Part shown: positions 1 through 64,000 of the stretch, in pieces
How the letters are laid out: each line of letters opens with the position of its first letter
Numbering within the stretch: position 1 is the first letter of the stretch
Source: Podarcis cretensis
Lineage: Eukaryota
Length of the DNA: 64,000 nt
NCBI GenBank assembly: GCA_951804945.1
Contig: OX638150.1
Span: 93,868,001-93,932,000, forward strand
Direction: 5' to 3'
The notes under the pieces: generated by a model
Seen by the model: the letters and a program-made list of their open reading frames with translations, nothing else
What the model was told of the DNA's origin: nothing
Database searches by the model: none
Position numbers and translations under genes: made by a program

Positions 1-518
1 TTGAACACACTTCTATTTGTTACTTCTATGAAAAGATGAATAGGCTTGTGGTATTAGGCTGTGAATCTAAAGAATAATTCCTGAGCATTTATACATCACT
101 GTGGCTCACTACTGAGGAATATGTTTTGGAATGGGATGTTAGGATGCTGTAAAACCATAGCAGGTTCATATTATGTTAGCATTTTTTAAAGATGAAAATG
201 CATCCATCCATTAGAGATAATATGTGAACAGGAGTTTATACTGTAAATCTTGGGCAGAAACATCAGCACCAGTTTCCACACATACCCTGTCCATTTTTTG
301 GATGTGATCTGTGTCACAAGTGAATGTTGATGAAAATAGTAGCCTGTATACTTCACTGGGCATAGGGATCATTACTGGCTGATGTAGTGGGGCAGGGGGA
401 ACCAACTCTTTAACCAATCGTTCAGCTTCCACACAAAAAACAAGCCAACTCACAGCTCAGCTTACAATGGGGGCATGAATTAGCTTGGGATGAAAAAATA
501 AAACTCTCCTCTGCCTTA

Positions 519-865
519 AGGTAAAGGGACCCCTGACCATTAGGTCCAGTCGTGGTCGACTCTGGGGTTGCGGCGCTCATCTTGCTTTACTGGCTGAGGG
601 AGCTGGCGTACAGCTTCCGGGTCATGTGGCCAGCATGACTAAGCCACTTCTGGTGAACCAGAGCAGCACACAGAAATGCCATTTACCTTCCCGCCGGAGC
701 GGTACCTATTTATCTACTTGCACTTTGACGTGCTTTCGAACTGCTAGGTTGGCAGGAGCAGAGACCGAACAATGGGAGCTCACCCCGTCGCGCGGATTCG
801 AACCACCAACCGTCTAATCGGCAAGCCCTAGGCTCTGTGGTTTAACCCATAGTGCCACCTGCGTC
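519..865 (-). mobile_element. Sauria SINE, full length
   Basis: The minus strand reads tRNA-like head (GGTGGCACTATGGGTTAAACC...GGTTCGAATCC), body, and ACCTTT-type tail. TSD TCCTCTGCCTTA at 507-518 and 864-875. Confidence 0.92.
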
Positions 866-1340
866 CTCTGCCTTAGGTGCATATTAAATATGGACAGCAG
901 CTCTTTTGTGCATTAAAAGCATGACGGTCCTATGTGATTAAAGGGGCAGCAGTTTTGGACCACTGACCCTACAACTCCCCAGCCCCCAACATCAAAGAAT
1001 TGAGAACTGGAATCAGGATCATAGCTGCCTTGGAAGTTTATTCATGCAGAGGTTTCTGTTTGTAGGTTTCTGTTTTTTAAACACCAATCCACATGGATAG
1101 TGGGATGGAGAGCTATGGAATCTCAGGGGTGGTGTGTTTCCACTACGCCTTTAAAACCCATGAATGGGGCTATGAAAGGGGCTATATTTAGGTTTCCTTG
1201 TTTCTTGACTCTCTTCCTAGGCATATATGGGGAATATTTCAGTGAGAGACAATTACAGTAAGCATTATTTTTTTTTAAAGCATGATTAGTACTAGTCTCT
1301 TTCTTGTTTCAGGAAAGGTCATGGCCCTGATCTTAAGTAC

Positions 1341-1515
1341 TCTGGCTTCCATCACAGTGTTCCGTTGCACCAGAAGCGGTTTAGTCATGCTGGCCACATG
1401 ACCGGAAAGCTGTCTGTGGACAAACGCCGGCTCCCTCGGCCTGAAAGCGAAATGAATGCCACAACCCTATAGTCGCCTTTGACTGGACTTAACTGTCCAG
1501 AGGTCCTTTACCTTT
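1341..1515 (+). mobile_element. Sauria SINE 3' half (diverged subfamily)
   Basis: CCAGAAGCGGTTTAGTCATGCTGGCCACATGACC core matches the other copies; ends in CCTTTACCTTT. Confidence 0.85.
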
Positions 1516-4115
1516 GCCCCCCGCCTTAAGCAGGATTGTAGAATTTGAGGAAAGTGCCTATTCTTTCTTTGCTGTACCATTTGCCATCAAAAAATTCCCC
1601 ACCACTGCTGTTGTTTCCCCTCAAGATTTTGTTTGCTGTAGTTAGCACTTTCAGGTGCAAAGAGCAACAGTTCTCTCTCTGACAAATTGGAGGATTGAAT
1701 TTCTGTTTGCAGCATTACCATATATGTCTCAAAGTAAGGACACCTTAACATTGTGAATTTCCAATCCAATTGCAAGCACTGAAAATGTGAAGAGCTAAAT
1801 TTGTAATACACAGATGCTAGTCACATAGCCACTGAAATCAAAGTTCTCTTAAAATATTTTGCATTTAAGAATTATTCCCACCACTATATCAGTGGTATAA
1901 AAGCACTTATGCCTAAAAAGCTCCCCCCCCCACACCCCCAATCTAAGAAACATAGATTAAATTAAGGTGTATAGTCAAGGGACATGATTTTAGCATTATA
2001 TATTCTGAAGTACTAGGGAAATCAGTGGATTGCAATGAAGTTCTAAGCATGGCCTAATTGAGTTATACCTAGGGAAGGGTGTACAGGATTGCTGCCTCCT
2101 TTTTATTTTATTTTTAAATTTCAAATATTTATAACCTTTCTTCACCCAAGGGAAGGGTACCTCAAATATTTTAAAATCTCAATAAACAATATATAAAAAC
2201 CAAACCAAAATAATCATAAGTCAACATCAGCAGTCACATAAAATGGCAGAATGGACACATAAAAATACAGCCCCTGCTCTTCAAAAACTTGCAATTGTTT
2301 AGGGTCAAATAGCTAATTAAATGCAAGCATTTCATTTCATCACAGAATTCATTGTTCATTATTCTCTTCTCCAGAAGAAAAAGCTTTGAAGTAGATCTGC
2401 AGGCTATTTTAGGTGTGATCAATACCTGTGTGATCGCGTACATGCACATGGCATCAAACCTGGAAGTGACCCAGAAACATAATAAAAGACATCACTAAAA
2501 GGGCAGAATGGGGTCAGGGCGGAGACAGAGCAGAGGCAGGGTGGAGCAGCAGAGTGTTTCAATTGCACACTTTTCCGCAGAAGCTCACAATGACCAGGAA
2601 CTGCACCCCACGCTGATTGGGGGTTGCTTAGATTTTGTTGCATGTATTACATTCGCTTTCCCTTCAATTACTAGAGTTGTGGGCTCATCCACATTTACCT
2701 TTCGCCCCGCATTTCCTAGGCACAGGTCTGTATCTCAGCATCTCTGCATCTCAGCACATTTTGTTTTTTGTCCCGCCGCTTTCGCCAGGAAAACCTGCTC
2801 TTTAACGCTAAATCGGAACAAATGGCAATTCAGGTTTTCCACAGATGCCCTTTGCTCCAATTCGTCTGTAAAGAGTGTGATTTTGTGGAGGAAGTGCAGC
2901 TAGGTCACGGAGCTTTAAAGAGTGGACGTGTGTCTAGAAATGTGGCGCAAAAGGCAGCCTGGATGAGGCCTCTGTGTACTTCCTCATTGGCATGAAAGAA
3001 ATGATAGCTCTTCTTTAAGCATTGCCCTCACCAGTCCTGAACACAGTTGCTTCAGGTGGCAGCGACTGATTTTAGTAACACTTACTTCCGAATAATAATG
3101 TGCTTAGGACAGCACCAAGTAAAAAATGCATTTGAGGAAAGAAATCACATTTGCACAACAGGTAGCTGTGAACTAAGCAGCCGGAAACTCATTAGTAAGG
3201 GTTGTGCAATATGCACTCCTTTCATTTCTGTTTTCAAACTCATGGAGTCAGTGTGCCATTGCATATTTTTATCCTTGAAATGGAAATTTAAAATGACACC
3301 CTTGCTGTTGCCTGGAGCTCTCTCTTTCCCTCTCTGATATACAGAGATGGATATTGGATGCAGGAAATTGTGTCCACTCTGGAACCTGCACCCTGAAGCT
3401 ACTGTTTCACATGTTGCTCCCTGGCAACCCTGACTCACCATGGCCATTTGGACAAATACTGACTACCAAATGCAATCCTGTTGCTAATTTTTTTTAAAGG
3501 AGTTATTCAAAGTGATACACTTGAAATGGATTTTTTCCCACTTAGCAACCTGGAATTCAACAGGAAACGACGTAATTGGGTATCATCTGTCTGCTTATTA
3601 AATGAAAACCATTTATCTGTTTGGAACAAAAGCTTGCAAGCTTTTCACTTATGTTATCTTCACCTGTCAGAACAGCTGTCTAACCAATACTCTCTCAAGC
3701 TGTGGAAAACTATTCCCACCCATCCCCATTCATACAGAGAATTTAAGGTTTCAGTTACTGCTTTTGCCTGTTAATTTGCATGGAAAATGTATTTCATATC
3801 CCTGTGTCCCGTCAATTATTCATAACTGATATTTTAAAATCAGGTTGTTTTTGGAAAAAACAAACAGTTTCTGCATCTTAATTACCTTCACTTCTGTAAA
3901 AAAAAAAAAAGCTATTTTATATACTTAGCAACTTGATAAGAGGAGAACATGGCATTCCATTATTATATTTTAATGTATGGCTAACTCACAAAGGCACTTT
4001 GGTGCTGGGATTTATAATGTTAAATTAAGCACCTTTATTGTCTCTGAATTTAAATTATTTAGATGGATTATAATTTGTTGGGTATCCATGCAATGGGAAT
4101 CTCGGGGGGGGGACT

Positions 4116-4316
4116 TTTTGTTTATTTTTATTACATTTATATACCACTCTTCCTCCAAAGGGAGCCAAGAGTGACAAGCAGCAAGTGATAAAACAATAAA
4201 AATATATTTAAAACAATTCCAATACAGGTGCAGACTGGGAAGCATTTCGTCTTAAAAGGTTTGTTGAAAGAGGAAGATGTTCAGCAGGTGATGAAAGACT
4301 ATAGAGATGGTGTCTA
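4116..4316 (-). mobile_element. Old LINE (L2-like) 3' end remnant
   Basis: Tail TTTATTTTTATTACATTTATATACCACTC..., similar to the other L2 3' ends in the window. Confidence 0.5.
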
Positions 4317-4555
4317 AAGAGACCTCAAGTTTTGTGTTTTTAAATCTCCAACAACCACTAGAAAACTTTAATTGTCTCTTCATGTTAGGCATATGTCCAG
4401 GGCTGCCACTTGTCTCTTTTTTTTAACCTGGACAGAACAGCAATAGAAAATCCAGGTTTTGTATTCAGATCCAGCTACTCAAAATCCAGGGAAGGCTGAG
4501 AAGAAAGAGTCCTGTCTCCAGTCCAAAACATGCAGACAGAGGCTCTTGTAAGTAA

Positions 4556-4808
4556 GAGCCAGTGTGGTGTAGTGGTTAACAGGGGTAGACTTGTAAACTG
4601 GTGAACCAGGTTCGCATCCCCGCTCCTCCACATGCAGCTGCTGGGTGACCTTGGGCCAGTCACACTTCTCTGAAGTCTCTCAGCCTCACTCACCTCACAG
4701 AGTGTTTGTTGTGGGGGAGGAAGGGAAAGGAGAATGTTAGCCACTTTGAGACTCCTTCGGGTAGTGATAAAGCAGGATATCAAATCCAAACTCTTCTTCT
4801 TCTTCTTC
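4556..4808 (+). mobile_element. tRNA-derived MIR/CORE-related SINE (Squam3-like)
   Basis: A-box TGGTGTAGTGG, B-box GGTTCGCATCC, CORE-like GGGTGACCTTGGGCCAGTCAC, (TCT)n tail. Near-identical copy at 38529. Confidence 0.8.
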
Positions 4809-7800
4809 TACAGATCTTTATCCAGGCAAGTAAAGGACAGGCTCTGCAGCAGACACAGTGCTCAGGTGTCACGATTCAGAAGTTCGGGAGCAGAGCAAGA
4901 AGTTCAGAACCAGGTAGAAGTTTTCCCACTTGTCCTGCCAAGCTTTTAAAGACAAAACATGGTGTGGTGGACTATTAAAATGGGAACTTCATCTCCTCCC
5001 TCCATCAGTCTACACACACAACCAAATTAGGGTGGTAAATCAGAATCCTGGTAGTAGAACGGAAAATATAATTACAGGCTGCAGATGGGAATTACATTGC
5101 TGAGTGCTCCTCTATGTAAAAACACCCTGCCATTGGGTTGTTGTTTTTTAACATGCAATGACCTTTGTTTGATGCAACAACAAGGAAAAAAAGCTGGACT
5201 GGCTGAAGGATTGCAAGTGGTTGTAATAAAGCAATTTTAGAAACAATGGTGCCAGGCAAAACATTCCTTTTGAAATGCCCTGCCAATCTTAGCAGTAGCA
5301 GCAGCAGCAGCTCTGCATGGTACCAACCGAGCTCAAATATTGCTGAACAGTGTGTCCTCCGGAAGAAAGTTACTGCTGCTTCATGATTCATTTGGCATCC
5401 TCTGTGAACACTCTGGTAACCTTGCACACTTCACCAGAGAGCTACAGTTAAACTGGAGGTCATTATTTCTGAAAGTGGTGCCCTTTAATTACCAGCCATT
5501 ATAGACAGCTGGAAAAATCAAACCAAGCAGCTCATGCTACTTTCATGCGAGCCCTAAAATTTACCATTGTTTCGGATAATGTTGCATCATGGTACATAAA
5601 TTCTGTAAGGTGACCCATGAGTGTTTGCTGGAATTTACTTTAGGTTCACTTATTGTCGCTTAGCAGACTAAACAAGAATAGATGGCTCTTCAAGCAGTTA
5701 TAGTAAATTATACTTATGGCAAACCCTAATGCCTCATTAACTCGAGTCAAGGTCTATTTCCTTTTTACAGCGTTAACCATTGGAAAGCATTGTTTTTAAT
5801 TTATGAATAAGGGTGTAGAGGAACCTTAGCTCTCATATTTACATAAACACGATGTACAATTAATCTTCTGTAAAATAACCAGAGCACCATTTGGAGAATA
5901 ATAGTCTCCTTTGGAAGCCCATCTAAAAAGATGCTGGTAGGGAACTCGTATTAGTGTGTGCTTATGCATCGGCAGTAATTCGTGGAATGCATTAATATGA
6001 GAAGAATGAGCACTCATTCTTTGCGGGTGCCCTTTGCGGGATTGCGCGCGATGCTACAGTTCCCAGGGAACTTACTGGCAAATAGGGGCCGGCCTGCCTC
6101 TCAGTGTTAATTTTGGAGGTTCACGCCCAGCCTCAGTAATCAAGTTTCATTGCTGGGAAGTGGGGCCAGTCCCAGGCCGTTGGCTCTGGAGATTCACCCT
6201 CCCTACGTTTAATGTTTTCTTGTTTGCAGGTCAACTTTTTCTTCCTGTTTAGTGGCCGCTGCTGTGGTCTTTGACTGGTTGCTGTTGAAGGACCTGGAAG
6301 AAATTTTCCTGTATTGGCAGGTTTCGTCTTCCCCGTAGCAATTTGTCACAACTGTGGCGGTTATGGTCATGGTAAGAATCTGGTATAACTGCTCTGTGGA
6401 GAAATCAAAGATGGTCAATCCCAGTGCCATGGGCTGCTCTTTTCAGCCTCTTTGTCCAAATTTTCTTGCCTTGCACAAACAACTAGCATGATTACAAGAC
6501 ACCGCAGTCTCTGCTGTACGTTATTCCACAGGAAACACGAACCCAAGGCAGAAGTGTATTGAAAACCATGTTATCTGGCCAGGCTCTACATCAGCATATA
6601 AGACCATTGACAAGATCAGGTCAGTTCCCTTCCAAAGAAGAGCACTGATGGCATGAAATGTGCTGGGCCACAATATGTTGCTCTCAATGCCCTTTTAAGG
6701 CCTTTATTTTTCACATCAAAACGCATGACATGAAAATATTTCTTGCTTGTCTTCCACAGAAAAAGGTTTCAGATGGGGCTGTGTGCTTGTGTTGTGCTTT
6801 TTCGAATGCTGCTTTTAATTACCACCACTGGTCGCTTAATCATTTTTCTTTTATAATCTGAAATAATTCCAGTTCATTCATTCTGCTTCACGCAGCCCTC
6901 GTCCCCATTTTATAGAATACATCACATGCCAGAGCTCTCAGCCTTGTATTGATTGATTCCTTGCAATGGACCTTAAAACTCCATTAAGGAAGGAGTTGGA
7001 AATGTGAATTAATTTTGCATTCTTTTATTTCCTTACTTTTTTTTCTTGTATGGCAAGGCTAAGAGAAGTTTGAAACAATTAATCTTACCTCAAAATACTT
7101 CTCTAACTTTAAAATCAACTTGAAAGCAAAGCAGAGGGTAGAAGTGAGGCAAAATAGATCTTTTCCCCTGCGTGCATGAAACTTTAATGCAGTGACAGAA
7201 CAGTATTACCTTTTTTTCCCCCTCCCTGGTGCATGATGCTGATAGATAGCACCTTGCCACATTGCCTTCTGTAGCAAAATGAAAGACTTAAGACTGTACT
7301 TTAATAGATGAGGTATGTCACCAGGTTAAAAGAAAAAACAAAAAACCCCAAAACAGTAAAGACAATAAAATTTGTGCTGAGGTGACAGCATTGATCTCAT
7401 GAAACCTAATTTAGGCCACCCAAAGCCTCTCCAATGTTAATTATCAACATTAATATTTCATTAAATGGCTTATTCACTCTCTGCTCCCCAGAACATCTCA
7501 GTCATAAAAAATGAAGTTACAGAAACTTTAAACACAATGTGAGGTGCAATAGAAATTATATATGATAGTGCATGGCAAAAAAGGTAAAATTTCAACAGAA
7601 GGCAGTTCTGCAGATTTTAATATGTCCACTTCCATTCATGTCCCAGTAAAAGATTAGAATGTTTAGTTGCAGGTAGCTCTACTGTTAATGATATATTTCC
7701 ACATGTGTTCCTCCACAAGATTTTTGGAAGATGGTGTCCTTTAAGAGGGAAGTAAAGAAGTCACAATTAGGGTGTTTGATTGGATGCTGCAGACATTTTG

Positions 7801-7965
7801 AATCACTATGGGAGGGGGGCAGAATCAACAGAAAGTATATGATCATAAAAGGCCTGAGTATCTAGAGGATGGGGGGGTTGGGGGGAGGTGGAAGCATTAT
7901 CATTCTAGTTCAAAGATTGCTTTTAACAACAAATATTACATTTTCCCACCACACTTCCAAACATT

Positions 7966-8190
7966 GAGAGCCAGTTTGGTGTAGTGGTTAGAGTGTTGGA
8001 CAAAGAACTGGGAGACCAGGTCTCAAATCCCCGCTTGGTTAGGAAGCTCACAGGGTGACCTTAAACCAGTCACTGCCTCTCAGCATAAACAACCTCACAG
8101 GGTTGTTGTGGGGATTAAATGAGGAGAGGAAGAAGTACCTTGAGGTGCTTGGAGAAAAGGTAGAATATAAATGCTATAAATAAAAAAATA
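7966..8190 (+). mobile_element. Older MIR-related tRNA SINE
   Basis: TGGTGTAGTGGTTAGAG head, GGGTGACCTT...CAGTCAC, ACCTCACAGGGTTGTTGTG, A-rich tail. Confidence 0.75.
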
Positions 8191-8313
8191 ATTTCCTTAC
8201 CCATTTTCTTCTCATGACAGTCCTGTGAAATAGCTTGCTGAGAGAGAGTGTGACCGGCCTAATATTGGACTTCCTGCCAGGGTAGAGATGTGCATATATA
8301 TATATAAGCACGT

Positions 8314-8550
8314 GTAAAGGGACACCTAACCATTAGGTCCAGTCATGGCCGACTCTGGAGTTGCAGAGCTCATCTCACTTTATTGGCCGAGGGAGCCGGC
8401 ATACAGCTTCCAGGTCCTGTGGCCAGCATGACTAAGCCGCTTCTGGTGAGCCAGAGCAGCGCACGGAAACGCCGTTTACCTTCCCACCGAAGCGGTACCT
8501 ATTTATCTACTTGCACTTTGACGTGCTTTCAAACTGCTAGGTTGGCAGGA
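8314..8550 (-). mobile_element. Sauria SINE, head-truncated
   Basis: Matches 519-770 of the first copy; sits in a short (TA)n tract. Confidence 0.9.
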
Positions 8551-10689
8551 TATATATTCTGAACTCTTGCATCTACAACTTTTTAACTGATTGGGAGACA
8601 TCTAATTTAAAATAGTAATACAGTAAGAAATCCCACATCTCATCTTACCTTGTACCATGTTTGTTTGGCTTCTATTACTGTTCCACAGTGATGTGTCTAG
8701 GTTGTGCTACAGTTTCTCTGAGTTTCCATCTTCACTTGTAGACATCTATCTTAATTTTTCCCCTTTGTGAAGGGTGTGCATCCAGATTGGGTAGTTCCCA
8801 CTAAAATAAGTGACTCAATGAAGCTAGGAAGACTATAGATGATGGAGCTGATGGTTGAAATGGGATGAGGTTTGTGTATAAATAAAAGGGAGTCTATGTT
8901 TGCCTTCTTTCCAGTTTATGCATTTAAAGCACAAGTAAAAGAAAAGCAAGGAAGTGGATACACTGGGATTCAATTCAAAATAGAATATTAAATTAAGGCA
9001 ACAGGAATAAATCAAGTATAGATTTAACAAACTGTTCCAACGCAGCAAATTTTAATTTCATGAGCTCTTTAGTATTATTAAATTATCCACATTCATCAAA
9101 TAATCTGAGCTGGGTGAAATGAATTAAAAGCCAATACAATTTGCTCATCAGGCAGCTGCTAATTTGGATACTATTAAAAACAAATATGTGAATTGGAAAT
9201 TGAAACTTTTGCAGTCTGAATCTAGGTTGTAAGGAAGTTCCAGTGACATGTGAGATTCAGTTGCCAGGATGCATGCTTAGGATTGCAACCTTGGAACCCT
9301 GTTCTGTTATGTATGGCAAGCCACACTTTATGTTTTTAATCCATTGCAGCTGAGCAAACTCCAAAGGAAAAAAACCCCACTTAAATTGGTCTTTATTTGC
9401 AATAATGACAAGCTGGGGTGACATCATCTCCTTTGAAATAATCTAAAATGCTTAGAACTCTCTATTCTGGGGTTCTGAATGGAGTACAGATACCTTTAGG
9501 ATCTGATATAAATTCCTTCAGAAATATTTCCTTTTGTTTATTATTACTAAGCAAGGGTGGACTATTGATTATAACAATGCCTCATAGGTAGCGAAGCAAA
9601 CCCTTAGCAAAAGAAGAAGTAAATCAAGCTATTGATATTTCTTTGTGCCTAGCCTCTTAGCACCAGTATGCCTTAAGTATATGTGGATAGTATTTGAAAT
9701 TGTGCTCCCCCCCCCATCTGCAATGAGTTTCTTGCTCTTCAAACACAGAAGTGAGGGTGGTTATACAAGAGCTGCATTGCAGCATTCTGCAGCAGCACCT
9801 GCCAGCAGGACCCTTTGTTGCATCATCTATCGGCATTCTAGTAATTTGACCCTGAAGGTTTTCAGTGAATCAGACTCCCATTCAGAAGTTGATATGGTTT
9901 AGAAGACAGCTTCTCCCTGGCCTGAATTTTGTGTGTGTCTGTGTGTCTCTTTTAATAAGATCAGCTTTTGGATCTAAATGAATAAGCCTGACATAAAACA
10001 GTATTAAACCTGTTAGACTGTCCAAGTTTTCTTTTATGTGCCATATCAAATTTTGTTCCATACTGTTAACCTTTGGTGAATTTTACGAAAGGACACTGTT
10101 TCCTTCCAGGTCTTATTTCATCAGTTACCATTTCACTGTGATTCCAGCGCAAAAGCCAGATAGGTTTCAGGTGTTTATAATGAGGGAATAGATTACTAAA
10201 TGGATTTGCCATTACAAGTATGATCTAGCTGCACCTTGCAGTTGACAGCAGATCTTTATTTCACATACTGGTTCTTATTTCTGTGAATCAAGTCGCTATT
10301 TAGAAGTTGTAGTTTGAGATTGGACGTTCAAGGTGATAAGAGGTTCAAAGTAATCTTGGTATCTCATGAACAGCATTTAAATCCAGATCTTCAAGTCCAG
10401 AACACTCAGCAGGGCATCCCTAGGACCAAGTTGGCTGAATAGTACTGTTCATTTTTACTACAGAATTGTGTAAAACTGACTTTTGACTAAAGTGGAATTT
10501 GGAGTGATTCTAGAGATTATTCTCCCAAATGTTGAAGCTAGGATGGTCTCCTCAAAATATTGTGCCTTTTTGCTGGGTTCTAGTAATTTTACCACCATTG
10601 GCTATGCTGCGTCTATTCCAGAGTTGCCAACAATTTGGTGACCTGTGGGCACAGCTGGTATTTTGAAAGAGTGCTCAGAAACCATAGAT

Positions 10690-11112
10690 CTACAGATCTT
10701 TCTACGAACCAGCCCAAGTGCTAAGATCCTAGGGGAGCACCTTCTCTTGGTCCCAACCACCTCAGAATCATGGTTGATGGTGATATGAGAGACCGTCTTT
10801 TCTATGGCTGTTCCCATATTGTGGAATTCCCTCCCAAGTGAGGTTAGATTGACTCCCTCTTTTATTATTCTTCCACCAGCAAGCTAAGAACTTCCTATTC
10901 AGACAGGCCTCTGAAAACTAAGGTGTAGATAATGCTGATCACTGGGCTGCTGTCTGGGCAAACTGTTTTTTATTGCTGGTTTAAAATGCATTGGTTGTAT
11001 TTTAACAATTGTTTTTAACTAGGTTTTTTTATTATTTTACATTTCATAATGTTGCAAGCTGCCTTGACTCCCAGCTTGGGGAGAAAGGCAAGATATAAAT
11101 ACATTAAATAAA
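10690..11112 (+). mobile_element. L2-type LINE 3' end (degenerate)
   Basis: Encodes an FSMAVPILWNSLP-like ORF2 C-terminal motif, then a T-rich UTR and a TAAA tail. Confidence 0.7.
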
Positions 11113-11180
11113 TACATATTCTTTTAAATGTATGATAGCAACAAAATTGCAGGACACAAGTGACCTATGACTGGACAGAA

Positions 11181-11407
11181 GCAAAGTTACAGGGAACCAG
11201 GCAGAGGGCATTCTTGGTAGTGGCACCTGCCCTGTGGAATGCCCTCCCATCAGATGTCAAAGAAATAAACAACTATCAGACTTTTAGAAGACGTATGAAG
11301 GCAGCCCTGTTTAGGGAAGCTTTTAATATTTGATGAATCATTGTATTTTAATATTCTGCTGGAAGCTGCCCAGAGTGGCTGGGGAAACCCAGCCAGATGG
11401 GCAGGGT

Positions 11408-11452
<45 letters not shown>
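11181..11452 (+). mobile_element. L2-type LINE 3' end with (AAT)n tail
   Basis: RAFLVVAPALWNALP...MKAALFREAF; same family as the 36233-37640 copy; (AAT)n at about 11410-11447. Confidence 0.85.
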
Positions 11453-11904
11453 TTAACTAAAAAATATTAGGCTCCATGATGAGTCATGTCTCAGATCCTT
11501 ATCTTTTTTGCCATAACATTACTGGAAAGCACCAGATTACAGAAATTTATAGTTCAGTCAATGGAAACCGTTTTTATATGTGATTTGATGGGGGGTGGGG
11601 TGGGGACGAATGTGAAAAAGAATTATTGCAAGATAATGTGTTTTATTGCATCCAGTATATGGCACACATACTTTTTCTCCACCCCAATTTCTGTGGCACC
11701 CTTTCTCCCCTGCCTCTCTCCAATTGCTCTGTTTTCCTCACCCCAGTCCCCTGGGTTGCTTCCCTTTCCATCTTATCCTCTCGGTTCCTGTACCTGCTGT
11801 TCAGCTGCTCAGGTGCTGATTTGAATATTGAAAAGTACAAGCAGCTGAAAGAGGAAGTGGGGGAGGGTGTTGCTCTTCCAACTTCCTCCTTTAACTCTCT
11901 GCAC

Positions 11905-11962
11905 AATACAATACAATACAATACAATACAATACAATACAATACAATACAATACAATACAAT
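11905..11962 (+). repeat. (AATAC)n microsatellite, probably a minus-strand LINE tail
   Basis: About 11 perfect units lying inside the TSD pair 11893-11904 / 12268-12279. Confidence 0.9.
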
Positions 11963-11967
11963 AGTTT

Positions 11968-12270
11968 ATCTCTCATCTACATCTCACAACAGAGCTCTCT
12001 TGACCTCAACTGCACCTAGACAACATGTACCTCAGCAAGCCAATGGCTGCTGTATGGGCTCTGCACCACCCTTACAGCCACTGCTTCTCACAGGAGCTTT
12101 TCCATATAATATGCAAGAACTGGTACTTAAAGTAAGAGTTCAGAACCCTAAAGAGAATGACTTCATTGAAATTGAACTGGACAGACAAGAGCTGACTTAT
12201 CGAGATTTGCTCAGAGTGAGTTGCCATGAATAATCCTGAAGAAGTGGAAAAGATTAGAAAGTTACCAAAC
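11968..12270 (+). pseudogene. ANKRD40: ANKRD40 processed-pseudogene fragment (C-terminal region), frameshifted
   Basis: TGAFPYNMQELVLKVRVQNPKENDFIEIELDRQELTYRDLLRVSCHE, then in another frame NPEEVEKIRKLPN, matches the conserved ANKRD40 C-terminus. A small deletion removes the LG(I/V) residues and creates a stop at 12231-12233. No splice sites flank it. Confidence 0.9.
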
Positions 12271-12658
12271 TCTCTGTACTTTCCAGGTAGGTAACCACCT
12301 AATGAGAAAGATGGCTGTGAGTGGTGGGATGGTGGAGCTCAGATGCTTCACAAATGCTGGATTTGCCACACTGGCAACTCCAGACCTATGCAGTCACTTC
12401 TAGTCTGAGCAGCCAATGTCATCCTTTTATGCCTCTTTATTGACACCACATCAAAAGGTGCATCATGTTGACTGGATGCGGATGCAACATTAAAAGTGGA
12501 CTCACAACATATTCTTTGGGCGTGCTGTGAGACCGTCTTCACAAGTGGAGCCAAAGTAAAAAAATAACCCAAGCACCACCAGGCCACCAGAAGTGTGCAC
12601 CTACCCACCAGGCCCACAATTGTCTGCCTGTCCACCATTGCTACTAAAGGCCTTAGCC

Positions 12659-12777
12659 CAGGCATCCCCGACCTGCGGCCCTCCAGATGTTTTGGCCTAC
12701 AACTCCCATGAACCCTAGCTAACAGGACCAGTGGTCAGGGATGATGGGAATTGTAGTCCAAAACATCTGGAGGCCTT
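12659..12777. mobile_element. hAT-type MITE, right TIR partly deleted
   Basis: Starts CAGGCATCCCC, palindromic body, 8-bp TSD CCTTAGCC at 12651-12658 and 12778-12785. Confidence 0.8.
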
Positions 12778-15700
12778 CCTTAGCCCTTCAGTGTTGTTTG
12801 GGAAGACTGGAGTTGGCATTTGGTATTTTCTGCTACCGTCTCCCCTATTCCCAAGTTGCGAGCGATTTAACAAACCAGCTGAGTCAGAGGAGGAGTGATG
12901 GCATCCAGTAAGTACTAAATGGCGAGACACCAGTGGCTCCTGGATGTTGCCTCTCAGTGAAGAAACGAGTCCACAGCTCATAAGTTTGTAATGCACTTTT
13001 TGCATTAAAGCTCTTCCTATGCCGCCTCATCTCCTTTAGGAGGGTCTGTCATTTCACACACTGTAGACTTGAAAATACATTAGTGTTTGCAATGTGTTTA
13101 GCTGGGAAATGCTCACACCTCATAAGTCTGTAATAGGTTCCTACATTACAGCACTTTGCTTCTGCAGTTCAGCTGTTTTAGCCCCAATATCATTTCACAC
13201 GCTGTCATCTTGGAAAACGCAATCGCATTTTCAGCAGCTGCTGCTGTTAGGACTTGTTCGTGTATTACGCGCCATCTAGTAGGACACCAGCTGAGATTAC
13301 TGTTGAGCACATGCTTCTCATTGAGCATATGACTTGTAAAGGGATTTTCAGAGATGCCTCAGAGACAAACACTCAGCAGGACTGTGTTAGGGGTGTTGTC
13401 TCTTCCATATGCTTTTTAAATTGGGTCAGGTGAATCAAATCAAACCCAAAAGGCAGCTGTTAAGATAGATGTATTGCCCTCCAGGAACTGGGGACTAAGA
13501 TATGTTTAGCTGTCATGCTGGGTGTAGAATATATTGATCGAAAAGAAAGGAACCACAACAGCCATGCTTGGTTGGGACTGGAATGTATTTTTGCTAACGG
13601 AGGGAAACTAATTCCGCATTCCAGTTCAGCAAAGCTTGCACTGTCGGATTGTCCTACCCAGAAGCCTTCATGGTGTTTTGGAACATGGGAGGAAATGCTG
13701 ATGTGAACTCAGTAGTACTACATACAGAAGCTGGCCACTTTTTCTGCTTTATTGTGGCTCTACATTCTCTTTCCACTCTCAGAGTTTTTATGAGGGGAGG
13801 GGGTTTAGGCTGTATACCTGAATCTCTTCTAATTCCTGGATCCAGCAAAGGTTAAAATCTAATGGAGGATTCAATTGTTGGAATAGCCAGGCCAGCTTCT
13901 TGGCCCTAAGTATGGGTCACTAGTATAAGAAAGGAAGCTGCTCTGTGCCAGAGGGCAAATGCTGGCAGTGAGAAGGACAAAGGCCACAGTTGTGTGTGAG
14001 GAAGAGCTGACCTAGATGCAGAGAGAGTTGGCCTCCTAGATGAAGGCAGAACTGCCAACTGCCAACTGCCTCTTCCTTTCCTCATTCATTCTTTGTGAAA
14101 TACATACAAATATGAACACCTACCATCTTTTAAGAATCCTGACTTGGGCAGTTTCAATACTACTGCATGTGTGGATCAGCAAAGCACTGTTGACCTACCT
14201 GACATGATGACATTGTGTGGGTAGTGATATCATTGGCCAAGGTCCATAGTTCTGCATTTTTTTTGCTCTAGTTTCCTTAGTGCACTTACCAGTTTGTGCA
14301 TGCACAGTTCACTTAAAACTTCCTTTGCTTCAGACCCTGTCTTCTTGCTGCCATTTTGGGGAGACCAAGAAGTAGAGACACCTGTGCTCAAAGTTTTCCC
14401 CAGACTCTTCTAATGAAAATAACACTTCAGATGACCATTCTGACTCTGGAGGCCAAATAAACAACTGTATCTATTTCTGTGCAAATAATAAATTAGAGAT
14501 CTGAAGTCTTTATAAAATATCCAACGTCCAGTTTAGAGCAGTGCTCCTAACACATTACACCCAGTAGAGAATTCTCTCTCTCTCTCTATATATATATTCT
14601 TTAAAAAGGAAAGCTTTGTAATACTGATGGGAAGGTCAAGCCTATATAACACTGCCAGAACTCTTGTGTTCTTGGAGCAGCTAGCTATTCCAAATCTGGT
14701 GAAAAATGATTTTTGTGAACATGCATCTTCAAAACCAAACAGTCTCCTACTACCAGCAACTGAAGAATTACATTTTCTTGGAGTGGGGGTTTGGAATGAA
14801 GCCATGCAGCTCTGTCAATCCGCTGAGATGAGTTATAGTGCTTTCCTCTTTCAGCTTAACAAGAAACATGTCACATGAAGAACAAGGACATTAGGCACCT
14901 TGGATAGCCACTAGATGAGCGAAGGAGAGGGTAGGAAATTGCTCACAATAATTGTCCTAAGGAGGAACGAATTCACCCAAGGACAGCAGCCGGAATGCAA
15001 TTCGCACACTAGTCATGATAAACCCTGAGTGACAAAGCTCAAAATGGAAAAAATAAACTCTTTCCCCAGACATTTTTGTAGCAAATACTTTATACTGTCA
15101 TTGATGTCATGGAAGGCTTAGAGGGCACGCCAGTGAGAAAGCTAGACATAAGCTTCCTTGTGGCTCTTGAACCAGAACAGCAACAAGAAAGTCCTGCACC
15201 CAGATACTCCCTGAGTTGGGGCAAGCTGTGAGGGGTTAGGTGAGAGATGGGCAAGCTATAAAGGGAGGAAGAGGGGACAAGGTGGGGGCGGGAGGCAGAG
15301 TTGGCAGGTAAGTGGGTTTGGCAAGTGGAGCAAGCAGGATAGCAGCCCCTGTATAAACATAAATGCATACATACATACATACACATGCACATTTAAAACC
15401 CTAAAAATATTGGCAGCAGCGTGGGGGAGGAAATTGCATGGTAAGCAAAGGATGGGGGGAATGATTAAAATGCAAAAAATAAAATGGTTATGAAGGTGCG
15501 GAAAGTTTCATTAAAAGTTACACTTTCTAAGTTCCATCAAAATTTAATAAGCGATAATGTCTTCAGCTTCATAGAATTTAATTTTGTAGCTTATGAAAGG
15601 AATAATTAAAACATACCAAGCTATCAGTCATTTTGTATTTTATCTGCCTTCCAAGGTATCACTCATAAAGCAGTAAGATTTTTTTCTAAGGCAGTGGAGG

Positions 15701-16099
15701 GGGTCCCTAAGAGTTCCTTTAGTCAGCATATCAGCATTTATTAATCTAGAATCCATGGGGATGGAGGCTGAGGGAAAAAAGAAAGAAAATTCAGTTGGCC
15801 TTTGGATTAACTTCATCAGATCTATCGGTCTGGAAACCGTTCAAAACAGGGAAATAATCTGTAGCTGCAGCTGATCAACCGTTTATAAGATTGTTTTGTT
15901 AATACGCAATAAAAAGTTTTATAAAAGAACAAGAAGCGTTTGTGTGGTGATCTGAAGAGGACAACGACCAGGCCTGACAGGAAGCTACTTCTCCATTTAA
16001 AACCAGCTTGCCTGTTGAGCAAGGTGATTGCCTCTGGCTAAACATTTTGAAATATCTGGATATGTGCACACTTCTTTCCTTCCTGCAAATATGGCTGCC

Positions 16100-16527
16100 A
16101 GGGGCAGTGTGTCTTGCTTTACAGCTTTGACTTTCTGCCCTGCCCTGCTGTTACCACCAGTGCCACGAACACCAGCACTGCCATGTCTGTTCCAGCCACC
16201 TGCACCACTCACCCTGCCACCACCACCACCACTGGTGGATAAGCAGCGCTGGCATGGGCACCACTTTTGGGTGAGATCTCAACCATTTTAGGTGAGATTT
16301 CGGTGATGCCAGGTGAAATCTCTGCAAAATCTCACAGGATTTTAGCAAGATCACAGCTGAAACCACCACCAAGATCTTGCTTGAAATCAGCACTGATGCC
16401 AGTGTTGCGTCTCCACCACTGGCAGAGACAGCGGGGCAGGCAAAGTGCCTGTGTGGGGGTGTTGCTTCAAGGGCTTCCGCCATCTGAGGCAGTGGTCTCA
16501 CCCTGCCTAATGGCTTCGCCGGCCCTG
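16100..16527. mobile_element. Probable non-autonomous DNA element (left boundary uncertain)
   Basis: The right end CTGCCTAATGG...GCCGGCCCTG is the reverse complement of similar ends at about 45392 and 59114. Confidence 0.4.
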
Positions 16528-17699
16528 TGACTGTCTAAGGACCAAGCCCCATGTTATCTATGTACATGCAGGGTGGTTACTTGTGGGTGGGGAAAGGCAA
16601 GGCTTAATCCAGATTGTAACCCAAGCATGGGGGAGGGGGGGTTGCCCTACACCTGCAAAGCAGTATCTAGGAACCAACCCAATGAGTTTTAAAGCAATAA
16701 ATAGCTCTTCACTAGGACAATAAGGACAATGAAAGGGACCACCCCACAGGAAAAACAATTTAAATAATTGAATTGCTGTTATATTAAGAATCTTTGAAAA
16801 GCTTCATTGCTTCACTGTACTTACGACAACCCCATGGTAGACAGATGTGAAAACAATGCAGATTCAAATCTGTCTCAGTGTACAGAGAATCCCTCATTAT
16901 AATCAGTGCCCCTGATGAATAGCAGTAAGTAACTCAAAGCGCATTTGATTTCCAGAAACTATTTTTGTAATAAGCTTACTGCACTCAGTTGTGCGTTATA
17001 TCTTTTTACTATTTAGCAGTGTCTGTTTTGGTGTATCCATAGAATATATCTTTTCGCATGAGCAATACTGAGGAGGATGTAAACAGTTCAGATAAAGTTA
17101 GGAATCCTTTGCTTTTCCAGTGCATTTATCATAGCTAATTCTCCAAGAACCTGATGAGATGGAGGAAGCTAGTGTCACAATACATTTAGCAACAGAGAAA
17201 CCTGAGATCGACGTAAGTTGCTTTTTTAGCAGAAGAAAGCACTGGAATTCATCACAGAAGAAAAAATGGTCCTGGCTGTGGGTTCCATAAAGTCACTGTC
17301 TCTTTAGATGGAAATTTCTCAGCACAGTCATGAATTCAATGAGTACTGTTGGGCAACCTGCTTTGTGCCTGAGCTCTACTTCTGCAGGCTGTCATTTTCT
17401 ATAGCATGAATCCTGAAGGTTTTCTGTTTCCTTCCATAACGTTAATTGGAACACTTGCTGGAAACACCTGACTCACTTGCTGTGTGGCAATCTTTTGCAT
17501 GGTGCTCTTGATGTATTTCCATACTCTGTTTCTTGAGAATTGGTTTGTCCTGTGTCACAGTTGTGGGGGAACATATTCAGCTTGAGGGACACATTCTCTT
17601 CCAGGCAACCTTCTGGTAAGAATGAGTAGGACCAGAGGTGAAAGTTGGTGGAGCAATTAATAGGTTTCAACACTAGTTTCTACACATACACACACTCAA

Positions 17700-17905
17700 A
17701 CCCTCTGTCTTGCACTCAGGCAAGCAAGAGACATTATCAGAGTTCGAGAACACATTCCAGCCAAGCAAAAATACTCAAGGAGAGTTTGAAACAGGATGTG
17801 GCTTGGTAGGGAGTGTGGCCTGAGGAGAGTTACTCAAATCAAGGGCTAGATAGAGAGGTCCTGGAGGTCCACATTGAATCCCTGGGCCTCAATTCCCTAC
17901 ACTTG
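17700..17905 (+). mobile_element. Degenerate hAT-like MITE
   Basis: Shares CATTATCAGAGTTC..ACACATTCCAG and TGTGGC blocks with 31015-31180 and 48914-49241. Confidence 0.55.
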
Positions 17906-17984
17906 TTTTATAAGATTTAAAATTTGAATGGGGGACCTATGGCAGATTACGTCTGGCTGTTTGTTTCAAATGTTCTGATTCCAG

Positions 17985-18138
17985 GTCTCTCCACACCATA
18001 CATTTAAAGCATACTCAACATACATTTAAGGCAAATATTGGGAATTGTAGTTTTCCCCATATAGGTACAATTCACAGCACCCTTAACAAACTCTTTGGGA
18101 GACATCATATGCTCAAAATGTATGCTGCAGATCTGCCC
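17985..18138. mobile_element. Palindromic MITE-like repeat
   Basis: CACACC..ACATTTAAAGCA / GGGAATTGTAGTTT motifs recur at 20453-20620 and 41575-41745. Confidence 0.5.
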
Positions 18139-19217
18139 GCTATGGCACATGAGATAGAGAAAGAGAGAAGCAAATAGGAATCACTTCACAAAAGCCACCT
18201 CACCTCTTAAATAATGTGTGTGACAGGAAATTGTTTACAGATTCAAAAGGCTTCTTTTCGGAACTGATCCCACAGCTAACACGACTGGCTCAGCATCAAG
18301 CATGTTGCTATTCAGATGTTAACTGTCAAGAACTTCAAGCTGTCTCGTTACACTTGCGGCGAAGAAATTTCCTCCTACACATTATCAAAGCATTTTTTTC
18401 CTTATTATTTATCTTTCCAGTAAGTGACAGGTGAAGGGAATTTTGTTTTGGGATGGACAGAGGCTGTTCTCCACCTGATACCTTATTGAAAACATAGTTA
18501 TAATAAAAGCAACACATTGGCACCAGCTTGCTTGCTTGCTTGCTTGTTTTTTTAAATCAAGGCAGCAGGAAATAAAAACACAATTTGACAGACTTTGGAG
18601 GAGCTGCTCCAGAAAGACAAAGTTGCTTTACTGAGTTCCTGAAATTACATTATTATTTTCAGTCTACCAAGTGATTAAGGAGTTAGCTAGGAAGTGTGGA
18701 CGTTACAGCCCACCGATTCCCCAAGGTCACCCAATAATTGGCAGATGGGAGAGGTTCCATCCTGTCAACTTTCAGAATTGCACCCGGCTGCCTGCCTACT
18801 TGACAGAGCAATGCTGTAGATGAATTCAGTTCACGCTGACAATACACTGCATAGCAATCAGCCAAATCCATCAAATGAAGGATATTTTTTTTACATATAT
18901 CAGAGAAGAAAATATTTTTTTTACATATATCAGGGGGGAGGGAAGAAAAACCACCTCTACAATTTGCTTTTTCCTTTTCCCATGAGGCAATCGACGCCTT
19001 TGTTTTCTTGTGGAAACCAAATCACCCACCTCTCTTTGCTTTTCCAGATGACTGACCCCTTAATGAATGTGATTGCGACCTTTAGTAGTAACTTGCCTTT
19101 TCGCCACTAAAAAACTGTACAGACCACATACAAGGATGGGGAGTCTGTTGCCAACTTCCCATTCTTTCATGATAGGGGTGGAACTATGTGCCCCACACAT
19201 TTAAGTATGGGGAGTTT

Positions 19218-19540
19218 GGGGAGGGCTGTAGCTCAGCGTGGTAGAGAATCTGCTTTGCCAGTTTCCATCCACAGCATCTTCAAGTCTGTCTGTGAGAGAC
19301 TCACCTGGAACCGTGGAAAGCTGCTACCACTCAATGTAGACCAGGCATAGGCAAACTTGGCCCTCCAGATATTTTGGGACTACAATTCCCATCATCCCTG
19401 ACCATTGGTCCTGTTAGCTAGGGATGATGGGAGTTGTAGTCCCAAAGCATCTGGAGGGCTGAGTTTGCCTATGCCTGATGTAGACAATACTGAGCTAGAT
19501 GTGACCTGTCTTAGTGGCTAAGGAGCCTTTCCATGTTACT
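19218..19540 (+). mobile_element. tRNA-derived SINE with CR1-like tail, interrupted by a MITE
   Basis: GGGCTGTAGCTCAG..TGGTAGAG head; TGTAGACAATACTGAGCTAGATG 3' part; related copy at 58259. Confidence 0.7.
19342..19477. mobile_element. hAT-type MITE, complete
   Basis: TIRs CAGGCATAGGCAAACT / AGTTTGCCTATGCCTG; perfect 8-bp TSD ATGTAGAC (19334-19341, 19478-19485). Confidence 0.92.
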
Positions 19541-21259
19541 ATGCTCTTAGACTGTACACTGGATTTCTATATGCCAGAGTGTCTAAACACATGGTCTGCA
19601 ACAGTCTCCACGGTCTCTGGCATTATCAGGAAGCCCATTCCATTTTAAAAGTATAGACTGTATTAGGGGGTTGTTATGCTATGCAGCTGAGCCCTGCCCC
19701 TGACACTGCTCTCACTGGATGCACCATCACCAAGTCCCACATTTTGAGACTGTGGCAGCGGGTCCTATGCAGGGAGACCTCCTCCATGCAAAAATTGAGT
19801 TCTGATTAGTCTCGGATTCTTCCTTACACGGAAAAGGTCTTTGAATGTACATTGGTACATGCTGAATGTGCAGCTGGCCATCGCTGTCAACTTTTCCCTT
19901 TTCTTGCGAGAAATCCTATTCAGAATAAGGGGATTTCCCTTAAAAAAAGGAAAACGTTGACAGCTATGGCAGCTGGTAAGGGTGAGGATAGCCTCTGCAG
20001 CCCTGCTTTTAGTGCATGAGGGGTTCATCGGGACCTCCCTTTTGAAACGGGGTATTCATATATCCTTATACCTGTACACCCATAATGCCTGGCGTTTTTA
20101 ATCTGCCGACAGATTGCTGAATCGTTTTCATTACAGTGCTAACACTAATTTACATTATAATGTAAGTTTGCAGCAGTTACACCAGCCTCCATTTACAAAG
20201 TGACCTCCCCTGAAATATGTCGTGTCCTACTTCAAAACCCCTGATCCAACTTGTATCTGACACTGCGTTTACATTAATGAAGCTCATTTGCTTACTTAAC
20301 AAGAAACAAAGCCGAACCTACTGAAACTACAGCTTCTTACTAACCTGGCAGATGGGGGAGGGCTGTATTACTTCATACTGCAGTATGGAGCTCATATATT
20401 CTCTTCTATGCTAAATCCCCATCCTACAGAAAACTAGACATCAGAGAGAGCTAGGCCCCATCTGCACTTATGCGTTTAAAGCAGTATCATACCACTTTAA
20501 ACAGTTATGATTTCTCCCCAAGAATCCTGGGAACTGTAGTTTGTTACAAGTGTTGAGAAGAGACCCCTGCTCACAGAGGTGCAGTTTGCAGAAAGGTTTA
20601 ATACTCAACCGCTCTTTGCAGATAACGCTCCCAAACAGCATATGGGATTGCAAAACACTGTGCGTTTGTACATATGAACGTCAAAATGATCAGGGAAATC
20701 TGAAATGGTTAAGACCACATTTTGCAAAATGTTACTAGCCAAAATTGTTTAGGTTAACAGTGAAAACTGCTTTGAGGTTTTACAAGTATGTGTAAGAAAT
20801 CAATAGAAATGTCAGGACTTGATTAAAATGCTAAAAGCATTTTAATACACTTCACAGACATTATAGTACCTCCTGCTAGATGATAGTATGAAGTCAAATA
20901 CAATTTAAACAATAAAGGGTCACACACACACCAGGTCAATGACTATGTGATGTGGTATTTTACAGCTCCAGCGTGGGGTCCATGCCATTCTCTGCGGCTG
21001 TTAATTATTATCCAACAGGCAAACTCATAAGTGCTAAGTAACGGCAGCAGGAAATCCCTGCAGAGCATCTGGCTCTATGTATTTTATTACACACACAAAA
21101 ATAGCTGTTATTATAAATCAAGAAATTAATCTGAGGAAAGAAATATGAGGCCAAGTGGGAGGATGATGATTACATAAAGCAGATTATAGTTTTATAAGTC
21201 TCGAGGTTCTTTAAAATATGCATTCATATATATGTTGAGAGAGAGTTATTTGCTTGAAG

Positions 21260-21332
21260 TCATAGAATCATAGAATCATAGAGTTGGAAGAGACCACAAG
21301 GGCCATCGAGTCCAACCCCCTGCCAAGCAGGA
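21260..21332 (-). mobile_element. CR1 LINE extreme 3' end
   Basis: (TCATAGAA)n, i.e. the CR1 ATTCTATG 8-mer tail on the minus strand, plus a GAGTCCAACCCC hairpin region. Confidence 0.85.
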
Positions 21333-21573
21333 TTTATACTGCCATTATAAATACTGCCAAGTATTTTAATTGTATCAGTGAGATCATTTCTCTTCTGTAG
21401 TGAAATGCAAAACTCTCGAGAAACCTGTGGCAGTTAACCTACTCTGAAATTTATGCCCATTGGAACTCCAATTTATGCTGTCTTGTATGCCCGCGATACT
21501 GACATAATGAACTTGCAGCGCATTTGTGTTTTCAGTTGTTGGACCACAAATTACGTATACTTCAGGATCCCTA

Positions 21574-22012
21574 TGTGACGTTAACATATGAGGCAAAATA
21601 ATTAAACAGGTTACCCAATCAGGACCCGGGGGGTGGAGTTGTTGGGAGGTTGGTTGGAGTGGGAGTGAACTGGGATAGAGTTTGTGGGTAGGTTGAGTTA
21701 GTGTAGCAAAATAAGCTGAGTCAGGAATAGTTAGGGGCTAGGAAGACATGTAAATATCTGAGAGGTGGTTTAGTGAGTGAGAGCAGGTAGCGGAAGTTAT
21801 AGGTCTGGATAGGTACCCTATGACTGTAATTCACCGATACTGTTTATGAAACCACACACTTGTTAAACTGCAATAAATAAACAGAAGTTTATGTTCCAAT
21901 TTAAACCTGACTGGACTCAGTATTGGGCCTGGGTGGTGGCAGCGAGGAATAAAGTGGTGGCACAAGGATCAATAGACGGTGAAACGTCCGGGGACCCTGT
22001 GTGATTGCCACA
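21574..22012 (+). mobile_element. Solo LTR (about 440 bp)
   Basis: TGTG...CACA termini, 5-bp flanks CCCTA/CCCTC, internal CCAAT and AATAAA. Confidence 0.7.
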
Positions 22013-22142
22013 CCCTCAAAGGAGGGATAATAGGTAGATATAAAGACGGCTGCCTTATTGACAGCCTAGGGGCATGAGGAAAATAAATTGTGTGACACAA
22101 AACCAAATCTGACCCATAGTGCTATAAGCCACTGGTGGCAAG

Positions 22143-22359
22143 TACAGGTTACATACGCTTCAGGTTACATACTCCGCTAACCCAGAAATAGTGCTTCAGG
22201 TTAAGAACTTTGCTTCAGAATGAGAACAGAAATTGTGCTCCGGCAGCGTGGCGGCAGTTGGAGGCCCCATTAGCTAAAGTGGTGCTTCAGGTTAAGAACA
22301 GTTTCACGTTAAGAACGGACCTCCGGAACGAATTAAGTACTGAACCCGAGGTACCACTG
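22143..22359. mobile_element. Tc1/pogo(Tigger)-type MITE, left end lost
   Basis: Right TIR CCCGAGGTACCACTG followed by TA; same family as 26956, 28595, 39062 and 55683. Confidence 0.85.
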
Positions 22360-22819
22360 TAGCTGTAAAGGACATGGTCCAAGGTCATCCTAGTTACACT
22401 GACTGGAGAACATGTCATTTTGAAATGAAGGCTTGCCTTGTAGATTTACATGATACAGGTGTTCCAAGGGTGGAGAGGTGGGGAGGCTGAGCCAGCCTGG
22501 GATCTGCTGAATCCTAAGCCGGTCTTCTCTGCCATCAGAAACAAATTCAGGCCTGATCCAGACTTGAGCACTGTGACAGCCCTGGAGCTGGGATCATATC
22601 TGATTCTCCTCCTCACCACCACCTTTTGCCACAGCAGTGTCTCCACTGTTCTGCAAAGTCCCATTGGTGAGGAGTGGGAGGTTTAGATTACAGCCTAAGT
22701 GTACAAACAGGATGGAGATTTATCCTAACCTGGACAAATTGTAATATGTATAAGACTCACAGCAAGCAATGGAAAATGCATGTTGAGCTTTTCCATTCAC
22801 GAGGTTGGTTGATAGGTGT

Positions 22820-23865
22820 GCCGGGTGGGTGCTGACCCATGCAGGGCCTTCTTGGTGGTGGTTTTCTGCTGGAGGAATGCTTTCCCTGGTGAGAAGCAAC
22901 TATCTCCCTTACTATTAACATTTAGGATTTTAAAACGGTTCTGTTCATCAAACGTTTGGAGGCTCAAAGATGCTGTTCCTGGCAATCTTGCTCTTATTAG
23001 CTTTGAGGATATGACTGTTTTTGAAAAATGTTTTTCGGTGCTCTTGTTTCTAAAGTTTTAACATGTTTTAAATATGTTATATGTTAAATGGATGTTTAAA
23101 TATGTTAAATGTTTTAAATATGTTAAATGGAGGCAGTGAGAGATTTTACTTTCTTGGGCTCCATGATCACTGCAGATGGTGACAGCAGCCACGAAATTAA
23201 AAGACGCCTGCTTCTTGGGAGAAGGGCAATGACAGGCCTAGACAGCATCTTGAGAAGTAGAGACATCACCTTGCCAACAAAGGTCCGTATAGTTAAAGCT
23301 ATGGTTTTCCCAGTAGTGATGTATGGAAGTGAGAGCTGGACCATAAGGAAGGCTGATCGCCGAAGAATTGATGCTTTTGAATTATGGTGCTGGAGGAGAC
23401 TCTTGAGAGTCCCATGGACTGCAAGAAGATCAAACCTCTCCATTCTGAAGGAAATCAGCCCTGAGTGCTCACTGGAAGGACAGATTGTGAAGCTGAGGCT
23501 CCAGTACTTTGGCCACCTCATGAGAAGAGAAGACTCCCTGGAGAAGACCCTGATGTTGGGAAAGATGGAGGGCACAAGGAGAAGGGGGCGACAGAGGACG
23601 AGATGGTTGGATAGTGTTTTTGAGGTTACCAGCATGAGTCTGACCAAGCTGCGGGGGGCAGTGGAGGACAGGAGTACCTGGCGTTCTCTGGTCCATGGGG
23701 TCACGAAGAGTCGGACACGACTAAACGACTAAACAACAACAAATATGCTTTCATTTTATTTATAATTGCATTGTTTTGCTGCTTGGTTGTTTGCCACCCT
23801 GGGCTCGTTTGGGAGGCAAACGGGATAGAAAAGTATCATCATCATCACCATCACCATCACCATTA
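22820..23865 (+). mobile_element. Old L2-type 3' end hosting a BovB insertion
   Basis: Degenerate RAFLVVVFCWRNAFP motif; the UTR resumes after the BovB and ends in a (CAT/CAC)n tail. Confidence 0.6.
23127..23742 (+). mobile_element. RTE-clade BovB LINE, 5'-truncated, uninterrupted 201-aa ORF C-terminus
   Basis: FLGSMITADGDSSHEIKRRLLLGR...RRIDAFELWCWRRLLRVPWTARRSN...LKLQYFGHLMRR-like...GVTKSRTRL; (CAA)n tail; AAATATG direct repeat on both sides. Confidence 0.95.
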
Positions 23866-24500
23866 CCAATAATAATAGGAGGTTTTTCTCCTCCTCTAAG
23901 AAACACTGGAGCAATATTACGCTTAAACTCATAATGCATAATCTGATTCTCTCTGACTGTTCTGTTAAAATGTTACTGTGTTTGTATTTCCCCCCAATAA
24001 AAAAAAAAACCCACCTTGTTTTGTAAGCCTGCTTCTTCACCACGGTATTTCACTATTTTCCCATACAAATCAAAGCGAGAGTTAGAAAAGGGGTATAAAT
24101 TACTAAATGAGTTTATTGAAGACTTCATTGTGAAGTTCTCTCAAAACATCAGATAGGATTATCCCACAGGCTTTGAAAATGACAATAATACATGTCCTGT
24201 CTTCTGCTCAGTATAACTTTAAACATTTATGAATGCACATTCATTAAGTTTTAAAGAAAGCAGTAGTACCCACATCAAATGTTTCTGCAGCGAGATAATG
24301 CTTTTTGTTACGACTGTTGTCTTCTTGGAAAAAACTTGAGGGCATTGCTATGAGAAAATCCCAATTTCTGCGAGCATAAAGCCTTATAAATCATTTGTAA
24401 TCCTCATTAAATGAAATCAAATGTGCACCTATTCTTAAGTACTAAGGCAGTCTGTGACAGAAATGTACTCTGCAAAGACAGGAAGCAATTAATTCAGGGG

Positions 24501-24509
24501 GATATATAT

Positions 24510-24568
<59 letters not shown>
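24501..24568. repeat. (TA)n microsatellite
   Basis: Direct observation. Confidence 0.95.
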
Positions 24569-24570
<2 letters not shown>

Positions 24571-25913
24571 CTCCCCACTTTGTGTTTGTATATATAATCA
24601 CACAAAATCACACAAAGTGGGAGTTTTCATGAACCTTATTAGCTGCATTTCCAGTTGTCACAATCTTCAAGGTAATTTACCAAAGATAACACCTTACAAA
24701 TATACAAAGCAGCATCATTACAATAAAAAAGCAATCTAAAATTAACCATCAGAACAAAACCTCTCACCCAGCTCAAAAAGTTTTAGTTTTTCTAAAGGTT
24801 GACAGTGATGGCATCAATGAGCTCCATTGTGGAAGTAGTTCGACAGCAGTGGGATTTCAAAGGGTGGGGGAGCCCCATTCATGCACAAGAGGGAAGCATG
24901 ACTTAGAACCAGGCAGCCCCTAGACTTCCTTCTTCACATAATAACATGCCTGCACATAACATTAAGTGTTTCTCTAGCCCAGCACAGTGGTCTAGATAAG
25001 GTAACGCTGTAAAGATAGAAGAACTATTTGTTTTCCTTGGAGTGGCAAGCATCATTTGTAAAAGTGTTGAAATTAATGAAGGGAAGTGTAGGAGGCCCTT
25101 TATTAAGGCCTCCAGTCCTCACTCCCTGACAATTTCAGTCAAATTATATCACCAACTTGGCACCAAAGGAGCCACCATAAAAGGTAAGGAGCCCAAACAT
25201 CTCTATCACATCCAACGCAAACTTCATATCCTTGCATTTGACTCCCCCCCCCCCCTCTTTCTGACCGTGGCCTGTTGCTATGACATTTCTGCCCAAGAGT
25301 TTCATCTTAGCTGACCCTTCAAGTTTCTTCCCTTTCTTTTTCTTAAATAATTTTTGTACATTGTAAAACCTTGGAGTACTGCCAAGCTTATGAACAGCTC
25401 CCATTGCGTGTAGAAGTTGCTGTTTGGGCTATATGTGGACTACAACAGCACTGTAGTAACAGGGAAGCGCAAGATACACAGAAATAAATAAAATTCTAAT
25501 TTCTCAACAATATGCAGCTCAATATTTACTTCAAGTAGACCATTCTTTACTGTAGCCTATTATTATATAGCTGGGAAGCTTACGGATCATGTCTCTCAGA
25601 ACCTAAATGCTGAAGTAGACAGGTGAGACTACCTACTGCTGGGAACTTCCAAATATATCCACAATAACATTCTGTTCTGCTTTCTCAGCTCTGAGCTGGC
25701 TGAATGTTAATGGCATCAGAAAGTGTTTGACTTTCCACTGCTATACCTTCTTGTCGTCTTTGAGCTCATAAGCACTACCGGATATCTCCTGGATACAAAG
25801 TTTTCTGATTTTTTTTTATAAGTCTTTGTAAACTGGGGAGAGATTGGAGTGGGAAGCTCGTCTAAAACTGCAGTGCTGTATCCTCAAGTTTCAGTTTAAT
25901 CTCTCTATTTTTC

Positions 25914-25914
<1 letters not shown>

Positions 25915-25949
<35 letters not shown>
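25915..25949. repeat. (CT)n(CA)n compound microsatellite
   Basis: Direct observation. Confidence 0.9.
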
Positions 25950-26840
25950 AGCAATAAGAAAGAGAGATCAGTTCTTATGAGATAATCTGATCTCTGGAGG
26001 ATTGCTGACAGGATTTGAGTCTTGTGTTTAGCCATGTGCCCAGAAAGGGGGGGGGGGACATCTGATTCCCTTGTGAAGCAGGTAATTTTTTGTGTGGTAG
26101 TGGTGGTTTTTTAAAAATACATTGTTCCACCAGAAATAGTTTTATTTAAAAAGTATATTTGCATGCACCAATTCATCCTTTCCCAAACGAAAAGAACTGA
26201 ATATTTTATGCATTGACTTTGATGTATATCGTTGCTATGTGTCAAATTATAAACCAGTGAAAAAAGGAATGAAATGTAAAAGTTGCTTACTGATACTGTA
26301 CTTAGGTGTAGATATCAAGATGTACTAACACATGTAAGTGTTTCTCATTGGACTCCACTTTAAAATACATAGGAATAGTAACTGGGCATATGGGGTAAGA
26401 ATCTACAGTGGCCCTGTACTTTGCCTCTCATGAGTGACAAAGCAACTTACTTGGAGGGTGAAACCTGATTTCTTCATTGTTCCTCTCTGTTGGTGAGGAC
26501 CAGGCCCCAGAGACATGGTCCCATTGTTGTTTCTTCCACCTTCTAAGAAATGAAATTGTCTTGAATTGTTGTGGCATCTTTACTATATTTTTCCCCAGGC
26601 TAATTAAATTTCTGTAGCATAAATGCCATGATTAATTCCATCAAACTTAGTGGACCAACTATTTCTTTTTCCTTTCCCCCCAACTAACAGAGCATCTTGG
26701 CTGTCTCTTAGTGCAGATTCAGGTCACTGAGCCTAAGCTTTCAAAGCCACTGCCCACCATGAACCGCCATTGGCAGGATTAGTAGCAACAGCAGCAAATA
26801 TGTTCTATGCTTATGATAACATTTTATCCTCATGTTTCTA

Positions 26841-26951
26841 GTTACAGGTAGGTAGCCGTGTTGGTCTGCTGTAGTTGAAACAAAATTAATTTTTAAAAAA
26901 ATCCTTCCAGTAGCACCTTAGTTTGTTATTGGTATGCGCTTTCGTGTGCAC
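26841..26951 (-). mobile_element. Penelope-like element terminal-repeat fragment
   Basis: CAGGTAGGTAGCCGTGTTGGTCTG...CCAGTAGCACCTTAG...GGTATGCGCTTTCGTGTGCA matches 52999-53117. Confidence 0.8.
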
Positions 26952-26955
26952 TTTA

Positions 26956-27197
26956 CAGTGGTACCTCAGGTTAAGTACTTAATTCGTTCCAGAGGTCCGT
27001 ACTTAATCTGAAACTGTTCTTAACCTGAAGCACCACTTTAGCTAATGGGGTCTCCTGCTGCTGCCGCGCCGCCGGAGCCCGATTTCTGTTCTCATTCTGA
27101 AGCAAAGTTCTTAACCTGAAGCACTATTTCTGGGTTAGCAGAGTCTGTAACCTGAAGTGTATGTAACCTGAAGCGTATGTAACCTGAGGTACCACTG
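26956..27197. mobile_element. Tc1/pogo-type MITE, complete
   Basis: TA + CAGTGGTACCTCAGGTTA ... TAACCTGAGGTACCACTG + TA; opposite orientation to the other copies. Confidence 0.92.
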
Positions 27198-28005
27198 TAT
27201 CTTGTTTTCTCTGCTCTTGCTGCAACCAGGGAATGAGTAGCTTTCCTGGAGCCTTGACACTCCATAACGCTACAGGCTTCCTTCTCTTGGCCAAGGTGCC
27301 GGCAGCATGGTGGACATTCTTCTCCCTCACCCACCTAGTGACAGCAGCAACAGGGAAACAGTGACAGGGGAGCATGGGAAGGCCTGCCTGGGCTGCCCTC
27401 CTGCCTTCTTGCTCTGCCCACTTGCTTGCTCCATAATCCTGCTCACACCAGTCTGCCTCCTTGCACACCAGGCTGCCAGCGTGATGACAAATGAGCGCAA
27501 ATATAACACGAAGAGAAAAGTCAGTGTTAATAGTGATGCCATTTGGAGGCAGAAAGCTAGTTGCTGTAGCAATTAATAAAATCACTATGTTGAGTCTTAT
27601 CCCAAGGTATTGAACCCAAGCTTATTACAGATGTCAGCATCCTGATTCATGAGGAGACAGTTATGTGCAGATGGCCCATAAAAAGTCATTTCCTGACTAG
27701 AGTCCAGAGTAAGTTGATTTGTGGTTTAATGATTTTTATCAAAAATGAAATAAGCTTTTTATCTTTGGATCTGATCTGCCTCTTTATGCAGCTGCTACTC
27801 TGCAATTACTTCAAAACCGGGCTTAAAGTCCGAGCAAATGGAGGTCATCTTTTTTCCATGTCTCATTGGATGCTCTGAAAATGCACATGGCAACAATCTC
27901 CACTTCCTCTTCTTTGAAAGCCATGAAAACTCAGAGCATCATAAGCCATTTCCCCCAATAAAGAGCTGCATTAAAATTTATTGCGGCTGTATACAGACCT
28001 GCGGT

Positions 28006-28205
28006 GAGAATCAGTGTGGTCCAGGGAATAGAGTGTTAGACTAGCACCTGGGACACAGGGGTTCAAATCCCCAGTTGGGCATGAAAATCACTATGAGACT
28101 TTGGACCTGTCACTTGGCTTTCAGCCTAATCTACCTCACAGGGTTGTTGTGAGGATAAAATGGAGAGGGGGAGAAGCATACAGCAAAAAAGGTAAGTTAT
28201 AAATG
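28006..28205 (+). mobile_element. Older MIR-related tRNA SINE
   Basis: B-box GGTTCAAATCC; TACCTCACAGGGTTGTTGTGAGGATAAAATG. Confidence 0.75.
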
Positions 28206-28788
28206 CAGGGGTGGCTTGAGGTGAAACGTTCTGCTGCTACCCCTGCAAGAGGAATGGCAACCTCCATAAGGTCTTCTCCTTGGGAAGCCCTTGTAGAGTC
28301 TCCCCTGCTTGGGGTGGGAAGAGAGCCTTTCCAGATTCCCCATCCCACAAAGTGGCAGGACTTGGCACTAGCTTCTCCTTGCAGGAGAAAGCCCCACCAC
28401 ACTGCTAGGAGGACAACAAAGATCTCTCCCTCCCACACAACAGCTAAGCTGGATGGCGGAACACCTCCCCTTTCGCTGGCTTGGCAGAAGGGGAGGCATT
28501 CTACAGAGCTTTGTTGAAAAATTAGGTGGATTTACAGTGAATGTAAATTTTACCTTTGTACAGTAGGCTAGTTTCTACTCAAATTCATACTATACAGTGG
28601 TACCTTGGGTTACCTACACTTCAGGTTACATATACTTCAGGTTACAGACTCCGCTAACCCAGAAATAGTGCTTCAGGTTAAGAACTTTGCTTCAGAATGA
28701 GAACAGAAATCGTGCTCCGGCGGTGCAGCGGCAGCAGGAGGCCCCATTAGCTAAAGTGGTGCTTCAGGTTAAGAACAGTTTCAGGTTA

Positions 28789-30943
28789 GACTTCCGGGTT
28801 AGTGCCATCGACAATGGCAGAATTCCTCTGATCCAGAGGAACCCGCTCTGCGAAAATCAGGTCTTGCCGCCACGGCGAAGGCGGAGACCCCTTAAAAATC
28901 CCAGACGGAGGAAGCCTGGGAACGTGGGATTCGGCTGACACCAGGAGCGCCCTCCCCTACACGCAAGGGGGTCCGAAGCGACGTGGGGGTGAGTGGCGCG
29001 GTGTCTTGAATCGACCGCTATTTTTACGGAGTGAAGCCGCACAGCCGTTGCCGGAGAGCGCTGACTTTTTCCTGTGGACAATTGGACTCTAAAACAAGTA
29101 CCCGTGAGTAGAACGGAAAATTGGGCAAAGAAACATTTTAATTTGGCACTCAAGCGGGAAGGCTCTAAACAGGAAGTCCGCCTTCCGTTTTTGTAAATAA
29201 TCCAAAGCAAAAATTGTGCAAGCTAAAGCCTGAAAAGCTGTTCATAAGGATTTAAAATTCCTCCTGTTTTAACTATCCAAACCCCTCTTTGAAGTAGGAG
29301 TAAAGAGGGGAAATTTGACTGTTTATACCTGCAGGAGAGGGAGTAAAGAAAGATAAATTTCCACCGTCTCAAACCTGGGAACGGAGTGTCAGAGACAGAG
29401 ACTTTTGGTGAAGTTCATTGACCGTGAAAGGAACATCTTTTGACAGACAGCTAAAGAAGAGATACAAATTATCTTCAATGTTGCCCTTTGCATTTAAAAG
29501 GAATTAAAAATTCGAAAAGTGAAAGTAACTTTCTTTTGTTGGATTTGCTTTTAAGATGGATACAAATAGAAACTGCCTCCTCTAGAGGGAGTTTGTTAAA
29601 TTGTTGCTGGAGTCGATCTGGGGTTTTTCCAGCTGTGGTGATTAGGATCCTGGGAACAGACTGTAACCTTGAACAAAAATGTGTCTGGAAGAAACTTTAG
29701 TGCTTGCTCTCTGCAAGACGAGTGCCCTGTTAGAACAGTTGCATGAGAAAATGAATTTGATGACTGTTGCAGTTAAAAATTTTGGACAAACAGTGAATAT
29801 TTATACAGGAATTACTCAGGAGCCAACTCAAGAACCTGATTTGATGGAGCAAGTGCAAATGCAGAAGACAGGGGAGGAAATTGCTGTTGAACTTCAAGCA
29901 ATACAAATGGAGAAGCCTGAGGCCCCACAGGAGCATAAGCCGTTGTTGTTGAAGGTTGAACCTGGAGCGGGCCAGGGGAGATCTGGAATTGTGGGGGCCC
30001 TTAAGTTTGGAGGGTCCTTGAAGCATGTCTTTAAATACCCTCTGGACTACGCTGTTGTCTGTGGGGAATGGAACTATGAGGAATGGGCTGATCTCTTGAG
30101 AAAAGATGGAGACATTTTTGAGTTGGAACATCCCCGAGATCTACTCTTCAATGAGAAAGGAAAGAAACTAAGAAAGAGGTCAACAAAAGAGAAGATAAAG
30201 TGCAAGTATAAACAAGAAGAAGATCTGCAGAAGGACATGGAAGAGACTTAAGAGCCTCGGACATAAGATTACCAGGTTGATGGACCAGAAGAAAAAAAGG
30301 ACAATGACTGACATAACCTGAGACCAGGAAAAAGAGATGCTGGATGAAGATTGGAATAAAAATTTTAAAGTTTTATTTTGGAAATTATTGTAAAATTAAT
30401 GAATATTAGGAAAAACGTTGGAAGGAAACTATTTGGCTTTAGTAGAAATAATATGGAGTTATGTATAAATAAGTATTAAGTCTTAAGTTTCAAGGTATTT
30501 TATGGTAAGATAAGGTTAAAATAAATTAAGGCAAATTGAATGACAGAATATAGTAGTGAAAGATGGAAGGATTTGCTGACTTAATTAACAGGTTAGGCTT
30601 TTTAAGATAAATTATTTAATTGAAAATTGAGTGTTATTAGGTGAAAATGCAAAGTTACAATATATTTAGATGAATTATTAAGATAAAAGAAAAAATGGAA
30701 AGGATTTGCTGAAATTACTAATTGAACTAGAATACAAAAAAGGGAGGTGTGAGGAGGTCAGGGAAACAAGTAAAGGAAAGTTAAGATATGGAAAGGATGA
30801 TGTGTTGTTGTTTTTTAAATTGTTTTTATATTATTTTTACCTTTTTTGTGTGTATTTTGTATTTTTTGTTCCTCTTTTCTTTTTCTCTTTTATAGTCTTG
30901 TACCCTTTTCGAAACTTCAATAAATATTATTTTTTTAAAAAAA
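28789..30943 (+). mobile_element. Non-autonomous L1-mobilised retroposon (HAL1-like / half-L1 architecture)
   Basis: Perfect 18-bp TSD AAGAACAGTTTCAGGTTA (28771-28788, 30944-30961) at a TT/AAGA site; CpG-rich 5' end starting GACTTCCGG; T-rich 3' UTR, AATAAA and A-tail; no RT or endonuclease. Confidence 0.85.
29679..30251 (+). CDS. 190-aa orphan ORF within the retroposon (E/K/Q-rich; possibly ORF1-derived)
   Basis: ATG with A at -3, open for 190 codons, purine-rich sense strand, basic KKLRKR patch. No family recognised. Confidence 0.5.
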   Translation: MCLEETLVLALCKTSALLEQLHEKMNLMTVAVKNFGQTVNIYTGITQEPTQEPDLMEQVQMQKTGEEIAVELQAIQMEKPEAPQEHKPLLLKVEPGAGQGRSGIVGALKFGGSLKHVFKYPLDYAVVCGEWNYEEWADLLRKDGDIFELEHPRDLLFNEKGKKLRKRSTKEKIKCKYKQEEDLQKDMEET

Positions 30944-31014
30944 AAGAACAGTTTCAGGTTAAGTACGGACCTCCGGAACGAATTAAGTACTTAACCTGAG
31001 GTACCACTGTACTC

Positions 31015-31180
31015 CATCCAGAGGCATTATCAGAGCTCAAGGACACTTTCCAGTGAGGCAAGAAGCCCTACGGGTCAATGAGGGGTGTGGTCTAGGGAGA
31101 GGGGTGGTGGCCTTATGAGAGTTCCAAGGGAAAGACAGAGATGCCTGGAGGCTGCATTCAACCCCCAGGTTTGAGGTCCT
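31015..31180 (+). mobile_element. Degenerate hAT-like MITE fragment
   Basis: Similar to 17700-17905 and 48914-49241. Confidence 0.5.
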
Positions 31181-31647
31181 CCCCCCCCCCCCGGATATAT
31201 AGCATACCTACTACTGCCAGCTTCAACCCAATTGTTTCATACTGCTCAAAATAAAAACAGCCGTGCATATTTCATGCAGCAAACCATTTTTGTGAAAGGA
31301 TTTTTAACCATGACGATTCCTCTTTCTGGGAATCTGTATATTGTATTGCATTTGTAGAATCTCCCAAATGGTGCAGAGAGAAACCTGCATGCCTAACACG
31401 CCACATAGAGCTCCGTTCCTGCATTTCCATTCCAAGCAATCCCTCGCCCAGATGGCTGCCTTGCACCTTCTTCCAATTTTCGTGTCAATTCAAGCAACGC
31501 TGAATTAACGGGAGCTAAATCCTTTTGACAGTTCTTCTTGCAGACGTTCAGAGGACTGAGCCATCTGAAGATTTGACCCCCCAACTAAAACATTCCGAGT
31601 CCGTCAAAATCCAGAAGGGAAATGGAGTTTGAAATTGTGGCTGCAGG

Positions 31648-32457
31648 GTGAAGGGACTATTTCGTTGCTCACCAGGAGTGCAACAAAGACTCTCCTCCCT
31701 GAAAGAGAGGGGAGTGGTTGTGGGCGGGAGCCTAAACACCGCCCCTAGCAGGGGGCATAGCCCCCTGCCTCCAGCTCACCTGGCTGGCGCTCACGCCCCC
31801 CCCCCCGGTGGCCGTCCAGCCAGGTGCCGTGGGGGGGCGTGCCCAGCAGCCTTGATGCTGCAGCGTCAGCCTCTCCCCGGCCTCATTTCTCTTCGTCGTC
31901 CTGTGCGAGTCACCCACCCTCCACTCCCATTGAGTTAGGGCTTAGGTCATTGGCCTTGCTATGGACCTTAGGTTGGTTGCCCCGGTTGCACGGGGGGCCT
32001 GGTAGGAGTTTTTCCATTTGGCATTAGGCTTTTTGGTTTTTTCGCCTACCTCGTAGCAATCGTCACAACTTTTGTGGTATTGGTGGGTAGGTTAGGCATT
32101 GGAATAATGTGCTGTGGTGTGTCGAAGTGCTAGGTGTGGCCATCGCCTATGCCTTCAATGTTTAGGGGTATTCCGTTAAAGGAATCCGGCGGTCGTGTAT
32201 TCTGTCCGATGCCTGCTTGGCGGGAGGCCATGGCACGACCCTCGGTGACAGCAGGGGTGAGCCTATAGTTGGATTAGCATCAACAGGTGATGAACCCCTG
32301 GTGAATAAACCCACTTGTTTCGCGATCCAATGCCTAAGCCAATACCTTTTCATTGCTGTAATCAATAAAGTTGTGGCCTTTTCTAGCCCATTAACCTTAT
32401 ATCACGTGTCCCTGTGTCTTCTTTTCACGTCGCGGTGGTCGGGTCCTCGAACCACAA
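31648..32457 (+). mobile_element. CpG-rich retroelement terminal repeat (Ngaro/DIRS-like or atypical solo LTR)
   Basis: GC-rich 5' part; CCAATGCCTAAGCCAA...TCAATAAAGTTGTGGCC 3' part; a diverged homologue lies at 61378-61703; no TG..CA ends or TSD seen. Confidence 0.55.
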
Positions 32458-33239
32458 TTAACAGCTAAAGCTTCCCTACTCGTGGCTGCAGAGTTAGGTT
32501 GTTCATCCTACCTAAATGAATGCCTACTAATAAAAACAGCTTCAGAAAGTGTCTTTGTAATAATATAGTTGTCTAATAGAAAGCCTCAACAGATTCTTCT
32601 GTCTGTGCTAGGAAGATAAGGCACTGATGAGGAATACTGTATACCGAGGTTTTTTTGCACTGGAATTCTTGCCGTATCTTTAGCAGATAAAACCATCCTG
32701 CTCCTTAATTGAGTAAAATGAAACCCACGAGTGTTAGTCCTGCCATCTGCTCTTCCAGGTGCTCCCTTGCTTTATAGGAGATGAAGAAGGGATGTGACCT
32801 CAAATCCCCATTGCTTAACTTGGCACACCCCCAGAAGCCTTGAGTTTTATTCTCTTGCACGACACAGGATAACGGCTCTAGAACATATGCATGTTGTATA
32901 TGCCACTGAAAAATCCATATTTTAAAGTGTGTATTATTTACACCTACATCAATGCACAGAAACCTGAATAAATAGGCGGCAAAGAGCAGGCAACGAGCAT
33001 AGACTATTACAATGTATACCCAGCTTCCAAAAATAGAGGTAACATTCATTTTTTGGGAACTGAAGTTCTACATAGAATGATCACATACATGATTTACACC
33101 CCTTGAATCTGTTAACTCAGAACCTAGTTTGGGTTTTAGTTGCTCCTATTTATTAAATGGACTGGTAATAACAATGGATAGCTAAAGCCAAGCTGGCATA
33201 ATAAGTACCTTCCATTTGTAGCTGATACAGACTAGAAAA

Positions 33240-33369
33240 CAGGGATGGGGAATCTGTGACTCTTCAAATTTTGTTGGACTGCAACTCCTGTCCATCAGCT
33301 ATGTGGGCTGGAACTGATTAGCGTTAAGAGTCCAGCAACATCTAGAGGGCCACAGGCTCTCTATCCCTG
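33240..33369. mobile_element. Old hAT-type MITE
   Basis: CAGGGAT...ATCCCTG termini; body related to 19342-19477. Confidence 0.7.
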
Positions 33370-35913
33370 GGATATAAACTGTTATAAGCCTATGGAAAAT
33401 ATTTCCTGTGGTAGCTTCCGACACGCAAAGCAGACACACCGCCATTGACCTTTCAGCTGCAGCAAACCATGGCAAAGTATCTCCTTCTGCATCTGCTCTC
33501 CCTGTCTCTTTCTCCATTCATCTTCTCACCCATTTTTTTTCTGTTCCACATGAACCAATTTCTGTGTGCCCCCTTCTATGATGTCTGTGCTGTTTGTGGC
33601 AAACCTTCTCCAACACAACGTCAATAAATACAATACAGACTGTCTTTATATTATTATTTTTTTATTTTGAACTTCCAGGTGTTTCCATATATCCATTCTG
33701 ATCCCATAACAAAAGCCAACAGTTAACATATGGCGTGTCCAAAATAATTTTATGCAGTTGCATGAAAACTTCACACAAGTCCTACATAGTTAATGTCCTG
33801 TTAATAGGACTGGAATTTGTGGACCTGAAAAGGAAAACAACAACAACAGCAACAACAATGTGGAGGAATAGGACTTTTTGTGTTTGGTTTTCAGTTGTAA
33901 AATGTGGGTAGAAAAAGTGGTTGCTTTAGAGGCTCTTTGGTATAGAAGGGTTAAAGGTTCAAGTGAAAGTTTTGCTCAGGAAGCTCTGAACTGGAGGGTT
34001 AAAGATTCAGCCCAGGATCCTCACAATTATGGGGAAATAGAAACTTAATTTTGTATTTGTATATTTGTGAATGTGCCATACTGCTTCCAGTGGTGGAAAT
34101 TGCAGTGTAGCGAGTGTTGAAGCAGTTGCTTGCATCTTTCTCAAATGAGAGTTTTCTCACATTATGTATCATTTGGACAAGAAATCTAGAAATTAAGGAA
34201 AAACAGAGACTTAACTAGGTGTCTACTCGCCTTCTGACTGAAAAGTTGAGAGAGGTGAAAATATTGCATATGCCAAGCCAGATAATTGGGTAAATCAGCT
34301 GGCTAAAATGGATGCTAAATCGACAAATCAAGAGGGTCAATCACTTCAGAATTCTTTGGGGTTATTTAAACCCACAAAAACACAGATTCAGCGAGAATGC
34401 ATACTGCAGATCAGGAAAGGTACCACCAAGGTCAACTGGATGCCAGAATGGTTAACAAGCAAAGCCAAATAAGCTGTTTAGGGGCAAGGCGGCTTCCTTC
34501 AGCAAATGATCTATTTTAGTGGAGGCAACCGGGGAGGAAAATATATTTTCAAAGTGGCAGGTGACGTGAACAAATAAGAAGGATTGGTTTGCCTGGATTA
34601 CTTGCCTCTTTTCCTTCCTGTGTAGGTAGCTGCCAACCTGTGTAGAAACTGACCACTGATGGAGCTGGAATTCCAAAGTCAAACAGGAGTGTCTACTCTG
34701 ACTCTAGATGGTGCCCTCCTTGGTAAGGTCTATTATCATGGAGCCAGAGCTCCAAAATCTATTTTTCTGCCCTCTGGCACAGCACTGAGAATGGCTGGAA
34801 ATGGGCCAGAAGCAGCATAGATGCATTAATTTGATTTTGGTACCTTGGCTCAAAAGGTGCCACCAGCTATCAGTTTATTTTTAATCATGATAGCTACAAT
34901 CCAGTAGTCAGTAGGTTCCATATCCCACTGCTCCTGCCTGCTGTGGTTTTAATTGATTTTATGCTCTTGGATCTGTTTTTGATTATTCTGTTCTACTGGT
35001 TGTATTGTTCCCTTAATTGTATCATTTTGTGTTTTTTTTTTAACTTGGAGGGTGTCTTTGAGGTAGTGGACGAGAGGCCAAAGGGAGAGTGGAAACTTAT
35101 ATAATAGAATATAATGTGTATTTATTTAAAGTATTTTCATACTGCTTTATATTTAAATATAAAATAACACTTCAAAGCACTTTGCAACCTCAAATAGAAC
35201 ATTACAAAACGTCAAAATAAAGCAAATTGCAAGTGAAGGTCGAACACATAACACACATTCAAGGGAGTGTGATGAAAAGGAAAACAAAATGTTCCCTTAA
35301 ATGTTTTTTGAAAAAGCAGATAACAGCCAAATAGAAAAATATAACAGAAGTCCACAAAAACAGCATAACTGGCAACTCAACAAAACAACTCAATTGAACT
35401 GCCCCCCTCAGATACAGTGACGTCTCCCAGGTACATTCTTAGCAATCTTCCACGTATAAACCAACTGATAGCTGAGTTATAATGCAGAGCTCCCTATCGA
35501 TTCATGACTCTTGCTGCACTTTCCCCACAAAACTAGAGAAGTATTCTAAGTTGTTATTTGAATCTGTAGTATTTTGATCAAACATAATTAAAAACTGATG
35601 GCCCCTCAATAGGTGTTTCAAATATTTTTGTGGGGGTGACCCCAAGACTTTGGGTTACAGGCAGCTAAATTCTACTCAGAGTAAACCAATTGAAATTAAT
35701 GAACCTAAGTGGACCTACATTTCTGGGGCCCTGAAACTTGAACTGTTATGGGGGCCCCTCCGTAACCAGGATTGAGGTCTGGGTAACCACTGTTGTCTTA
35801 TTCAGTGGTGGTGTTCCACTGCAGAGCATTTAAAAAATGATAATAACTACTACATCTCAGATTTTGATTAAAACTGCTGCACTGGATTATCTCACTTGCC
35901 AAAGTCACTGGTG

Positions 35914-35916
<3 letters not shown>

Positions 35917-35943
<27 letters not shown>
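35917..35943. repeat. (AAT)n microsatellite
   Basis: Direct observation. Confidence 0.9.
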
Positions 35944-35944
<1 letters not shown>

Positions 35945-36232
35945 ACCTTATTCAGATCTGTGCTACTGACAGACTTTGGGATTGTTGAGCTATATATAAC
36001 AAAAAATTCATTAATTTGACGTGTGCAGCTCAAATTGGGTCTACTATACCTAAAACTGTTGAGCCATGTAGACTAAAATCATGTTTGGGACCATTCTGGG
36101 ATAAGCAGCCCTAAAGCTTAAGTTTTGTTAGTTTCATAGTAGAGCCTCCCCATAACATAAGTTAGTTGTGCCCTTTAACTTCAGTGGACATTGTGCTGCT
36201 CATTGGTACTAGATACCATGCTTTAATATAAT

Positions 36233-37640
36233 TATTCATTCATTCATTCATTCATACCCCACCTAACTGGCTGGGTTTCCCAAGCCACTCTGGGCAGCTT
36301 CCAACAAAATATTAAAATACAGTAGTCCATTAAACATTAAAAGCTTTCCTAAACAGGGCTGCCTTCATATGGTAGTTGTTTTTCTCTTTGACATCTGGTG
36401 GGAGGGCGTTCCACAGGGCGGGTGCCACTACCAAGAAGGTCCTCTGCCTGGTTCCCATGGGAACTGCCAGAAGGCCCTTGGCGCTGGACCTCAGTGTCCA
36501 GACAGAACGATGGGGGTGGAGACACTCCTTCAGGTATACTGGACCAAGGCCGTTTAGGGCTTTAAAGGTCAGCACCATCACTTTAAATTGTGCTCGGAAA
36601 CGTACTGGGAGCCAATGTAGGTCTTTCAAGACAGGTGTTATGTGGTCTCAGCAGCCACTCCCAGTCACCAGTCTAGCTGCCTCATTCTGGATTAGTTGTA
36701 GTTTCTAGGTCACCTTCAAAGGTAGCCCCACATAGGGTGCATTGCAGTAGTCCAAGCGGGAGATAACCAGAGCATGCACCACTCTGGCGAGACAGTCCAC
36801 AGGCAGGTAGGGTCTTAGCCTGCGTACCAGATGGAGCTGGTAAACACCTGCCCTGGACACAGAATTGACCTGCACCTCCATGGACAGCTGTGAGTCCAAA
36901 AAAGCATGGGGAAAAGGACAGAACCCTGAGGCACCTCACAAGTGAGAGCCCAGGGGTCTGAACACTCATCCCCTGCCACCGGTTTCTGAACACAGCCAGG
37001 GAGGAAGGAGCAGAACCACTGTATAGCAGTGCCCCCAGCTCCCAGCCCCTCTAGACGGTCCAGAAGGATGTTATGGTTGATGGTGTCAAAAGCCACTGAG
37101 AGATCCAGCAGAACTAGGAAACAGCTCTCACCTTTGTCCCTAGCCCACCAGAGATCATCGACCAGTGCGACCAAGGCAGTTTCAGTCCCATGATGAGGCC
37201 TGAATGCCGACTGGAAGGGATCCAAATGGTCCGCTTCTTCCAGGCGTGCCTGGAGTTTTTCAGCAACCACTCGCTCAGTCACCTTGCCGAAGAATGGAAG
37301 AATTGAGACTGGGCGATAGTTGGCCATATTGGCTGCATCTAAAGATGGTTTTTTTAAAGAAGCGGTTTAATAACCGCCTCTTTCAGCAGGTCTGGGAAGG
37401 CTTCCTCACAGAGAGAAGCATTCACCACCCCGCGAAGCCCATCGCCCAGCCCTTCCCACCTAGCTTTTATAAGCCAGGATGGGTGAGGATCAAGGAGACA
37501 GGTGGTTGGTTTCACTCATCCAAGCAGCCTGTCCACATCCTTGGAGGTAACAGATTGGAATTGATCCCACACAACTTGACTAGACAGGACTCTAGCACTC
37601 TCCCGCCCCGGCCCTGCTCCCACAGTGGTAATACCACCCT
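36233..37640 (-). mobile_element. L2-clade LINE fragment (RT region to 3' end) with internal deletion
   Basis: NYRPVSILPF, DPFQSAFRPHHGTETAL, LVLLDLSVAFDTI, VPQGS, SRLDYCN, LHWLPV, LWNALP; (TGAA)n tail; the YADD segment is missing at about 36900. Confidence 0.92.
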
Positions 37641-38528
37641 TACTTCCAATGCTCTCCATAAAAGACTTTCCCCAGTTGTTTCCAATTAAATTAGGATCCA
37701 GATTTCCTCCACAGCCCCAGGTCATGGGGTTAAAATGGCACAGATAGCAACAGCAACTAGGCAGGTGCACACACAAACAGACCTGAAAAAGACAAATGAA
37801 ATGTTTTGCATTGGACTGGCCCAGAAGTGCACACAGGAGACGGAAGCACAGAGCACTTCCCACAAGCTCGCACATGGAGGATTATAATTACAATGGCTCA
37901 CCAGGCAAATATAAAGCTCCATATTTGAAATTCAAGTCACACCAGGAAGGATCACAAGTGCAGAGTGCACACAAACAAGCAGGATTAGAGAGGCTGTTGG
38001 TTCTGGTGGGCGGAGGGCAGGGTTGTCTGAAAAGATGTTAAACAGAAGTTAATCTACTTTTATATAATTTGTTTTCCTATTCTTCCCGAACTGGCTCACT
38101 TTGGAGACAGCTGCTTTCGAGGCTTACAGCATGCATATGGTTAGAAGGCATATCCTTGGCAGTCAACCCAAATGACAGAATAATGATGACTAACTGGGGA
38201 AAGGGTGGGGGAGAAGAGACGAGTGTATCATTTAGAGGAGATACGGCTGTATCGAAGTCAGTGAAACATGAACAAATAATTTCTATAGTCAGATTGCTAT
38301 CTGCCGTGAATCCTCCCTTTTACTACACGCTGCCTCTGATATTGCTACCAAGCAGCCGTGTGGAGCCACTGCCAAGTCAATGAACAGCAAGAGCCTGAAA
38401 TGTCTTCCTGGTGAATCCAAGCAGTTTCACTCAGCCTATGTTCTAAGGGAGGAGATTCTAATAATGTTATAACACCACACAGGATGCTGGACTATGCATT
38501 GGGAACTAGTAGAGTGTCAATGGGCCTT

Positions 38529-38811
38529 GCCAGCGTGGTGTAGTGGTTAAGAGCGGTGGACTCGTAATCTGGTGAACGGGGTTCGCTTCCCTGCTCCTCC
38601 ACATGCAGCTGCAGTGGGCTAGTCACACTTCTCTGAAGTCTCTCAGCCCCACTCACCTCACAGAGTGTTTGTTGTGGGGGAGGAAGGGAAAGGAGATTGT
38701 TAGCCGCTTTGAGACTCCTTAGGGTAGGGATAAAGCGGGATATCAAATCCAAACTCCTCCTCCTCTTCTTCTTCTTCTTCTTCTTCTTCTTCTTCTTCTT
38801 CTTCTTTCTTC
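38529..38811 (+). mobile_element. tRNA-derived Squam3-like SINE with long (TCT)n tail
   Basis: Near-identical to 4556-4808. Confidence 0.85.
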
Positions 38812-38992
38812 TAAATGGAACTGTAATTCTTCAGTGGTTCTTGGTGATCTCATCATAGGGCAAGGAACTGTTGGCTGAGTGCAGCCCAACATCACACCTC
38901 TATGTGGATCACAGTGTTTCCTCCTTGGACCCACCCAGCTGCTACTCTCCTGTCCCTTCATTGGCTTGGCAGACATCACACTAATTTGAGGC

Positions 38993-39025
<33 letters not shown>

Positions 39026-39061
39026 CTTTGTCTTCAGTGTGTGTGTGTGTAAATATATATA

Positions 39062-39254
39062 CAGTGGTACCTCGGGTTACATATGCTTCAGCTTACAGAC
39101 TTCACTAACCCAGAAATAGTACCTCGGGTTAAGAACTTTGCTTCAGTATGAGAACAGAAATCGCACGGCGGCAGCAGGGGGCCCTATTAGCTAAAGTGGT
39201 ACCTCAGGTTAAGAACAGTTTCAGGTTAAGAACTTAATTCATTCTGGAGGTACC

Positions 39255-39257
<3 letters not shown>
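39062..39257. mobile_element. Tc1/pogo-type MITE flanked by (CA)n and (TG)n
   Basis: CAGTGGTACCTCGGGTTA left TIR; microsatellites at 38994-39023 and 39259-39292. Confidence 0.85.
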
Positions 39258-39293
<36 letters not shown>

Positions 39294-39394
39294 TTTTATT
39301 TGTATGCCGCATGTGCAAGGTTGCTTGCAACCTGAAAAAAGCTGCATACTCACAAATGTAATGAAAGTAGTCATAAGCAGTAGATAAAACGTAT

Positions 39395-40421
39395 TTTTAA
39401 AAAAATTAAAAAATAATTAAACATATTTCACAAAATTATATAATATACTATATTACAATTTATATCCCAGCCCATACAACAAATTTTTTTAAAAAGGAAT
39501 ACAAGGAAGGAATTTAAAAAGGAATACACAGTGTCATACTATTATATTATTTTCATAAAGCTTTTTGATAAAGAAATGGTAATAATAAAGAAAAAAAGAA
39601 AAAGAAAATAGAAACAATAAATTTACATATATTATCTGTACATTGCAAGACTCATTCAAGATCTGCCATAAGGTTTTTGCTGTCACAGTATTTTTTTCCG
39701 ATATTCTTTGAATATAATCCATTCTTGATTTACTTTTTGCATCGAATACCCTCTTACCCTTCCTGTCATTTTTGACATTTGCAGATATTCTAATTGTTTA
39801 GTTGTGGGTGAACATATCAGATGATACAGCGATTCTTCAAACAGCTCTTGTTTATTCACAGGCCAGAACAGAACTGAACTGAAGGGTTCAGCCAGCCTGC
39901 TTATATAGAGCTCCACTACAATGCAACAGTAGCAACTTTCTGTAACTATCCAATCACTGAACGTCACTTTCAATCCCATATTTGCATATGTGGACCTGAG
40001 TTTAACTTGCCATTCTGATTTTGTAGGCGTAATTTCATTTGTCCAATACATTGCAATTAAAATACTGGCTATGGATGTTGCATACATAAAGAGAGGTCTT
40101 ACTTCTTTCTTTATTTCAGTTGACATTATCCCTAATAAAAAGGCTTCTGGTCATTTTGTGAATGGGATTTTTAACATCTTTTTTAGTTCGTTATATATAA
40201 CATCCCAAAACTTCCTAATTTTTCCACATTCCTATCACACACAATATGCATAAATGACCCTCTCTCATCTTTACATCTCCAACAATTTTCCGACCTACTC
40301 TTATACATTTTGGCTAATCTGGTTGGGGTGAGGTGCCACCGATATACCATTTTCATAATATTTTCTCTTAAATTATAGCACACTGTGAACCTGATATCTT
40401 TTTTCCATAGCCTCTCTGTAA
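39395..40421 (-). mobile_element. L1-clade LINE 3' fragment (ORF2 C-terminus plus UTR)
   Basis: YRWHLTPTRL...CWRCKDERGSFMH zinc-knuckle region and EWQVK..LEYLQM..EWIIFKEY; possible TSD ATAAAAC(G/T)TAT at 39384-39394 and 40422-40432. Confidence 0.85.
39795..40001 (-). mobile_element. 5'-truncated solo LTR nested in L1
   Basis: Interrupts L1 ORF2. On the minus strand: ATGCAAAT, TGACGT, ATTGG, TATATAA, AATAAA, and it ends in AACA. Confidence 0.75.
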
Positions 40422-40731
40422 ATAAAACTTATAAAGTACACAAGCAAACTGAACAATTTCCACATAAAGCATAATAAGATTTAAAGTAAAGATACAAAAA
40501 ATTAATAGCAATAACAGCAACCTCCCTCCCAACAAAACCCCCTGGGCAATACCCCAGTCTGTTCAGCAGGGCCCACCCTTCCTAGGCCAGGTGGGAAAAG
40601 GCCTGCAAGGTCTCACTGTACAAACCAGCTCATTTTCCATTTTTTTTTTTATAGTTGTCTTACTTTATGCCTGAAGTTTATCTCTTTTCCCTAGCTTGCT
40701 CTATGATTTGCAGCTGTCCTGAGGACAGAAG

Positions 40732-40817
40732 AATGTATGTAGGCAGTGAGACTGTAGCAATGTATGTAGGCAGTGAGACTGTAGGCACCATGTATGTAGG
40801 CAGTGAGACTGTAGCAA
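40732..40817. repeat. Minisatellite, 3 copies of ATGTATGTAGGCAGTGAGACTGTAG (period 27-30)
   Basis: Direct observation. Confidence 0.95.
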
Positions 40818-41924
40818 ATATAGCCTTCTGTTTGTTCAGACAGCTTCAGAGACAGGCCCAAGTTGGATGGGAATTATACTGGGGGTGGAATGCAGAAGGC
40901 TTATGGGTATTTCCTTTGCCAAAATATATCCCATGGAGCTTGAACATATTTGAAATGAGATGAGTGCTACCAGCAGAGCTCCTTTTCTGCTATTGCTTTT
41001 CTTTTGGAAGGATGTAAGGAACCTCTTTAGAACTGAGTTTGAGAAGTCAAGCTCTGTTCAGGGGGTTAGTACATGCTACCTGCCTTCTCTGGGCTGAATT
41101 TTTCATTACTCAGAATTCTCTAGAGTTCATGTGCAGATGTTGATGCGCTTCACAGTTCATGATCCACTGGTCATCTTGGATACCTTCATGTTGCAAGTCC
41201 CAGGTGCTCTGCCAGATCCGTGTAATACATTTTGTTAGCAATGCATCTGTGCATGCTTTCAGAAATCTCAAACGAGATGGATGCTGGTGCAATACAAGCA
41301 TCCCAGAGCACTGGGCTGAGCGCTGCTGATATTGATTTCAGCCAGAACATTGTGCACAGAACAAAGTACAGCTTTCCACAGAGGGATGTGGGACTCCAGC
41401 CAAGCGTGGGAGTTGGTGAGGATGACAAACTGCAAGATTATTTAAGATGCAAAGCTAGAGTATTTTTATGTAGTTCTGCTTCTTCTAAATTCTGCCACTA
41501 AAAACCTTCACTCACAAATGTCTAAAGTCTCTCTCTCTCTCTTACACACACACACACAGAGAGAGAGTACATGTAGGGCAGACCCACACCAAACATTTAA
41601 AGTGCATCCAATGCACATTTAAAACACATGATGTTCCCCAAAGAATCCAAGGAATTGCACTGAGCTACAGTTCTCAGCACACTTAAACTACTGCCCTAGG
41701 ATTCTTTGGTGGAAGCCATGTGTTTTAAATATGCATTTTAAACAGTTCCTTAGTGTGCCATGTGTCTTCTTGTAAGAAATGCCCGTGGGACAAAAGAGAC
41801 CTGGGTGGAATCTACACACATATAAAAAAACAACACTCTGAAAATCCTTTTTTAAATTTTTTTTGAAAAATATATTGAATTTGTTATAGCTCACATCAGC
41901 GTCACATATGTATATTGCACTTTA

Positions 41925-42269
41925 AAAGGTAAAGGTAAAGGGACCCCTGACCATTAGGTCCAGTCGTGGCTGACTCTGGGGTTGCGGCACTCATCTTGCT
42001 TTATTGGCTGAGGAAACCGGCGTACAGCTTCCGGGTCATGTGGCCATCATGACTAAGCCACTTCTGGAGAACCAGAGCCGCGCACAGAAACGCTTTTTAC
42101 CTTCCCGCCTATTTATCTACTTGCACTTTGATGTGCTTTCAACTGCTAGGCTGGCAGGAGCAGGGACTGAGCAATGGGAGATCACCCCATTGCGGGGATT
42201 CAAACCACCGACCTTCTGATCGGCAAGTCCTAGGCTCTGTGGTTTAACCCACAGTGCCACCCGCATCCC
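41925..42269 (-). mobile_element. Sauria SINE, full length
   Basis: AAAGGTAAAGGTAAAG tail; TSD ATATTGCAC at 41912-41920 and 42271-42279. Confidence 0.92.
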
Positions 42270-42748
42270 CATATTGCACATTACAACACACTTAAAACGT
42301 TTTATTTGCAGCTGTATAGCTGAGTCCCTGCTCTATAAAATAGTCATACGGTATTGTTGCCTGTGAAGAGCTGAGTGAAGTCTGGAGAGAAAACAGTCAT
42401 CAGTGTATGGCTCTGATGAAATTCATAGTTTATTCGTATTGGTACAGATGGATCAATTTTTTTTTTATTTTTTTTTAAGGTTTGGAGCAGTTTATCCTGA
42501 GTGTTCTTCATTCACACTTCATTTCCCTGCCCTTCAGCATTGTCCTTACAATTCCAAGCTTTCTGTACCAATAAATGGCTTTGGATATTATGAGCTTTTA
42601 ATAAGCCATTCATTCCAGCCAAATGACACATCCATACATACAACAAAAGAGAAATAGAAAGGAGCAGAAAAGCAGGACGGAAGGGAAATGAAGAGTGGGG
42701 AAGGACCAGATGGTTCTCAATATTGCTTCCTTTTTATGATGTGCATTT

Positions 42749-42866
42749 CAGTGGTAGGGCTTCACGCTCCGGCACCGGGGGGAGGAGAGCAGGTGGGGGC
42801 GGGACACAGCGCCTGCAGGGTCAGGGCGCCCAGTGTGGGGGAGGCAGCCATGATGGCACCCCACTG
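42749..42866. mobile_element. Short GC-rich MITE-like element
   Basis: CAGTGG...CCACTG termini and locally high CpG. Confidence 0.45.
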
Positions 42867-43591
42867 GGATTGCACTGCCTCCTCCTCCTCCTCTGCCAGT
42901 GGTGCATTCCATCCCTTTCTAAGTTGATGAAGTTTAAAGCAGGGGTGAGCAGAAGGTAGATCAGGATCTACTAGTACCGTACATCTACAGGTGGTTTTGA
43001 AGGAGATTGGCAAGGATTTCCAACTGATGGTTTGGCAGCAGTTTATTTATTTATCAGCAGTCCTTGTTTATCAATTTGATCCTTTTACATGGTTTTACAT
43101 GTTTTGTGGTATCTTATGCATCACGATTTGCCGTTATTATTATTTTAATTACAGTTTAGCAATTCTATATTGTAACTGATAAGTGCAAAATGTTCGATTA
43201 TTATTTGCTGATATTTAATTTTATTGTTTGCTTTTATATTCAAATGGATTATTGAATATTGTTTTGTTTGATATGAGTTGTTTATTTAAAAGCTATTTTG
43301 ACATTTTCGTATGGGATCGTATTGTTATTAGGTTTGTGATCTTTGCTGACTATATCGTTGTTTCTTCAGCTTGTTGTTTCTTCAGCTTGTAAACCGCCTT
43401 GTGGTACACAAATTAAAAGTGAAATGAAATGAAAATGAAAAGAAATTTATTTATTAAATTTATATACCACCCTTCATCCTAGGATCATGGGACTCCCTCC
43501 TGCCTCTCCCTCCGCAAATAGAAATGAGAGAAAGTCAATTTAGTTTACATGGATGCACAGAAATGCATATATAAGCATTCATAGAAATGCA

Positions 43592-43853
43592 ACAACAACA
43601 ACAACAATCTTTATTACGGTCCAGAGATCCAACAAATCGTTACAAAGCAATACACAATTCATACAGCCTACCTCCAGGTTAAACAAGCATTTTGTTCAGA
43701 ATATAGGGATCATTGGTTCTTGCAACCACCGATAAAAACTTTGCCACTGCTAATGTTCTAGCATTTGTCTGGTCTTCCAATAGGAACCTGACATAGTGAG
43801 CCTCTGATTTTCCCAGGAAAGGTACCAGCAAGGGTAGTATCAGTTCAGCCCTG
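43592..43853 (-). mobile_element. LINE 3' fragment (RTEX-like) with AATAAA and (TTG)n tail
   Basis: RAELILPLL...RFLLEDQTNARTLAVAKFL C-terminal motif; TSD GAAATGCA at 43584-43591 and 43854-43861. Clade uncertain. Confidence 0.65.
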
Positions 43854-44195
43854 GAAATGCATATATTTATGAAAACAGCATACAAAAATACATTATATTA
43901 GAGGAAGTTGCTTTGCAAAAATGTAAGTGAAATTTATATTAGGAGAAATTCACATTAAAACACAGATGAATTTTCATGAAGGTTTTTTTTTTTAAAAAAA
44001 AAAAAAAATAAGAACCTGATATGGAAATGTGGATAACTGAAGAATGGAGAAATAATTAGAAACTGGAAGAAACTGAAATTGATAAATTTTCCCGATCCCT
44101 ACCCCTAAGTTATAGTGTTTAAATGAAGAAAGCTGAGGAAACTAAGACTGAATTTTTGCATAGAAGGACTCTGAGCTCTGCTTAGTTTTGGAATT

Positions 44196-44609
44196 CAATT
44201 GAAAAAAACACGAAAATGTAATAGGCTATATTATAACAATTGTAAAGTTATTTACTAGAAACTACTTCTCAAAATTAGATACAGCTTCTCATAATGTCAA
44301 AGTCAACATCGTGACATAACATATTAAAATGTAGCTTATTCATTTGACCACCGAGTCCAGTATGTACAAAATGCAATTCCTATTTTGTCAGTCCCGTAGT
44401 ACATTCATATTCTAATTTCTTCATTCTTCTCTTGTCTTTTTCTATCTGACGTATTCCTTAGAAGAGTACAACAATAAATGATTTGAACACTGGCACTGGT
44501 AGATTTTGACATTATGAGAAGCTGTATCTAATTTTGAGAAGTAGTTTCTAGTAAATAACTTTACAATTGTTATTATGCAGCCTATTATGTTTACGTGTTT
44601 TTTCAATTG
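44196..44609. repeat. Long inverted repeat (arms 44196-44301 and 44505-44609)
   Basis: The inner 69 bp of the arms are perfectly complementary; spacer about 203 bp. Confidence 0.95.
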
Positions 44610-45520
44610 GATTTGCTTAATATAGGCATTCTAGTGGTTTTGATTTTAGTTTCGGAATTCAGCACAAATTCGTCAGCTCAAACGTCTTTAATTCTAAGTG
44701 CTAAGACTCTTGCACCAGCTCTCTGCAAATGTAAACATTGTACCAACATATTGCCACCATGTTCCCTAACTGCTAGTAGAGGACTGTTGTTATCCCCCAG
44801 CCAGCCACCTGCCACTAGTACCATAGCAAGACATAGGTTAGGAGAAACCCAATACTGTACTGCACAGTTGATATAAAACATGGATAAAATTGTTCTGTTA
44901 ACAGGTTACCGTTTGCATCTATTACAAAATGAAAATTTTACTCAGTGCAGGACACTTCAGGGCAGCAGCAAATTTGTCATTAAAATTCATCTTGACACAT
45001 TAATTTTTCAAACTGTTTGCAACAGCCTTGCATGCACTCAGACATTCATAAATATTCCAATTTAGAATGCCTTTTTCTCTTTTATTTTAAATAGCATTGG
45101 GAAATTAGCACTAACTGGTGGAGAATAAGAGGTAGTCTGTCGTCATTTCCCCTTCACTTGGATTACCTCCCAAATCTCATACTTTTAGATAGAGAAGCTG
45201 AAGAATGCTATAGCGAGGTTGTCATTGAGAAACAGGTGAAAGCTAAAAGAATGAAGCACCCTGGGTTTCCTTGCTGAATGTTTTTGGGTAGTGCAATGGA
45301 GGTGAAAACATTTCGTTCTTCTGTCTATACTACTCAGGATGCAATCCCATTGTCCTTGAGAGGTTCGTAGGTGGAGAAAGGGGTCTACCCCAGCAGGGGT
45401 GGCCATTAGGCAGAATGAGGTGGCCACCAAGCAGCAGATGATGGGGAGGTGGAGAGCAACCATGAGATGTTGGAGGGAAGGGCTGTGTGTGACCACCCTG
45501 GAGCTGATGATAGTCATACT

Positions 45521-45770
45521 TCATGTTACGTTTGCTTCATGTTACATTCTTTCAGGTTACGTCCCGTGGCGACCCAGAAGTACTGGAAAGGGTTACTTCT
45601 GGGTTTCGCCACTCGCACATGCGCATAAGCGCAAAATGACACCACATGCATGCGCAGAAGCACCAAATCACAACCCGCGCGTACGCAGACGCGCCACTGC
45701 GGGTTGTGCTCTTTTCATGTTGCGAACGGGCCTCTGGAACGGATCCCATTTGCAATCAGAGGTACCACTC
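45521..45770. mobile_element. Tc1/pogo-type MITE, related subfamily
   Basis: TTCAGGTTAC, CCTCTGGAACGGAT, GAGGTACCACT end. Confidence 0.7.
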
Positions 45771-48700
45771 TACTTATTTTATTCTGGAGCAAGTGCTTTG
45801 AACCTCTGTTTTCTTTTAAAACAGTAAACCAGTGGATAAAAATTTAGGAAATGGTCAGGCCATAAGCCCATCAGAAAGAATAGCTTAACTTGTCATCTGA
45901 ACATAAGGCAGGGGTGGGTGAGTGGTTTGCAACCAGATCTCCTGCATCAGCCAGTTCCATGGTTCCACATAGTCAAATAGCCTCAGGCATGGGTACCTGA
46001 CCATTGAGGGGACTGGAAATTTTTTATCTTTCCTTACTATTCCAATAACAGATACTCTCATGTTAAGTCTGCATTCCCATTTTCCTACTATTCCGCTGAT
46101 CTACATTTCTAAGAAGTTGGGCAGTTTCTGCAATAATTACCTAAATGCTTTCCGTTTTCACATGGAAAGTGCCTATTTTGTCACACTCTAAGCAAGGGAC
46201 ACTATTCAGAGTGGCATTGTTTTGGCCTTTACAGCATTATTTTCTGAGCCATCCTGGTGCACCCATTCAGTTCTTTTGTCTTGCTTATTTGGAAAGGCAA
46301 TACACTTTTCCGCTTTGATAACAAAAGCGGGGGGGGGGGGGGGAGAGCTATTGATGTTTTGTATTATGCATTGGTTTCTTACCATCAGCCTTTTTCCTTT
46401 GGCAGCCACCTGCCGTCTCTTTCTTTTCCAGGCCTTCAAGGGGAGGGGGGAAAAATCTCTGCCAATCACCTCACTTCGCACACAATCAGAAGCAGAATTA
46501 GTAGCTTCGTTGGAAGCAAGTGTGCTTTGAGCTGCTCTGTACTACACCTTGGCACAATCGCTCTCCAGATGAATGATCCGCAAAAATTGTGAGCTTTGTG
46601 GATTTTCAAGCTGGCTTCTAGCTATCTTGATGAATTTAAGACCCCCATAGGGCAGCACACTTTGGTATGTGATGCAAGGTTCTGTGAAACTTTGAAACAA
46701 ATACATCTAAAAGTCTGTAAAATATACAGCAGTCAGATGACACACAACGCCAAACTTTGGCTTAGCTCAAGATAGCAGTAGAAAGGACCAAGGAGGACCA
46801 AAGGGGCTGCAAGCTGCTCTCTGGGAGGCTGAGCCTTTGCACTGTCTCACTAAGCCATTGTTTGGCTCACTATGTCATGTGAATCCAAGCACTGCATTAG
46901 TGGACAGTTTGTCAGCACAAGGACATCAGGATGAAAGAACTTCCAAGGGGCAGAGGACAGGGGAGAAAGGAACAATCATTTATCTTTTCCTCTCTCCATG
47001 TGTGTGCCATGGCTGTTCCTGCATCCATTACCTGGTCAGGTAAGCTTCAAAGGGAGAGGAAAGAGGGTATTAAGGGAGAGACAATCTATCAGGGAGAATG
47101 CTTTGAGGATCATAGGGGAAGGGAATCCAGGAAATATTCTTAGGCTTGGATTTTAATTGCAGTCGAAGAAGAATTCTGGGTTTTAAAGGACCCATAAAGG
47201 AGTCTGGTTCAAGAGAAATGCATCACCATCTTGATTTATGGTTGTAGAAGTCATTCCAGATTAATTCACAATAAAAAGTTGTTTTTAAACTGTTTTTATG
47301 CAGTGAAAAGGATAAAAATCCAACGTACACTACTGGATGTTTAGAATTTATGTTTATAGTTGCAGGAATGTTTTTTCCATCATTAATTTTCATTTATTTT
47401 TACAAACCTGTGTTTCTATGCATGCTGTGTTAAATAGAATTATGGTCCTTGTTTGAAAACTGGAAGGGTAAAGGATTGCATATTTTAAATACCTAAAACA
47501 GCACAGGTACTTACTTGATTAACTATTATGTCAATATTAGTGCAGCCGTTTCTATAGCAACTCTTTGCAACAAAAAATATGTCCTAACCATAACTAAGAA
47601 ACACTTAGGGTTCATTTTTTTTCAGGCTGAACCAAATCATCTATTTAATCTTTCATTTAACTTTTCTGCCAAATTATCTTCCGAATTATCATGTTTGTTG
47701 CCTGAACAACATGGGCTAAAACTGAGGATATGGGGCAGGGGTACAAATTCATGCCTTCAGTGTCTCAGAACTCAGTTCCTGACCTTCTCTGTTTTGAGCA
47801 GGGAAGGTCTACAGAGGGCTTTTATTCATGCATGCTTAAACAAGAGTAGAACAGCTTGTGTAATCCAAGACCCTGCTTCAGCACACAGTTGATTCTATTC
47901 CTGTTCAAGCAGATATGAGTAAAAATCCTGTGCAGATAAGAGGAAGGTTGGCTACTGAAAGGGCAAGGTAATATACTGTACACTTGGACATTGGAATTGA
48001 GGCTCGCTGATGGTCACTAATTAAATCAACAAATGGATGATATCGTATGAATTATCATAGAACCAGAAGAGGAGGAAATTGGAATTGGCAGGTGGATCAG
48101 GAAATTAACTGAAAACAGATTTCTTCCAGCAGAACTCACTTAGCCAATAAATGCAATGGTCCTCAGTCAGAAACAAACTATATACTTTTAAAGAGAAGTG
48201 AATTATTTTCAGTTTTGAGCCTGCTCTCCAGAGATCTTGGATTGGCAACATACAGGGCTGAGCAAAAATGGCCCTGTCAGGTTCACCACCCAAGTCACAA
48301 GTAGCAAACAGGGGTTGGGGGCATTTTGCCAAGTTTTTTTCCCAAGAGGCACAAAAGTTCCCAAAAGTTTTCCAGTGATGACGGCAGCAGCTTAGTAGCT
48401 TTTGCCACCTCACCACCACAGGCAACAGCAGTGATGAAGCTCCTCGTGATGTACCCTTATTTCAAGGGGAATTTTGGAGCCCAAAGAATGGCCATTGTGA
48501 TGTAGCACCATTGTGGGACATGGAGCAGAGGGGCCGGTGAATGGCAGCTTCCCAAAGACTCTAAACTGGCTCCTGGTAGAAGCACTCCTCAGGTCCCACA
48601 GAGGATTTGAGACCTGGTTCTGCCCCTCAAACCACAGTGGTACTCCACTATGGCACAAAACCTATGCCACTCATTCCCTTATAAGCTCCCAATGAAGACA

Positions 48701-48913
48701 CAGTGGGTCCACCTACAAGCCCCCAGCGATGCCAGAATTTGCATCCTCGTTCTGTTGCCCAATCTTTGTTCTTGCTGACTTTGAGCTAAGGAGAGGGGCT
48801 TGGCTTTTATGCAGGTCTGCTTTGCTCAGATGATCTCAGAACTCTTTCAAAGCAACATATTTTTTGTCCAAAACAGGTGTTTTGGAGAACTTTCCTTCTC
48901 CTACCCATTTAGA

Positions 48914-49241
48914 TCATGAATGAGGAACCATGGATAAGGGGCCACATCCCCTTTGGTTTGACCTTCAAGGGCCACATTCCAATGGTGGGCAGGGCTAGAA
49001 GCCAAGAATTTGACAGAGCAATAAATGCAAATTTTATCTTTGAACAGTAGGCTTGTTTCTGCACACTCAGTCACCCCTCTCCATCCAAACAAGCAAGAGT
49101 TCAAGGACATATTCCAGGTAGGCAAAAACACCCAGGGAGGGTGTAAAGCATGGGAAGTGAAAGGTGTGGCTTGGAAAGGTATGTGGCTTCTGGAGAGCTC
49201 CAAGAGCTGGCCAGGGAGGCCTGAAGTGTTGGCCACTCCTG
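48914..49241 (+). mobile_element. hAT-like MITE
   Basis: GGGCCACAT blocks; flanked by ATTTAGAT / GTTTAGAT 8-mers. Confidence 0.6.
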
Positions 49242-50839
49242 GTTTAGATCTTGTTCTCTGGCTATAGCCTGCTACCTCTTGACTGGTGCCAGATTACCAC
49301 TGCTATAGTAGAGCTTCATTAAAACCATGCTCAGTATCCCCCAAACTCTGGACCTGACCAGTATAAGCCACCAATAAATCAGGCATGATAGATTCCTAAT
49401 TAAGTGTCTAGAATACCAGTGCATGGTACAGTGAATTAAAATTACTTATGCCTTTGTAACCCTTGCAATTAAAAGATATCCCAACAAAAAAATTATACAG
49501 TTTCTAGAAAACAATCCACTGGTCATAAATCACAGAGCTCTCATCATTCGCGCAAACAGAATATTTCATAGACCTTGAAATATCTGGAGGGCTTGTAAGG
49601 CCACTGAAGGCACTTTTTTTAATCTATTGGCTGTCATCTGGTTATCAGGCCAAATTTTAGTAACGGAAAAGCACATTGCGCAAATTAAGATGAAGGAAGC
49701 AACATATGTAGGTAGCTTTATTCCCTATCTGTTCTGGAACTATTTTCAAACATGTTTGGTCTCCATCTCAGCCCCATAATGACTTCTTCAGTTTTATACA
49801 ACAATAATTACCTTCTGCTCCTTTGCCTGAAATGTTATAATGGCTGCAAACCCCGCTTTAAAACAACTGTTTGGAATTAGATATTGTGGCAAAAAGAACA
49901 AACGAATCGTAATTGAGAAACTTGTTTCATGTAAAGGATGTTAAGTAATGTAATGCAACCATAGTGCCGTACTTTTTGTTCCTGTATAGCTAATATGAGC
50001 AGTGAAAAATACACAACCAAATAGAACTATTTCCACGTAATATTTTGAATTATTATTAAATCTGTGGCAGAAGCAGTGGGCGATATATTCCTTGGAGGCC
50101 AGGTCTGCTGTCCTTGGGATCCTGCCACCTGAGATGGTTGCCTCACCTCACTTCATGTGCAACGGCTTTCCATTCAGTTCTGCATGAACAAAGAGATATG
50201 TGTTTGTGTGTCTTCCTTTTCCAAGATTCTTGTGAATGTGTGACCTCCATATATAGCTGGGAGCTGTTGTATGAATTAGAAAATGCTGGGGTAAACTGCA
50301 TCTGTATGTTACAGTCTTCTCCATGATTGTCCCAAATCTGAGTGAAAACCTCTGGTGTATACTAAAGTTAACAAGGAATACCTTTTTATGGTTCATTGTG
50401 TATAAAGAGTGCCTCTGGAGCTTATTTTGCTTGCCGTGCTTTGCATCAGAGCTCCCCTATTTCGATTAATCTTCAGATTTACAGTTTTTCATAAGAACTT
50501 AAATTGCAGCCTGAAAGATTCTCTATTGGCTATTCTACCTTAGGAGGCTTTGAGCATATTTCTACTTCATTTCAGTAGTAGCTGAGAAGCTGTGAAACTT
50601 TGCCATAATAGTGCACATCTTCTTCCTTCCAAGAGCTGGGGGAAGCAGGGGCAAGGCACTTAAGTCAGAAGTACTGCAGCTAGTTATATCAGTGACCCTC
50701 TCATTCACACATTATGTTTCTCCTGATATAGTCCTAGGGAACGCCACTGCAACTCATGTGGGAGAGAAAAAAATGTGTTGCATGAATAATTCCTAAAGGG
50801 TTGGTGAGGAGAAATGTTGGCAAACAAAATCCTTTTGAT

Positions 50840-50840
<1 letters not shown>

Positions 50841-50879
<39 letters not shown>

Positions 50880-52285
50880 TTATTTATATCCCGCCCTCCC
50901 CAGCCGGAGCCGGGCTCAGAGCGGCTAACAGCAATAAAAGTAACACAGCATTCTAAAATCAATATTCTAAAATCAATTCAAAATCATATGGCAACCACTG
51001 GGCCAGAGTTCTACGAGGATCACCAAAGGAGGGGGTCAGACTGTGCCTTGGCCAAAGGCCTGGTGTAACAGCTCTGTCTTGCAGGCCCTGTGAAGAGATG
51101 TCAAGTCCCGCAGGGTCCTAGTCTCTTGTGACAGAGCGTTCCACCAGATCGGGGCCGCAGCCGAAAAAGCCCTGGCTCTGGTTGAGGCCAGTCTAACCTC
51201 TCTGTGGCCCGGGCCCTCCAAAATGTTTTTATTTGAAGACCATAAGGTCCTCCATGGGACATACCAGGAGAGGCGGTCCCGTAGGTACGAGGGTCCTAGG
51301 CCATATAGGCCTTTAAAGGTTAAAACCAGCACCTTAAACCTGATCCTGTACTCCACCGGGAGCCAGTGCAGCTGGTATAGCACCGGGTGAATGTGATCCC
51401 ATGGCGAGGACCCTGTAAAGAGTCTTGTCACGGCATTCTGCACCGGCTGGAGTTTCTGAGTCAGTCTCAAGGGCAGCCCCATCTAGAGTGAATAATAAAG
51501 TCTGGAGGTGACTGTCGCACGGATCACAGTGGCTAGGTCAGGGCGATGGAGGTAAGGACCCAACTGCTTAGCTTGGCTGAGATGAAAAAATGCTGCCTTT
51601 GTTATAGCTGCAATCTGCGCCTCTATGGAAAGGGAGGTGTTGAAGATTACACCCAAACTCTTAACGGACGGTTCCGGCACTGATTGCGCCCCTGCAAAAG
51701 ATGGGAGTTGCCCCCCCAATCCCATATCACCCCAGCCAAAGGACCTCTGTCTTTGAAGGATTTAACTTCAACCGGCTCCCACGTAACCATCCAGCCACAA
51801 CTTCCAAACATCTGATCAGTGTGTCTGGGGCCGAGTCAGGATGGCCATCCATCAACAGATAGAGTTGGGTGTCATCAGCATACTGATGGCAGCTCAAACC
51901 AAAACTCCGGACAAGCTGGGCGAGGGGGCGCATAAAGATGTTGAAAAGCACTGGGGAGAGTATCACACCCTGAGGCACTCCACACACCAAGGAGTGGCGC
52001 GATGACAGTCCCCCCCCCCCAAGCGCCACCCTCTGTCCCCGACCAGAGAGAAATGAGCACAGCCATTGAAGGATTGTGCCCTGGATCCCCACGGCAGTGA
52101 GGTGGTTGTCCAGGAGTTCATAATCGACCATGTCGAAGGCTGCTGACAGGTCTAAAAGAATCAGCAGCCCCGACCCGCCTTGATCAGCTACCTGTGGAGA
52201 TCATCTGATAGGGCAACCAGAGCTGTCTTGTTCCCATGACCAGAGCGGAAGCCAGATAGGAATGGATCCAGAGCCATTGTGATTC
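50841..52285 (-). mobile_element. L2-clade LINE fragment (second subfamily), degenerate RT
   Basis: GVPQGVILSPVLFNIFMRPL, HQYADDTQLY, LKLNPSKTE, LHWLPVEYRIRFK; (TAT)n tail at 50843-50879. Confidence 0.93.
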
Positions 52286-53096
52286 ATAATGTCATTGACC
52301 ACTTTGATCCATTTCAATTATGTAAAACTATTAACTTGGAAAGCCCATTAAAGGCTCTATAAGAACTCTGTATATGACTTTAGAGATATAAAAGCACTCA
52401 GCTAAACCAGTAAATTGTTTGGGGAAGTTGGGCACAGTGCCTGCAAACTAAAAAGACCCTATTTGTAGCAAAATTGCTATTCGGCGAAGAGAAGAATTGA
52501 GTATCATATGACTAGAAACCTTAGGCACAGTTCCCCTTTTAGGAATATTTTTTTTGTTTTCTAAAATAAAAGGTGTGCTGCCCGGTTAAAGAAGCCAAGC
52601 AAATAGGAGCAGGAGCTAAAGCTATACGATATTCAGTGCTGAACTGATGGATGGGGTTGTAGCAATGAAGAAGCAGAAGAGAAAGTGGCAATTTGGGAAA
52701 GCTGCAACAATTGCAGAGAGTAAATGTGTAATTTATCTCTCTGTTAGTCAATAAAGGTGAATTAATGGGAAGATGAGAACCGAGATTGCACATGTGTGAC
52801 AATAGGATCAGAATATAGTCCATGGCAATCTTGTATGGGTGCTATTGCAAAATGGCAGGCAGCAAGTAAATAATGATATATATTGGGATCTGCTTCTCTT
52901 GCCAGTGGTAGCAAGGTTTAGAGTCTCAGAGGACTCCAGGAAAAGATGGTCTAATATATGCTGCAAATTTAGACATCAGTGTGTACTCTGATATGATTCA
53001 GGTAGGTAGCCGTGTTGGTCTGACGCAGTCAAAATATATAGAAAAATGAAAAAAAATTGTCCAGTGGCACCTTAGAGACCAACTAAGTTTGTTCTT

Positions 53097-53135
53097 GGTA
53101 TAAGCTTTCATGTGCATGCACACTCCTTCAGATAC
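53097..53135 (-). ncRNA. Minimal type-I hammerhead ribozyme motif (degenerate)
   Basis: GUAU-CUGAAGG-A-GUGUG-CAUG-CACAU-GAAA-GCUU-AUAC; one substitution relative to the CUGANGA core. Confidence 0.65.
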
Positions 53136-53959
53136 ATGAAAGCTTCTACCAAGAACAAACTTAGTTGGTCTCTAAGGTGCCACTGGACAATTTTTTATAT
53201 ATTTTTAATATATTTTGACTGCGTCAGACCAACACAGCTACCTACCTGAATCTAGAACCACAGAAGGTACCACATTGAGCCGCATGAAATGGAAGTCCAT
53301 CAACCTCACAAGAAACTTGCACAGGTACAGACTGATATCTCCTTTCTGACTTAATGCAAGAACCTAAGGGTCTCAGAATTAAGAACCCTCTACAATCCAC
53401 CTATCCTACTGAATATGCAAAGAAACTATGCCACTCTTTCTCCAAGAAGCTGCTCAAACATCTTATCAGTGTTCTGTACTCTAAACAGAAGCAAATAAAG
53501 GGGGAACTCTCTGTACTGGACAACTCTACGAGAAATCACCCAGCTTGGCAAGAATTCCACAAGGAAAGACAAACCATTTACCACTCTCAACTGGAGTTGC
53601 TGAAAAAACAGAATAACAAAAAACTCTAACCTTTCCAACTTACAGGCTACGAATCAAAACAACAAGATCAACAATATTGTCAATCCCTCACAGCAAACAC
53701 TCAGCCCAGCTGAGGAATCAGTCCTTTCACGTGGACTATCATTCTGCCCTGCCAAATCCCCACACGATTCAGTTCTGTGGGGACTTGGAAGCATTTTTCC
53801 GCCATCTACACCTGAAGGAGTACTTTCAACACACACAAGAACAAGACAAAGAACAACAAACAGCATCTTCACAACACAACATCTCTCAACCTACTGGGGA
53901 ACAGCTACCATCCTCCCAACCCACAAATGAACAGAACACTGACCACCAACTGCCATCTT

Positions 53960-53994
53960 CTGAAGAAGTGTGCATGCACACAAAAGCTTATACC
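53960..53994 (+). ncRNA. Minimal hammerhead ribozyme motif (degenerate)
   Basis: CUGAAGA-A-GUGUG-CAUG-CACAC-AAAA-GCUU-AUAC; GAAA changed to AAAA at a CpG. Confidence 0.65.
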
Positions 53995-55231
53995 AAGAAT
54001 AAACTTAGTTGGTCTCTAAGGTGCCACTGGACAATTATTTTTATTTTTATTTTGCTCTGATATGAACAGGGAGCTCCTCCCTTCCCCTTCCAGGCAGCAC
54101 AGTGAGTATGGTTCTTATATGTTTTTTTATTCCTATAGTGACTATAAGAAGTAATGTCTCTTGGACGAGGTGACTGGCTAATGACGATTTGAGCCAATTT
54201 CCACACAGTACTAATCCAAAATGCCACATGCTGACTCTCATTTATTACAATGGGAAGAGCTGTGGAACAAGGCAGGCCAGGTTCCTTTATTGAAATGAAT
54301 GGGGAAGGCCATGAAATGGCAGAATCATTCTACAGGAGCTCCCAAGCATCTTAGCAAATTGCTTGATCAGAGCTGATAATGAGACGGTGTCATACCACCA
54401 GGTTTTTCTTCACTTACGAAAGGTCAGGTTAAAGCCATCTATATTTTAGAAGAATTTTTTTTATTAAAAAAAAATGCCTAGAGTGGAATGGCAGTTAGTG
54501 GAATTTCTCCTGAGAAAACACCTGAACAGGTCGTGTCACTATCATAATCACTTCAGGAAACAGAGCAGTCAGCAGCATTTCTCTCCCTAGTGATAATTTA
54601 AAATTGAAATGCCATCTTGGTTTTATCTTCTGTGTCTTGCAGTGTAATGATGTGGGGAGAATGCCTCCCCTCCAGACGTTTTGGAAGGTAACTGAAATTC
54701 CTTTATCCTCCATGCAACACTGAAATGCTACTTCTCTCACTTTGGAAACTACAGGAGCATAAACGGCAGCATAAAACCTTATATGCATGGCCTCATTTAA
54801 AAATTTCATTCATTGCCGTCAGTTATATGACTAATGTAAAAAGCATAGGAGATCAATCACTTGTGTAGCAGATTATGAGTTTTGTAAATTTCTCCTCTTT
54901 TGCCAATGTGGAGGATGTGCTTGAGGGCAGAAGACTGTCTGCCATTTGTTAGCCATTGGCAGGAACCGATGGGTTGTATCCAATGGCTTTGCACTGGTGG
55001 GAAATGCTGGTGCACGATGGAGTGTCCCATTTTCTCTAGCCCCCTCCCAGACTATTGCAGCCCCCTGCCCTCAGGGGCAGCTTTTGGGGAGGCTGAAGGG
55101 ACTTGCACAGCAGTGATTCTGGCAACTTCACTGTGCAATTTTCAGCAAATGCTGAAGATGTACCTCTTTACTCTGGCTTTTGACACTCAAGTTGTTTATT
55201 TTCAAGACCCACCCTATATTTTGTGGTTAGG

Positions 55232-55609
55232 CTGTATTGGCCTGAATATAAGCCCCACTCCCCCCCCCCCAATTCCAGCCATTAAAAGTTAAAGTGTGAC
55301 TTATATTCACGACCTTAGGGTATGCAGCCAGGAGTGCAGGGCAAACAGTGCCAGGAGCACAACAAAGCAGCGCCTGCCCTAAGCATAGTCCTCCGTCCTC
55401 TCCCCCAAGGCTGGGAAGAGAGAGAGCGAGGAAGGTGAAAGTCTGCCAGAAATGCAGTGTGGCTCCCCCTGCCACCCAGTATGCAGCCAGGAGCAGTGAG
55501 GAATAGAGTGGCTTATATTTGGGTACTTTTTTCTTTTTTTTCTCACCCACCCCCCAATTTTAAAGGTGCAGCTTATATTCCGGTGTGGCTTATATTCAAG
55601 CCAATGCAG
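55232..55609. mobile_element. Second pogo/Tigger-like MITE family
   Basis: TIRs CTGTATTGGCCTGAATATAAGCC / GGCTTATATTCAAGCCAATGCAG, followed by TA; internal repeats of CTTATATT. Confidence 0.75.
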
Positions 55610-55645
55610 TAATAATCTAGTTTTTGTGAAATAATAATAATAATA

Positions 55646-55682
<37 letters not shown>

Positions 55683-55683
<1 letters not shown>

Positions 55684-56281
55684 AGTGGTACCTCAGGTTA
55701 CATACGCTTCAGGTTACAGACTCCACTAACCCAGAAATAGTGCTTCAGGTTAAGAACTTTGCTTCAGGATGAGAACAGAAATCGTGCTCCAGCGGCGCAG
55801 CAGCAACAGGAGGCCCCATTAGCTAAAGTGGTGCTTCAGGTTAAGAACAGTTTCAGGTTAAGTACAGACCTCTGGAATGAATTAAGTACTTAACCCGAGG
55901 TAGGTAAAGGTAAAGGTACCCCTGCCCGTACGGGCCAGTCTTGACAGACTCTGGGGTTGTGCGCCCATCTCACTTAAGAGGCCAGGGGCCAGCGCTGTCC
56001 GGAGACACTTCCGGGTCACGTGGCCAGCGTGACATCGCTGCTCTGGCGAGCCGGAGCCGCACACGGAAACGCCGTTTACCTTCCCGCTGGTAAGCGGTCC
56101 CTATTTATCTACTTGCACCCGGAGGTGCTTTCAAACTGCTAGGTTGGCAGGCGCTGGGACCGAGCAGCGGGAGCGCACCCCGCCGCAGGGATTCGAACCG
56201 CCGACCTTTCGATCGGCAAGTCCTAGGCGCTGAGGCTTTAACCCACAGCGCCACCTGCGTCCTTAACCCGAGGTACCACTG
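55683..56281. mobile_element. Tc1/pogo-type MITE in an (AAT)/(TAT) tract, interrupted by a Sauria SINE
   Basis: Both TIRs present. Confidence 0.9.
55903..56261 (-). mobile_element. Young Sauria SINE (CpG-rich subfamily)
   Basis: Perfect 14-bp TSD CTTAACCCGAGGTA at 55889-55902 and 56262-56275. Confidence 0.93.
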
Positions 56282-58258
56282 CATTATTATTATTATCTCC
56301 TAGCTCAAAGCAACCATTGGATAGAATTCTATGAATATTAGAACTTTACACTTAGACAGTGCCTAGCCCAACCCTCAGCACTTGGTAAATAAATAAACTG
56401 GGTCCATCCCCATTCTGACAATGCAAGCCAGTTGCAAGAATTTTAGAAGGTCCTGCTATGTCTATTCTGAAAGCCAAAATGATGCAGCAGCAGCTCTGAG
56501 ATCCTGGGTACACATCCAAGTTTAGCTAAGTTTGTGTGTCAATATCTCTCAGCATTATAGCTCGTATTCAAAAGCACCACTGTTTAATCATGTCCAGGTG
56601 CATGATGCAGAGAAGGCATGTGGAGGATTCCTTTGCCACAAACAGAGCTGGGCTCTGCCTGGGTTGAGGGGGTGAGCATCAGCTCACCATCTGAAGGGTC
56701 CTCCAAAGTCTGGTGCTAGCCCTGCTTAAAATATACTAGTCCCAGTTGTGTCATAGGTAGCAAGCAACACCTGGGTTTGGGAGTTAGCAAGAATTAAACA
56801 AGGCCAGAGTGATATTGTCAATGTAATGAGTACCAGAAATCATTCTAGCCACTCCATTTGGCAACAGTTCAAGGGCTCTCCAGTTTTTTAAACTGATTTT
56901 AATGTTGTACTTGCACCCCACCCTGGGACTTCATGGGCAAGAAATCCAATATAAAGCAATGTAGAAAAGATTACAGAAATCTAGACTTTGTGACTAAGGC
57001 ATATGTCACAGTGACTGGACCTGATTTCTCTTTTCCTATGGCCATATATTAAGCAACTGTCCTGCTGTCTAGACCATAACTCTTAAAATGTACCTAGCAT
57101 TGTACTTCCCTTGTGCTGCTTTCTTCTTTGACAATTGATTTCCCAGTGCAATACAAAATGCACTGTACAGAATCGTTCAAATGTAAACATGAAGAATCAC
57201 ATGCCAATGTTTTCGTCACATAACTTCACTTTAATATGTGTGTGCTTTCCTTTTCACGCAGTACATCTGTAAATTCTGTGTGCCAGGGCCAGCTATAGAA
57301 AATTGGCTATCTTTCCAATGGGGTTGTGCTCTCAGTTAGTCGTTTATGATGCAGGGCATGGGACTCAGCAGTTCGGCACCAATTAACAGCCCACCTTTTA
57401 ATATATCTGCATTCCAAATCCGCCAAGTTGATAATTACAATAATTAACTCCCAGAGCTCTTCATGCACTTTTGAACACAAATTTGGCACTTTCATCAGCG
57501 TGGCTAAAAAGAAAATTCACAGACCAGATGTGGTTCATTTGAAATATGACCATCAGTAACAACCTCAGGGTTACTAAGTCTGCACTCATTTGAGAAATAT
57601 TCCATAAAAACCTGGATAGGCCTAAGAGGAATTCACCATCTACATGACGCTTTTGCAGATACTAAGGGCGTGTGAGAACCGAGATTGAAAAGCTGGGAAA
57701 GGGATAGACATCTCCTTCTCAGTTCCCCAGCCCCTCCATGTTTAATGGTTTTAGTATTAGATTCTGAAAGGAATGGATGTAGTTTGGCAATGTAGCAAAG
57801 GAAGTTGCTGAAGCGATTTCAAACAACAAGGAAAGGGAAGGGGGAGTTGAATATATATGACACATTATATTAAATTACACTGTTACAGTATGTGGGGTTC
57901 CCCCCCCCAGCTTCCATCATTTTGTAGTATGTCTTCACACAGTATGAAGAATAGTCTGATCACTCAATAACGATGGTAAGATATCTGCAAATTGCTATTT
58001 TACTTTTCTTCACATTGTTTTGAAAATTGGAGAAACATTCCATCCACTGGGGGTCGGGAAAAATCAGTTATTGCTGTTCAGCATAAGGCACAAACTATTA
58101 TGGTTCACTTAGCTATTCATATACATTATAGTGCACTCTGTGTGCTCCATCAAACAGATGGCACACCCTCTTGTTTTTAAGACACTCTCAGCTTTTTTTA
58201 CTATTCAATCTGTCTCTGACTGGGTTGAAGAATATTGTAGAAACTAGATTCTGGCCAT

Positions 58259-58448
58259 GGGGACGGCAACAACTCAGTGGTGGAGAGTGAGCCTTGCATG
58301 TAGAAATCCCCAAGTTCAATCTCAGCATCTCCAGTAGGGTTGGGAGACCATGCCTAAAACCCTGGAAAGCCACTGTCAGTCAGTGTAGACAACAATAAGC
58401 TACACGGACCAATACTCTGACTTGGCATAAAGCAACTTGCTGTGTTTC
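58259..58448 (+). mobile_element. tRNA-derived SINE with CR1-like tail
   Basis: CTCAGTGGTGGAG head, GTTCAATC B-box, CAGTCAGTGTAGACAA...GGACCAAT. Confidence 0.7.
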
Positions 58449-59458
58449 CAATGGTGATTTTCTTATGCTGGGAAGTCTAAGCCTGGTTCTTGAGCTAGAG
58501 ATTGCTTGTCTGCAATTAATATTTACTTGGGACCTTAAATGAAGGAAAAGCCATTGAGTGTTCAACATTGACTTGTCGAGTTAATTAAAGACCTCAGTTG
58601 ATTGACTGTAAAAAGCATTTACAGCTATGGGGATAGAGCATGAAATTGAGGAGGACTGAAGTAGTTAGGCTGGTTGAGGAAGAATGCAGGATCCCCCCCC
58701 CCCTCACTTTTAGACAAAGCAGCCATAGGTTATATTCTTGGGTGATAGTGAAGTCCAGAGAAATGCCCCATGAAAAGGCAAGCACACAATACATAATAGC
58801 ACTCTAGTGGGGAAACAGGTGTGGGCCTATCTCTCAGGAGCCTAGAAGTTTCCTAACTTAAAAACAACAGTTTGAAAAAAGCATACACATAAATTATTCT
58901 TGTACATCTAATTTGAGTCTACAGAACTTGAAGTACACTTATCGCTTGGTCCTAAATATGCTGAATGGAAAATGAGTCCCAACAAGTTTAATGAAAGTTC
59001 CTTCTAACTAAGTGCTTCTGACATATTCACATCTGAAGTGAATATTAAAAATGAATGGCACCTTGCCCCTACTAATTTTTAATGACACACAGATGTAAAA
59101 GACAGGTAGAATACAGGGCTGGACCTGCCATTAGGCAGAGTGGGGTGGCCACCTCAGGCAGCTGATTTTGTGTATTAAGGAAAGACAACAAGTTGATAAT
59201 TGTTTATTATTATTGTATATTTCCTCCCAATAAGAGTAGCTTGCCTCTCCCAGGGACACAAGGCCTCTGACAGCAAAATGTCTTTGACAAGTCCTAGTAG
59301 AATAGCAACCATTATGGAATCATCTGCCATCTGCCATATACTACTTGCTTTATGGTAAGACTATGTTACAGCTCCCAGATGGCACCTCATATTTAGCACA
59401 GTATTTAACAGAGAATAGACTCTCCAAAGAGAGGACAACCATTTTGTAACTAGTGTTA

Positions 59459-59802
59459 GGTAAAGGTAAAGGGACCCCTGACCCAGTCGCAGACGACTCT
59501 AAGGTTGCGGCGCTCATCATCCTTTACTGGCTGAGGGAGCCGGCATACAGCTTCCGGGTCATGTGGCCAGCATGACTAAGCCGCTTCTGGTGAACCAGAG
59601 CAGCGCACAGAAATGCTGTTTACCTTCCCGCCAGAGCAGTACCTATTTATCTACTTGCACTGGTGTGCTTTTGAACTGCTAGGTTGGCAGGAGCTGGGAC
59701 AGAACAACGGGAGCTCACCCCGTTGCGGGGATTCAAACTGCTGACCTTCTGATCGGCAAGCCCTAGGCTCAGTGATTTAACCCACAGTGCCACCCGCGTC
59801 CC
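59459..59802 (-). mobile_element. Sauria SINE, full length
   Basis: Perfect 14-bp TSD TGTAACTAGTGTTA at 59445-59458 and 59803-59816. Confidence 0.93.
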
Positions 59803-61048
59803 TGTAACTAGTGTTAATGGTATCCTATTCTTGGGGATAGGTTTTGGGAGACTCCCCCTTTGCCATTGTTACCTTGTTGTCTGCTGTGGAAAACTACACG
59901 CTCAGCCTGTTCTTGCTGACATTCTTAAATGTTTGACTGAGATAGTAGTCTAAAACCCCAGAGCTCTTCATACAGGCTTGGGGAAAGCAAGAAGGTAGCT
60001 AGAGGGTGACATCACCATTTCCAGTTTGGGGAGAGACAGTGTGACTTGTAAAAGAGCCACATAAGAGATACATTTATCCCAAATGGGACAATACGCCAAC
60101 AGCACAAATAGATTCCTGTGTAACTCAAGCAAAATCGGCCGGTTTCAAGGTGGGTGAAACAGCTGACTCATGGCCTTTGACAATTTGTTACACCCTAGTT
60201 ACAGCACAGCCTATACAGGAATTAAATAGTTCAACATCCAGCCAGTAGCAGTGTTAATAAAGTTAGTTGGAAATAAAGGTTCTTAGAAGTCCAAGTTGTA
60301 AAAGGCAAATAATCACCCCAGCTATCCCAAGTTAGCAATTATGTCTATTGTTATTAATTTTCAAAGAAATCAAACCAAATGATTCATTATCTCAATTCCT
60401 TAGCCAGGACTCACTGATCCTCTCTCCCTATTGTGTCTAATTCTCTGTAATATCTGACTTCAGTATAAAGATGAAGATTTAGTGCATTAGTGATATAGAA
60501 TCATTATAAACAACCTCATTTATTGGCTTCAGTGCTTAATGGATTGGATGCTTTATATTACTTTATTGAAACAAATTATTCATTTTGAATGAATGAAAAG
60601 ATGCTACGCTATAGAAGTGGCAATGGCTGGGCCAGAAACATAAATAAATACACTTTCCAAAGCAGGTTTATTTCAGCTTGGGATTTGACTTGCCTTCATT
60701 TAAGGCTTTGAAATAAATTTATCCATTTGATGTAATGTTTGTTGAGCCTAGTCTTGACAACGAGTTATTTTGACAGATGAATCCTTGGAGATTAAAATAA
60801 ATGTCTACAGTTTCATTTTAGATGTTATGGATGCTGTTATGGCTTTTTAAAAAGCAGAGTGATGGGGTTTCTTGAATTTGCATCCATTCAACAGTGAGGA
60901 CCCCATGCAATACTGTGGGAGTAATATTATGGGGTTAAGATAATCTAATCTGTAAAGTGATTGTGGAAGACATATAAACTTAAAACTTCTCAATGAGAAT
61001 CAGGTGCAATGAACTTAGTCTGAAACTGACCTAATTTCAATATTAAAA

Positions 61049-61330
61049 CCATAAATCCCTCCTTGATCAGACCAAAGGCCCGTAGAATCCAATATCCTGT
61101 TCTCACAATGGTCAACATATGAGAAGCCCCCAGGGACATGAGAGCCACAACACCTCTCCCCTCATGGTTCTAGCAACTGGCATTCAGAGGCACAGTACTT
61201 TTGATGGGGGGTAAAATGTAGCTATTTCTGACGAGTAAGCATTGATAGCCAAAATTCTCCATGAATTTAGTTCATCCTTTTTTGAAGTCACCCAGTTGGC
61301 CACCCAGCTACATCTCATGGTATTCAGTCA
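61049..61330 (-). mobile_element. Old CR1-type LINE 3' end
   Basis: GATCAGACCAAAGGCCC...TCCAATATCCTGTT terminal motif. Confidence 0.6.
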
Positions 61331-61377
61331 GAAACTGTTGGAAAAGGGTGAGAGTGTTTCTACAGTAGAAAAGTACA

Positions 61378-61703
61378 TTGCAGGCCCAGGCCGCACACTG
61401 CCCCACCCCCATCCCTCTGCTCAGGTGAGCTACCAATAAAGAAGACCACACAACTGAATGGGATCAAATCAAGCCACAACGTTATTGACTACAAATGAAG
61501 TGGTTTGGCATAGGCATTGGGTAAGCATTTATTTCCAGGCTGCCTGCCAGAAATGACATCAGGGTCAACCCGGTAAGTCCTATCACTTACATCAAATAGG
61601 GGGGTTGCCACAGGGATTCCCACCTCTAGGAGCACTGAGGCCCAAGCCCCCCATCTGGGCAAATGGACAGAAGCAACTCCATCACAGTTCCCTTTAATGC
61701 GAC
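61378..61703 (-). mobile_element. Diverged relative of the 31648-32457 repeat, cut by the Copia insertion
   Basis: The minus strand has CCAATGCCTATGCCAA...TCAATAACGTTGTGGC and TTAAAGG...TTCTGTCC blocks. Confidence 0.65.
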
Positions 61704-62028
61704 TGTTGGTTTCTGCTCTCTTCACTGTGCAGCGAAGTGCTTGTCACGAGGCAATGTTTACATTCCAGTCAGAGTTGCTGTTGGAGTTTCTCATGGGAAA
61801 GGAGACTGGATGTGACGTACACTGGTTTCCTGTTTTTCACACAGTGTTTCTCTCCGTGCTTCAGAGGAGAGAGGATGCTTTCTCTGCTCCGGCAGAGGCA
61901 AGATGTTTTTCTGTAATTTACCAGCTTTGAAGTGTAAATAAAGTAATATAGAGTATGTGGCACGTACTCCTCATCATTCCGTTGTGCTTGGGACACTGCA
62001 AAATCAACATTCCGGGTTATGGGCCCAG
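61704..62028 (+). mobile_element. Copia 5' LTR (61704 to about 62009) and primer-binding site
   Basis: TGTTG...CAACA, internal AATAAA; GGTTATGGGCCCAG at 62015-62028 is typical of Copia PBS. Confidence 0.8.
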
Positions 62029-62434
62029 AACAACGCAGTCAAAGTGACGGATGGACTTCGGAGTGCCGGCAAAGAATGCAAAGGAAAGCAGAGGGACGGA
62101 TCGGACGATATCTCTGCGCGTCAGGATGATTGATGAGAGGTATGTTGCTCATGCTCCGGGCAGCCTGCCAGCTTCTAATTAATGGCTTTATGGCTGGACT
62201 CTGAACTTTTATGGCCATTTTGCCGGGCACAGGCAAAGGCGGAACAAGCTCCTATGCTGGGGAAACCGAAAGTAACTTTTAAAAGTGCTTTTGGAATAAA
62301 GCAGCTGCAGAAAACAGTGACGCAGCTTGATTTAAGGCAGCAGAGAGAAAGCACTTTTGAACTTGCCTTTGGAATGAGGTTTGAAGCAGCAGAGACGCAG
62401 CTTGTATAAAGCGGCTTGATTTAAGGCAGCAGAG

Positions 62435-64000
62435 ATGATGCAGAAGGCTAATGCCAGAGTCATGATGGCTATCTGCAGAAGGCTGGCTGATGCAAATGGG
62501 GAATCTGATGCCAATCAGCCACATGCTCAGCTCAGAGTAGCCTGTGATACTGCCATGATTCAGAATGAAGCAGACCGCCAGGGTGATAGCTGCATGGGTA
62601 AGGGGGAGTCTTCACAGACGTCATCCCAGAGTGCAGTGGAACCACCAGATGGCACCAAAGCTTTGAAGGCAGTGAAATGCTACTTGTGTGGACGTCTAGG
62701 CCATATGAAGAGGGAATGCAGATATCCCAGGGCCAAGACAGAGCAGCGCAGCGAAAGCTCATCGCGTGGAAAAGGCCAGAGCAAAGGCAAAGGTCCGGTG
62801 TCCAGGACAACGCAGCACAAGGCAATGGTCTCACGCTTCACTCCAAAAGTTGCAGAGGTCCAGAAGACGTCTAGATCTTTCTTCGTTGTTGATTCAGCAG
62901 CTACGCACCACATGTGCAACAATAAGCGACTGTTCGTGTCTTTTACACCGCAGGAAGGTGCGATTCACCAGGCGGATGACCACACAATCCCCAGTAAAGG
63001 CTACGGAACTGTTGTTCTTCACAGTTTGGACTTATCGATACAGAATGTACTTTATGTGCCAGATGCAAAACATAATCTGCTCAGCGTTGGACAGCTGAAT
63101 GAGCGGAACATTGACGTTTCCTTTAAGAACAAAAGGTGCATCATCACAAAGAAAAATGATTATGTATTGCATGCTGAATATGTTGATCGTTTGTATGTTT
63201 TATATTATGATGATGTTGTGCAGGATGACACTTGTTACATTGCAGGTTCTAACAAAAGTTTGCATGCAGAATGTATTCATGATTTTCATCGAAAATTTGG
63301 TCATTTGAATTTTGAGGCAGTATCTAAAATGCCTGCCTTGGTTGAAGGTATGACTATTAAACCCTGCAGGTACCACATGACGTGCAAGGCATGCGCAGCA
63401 AACAAGGTGAAAATGGCTGCGAAAGGTAAGGTGTCTAGTAGGCAAGCTACAGAACCATACCAAATTGTTCATGCTGATTTGGTTGGACCACTAGCGCCCT
63501 CTTTGGGTGGAAACAGGTACTTCATGGTTCTCATTGATGCATTTTCCAGGTATATTTATGTGTACAATCTCAAGCAGAAATCAGAGGCTTTTCCAAGGTT
63601 CAAGGAATTCTGTGCTTGGTTGGAAAATGTGCATGGTAAGAAGATAAAAATTATTTTCACTGATCGCGGGGGGGAATTCACTTCTCAGCAGTTTGAAGCT
63701 TTTCTGACTGAGAAAGGAATTCAACACGATTTGTCTAGTCCTCGCTCGCCATGGCAGAATGGACTTTGCGAGACGGCAAATCAAACATTGCTTCAAGGGT
63801 TAAAAACCTTGCTGCATGATGCCAATCTTCCAGAGAGTTATTGGGCCGAATCTCTCTCGTGTTTTATTTACAGTTATAATCGCAGGTTATCTTCAGCGAT
63901 TGGTTGTACCCCCTATGAGAAGATGTTTGGCAAAAAGCCATACATCAAACACATGAAAATTTTTGGTTCTGACATGTGGGTTCACTCACCACAAAACTCC
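62435..64000 (+). CDS. Ty1/Copia gag(NC)-protease-integrase polyprotein, open to the window end
   Basis: Hand translation gives 522 codons with no stop: CYLCGRLGHMKREC knuckle, VVDSAATHHMC protease, NVLYVP..NLLSV, HRKFGH..CKAC, VHADLVGP, TDRGGEF, PWQNGLCE. Confidence 0.93.
   Translation, partial: MMQKANARVMMAICRRLADANGESDANQPHAQLRVACDTAMIQNEADRQGDSCMGKGESSQTSSQSAVEPPDGTKALKAVKCYLCGRLGHMKRECRYPRAKTEQRSESSSRGKGQSKGKGPVSRTTQHKAMVSRFTPKVAEVQKTSRSFFVVDSAATHHMCNNKRLFVSFTPQEGAIHQADDHTIPSKGYGTVVLHSLDLSIQNVLYVPDAKHNLLSVGQLNERNIDVSFKNKRCIITKKNDYVLHAEYVDRLYVLYYDDVVQDDTCYIAGSNKSLHAECIHDFHRKFGHLNFEAVSKMPALVEGMTIKPCRYHMTCKACAANKVKMAAKGKVSSRQATEPYQIVHADLVGPLAPSLGGNRYFMVLIDAFSRYIYVYNLKQKSEAFPRFKEFCAWLENVHGKKIKIIFTDRGGEFTSQQFEAFLTEKGIQHDLSSPRSPWQNGLCETANQTLLQGLKTLLHDANLPESYWAESLSCFIYSYNRRLSSAIGCTPYEKMFGKKPYIKHMKIFGSDMWVHSPQNS

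Follow-up and report, generated by a model that had tools for sequence, protein, structure and literature searches.

How many RNAs were copied to build the structure at positions 11893-12279 of the window (the whole 64,000-nt stretch of the Podarcis cretensis genome analysed here; contig OX638150.1, positions 93,868,001 to 93,932,000) is the question raised by this locus, where a short direct repeat encloses both a pure pentanucleotide tract and a piece of ANKRD40-family coding sequence. A preliminary description took the two parts for one insertion, in which one end of the nicked target was primed on the tail of a LINE and the other inside ANKRD40 mRNA. As set out below, the insertion is real, of unusual build, single and dead, and its mechanism is not fixable from this locus alone. 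The reading that we prefer, at a probability of about 0.5, is that a retrotransposon made one insertion and that the (TATTG)n tract was copied from LINE RNA in the same event; this weight, and those put into words for the other readings, derive from rough priors and are not a measured rate.

Target site and its duplication

The two copies of the direct repeat (11893-11904 and 12268-12279, + strand) are identical at 11 of 12 positions, the first nine (11893-11901) being exact and a T>C difference lying at 11902. The left flank is the left part of an old dispersed repeat of unnamed family that served as the target (11706-11901, + strand); it has 41 own-genome matches of 70-89%, many of which end at 11898-11901. 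This host repeat resumes past the insertion at 12277-12346 (+ strand), where the right flank of the window continues the other copies with a mean local score of 26.0 vs 15.6 and 17.2 for two decoys (Wilcoxon p=5e-5 and 5e-4). The target site is single in 25 other copies of the host repeat, none of which contains the tract; position 11902 is T in 16 and C in 4 of these 25. The direct repeat is a true target-site duplication within the old repeat and, because these other copies have a single site and no tract, the tract and the mRNA piece both lie within one insertion, as the preliminary description had held. A chance repeat or an assembly error is rejected, both by the single-site copies and by contigs of related organisms that carry the same insertion.

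At the left edge of the duplication, T|AA resembles an L1-type cut, and the cut site TTT|AAC agrees with the loose Y|R pattern seen in copies of the L1-like family described below, although both are weak motifs; T|AA faces the ANKRD40 strand. To the right of the insertion, a 37-nt inverted repeat element (89% complementary) occupies 12680-12773, and a similar element interrupts another locus of this genome (L181).

The insertion in related organisms

The insertion was found at the same place in all four related organisms examined, out of 23 sequencing runs listed, and their contigs contain no empty allele. The empty site that the preliminary description proposed to seek in related lizards is therefore represented by the single, tract-free sites of the 25 paralogous repeat copies and not by an orthologue. 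The tract junction was read in two of the relatives (X4 and X9), since 11935-11972 is masked as repeat and a third relative, X5, has no left-flank orthologue. Both X4 and X9 hold the tract together with the mRNA piece. The tract comprises five pure units in X4, as read from the coordinates and loose end of one 653-nt contig that spans it, at least five in X9 and 12 in the window. At the internal junction, X4 and X9 keep two extra parent bases (CT) and no LINE base, and no difference is listed for either at position 11902, which is consistent with a shared C. The same two relatives have a 10-nt gap somewhere in the left flank (11812-11900), a deletion of ~22 nt inside the retrocopy (11980-12002) and a 17-nt gap at 12372. 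Copy-specific change that preceded the split of the relatives is put at about 2%.

A spliced fragment of an ANKRD40-family mRNA

The coding piece measures 304 nt (11964-12267), has no poly(A) and stops mid-CDS, in accordance with the roughly 300 nt first described. Its matches fall at two sites, separated by 1.5 kb, at G000:C2:32.69 Mb, which is 61 Mb from the locus. The segment 11964-12117 (+ strand) corresponds to the 3′ part of a long middle exon of the parent (95% identity to G000:C2:32692823-32692976), and the segment 12118-12267 (+ strand) is the next exon, spliced on and ending at KLP codons before the exon end. The parent intron at MQ|ELVLK (1,488 bp, GT..AG), which had been predicted near this point, is absent from the copy at 12117/12118. 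In the alignment, the copy differs from the parent by 13 substitutions and by a deletion of 8 bp near 12231, which shifts the frame and is common to the orthologues in X4, X5 and X9; judged by its reading frame, the fragment is dead and without evident function. The parent has the ankyrin exons and the last exon expected of a full gene, and its exon matches ANKRD40_UBL, the ANKRD40 C-terminal family, at 0.91 in the Atlas; Pfam gave no name for this exon. Two ANKRD40-family genes stand in tandem 33 kb apart (G000:C2:32.686-32.697 Mb and C2:32727429-32727608), and, in the RENDF region, the donor lacks two residues relative to its neighbour. The second gene, with 84% protein identity over the exon, was rejected as the donor.

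At the exact end point of the fragment, the parent reads 6/9 like the duplication, a value equalled at 41 of 3457 mRNA positions (top 1.2%). This likeness gives modest support to the proposal that the right-hand copy of the duplication served as the primer at the KLPN-T-L codons, and would favour internal priming on the mRNA, as in tailless retropseudogenes. The fragment has the features of a tailless processed retrocopy, namely intron loss, a target-site duplication and the lack of poly(A) together with a 3′ end complementary to the target.

LINE families carrying the TATTG unit

Three LINE families of this genome carry TATTG units. The first, which we take from its C-terminus and 3′ end to be a Rex1/Babar-like LINE, has 1927 candidates. 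Its tails are short and mixed (44 TATCG, 35 TATTG and 20 TATCA units over 30 copies), and duplications are nearly lacking: among the 30 copies, the longest junction repeat is 9 bp and occurs once. The family is a poor fit as the maker of an insertion whose tract is pure and whose duplication is 9-12 bp. The second, L1-like family (3167 candidates) has 2-10 pure TATTG units (median 4) in the 3′ UTR, and duplications of 12-22 bp in 17 of 26 measurable copies. Internal priming at its 3′ UTR tract was rejected: one match was obtained genome-wide at one register, and this sole copy ending in the tract has no duplication and is cut by another element, whose insertion explains it. An older L1-like 3′ end at 30303-30940 of the window is 75-78% like this family and has no tract.

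The third is a small family that ends AATAAAGGT-ATTTG-(TATTG)n, with pure units and 107 candidates. Eight of 23 copies score >=8 for duplications vs 0 of 69 decoys, seven of the 30 loci having been left out of this count when the 3′ end was not found intact. The duplications are 9-14 bp long (13 bp in L292/L181) and often overlap the tail, some by 1-4 nt. The members L263-L292 have a C-terminal CCHC finger and a mean pairwise identity of about 86%; this C-terminus received no name from Pfam and only unnamed clusters in the Atlas, with zf-RVT the nearest at 0.90. The family presumably resembles elements of the RTEX clade. In one member, L264 (G000:C11:59755705-59759012), the 3′ end runs straight into a Rex1/Babar-like body. 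A LINE with a microsatellite tail, as postulated by the preliminary description, does thus exist, though it ends in ATTTG-(TATTG)n. The pure TATTG tail, the 9-14-bp range of duplications and the overlap of tail and target are shared with the present locus. This family is the best donor; failing it, the L1-like family would qualify through its 3′ UTR tract, and the five units of X4 fit either. The 3′ end of the small family before the tail has no match in the window.

TATTG tracts elsewhere in the genome

Comparable tract starts were surveyed with a pattern that gave 100 matches and left out tracts with T two bases upstream; with each of two three-locus clusters counted once, 96 loci remained. 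The starts were classed as 44 without a LINE end or other repeat run, 17 compound, 19 Rex-like, 12 L1-like and 4 third-family-like, although these labels are rough, since L259 is not L1-like, L172 and L238 are Rex-type tails, and four rows labelled as Rex ends are or resemble the small (TATTG)n-tailed family. That 44 of the 96 tracts are free-standing implies that a microsatellite of this unit often arises by other means. A duplication scan flagged 13 of the 96 loci vs 28 of 384 decoys. Only the present locus encloses known exons, and no second insertion of a tract with a foreign RNA was found among the 96; L259 was rejected as a second case, its enclosed 1.1 kb having no donor. Further duplication-tail-antisense-mRNA structures, for which the preliminary description had called, thus yielded no second example among these comparable loci.

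Among TATCG tracts, 136 have the usual junction and 24 do not, seven of the latter having no body match. Inserts that are tail-only or nearly so are present in this genome (L117, L119, L120, L122 and L238). In two of them, a bare TATTG/TATCG tail lies inside a duplication, of 15 bp in L238 (G000:C14:3504501-3507522) and of 25-29 bp in L122 (G000:C10:52535922-52538939), in a family that normally makes none. Two Rex1/Babar-like inserts, L172 (G000:C1:124236190-124239211) and L120 (G000:C7:74669532-74672549), are folded back on themselves, with tail repeats in opposite orientation and 24-30 nt of flank repeated in inverted form; both ends of L172 carry a tail.

Junctions of the tract: one RNA or two

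The tract occupies 11903-11963, directly at the left copy of the duplication, and is a pure (TATTG)12 on the minus strand, reading (ACAAT)12.2 on the plus strand. Its unit and strand agree with the copying of a (UAUUG)n RNA from a primer at the left end. In addition, 3 nt separate the internal junction from a TTTAT, which is complementary to the AATAAA beside these LINE tails; the 489-nt exon contains three such sites, and a junction beside one of them is expected by chance at about 2.5%, as estimated post hoc. Slippage on the ANKRD40 template alone would not readily give an ACAAT unit, to judge from the parent sequence.

On the other hand, none of the bases of the tract is diagnostic of a LINE. 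At the internal junction, AATAAAGG, TATCG units or the ATTTG unit would be specific to a LINE; the ATTTG unit, with which tails of the small family usually begin, is absent from the window, X4 and X9, and no base of a LINE body was found beside the tract in any of the three. The ATAAAC that had been read as a poly(A) signal is rejected as such: read on the other strand, it is the GTTTAT of the parent itself and thus ANKRD40 coding sequence. Nor does the AATAAAG-(TTG)n end at 43592, to which the tract had been likened, match either tail family. Of the supposed LINE-like tail there remains the existence of LINE families with TATTG units, and not a diagnostic base or an adjoining body.

The left junction bears most directly on the number of RNAs. 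Eight nucleotides (11900-11907, + strand) recur identically in the parent mRNA, 20 nt upstream of the point at which the internal junction falls in the relatives. On this basis, the T>C mismatch of the duplication would be an ANKRD40 base and the tract would replace 20 parent bases (21 in the X4 allele). A match of 8 nt was reached by 13 of 6892 control windows of 30 nt and 15 of 4132 of 50 nt; the chance of such a match to the parent mRNA is 0.2-0.4% for 8 nt and 0.8-1.6% for 7 nt. It is the left-junction match, together with the 44 of 96 tracts free of LINE sequence, that leaves a second RNA at about even odds.

There is accordingly a serious possibility that a single RNA was copied. An L1-type enzyme would have made a tailless, 5′-truncated retrocopy whose 5′ end joined the target through a microhomology of TG or TG.AC; during the insertion or later, end-joining would have removed 20 nt and duplicated the adjacent ACAAT, from which slippage grew a microsatellite resembling a LINE tail by chance. 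The 8-nt match, and with it the T>C difference, would thereby be explained, and the lack of any LINE base in the tract, the T|AA motif facing the ANKRD40 strand, the frequency of free-standing tracts and the occurrence of tailless retropseudogenes in the green anole (reported in PMC5322556) all fit. The cost is a loss of 20 nt, the birth of a microsatellite within 6 nt of the junction and an extra A, as well as a fortuitous agreement of the unit, the strand and the TTTAT-adjacent junction with LINE tails.

According to the preferred reading, in which LINE RNA supplied the tract during the same event, a LINE endonuclease would make a staggered cut of 9-12 bp. The right-hand 3′ end would pair with the mRNA at the KLPN-T-L codons and be extended by about 310-340 nt, and the left-hand 3′ end would be extended over about five UAUUG units of LINE RNA; the left-end product would then be joined to the ANKRD40 cDNA beside TTTAT, and later slippage would lengthen the tract from about five to 12 units. 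The left end may have entered the LINE RNA in two ways. In plain dual priming, it would prime directly by TAC/GUA pairing, a route that leaves the 8-nt match unexplained and that we consider unlikely. In a template jump, it would copy 6 nt of ANKRD40 cDNA, whereupon the primer would end in ACAAT and fit the UAUUG repeat, and about four more units would be copied from LINE RNA before a return. This second route needs two jumps and is put forward tentatively, but it would account for both the 8-nt match and the tail-like tract. L1 ORF2p is reported to jump templates and to extend 5-nt primers in vitro (PMC10830420). Rather doubtful is the narrower claim that the LINE was a non-L1 element with a microsatellite tail, which used its own (UAUUG)n tail for priming at one end of the cut and the interior of a host mRNA at the other, thereby capturing a spliced fragment head-to-head while leaving no more of itself than the tail.

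It is improbable that two separate events were involved, an ordinary tailless retrocopy being followed by a tail-only LINE insertion that used the ACAAT close to the 5′ end of the retrocopy for priming and removed 20 nt of it. Such a history would account at once for the 8-nt match and for a tract resembling a tail; the tail-only and nearly tail-only inserts listed above provide precedents, and inserts of the Rex1/Babar-like family mostly lack duplications. However, the tails of that family are mixed, it is improbable in itself that a separate insertion should fall 6 nt inside the junction, and the tract is already present in X4 and X9, the two relatives with contigs extending to it. Finally, twin priming on one ANKRD40 transcript ending in (UAUUG)n, for example from a LINE in its 3′ UTR, is largely refuted, barring an element since lost from the parent or lying more than 13 kb downstream. 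L1 insertions formed by classical twin priming, in which the non-inverted part consists of the tail alone, are described (PMC2837659), but the 40 kb around the parent, including 13 kb past the stop, contain no (TATTG)2 on either strand, and the parent locus has no copy of any of the three LINE families.

The proposal of one insertion primed on two RNAs therefore stands as regards the duplication, the intron loss and the priming on mRNA, and is weakened by the loss of the poly(A) signal and by a left junction that matches ANKRD40 mRNA. None of the three outcomes that had been set against it applies, since the paralogous site is single and without the tract, the fragment spans an exon junction, and a (TATTG)n-tailed LINE exists.

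Relation to known retrotransposition products

Priming on two RNAs, which the preliminary description had set against an L1 twin priming established for a single RNA, is already in print for L1 (PMC4476161; PMC2837659; bioRxiv 10.1101/2025.02.02.635956). Two-RNA twin priming was proposed for inverted U1, U2, U5 and U6/L1 chimeras (Doucet et al. 2015, PMC4476161), and the same source reports template switching for L1, L2 and RTEX elements of the anole. Like those chimeras, the present insertion has one duplication and a 3′-truncated cellular RNA, on which priming was internal and guided by pairing with the target, set head-to-head with a putative retroelement part. By contrast, the chimeras described there include identifiable L1 with poly(A), whereas only a 5-nt repeat is found here and the cargo is a spliced mRNA; the cut motif follows the L1 strand in those chimeras (PMC4476161) and faces the mRNA strand here. 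Judged as an inverted RNA/LINE chimera, the locus has the 3′-truncated RNA complementary to the target end and lacks an identifiable LINE in opposite orientation.

Antisense 5S, tRNA, U5 and mRNA/LINE-1 chimeras were described by Law and Burns (bioRxiv 10.1101/2025.02.02.635956), in whose account 2 of 17 mRNA/L1 chimeras are antisense and, as is proposed here, ascribed to twin priming; these are human L1 insertions that contain L1 body, unlike the present locus, which has no LINE body. The terms "dual priming" and tail-only heads come from poly(T)-headed L1 insertions (Meyer et al. 2010, PMC2837659), in which, similarly, a tail-only repeat inside the 5′ duplication is followed by a sense, 3′-truncated fragment. 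The duplications given in that report are 7-20 bp long, and one RNA could not be told apart from two. In those insertions the repeat is a homopolymer of T and the cargo is L1, whereas here an A-rich pentamer on the sense strand adjoins a host mRNA.

Tailless retropseudogenes (Noll et al. 2015, PMC5322556; Kojima 2010, PMC2912911) share the lack of poly(A), the target-complementary 3′ end and the duplication; the accessible parts of these two reports contain no 5′ repeat tract of the kind present here. Further context on such insertions is given in PMC10191854, PMC12016303, PMC2912911 and PMC6274825. A search of titles and of the openings of abstracts, which took in few subscription papers, brought up no case in which an inverted mRNA is fused to the microsatellite tail of a LINE. 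The locus resembles two-RNA chimeras but fails on identifiable LINE sequence, whereas it shows the intron loss, the duplication and the target-complementary 3′ end without poly(A) of a tailless retrocopy; its build is a rare, one-off version of a known retrotransposon by-product.

The locus bears on the formation of retrocopies in vertebrates whose LINEs are mostly tail-specific. If the tract is a LINE tail, two-RNA priming would no longer be confined to mammalian L1 but would include a LINE with a repeat tail, paired with a host mRNA, and the order of duplication, inverted tail repeat, sense exon-exon fragment and duplication would provide a search image for retrocopies that are missed by poly(A)-based screens. 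If, beyond this, a LINE did prime on its own tail and on a host mRNA, the insertion would be a natural case of "dual priming" with two distinguishable RNAs, and would represent a route by which tail-specific LINEs may retropose host mRNA.
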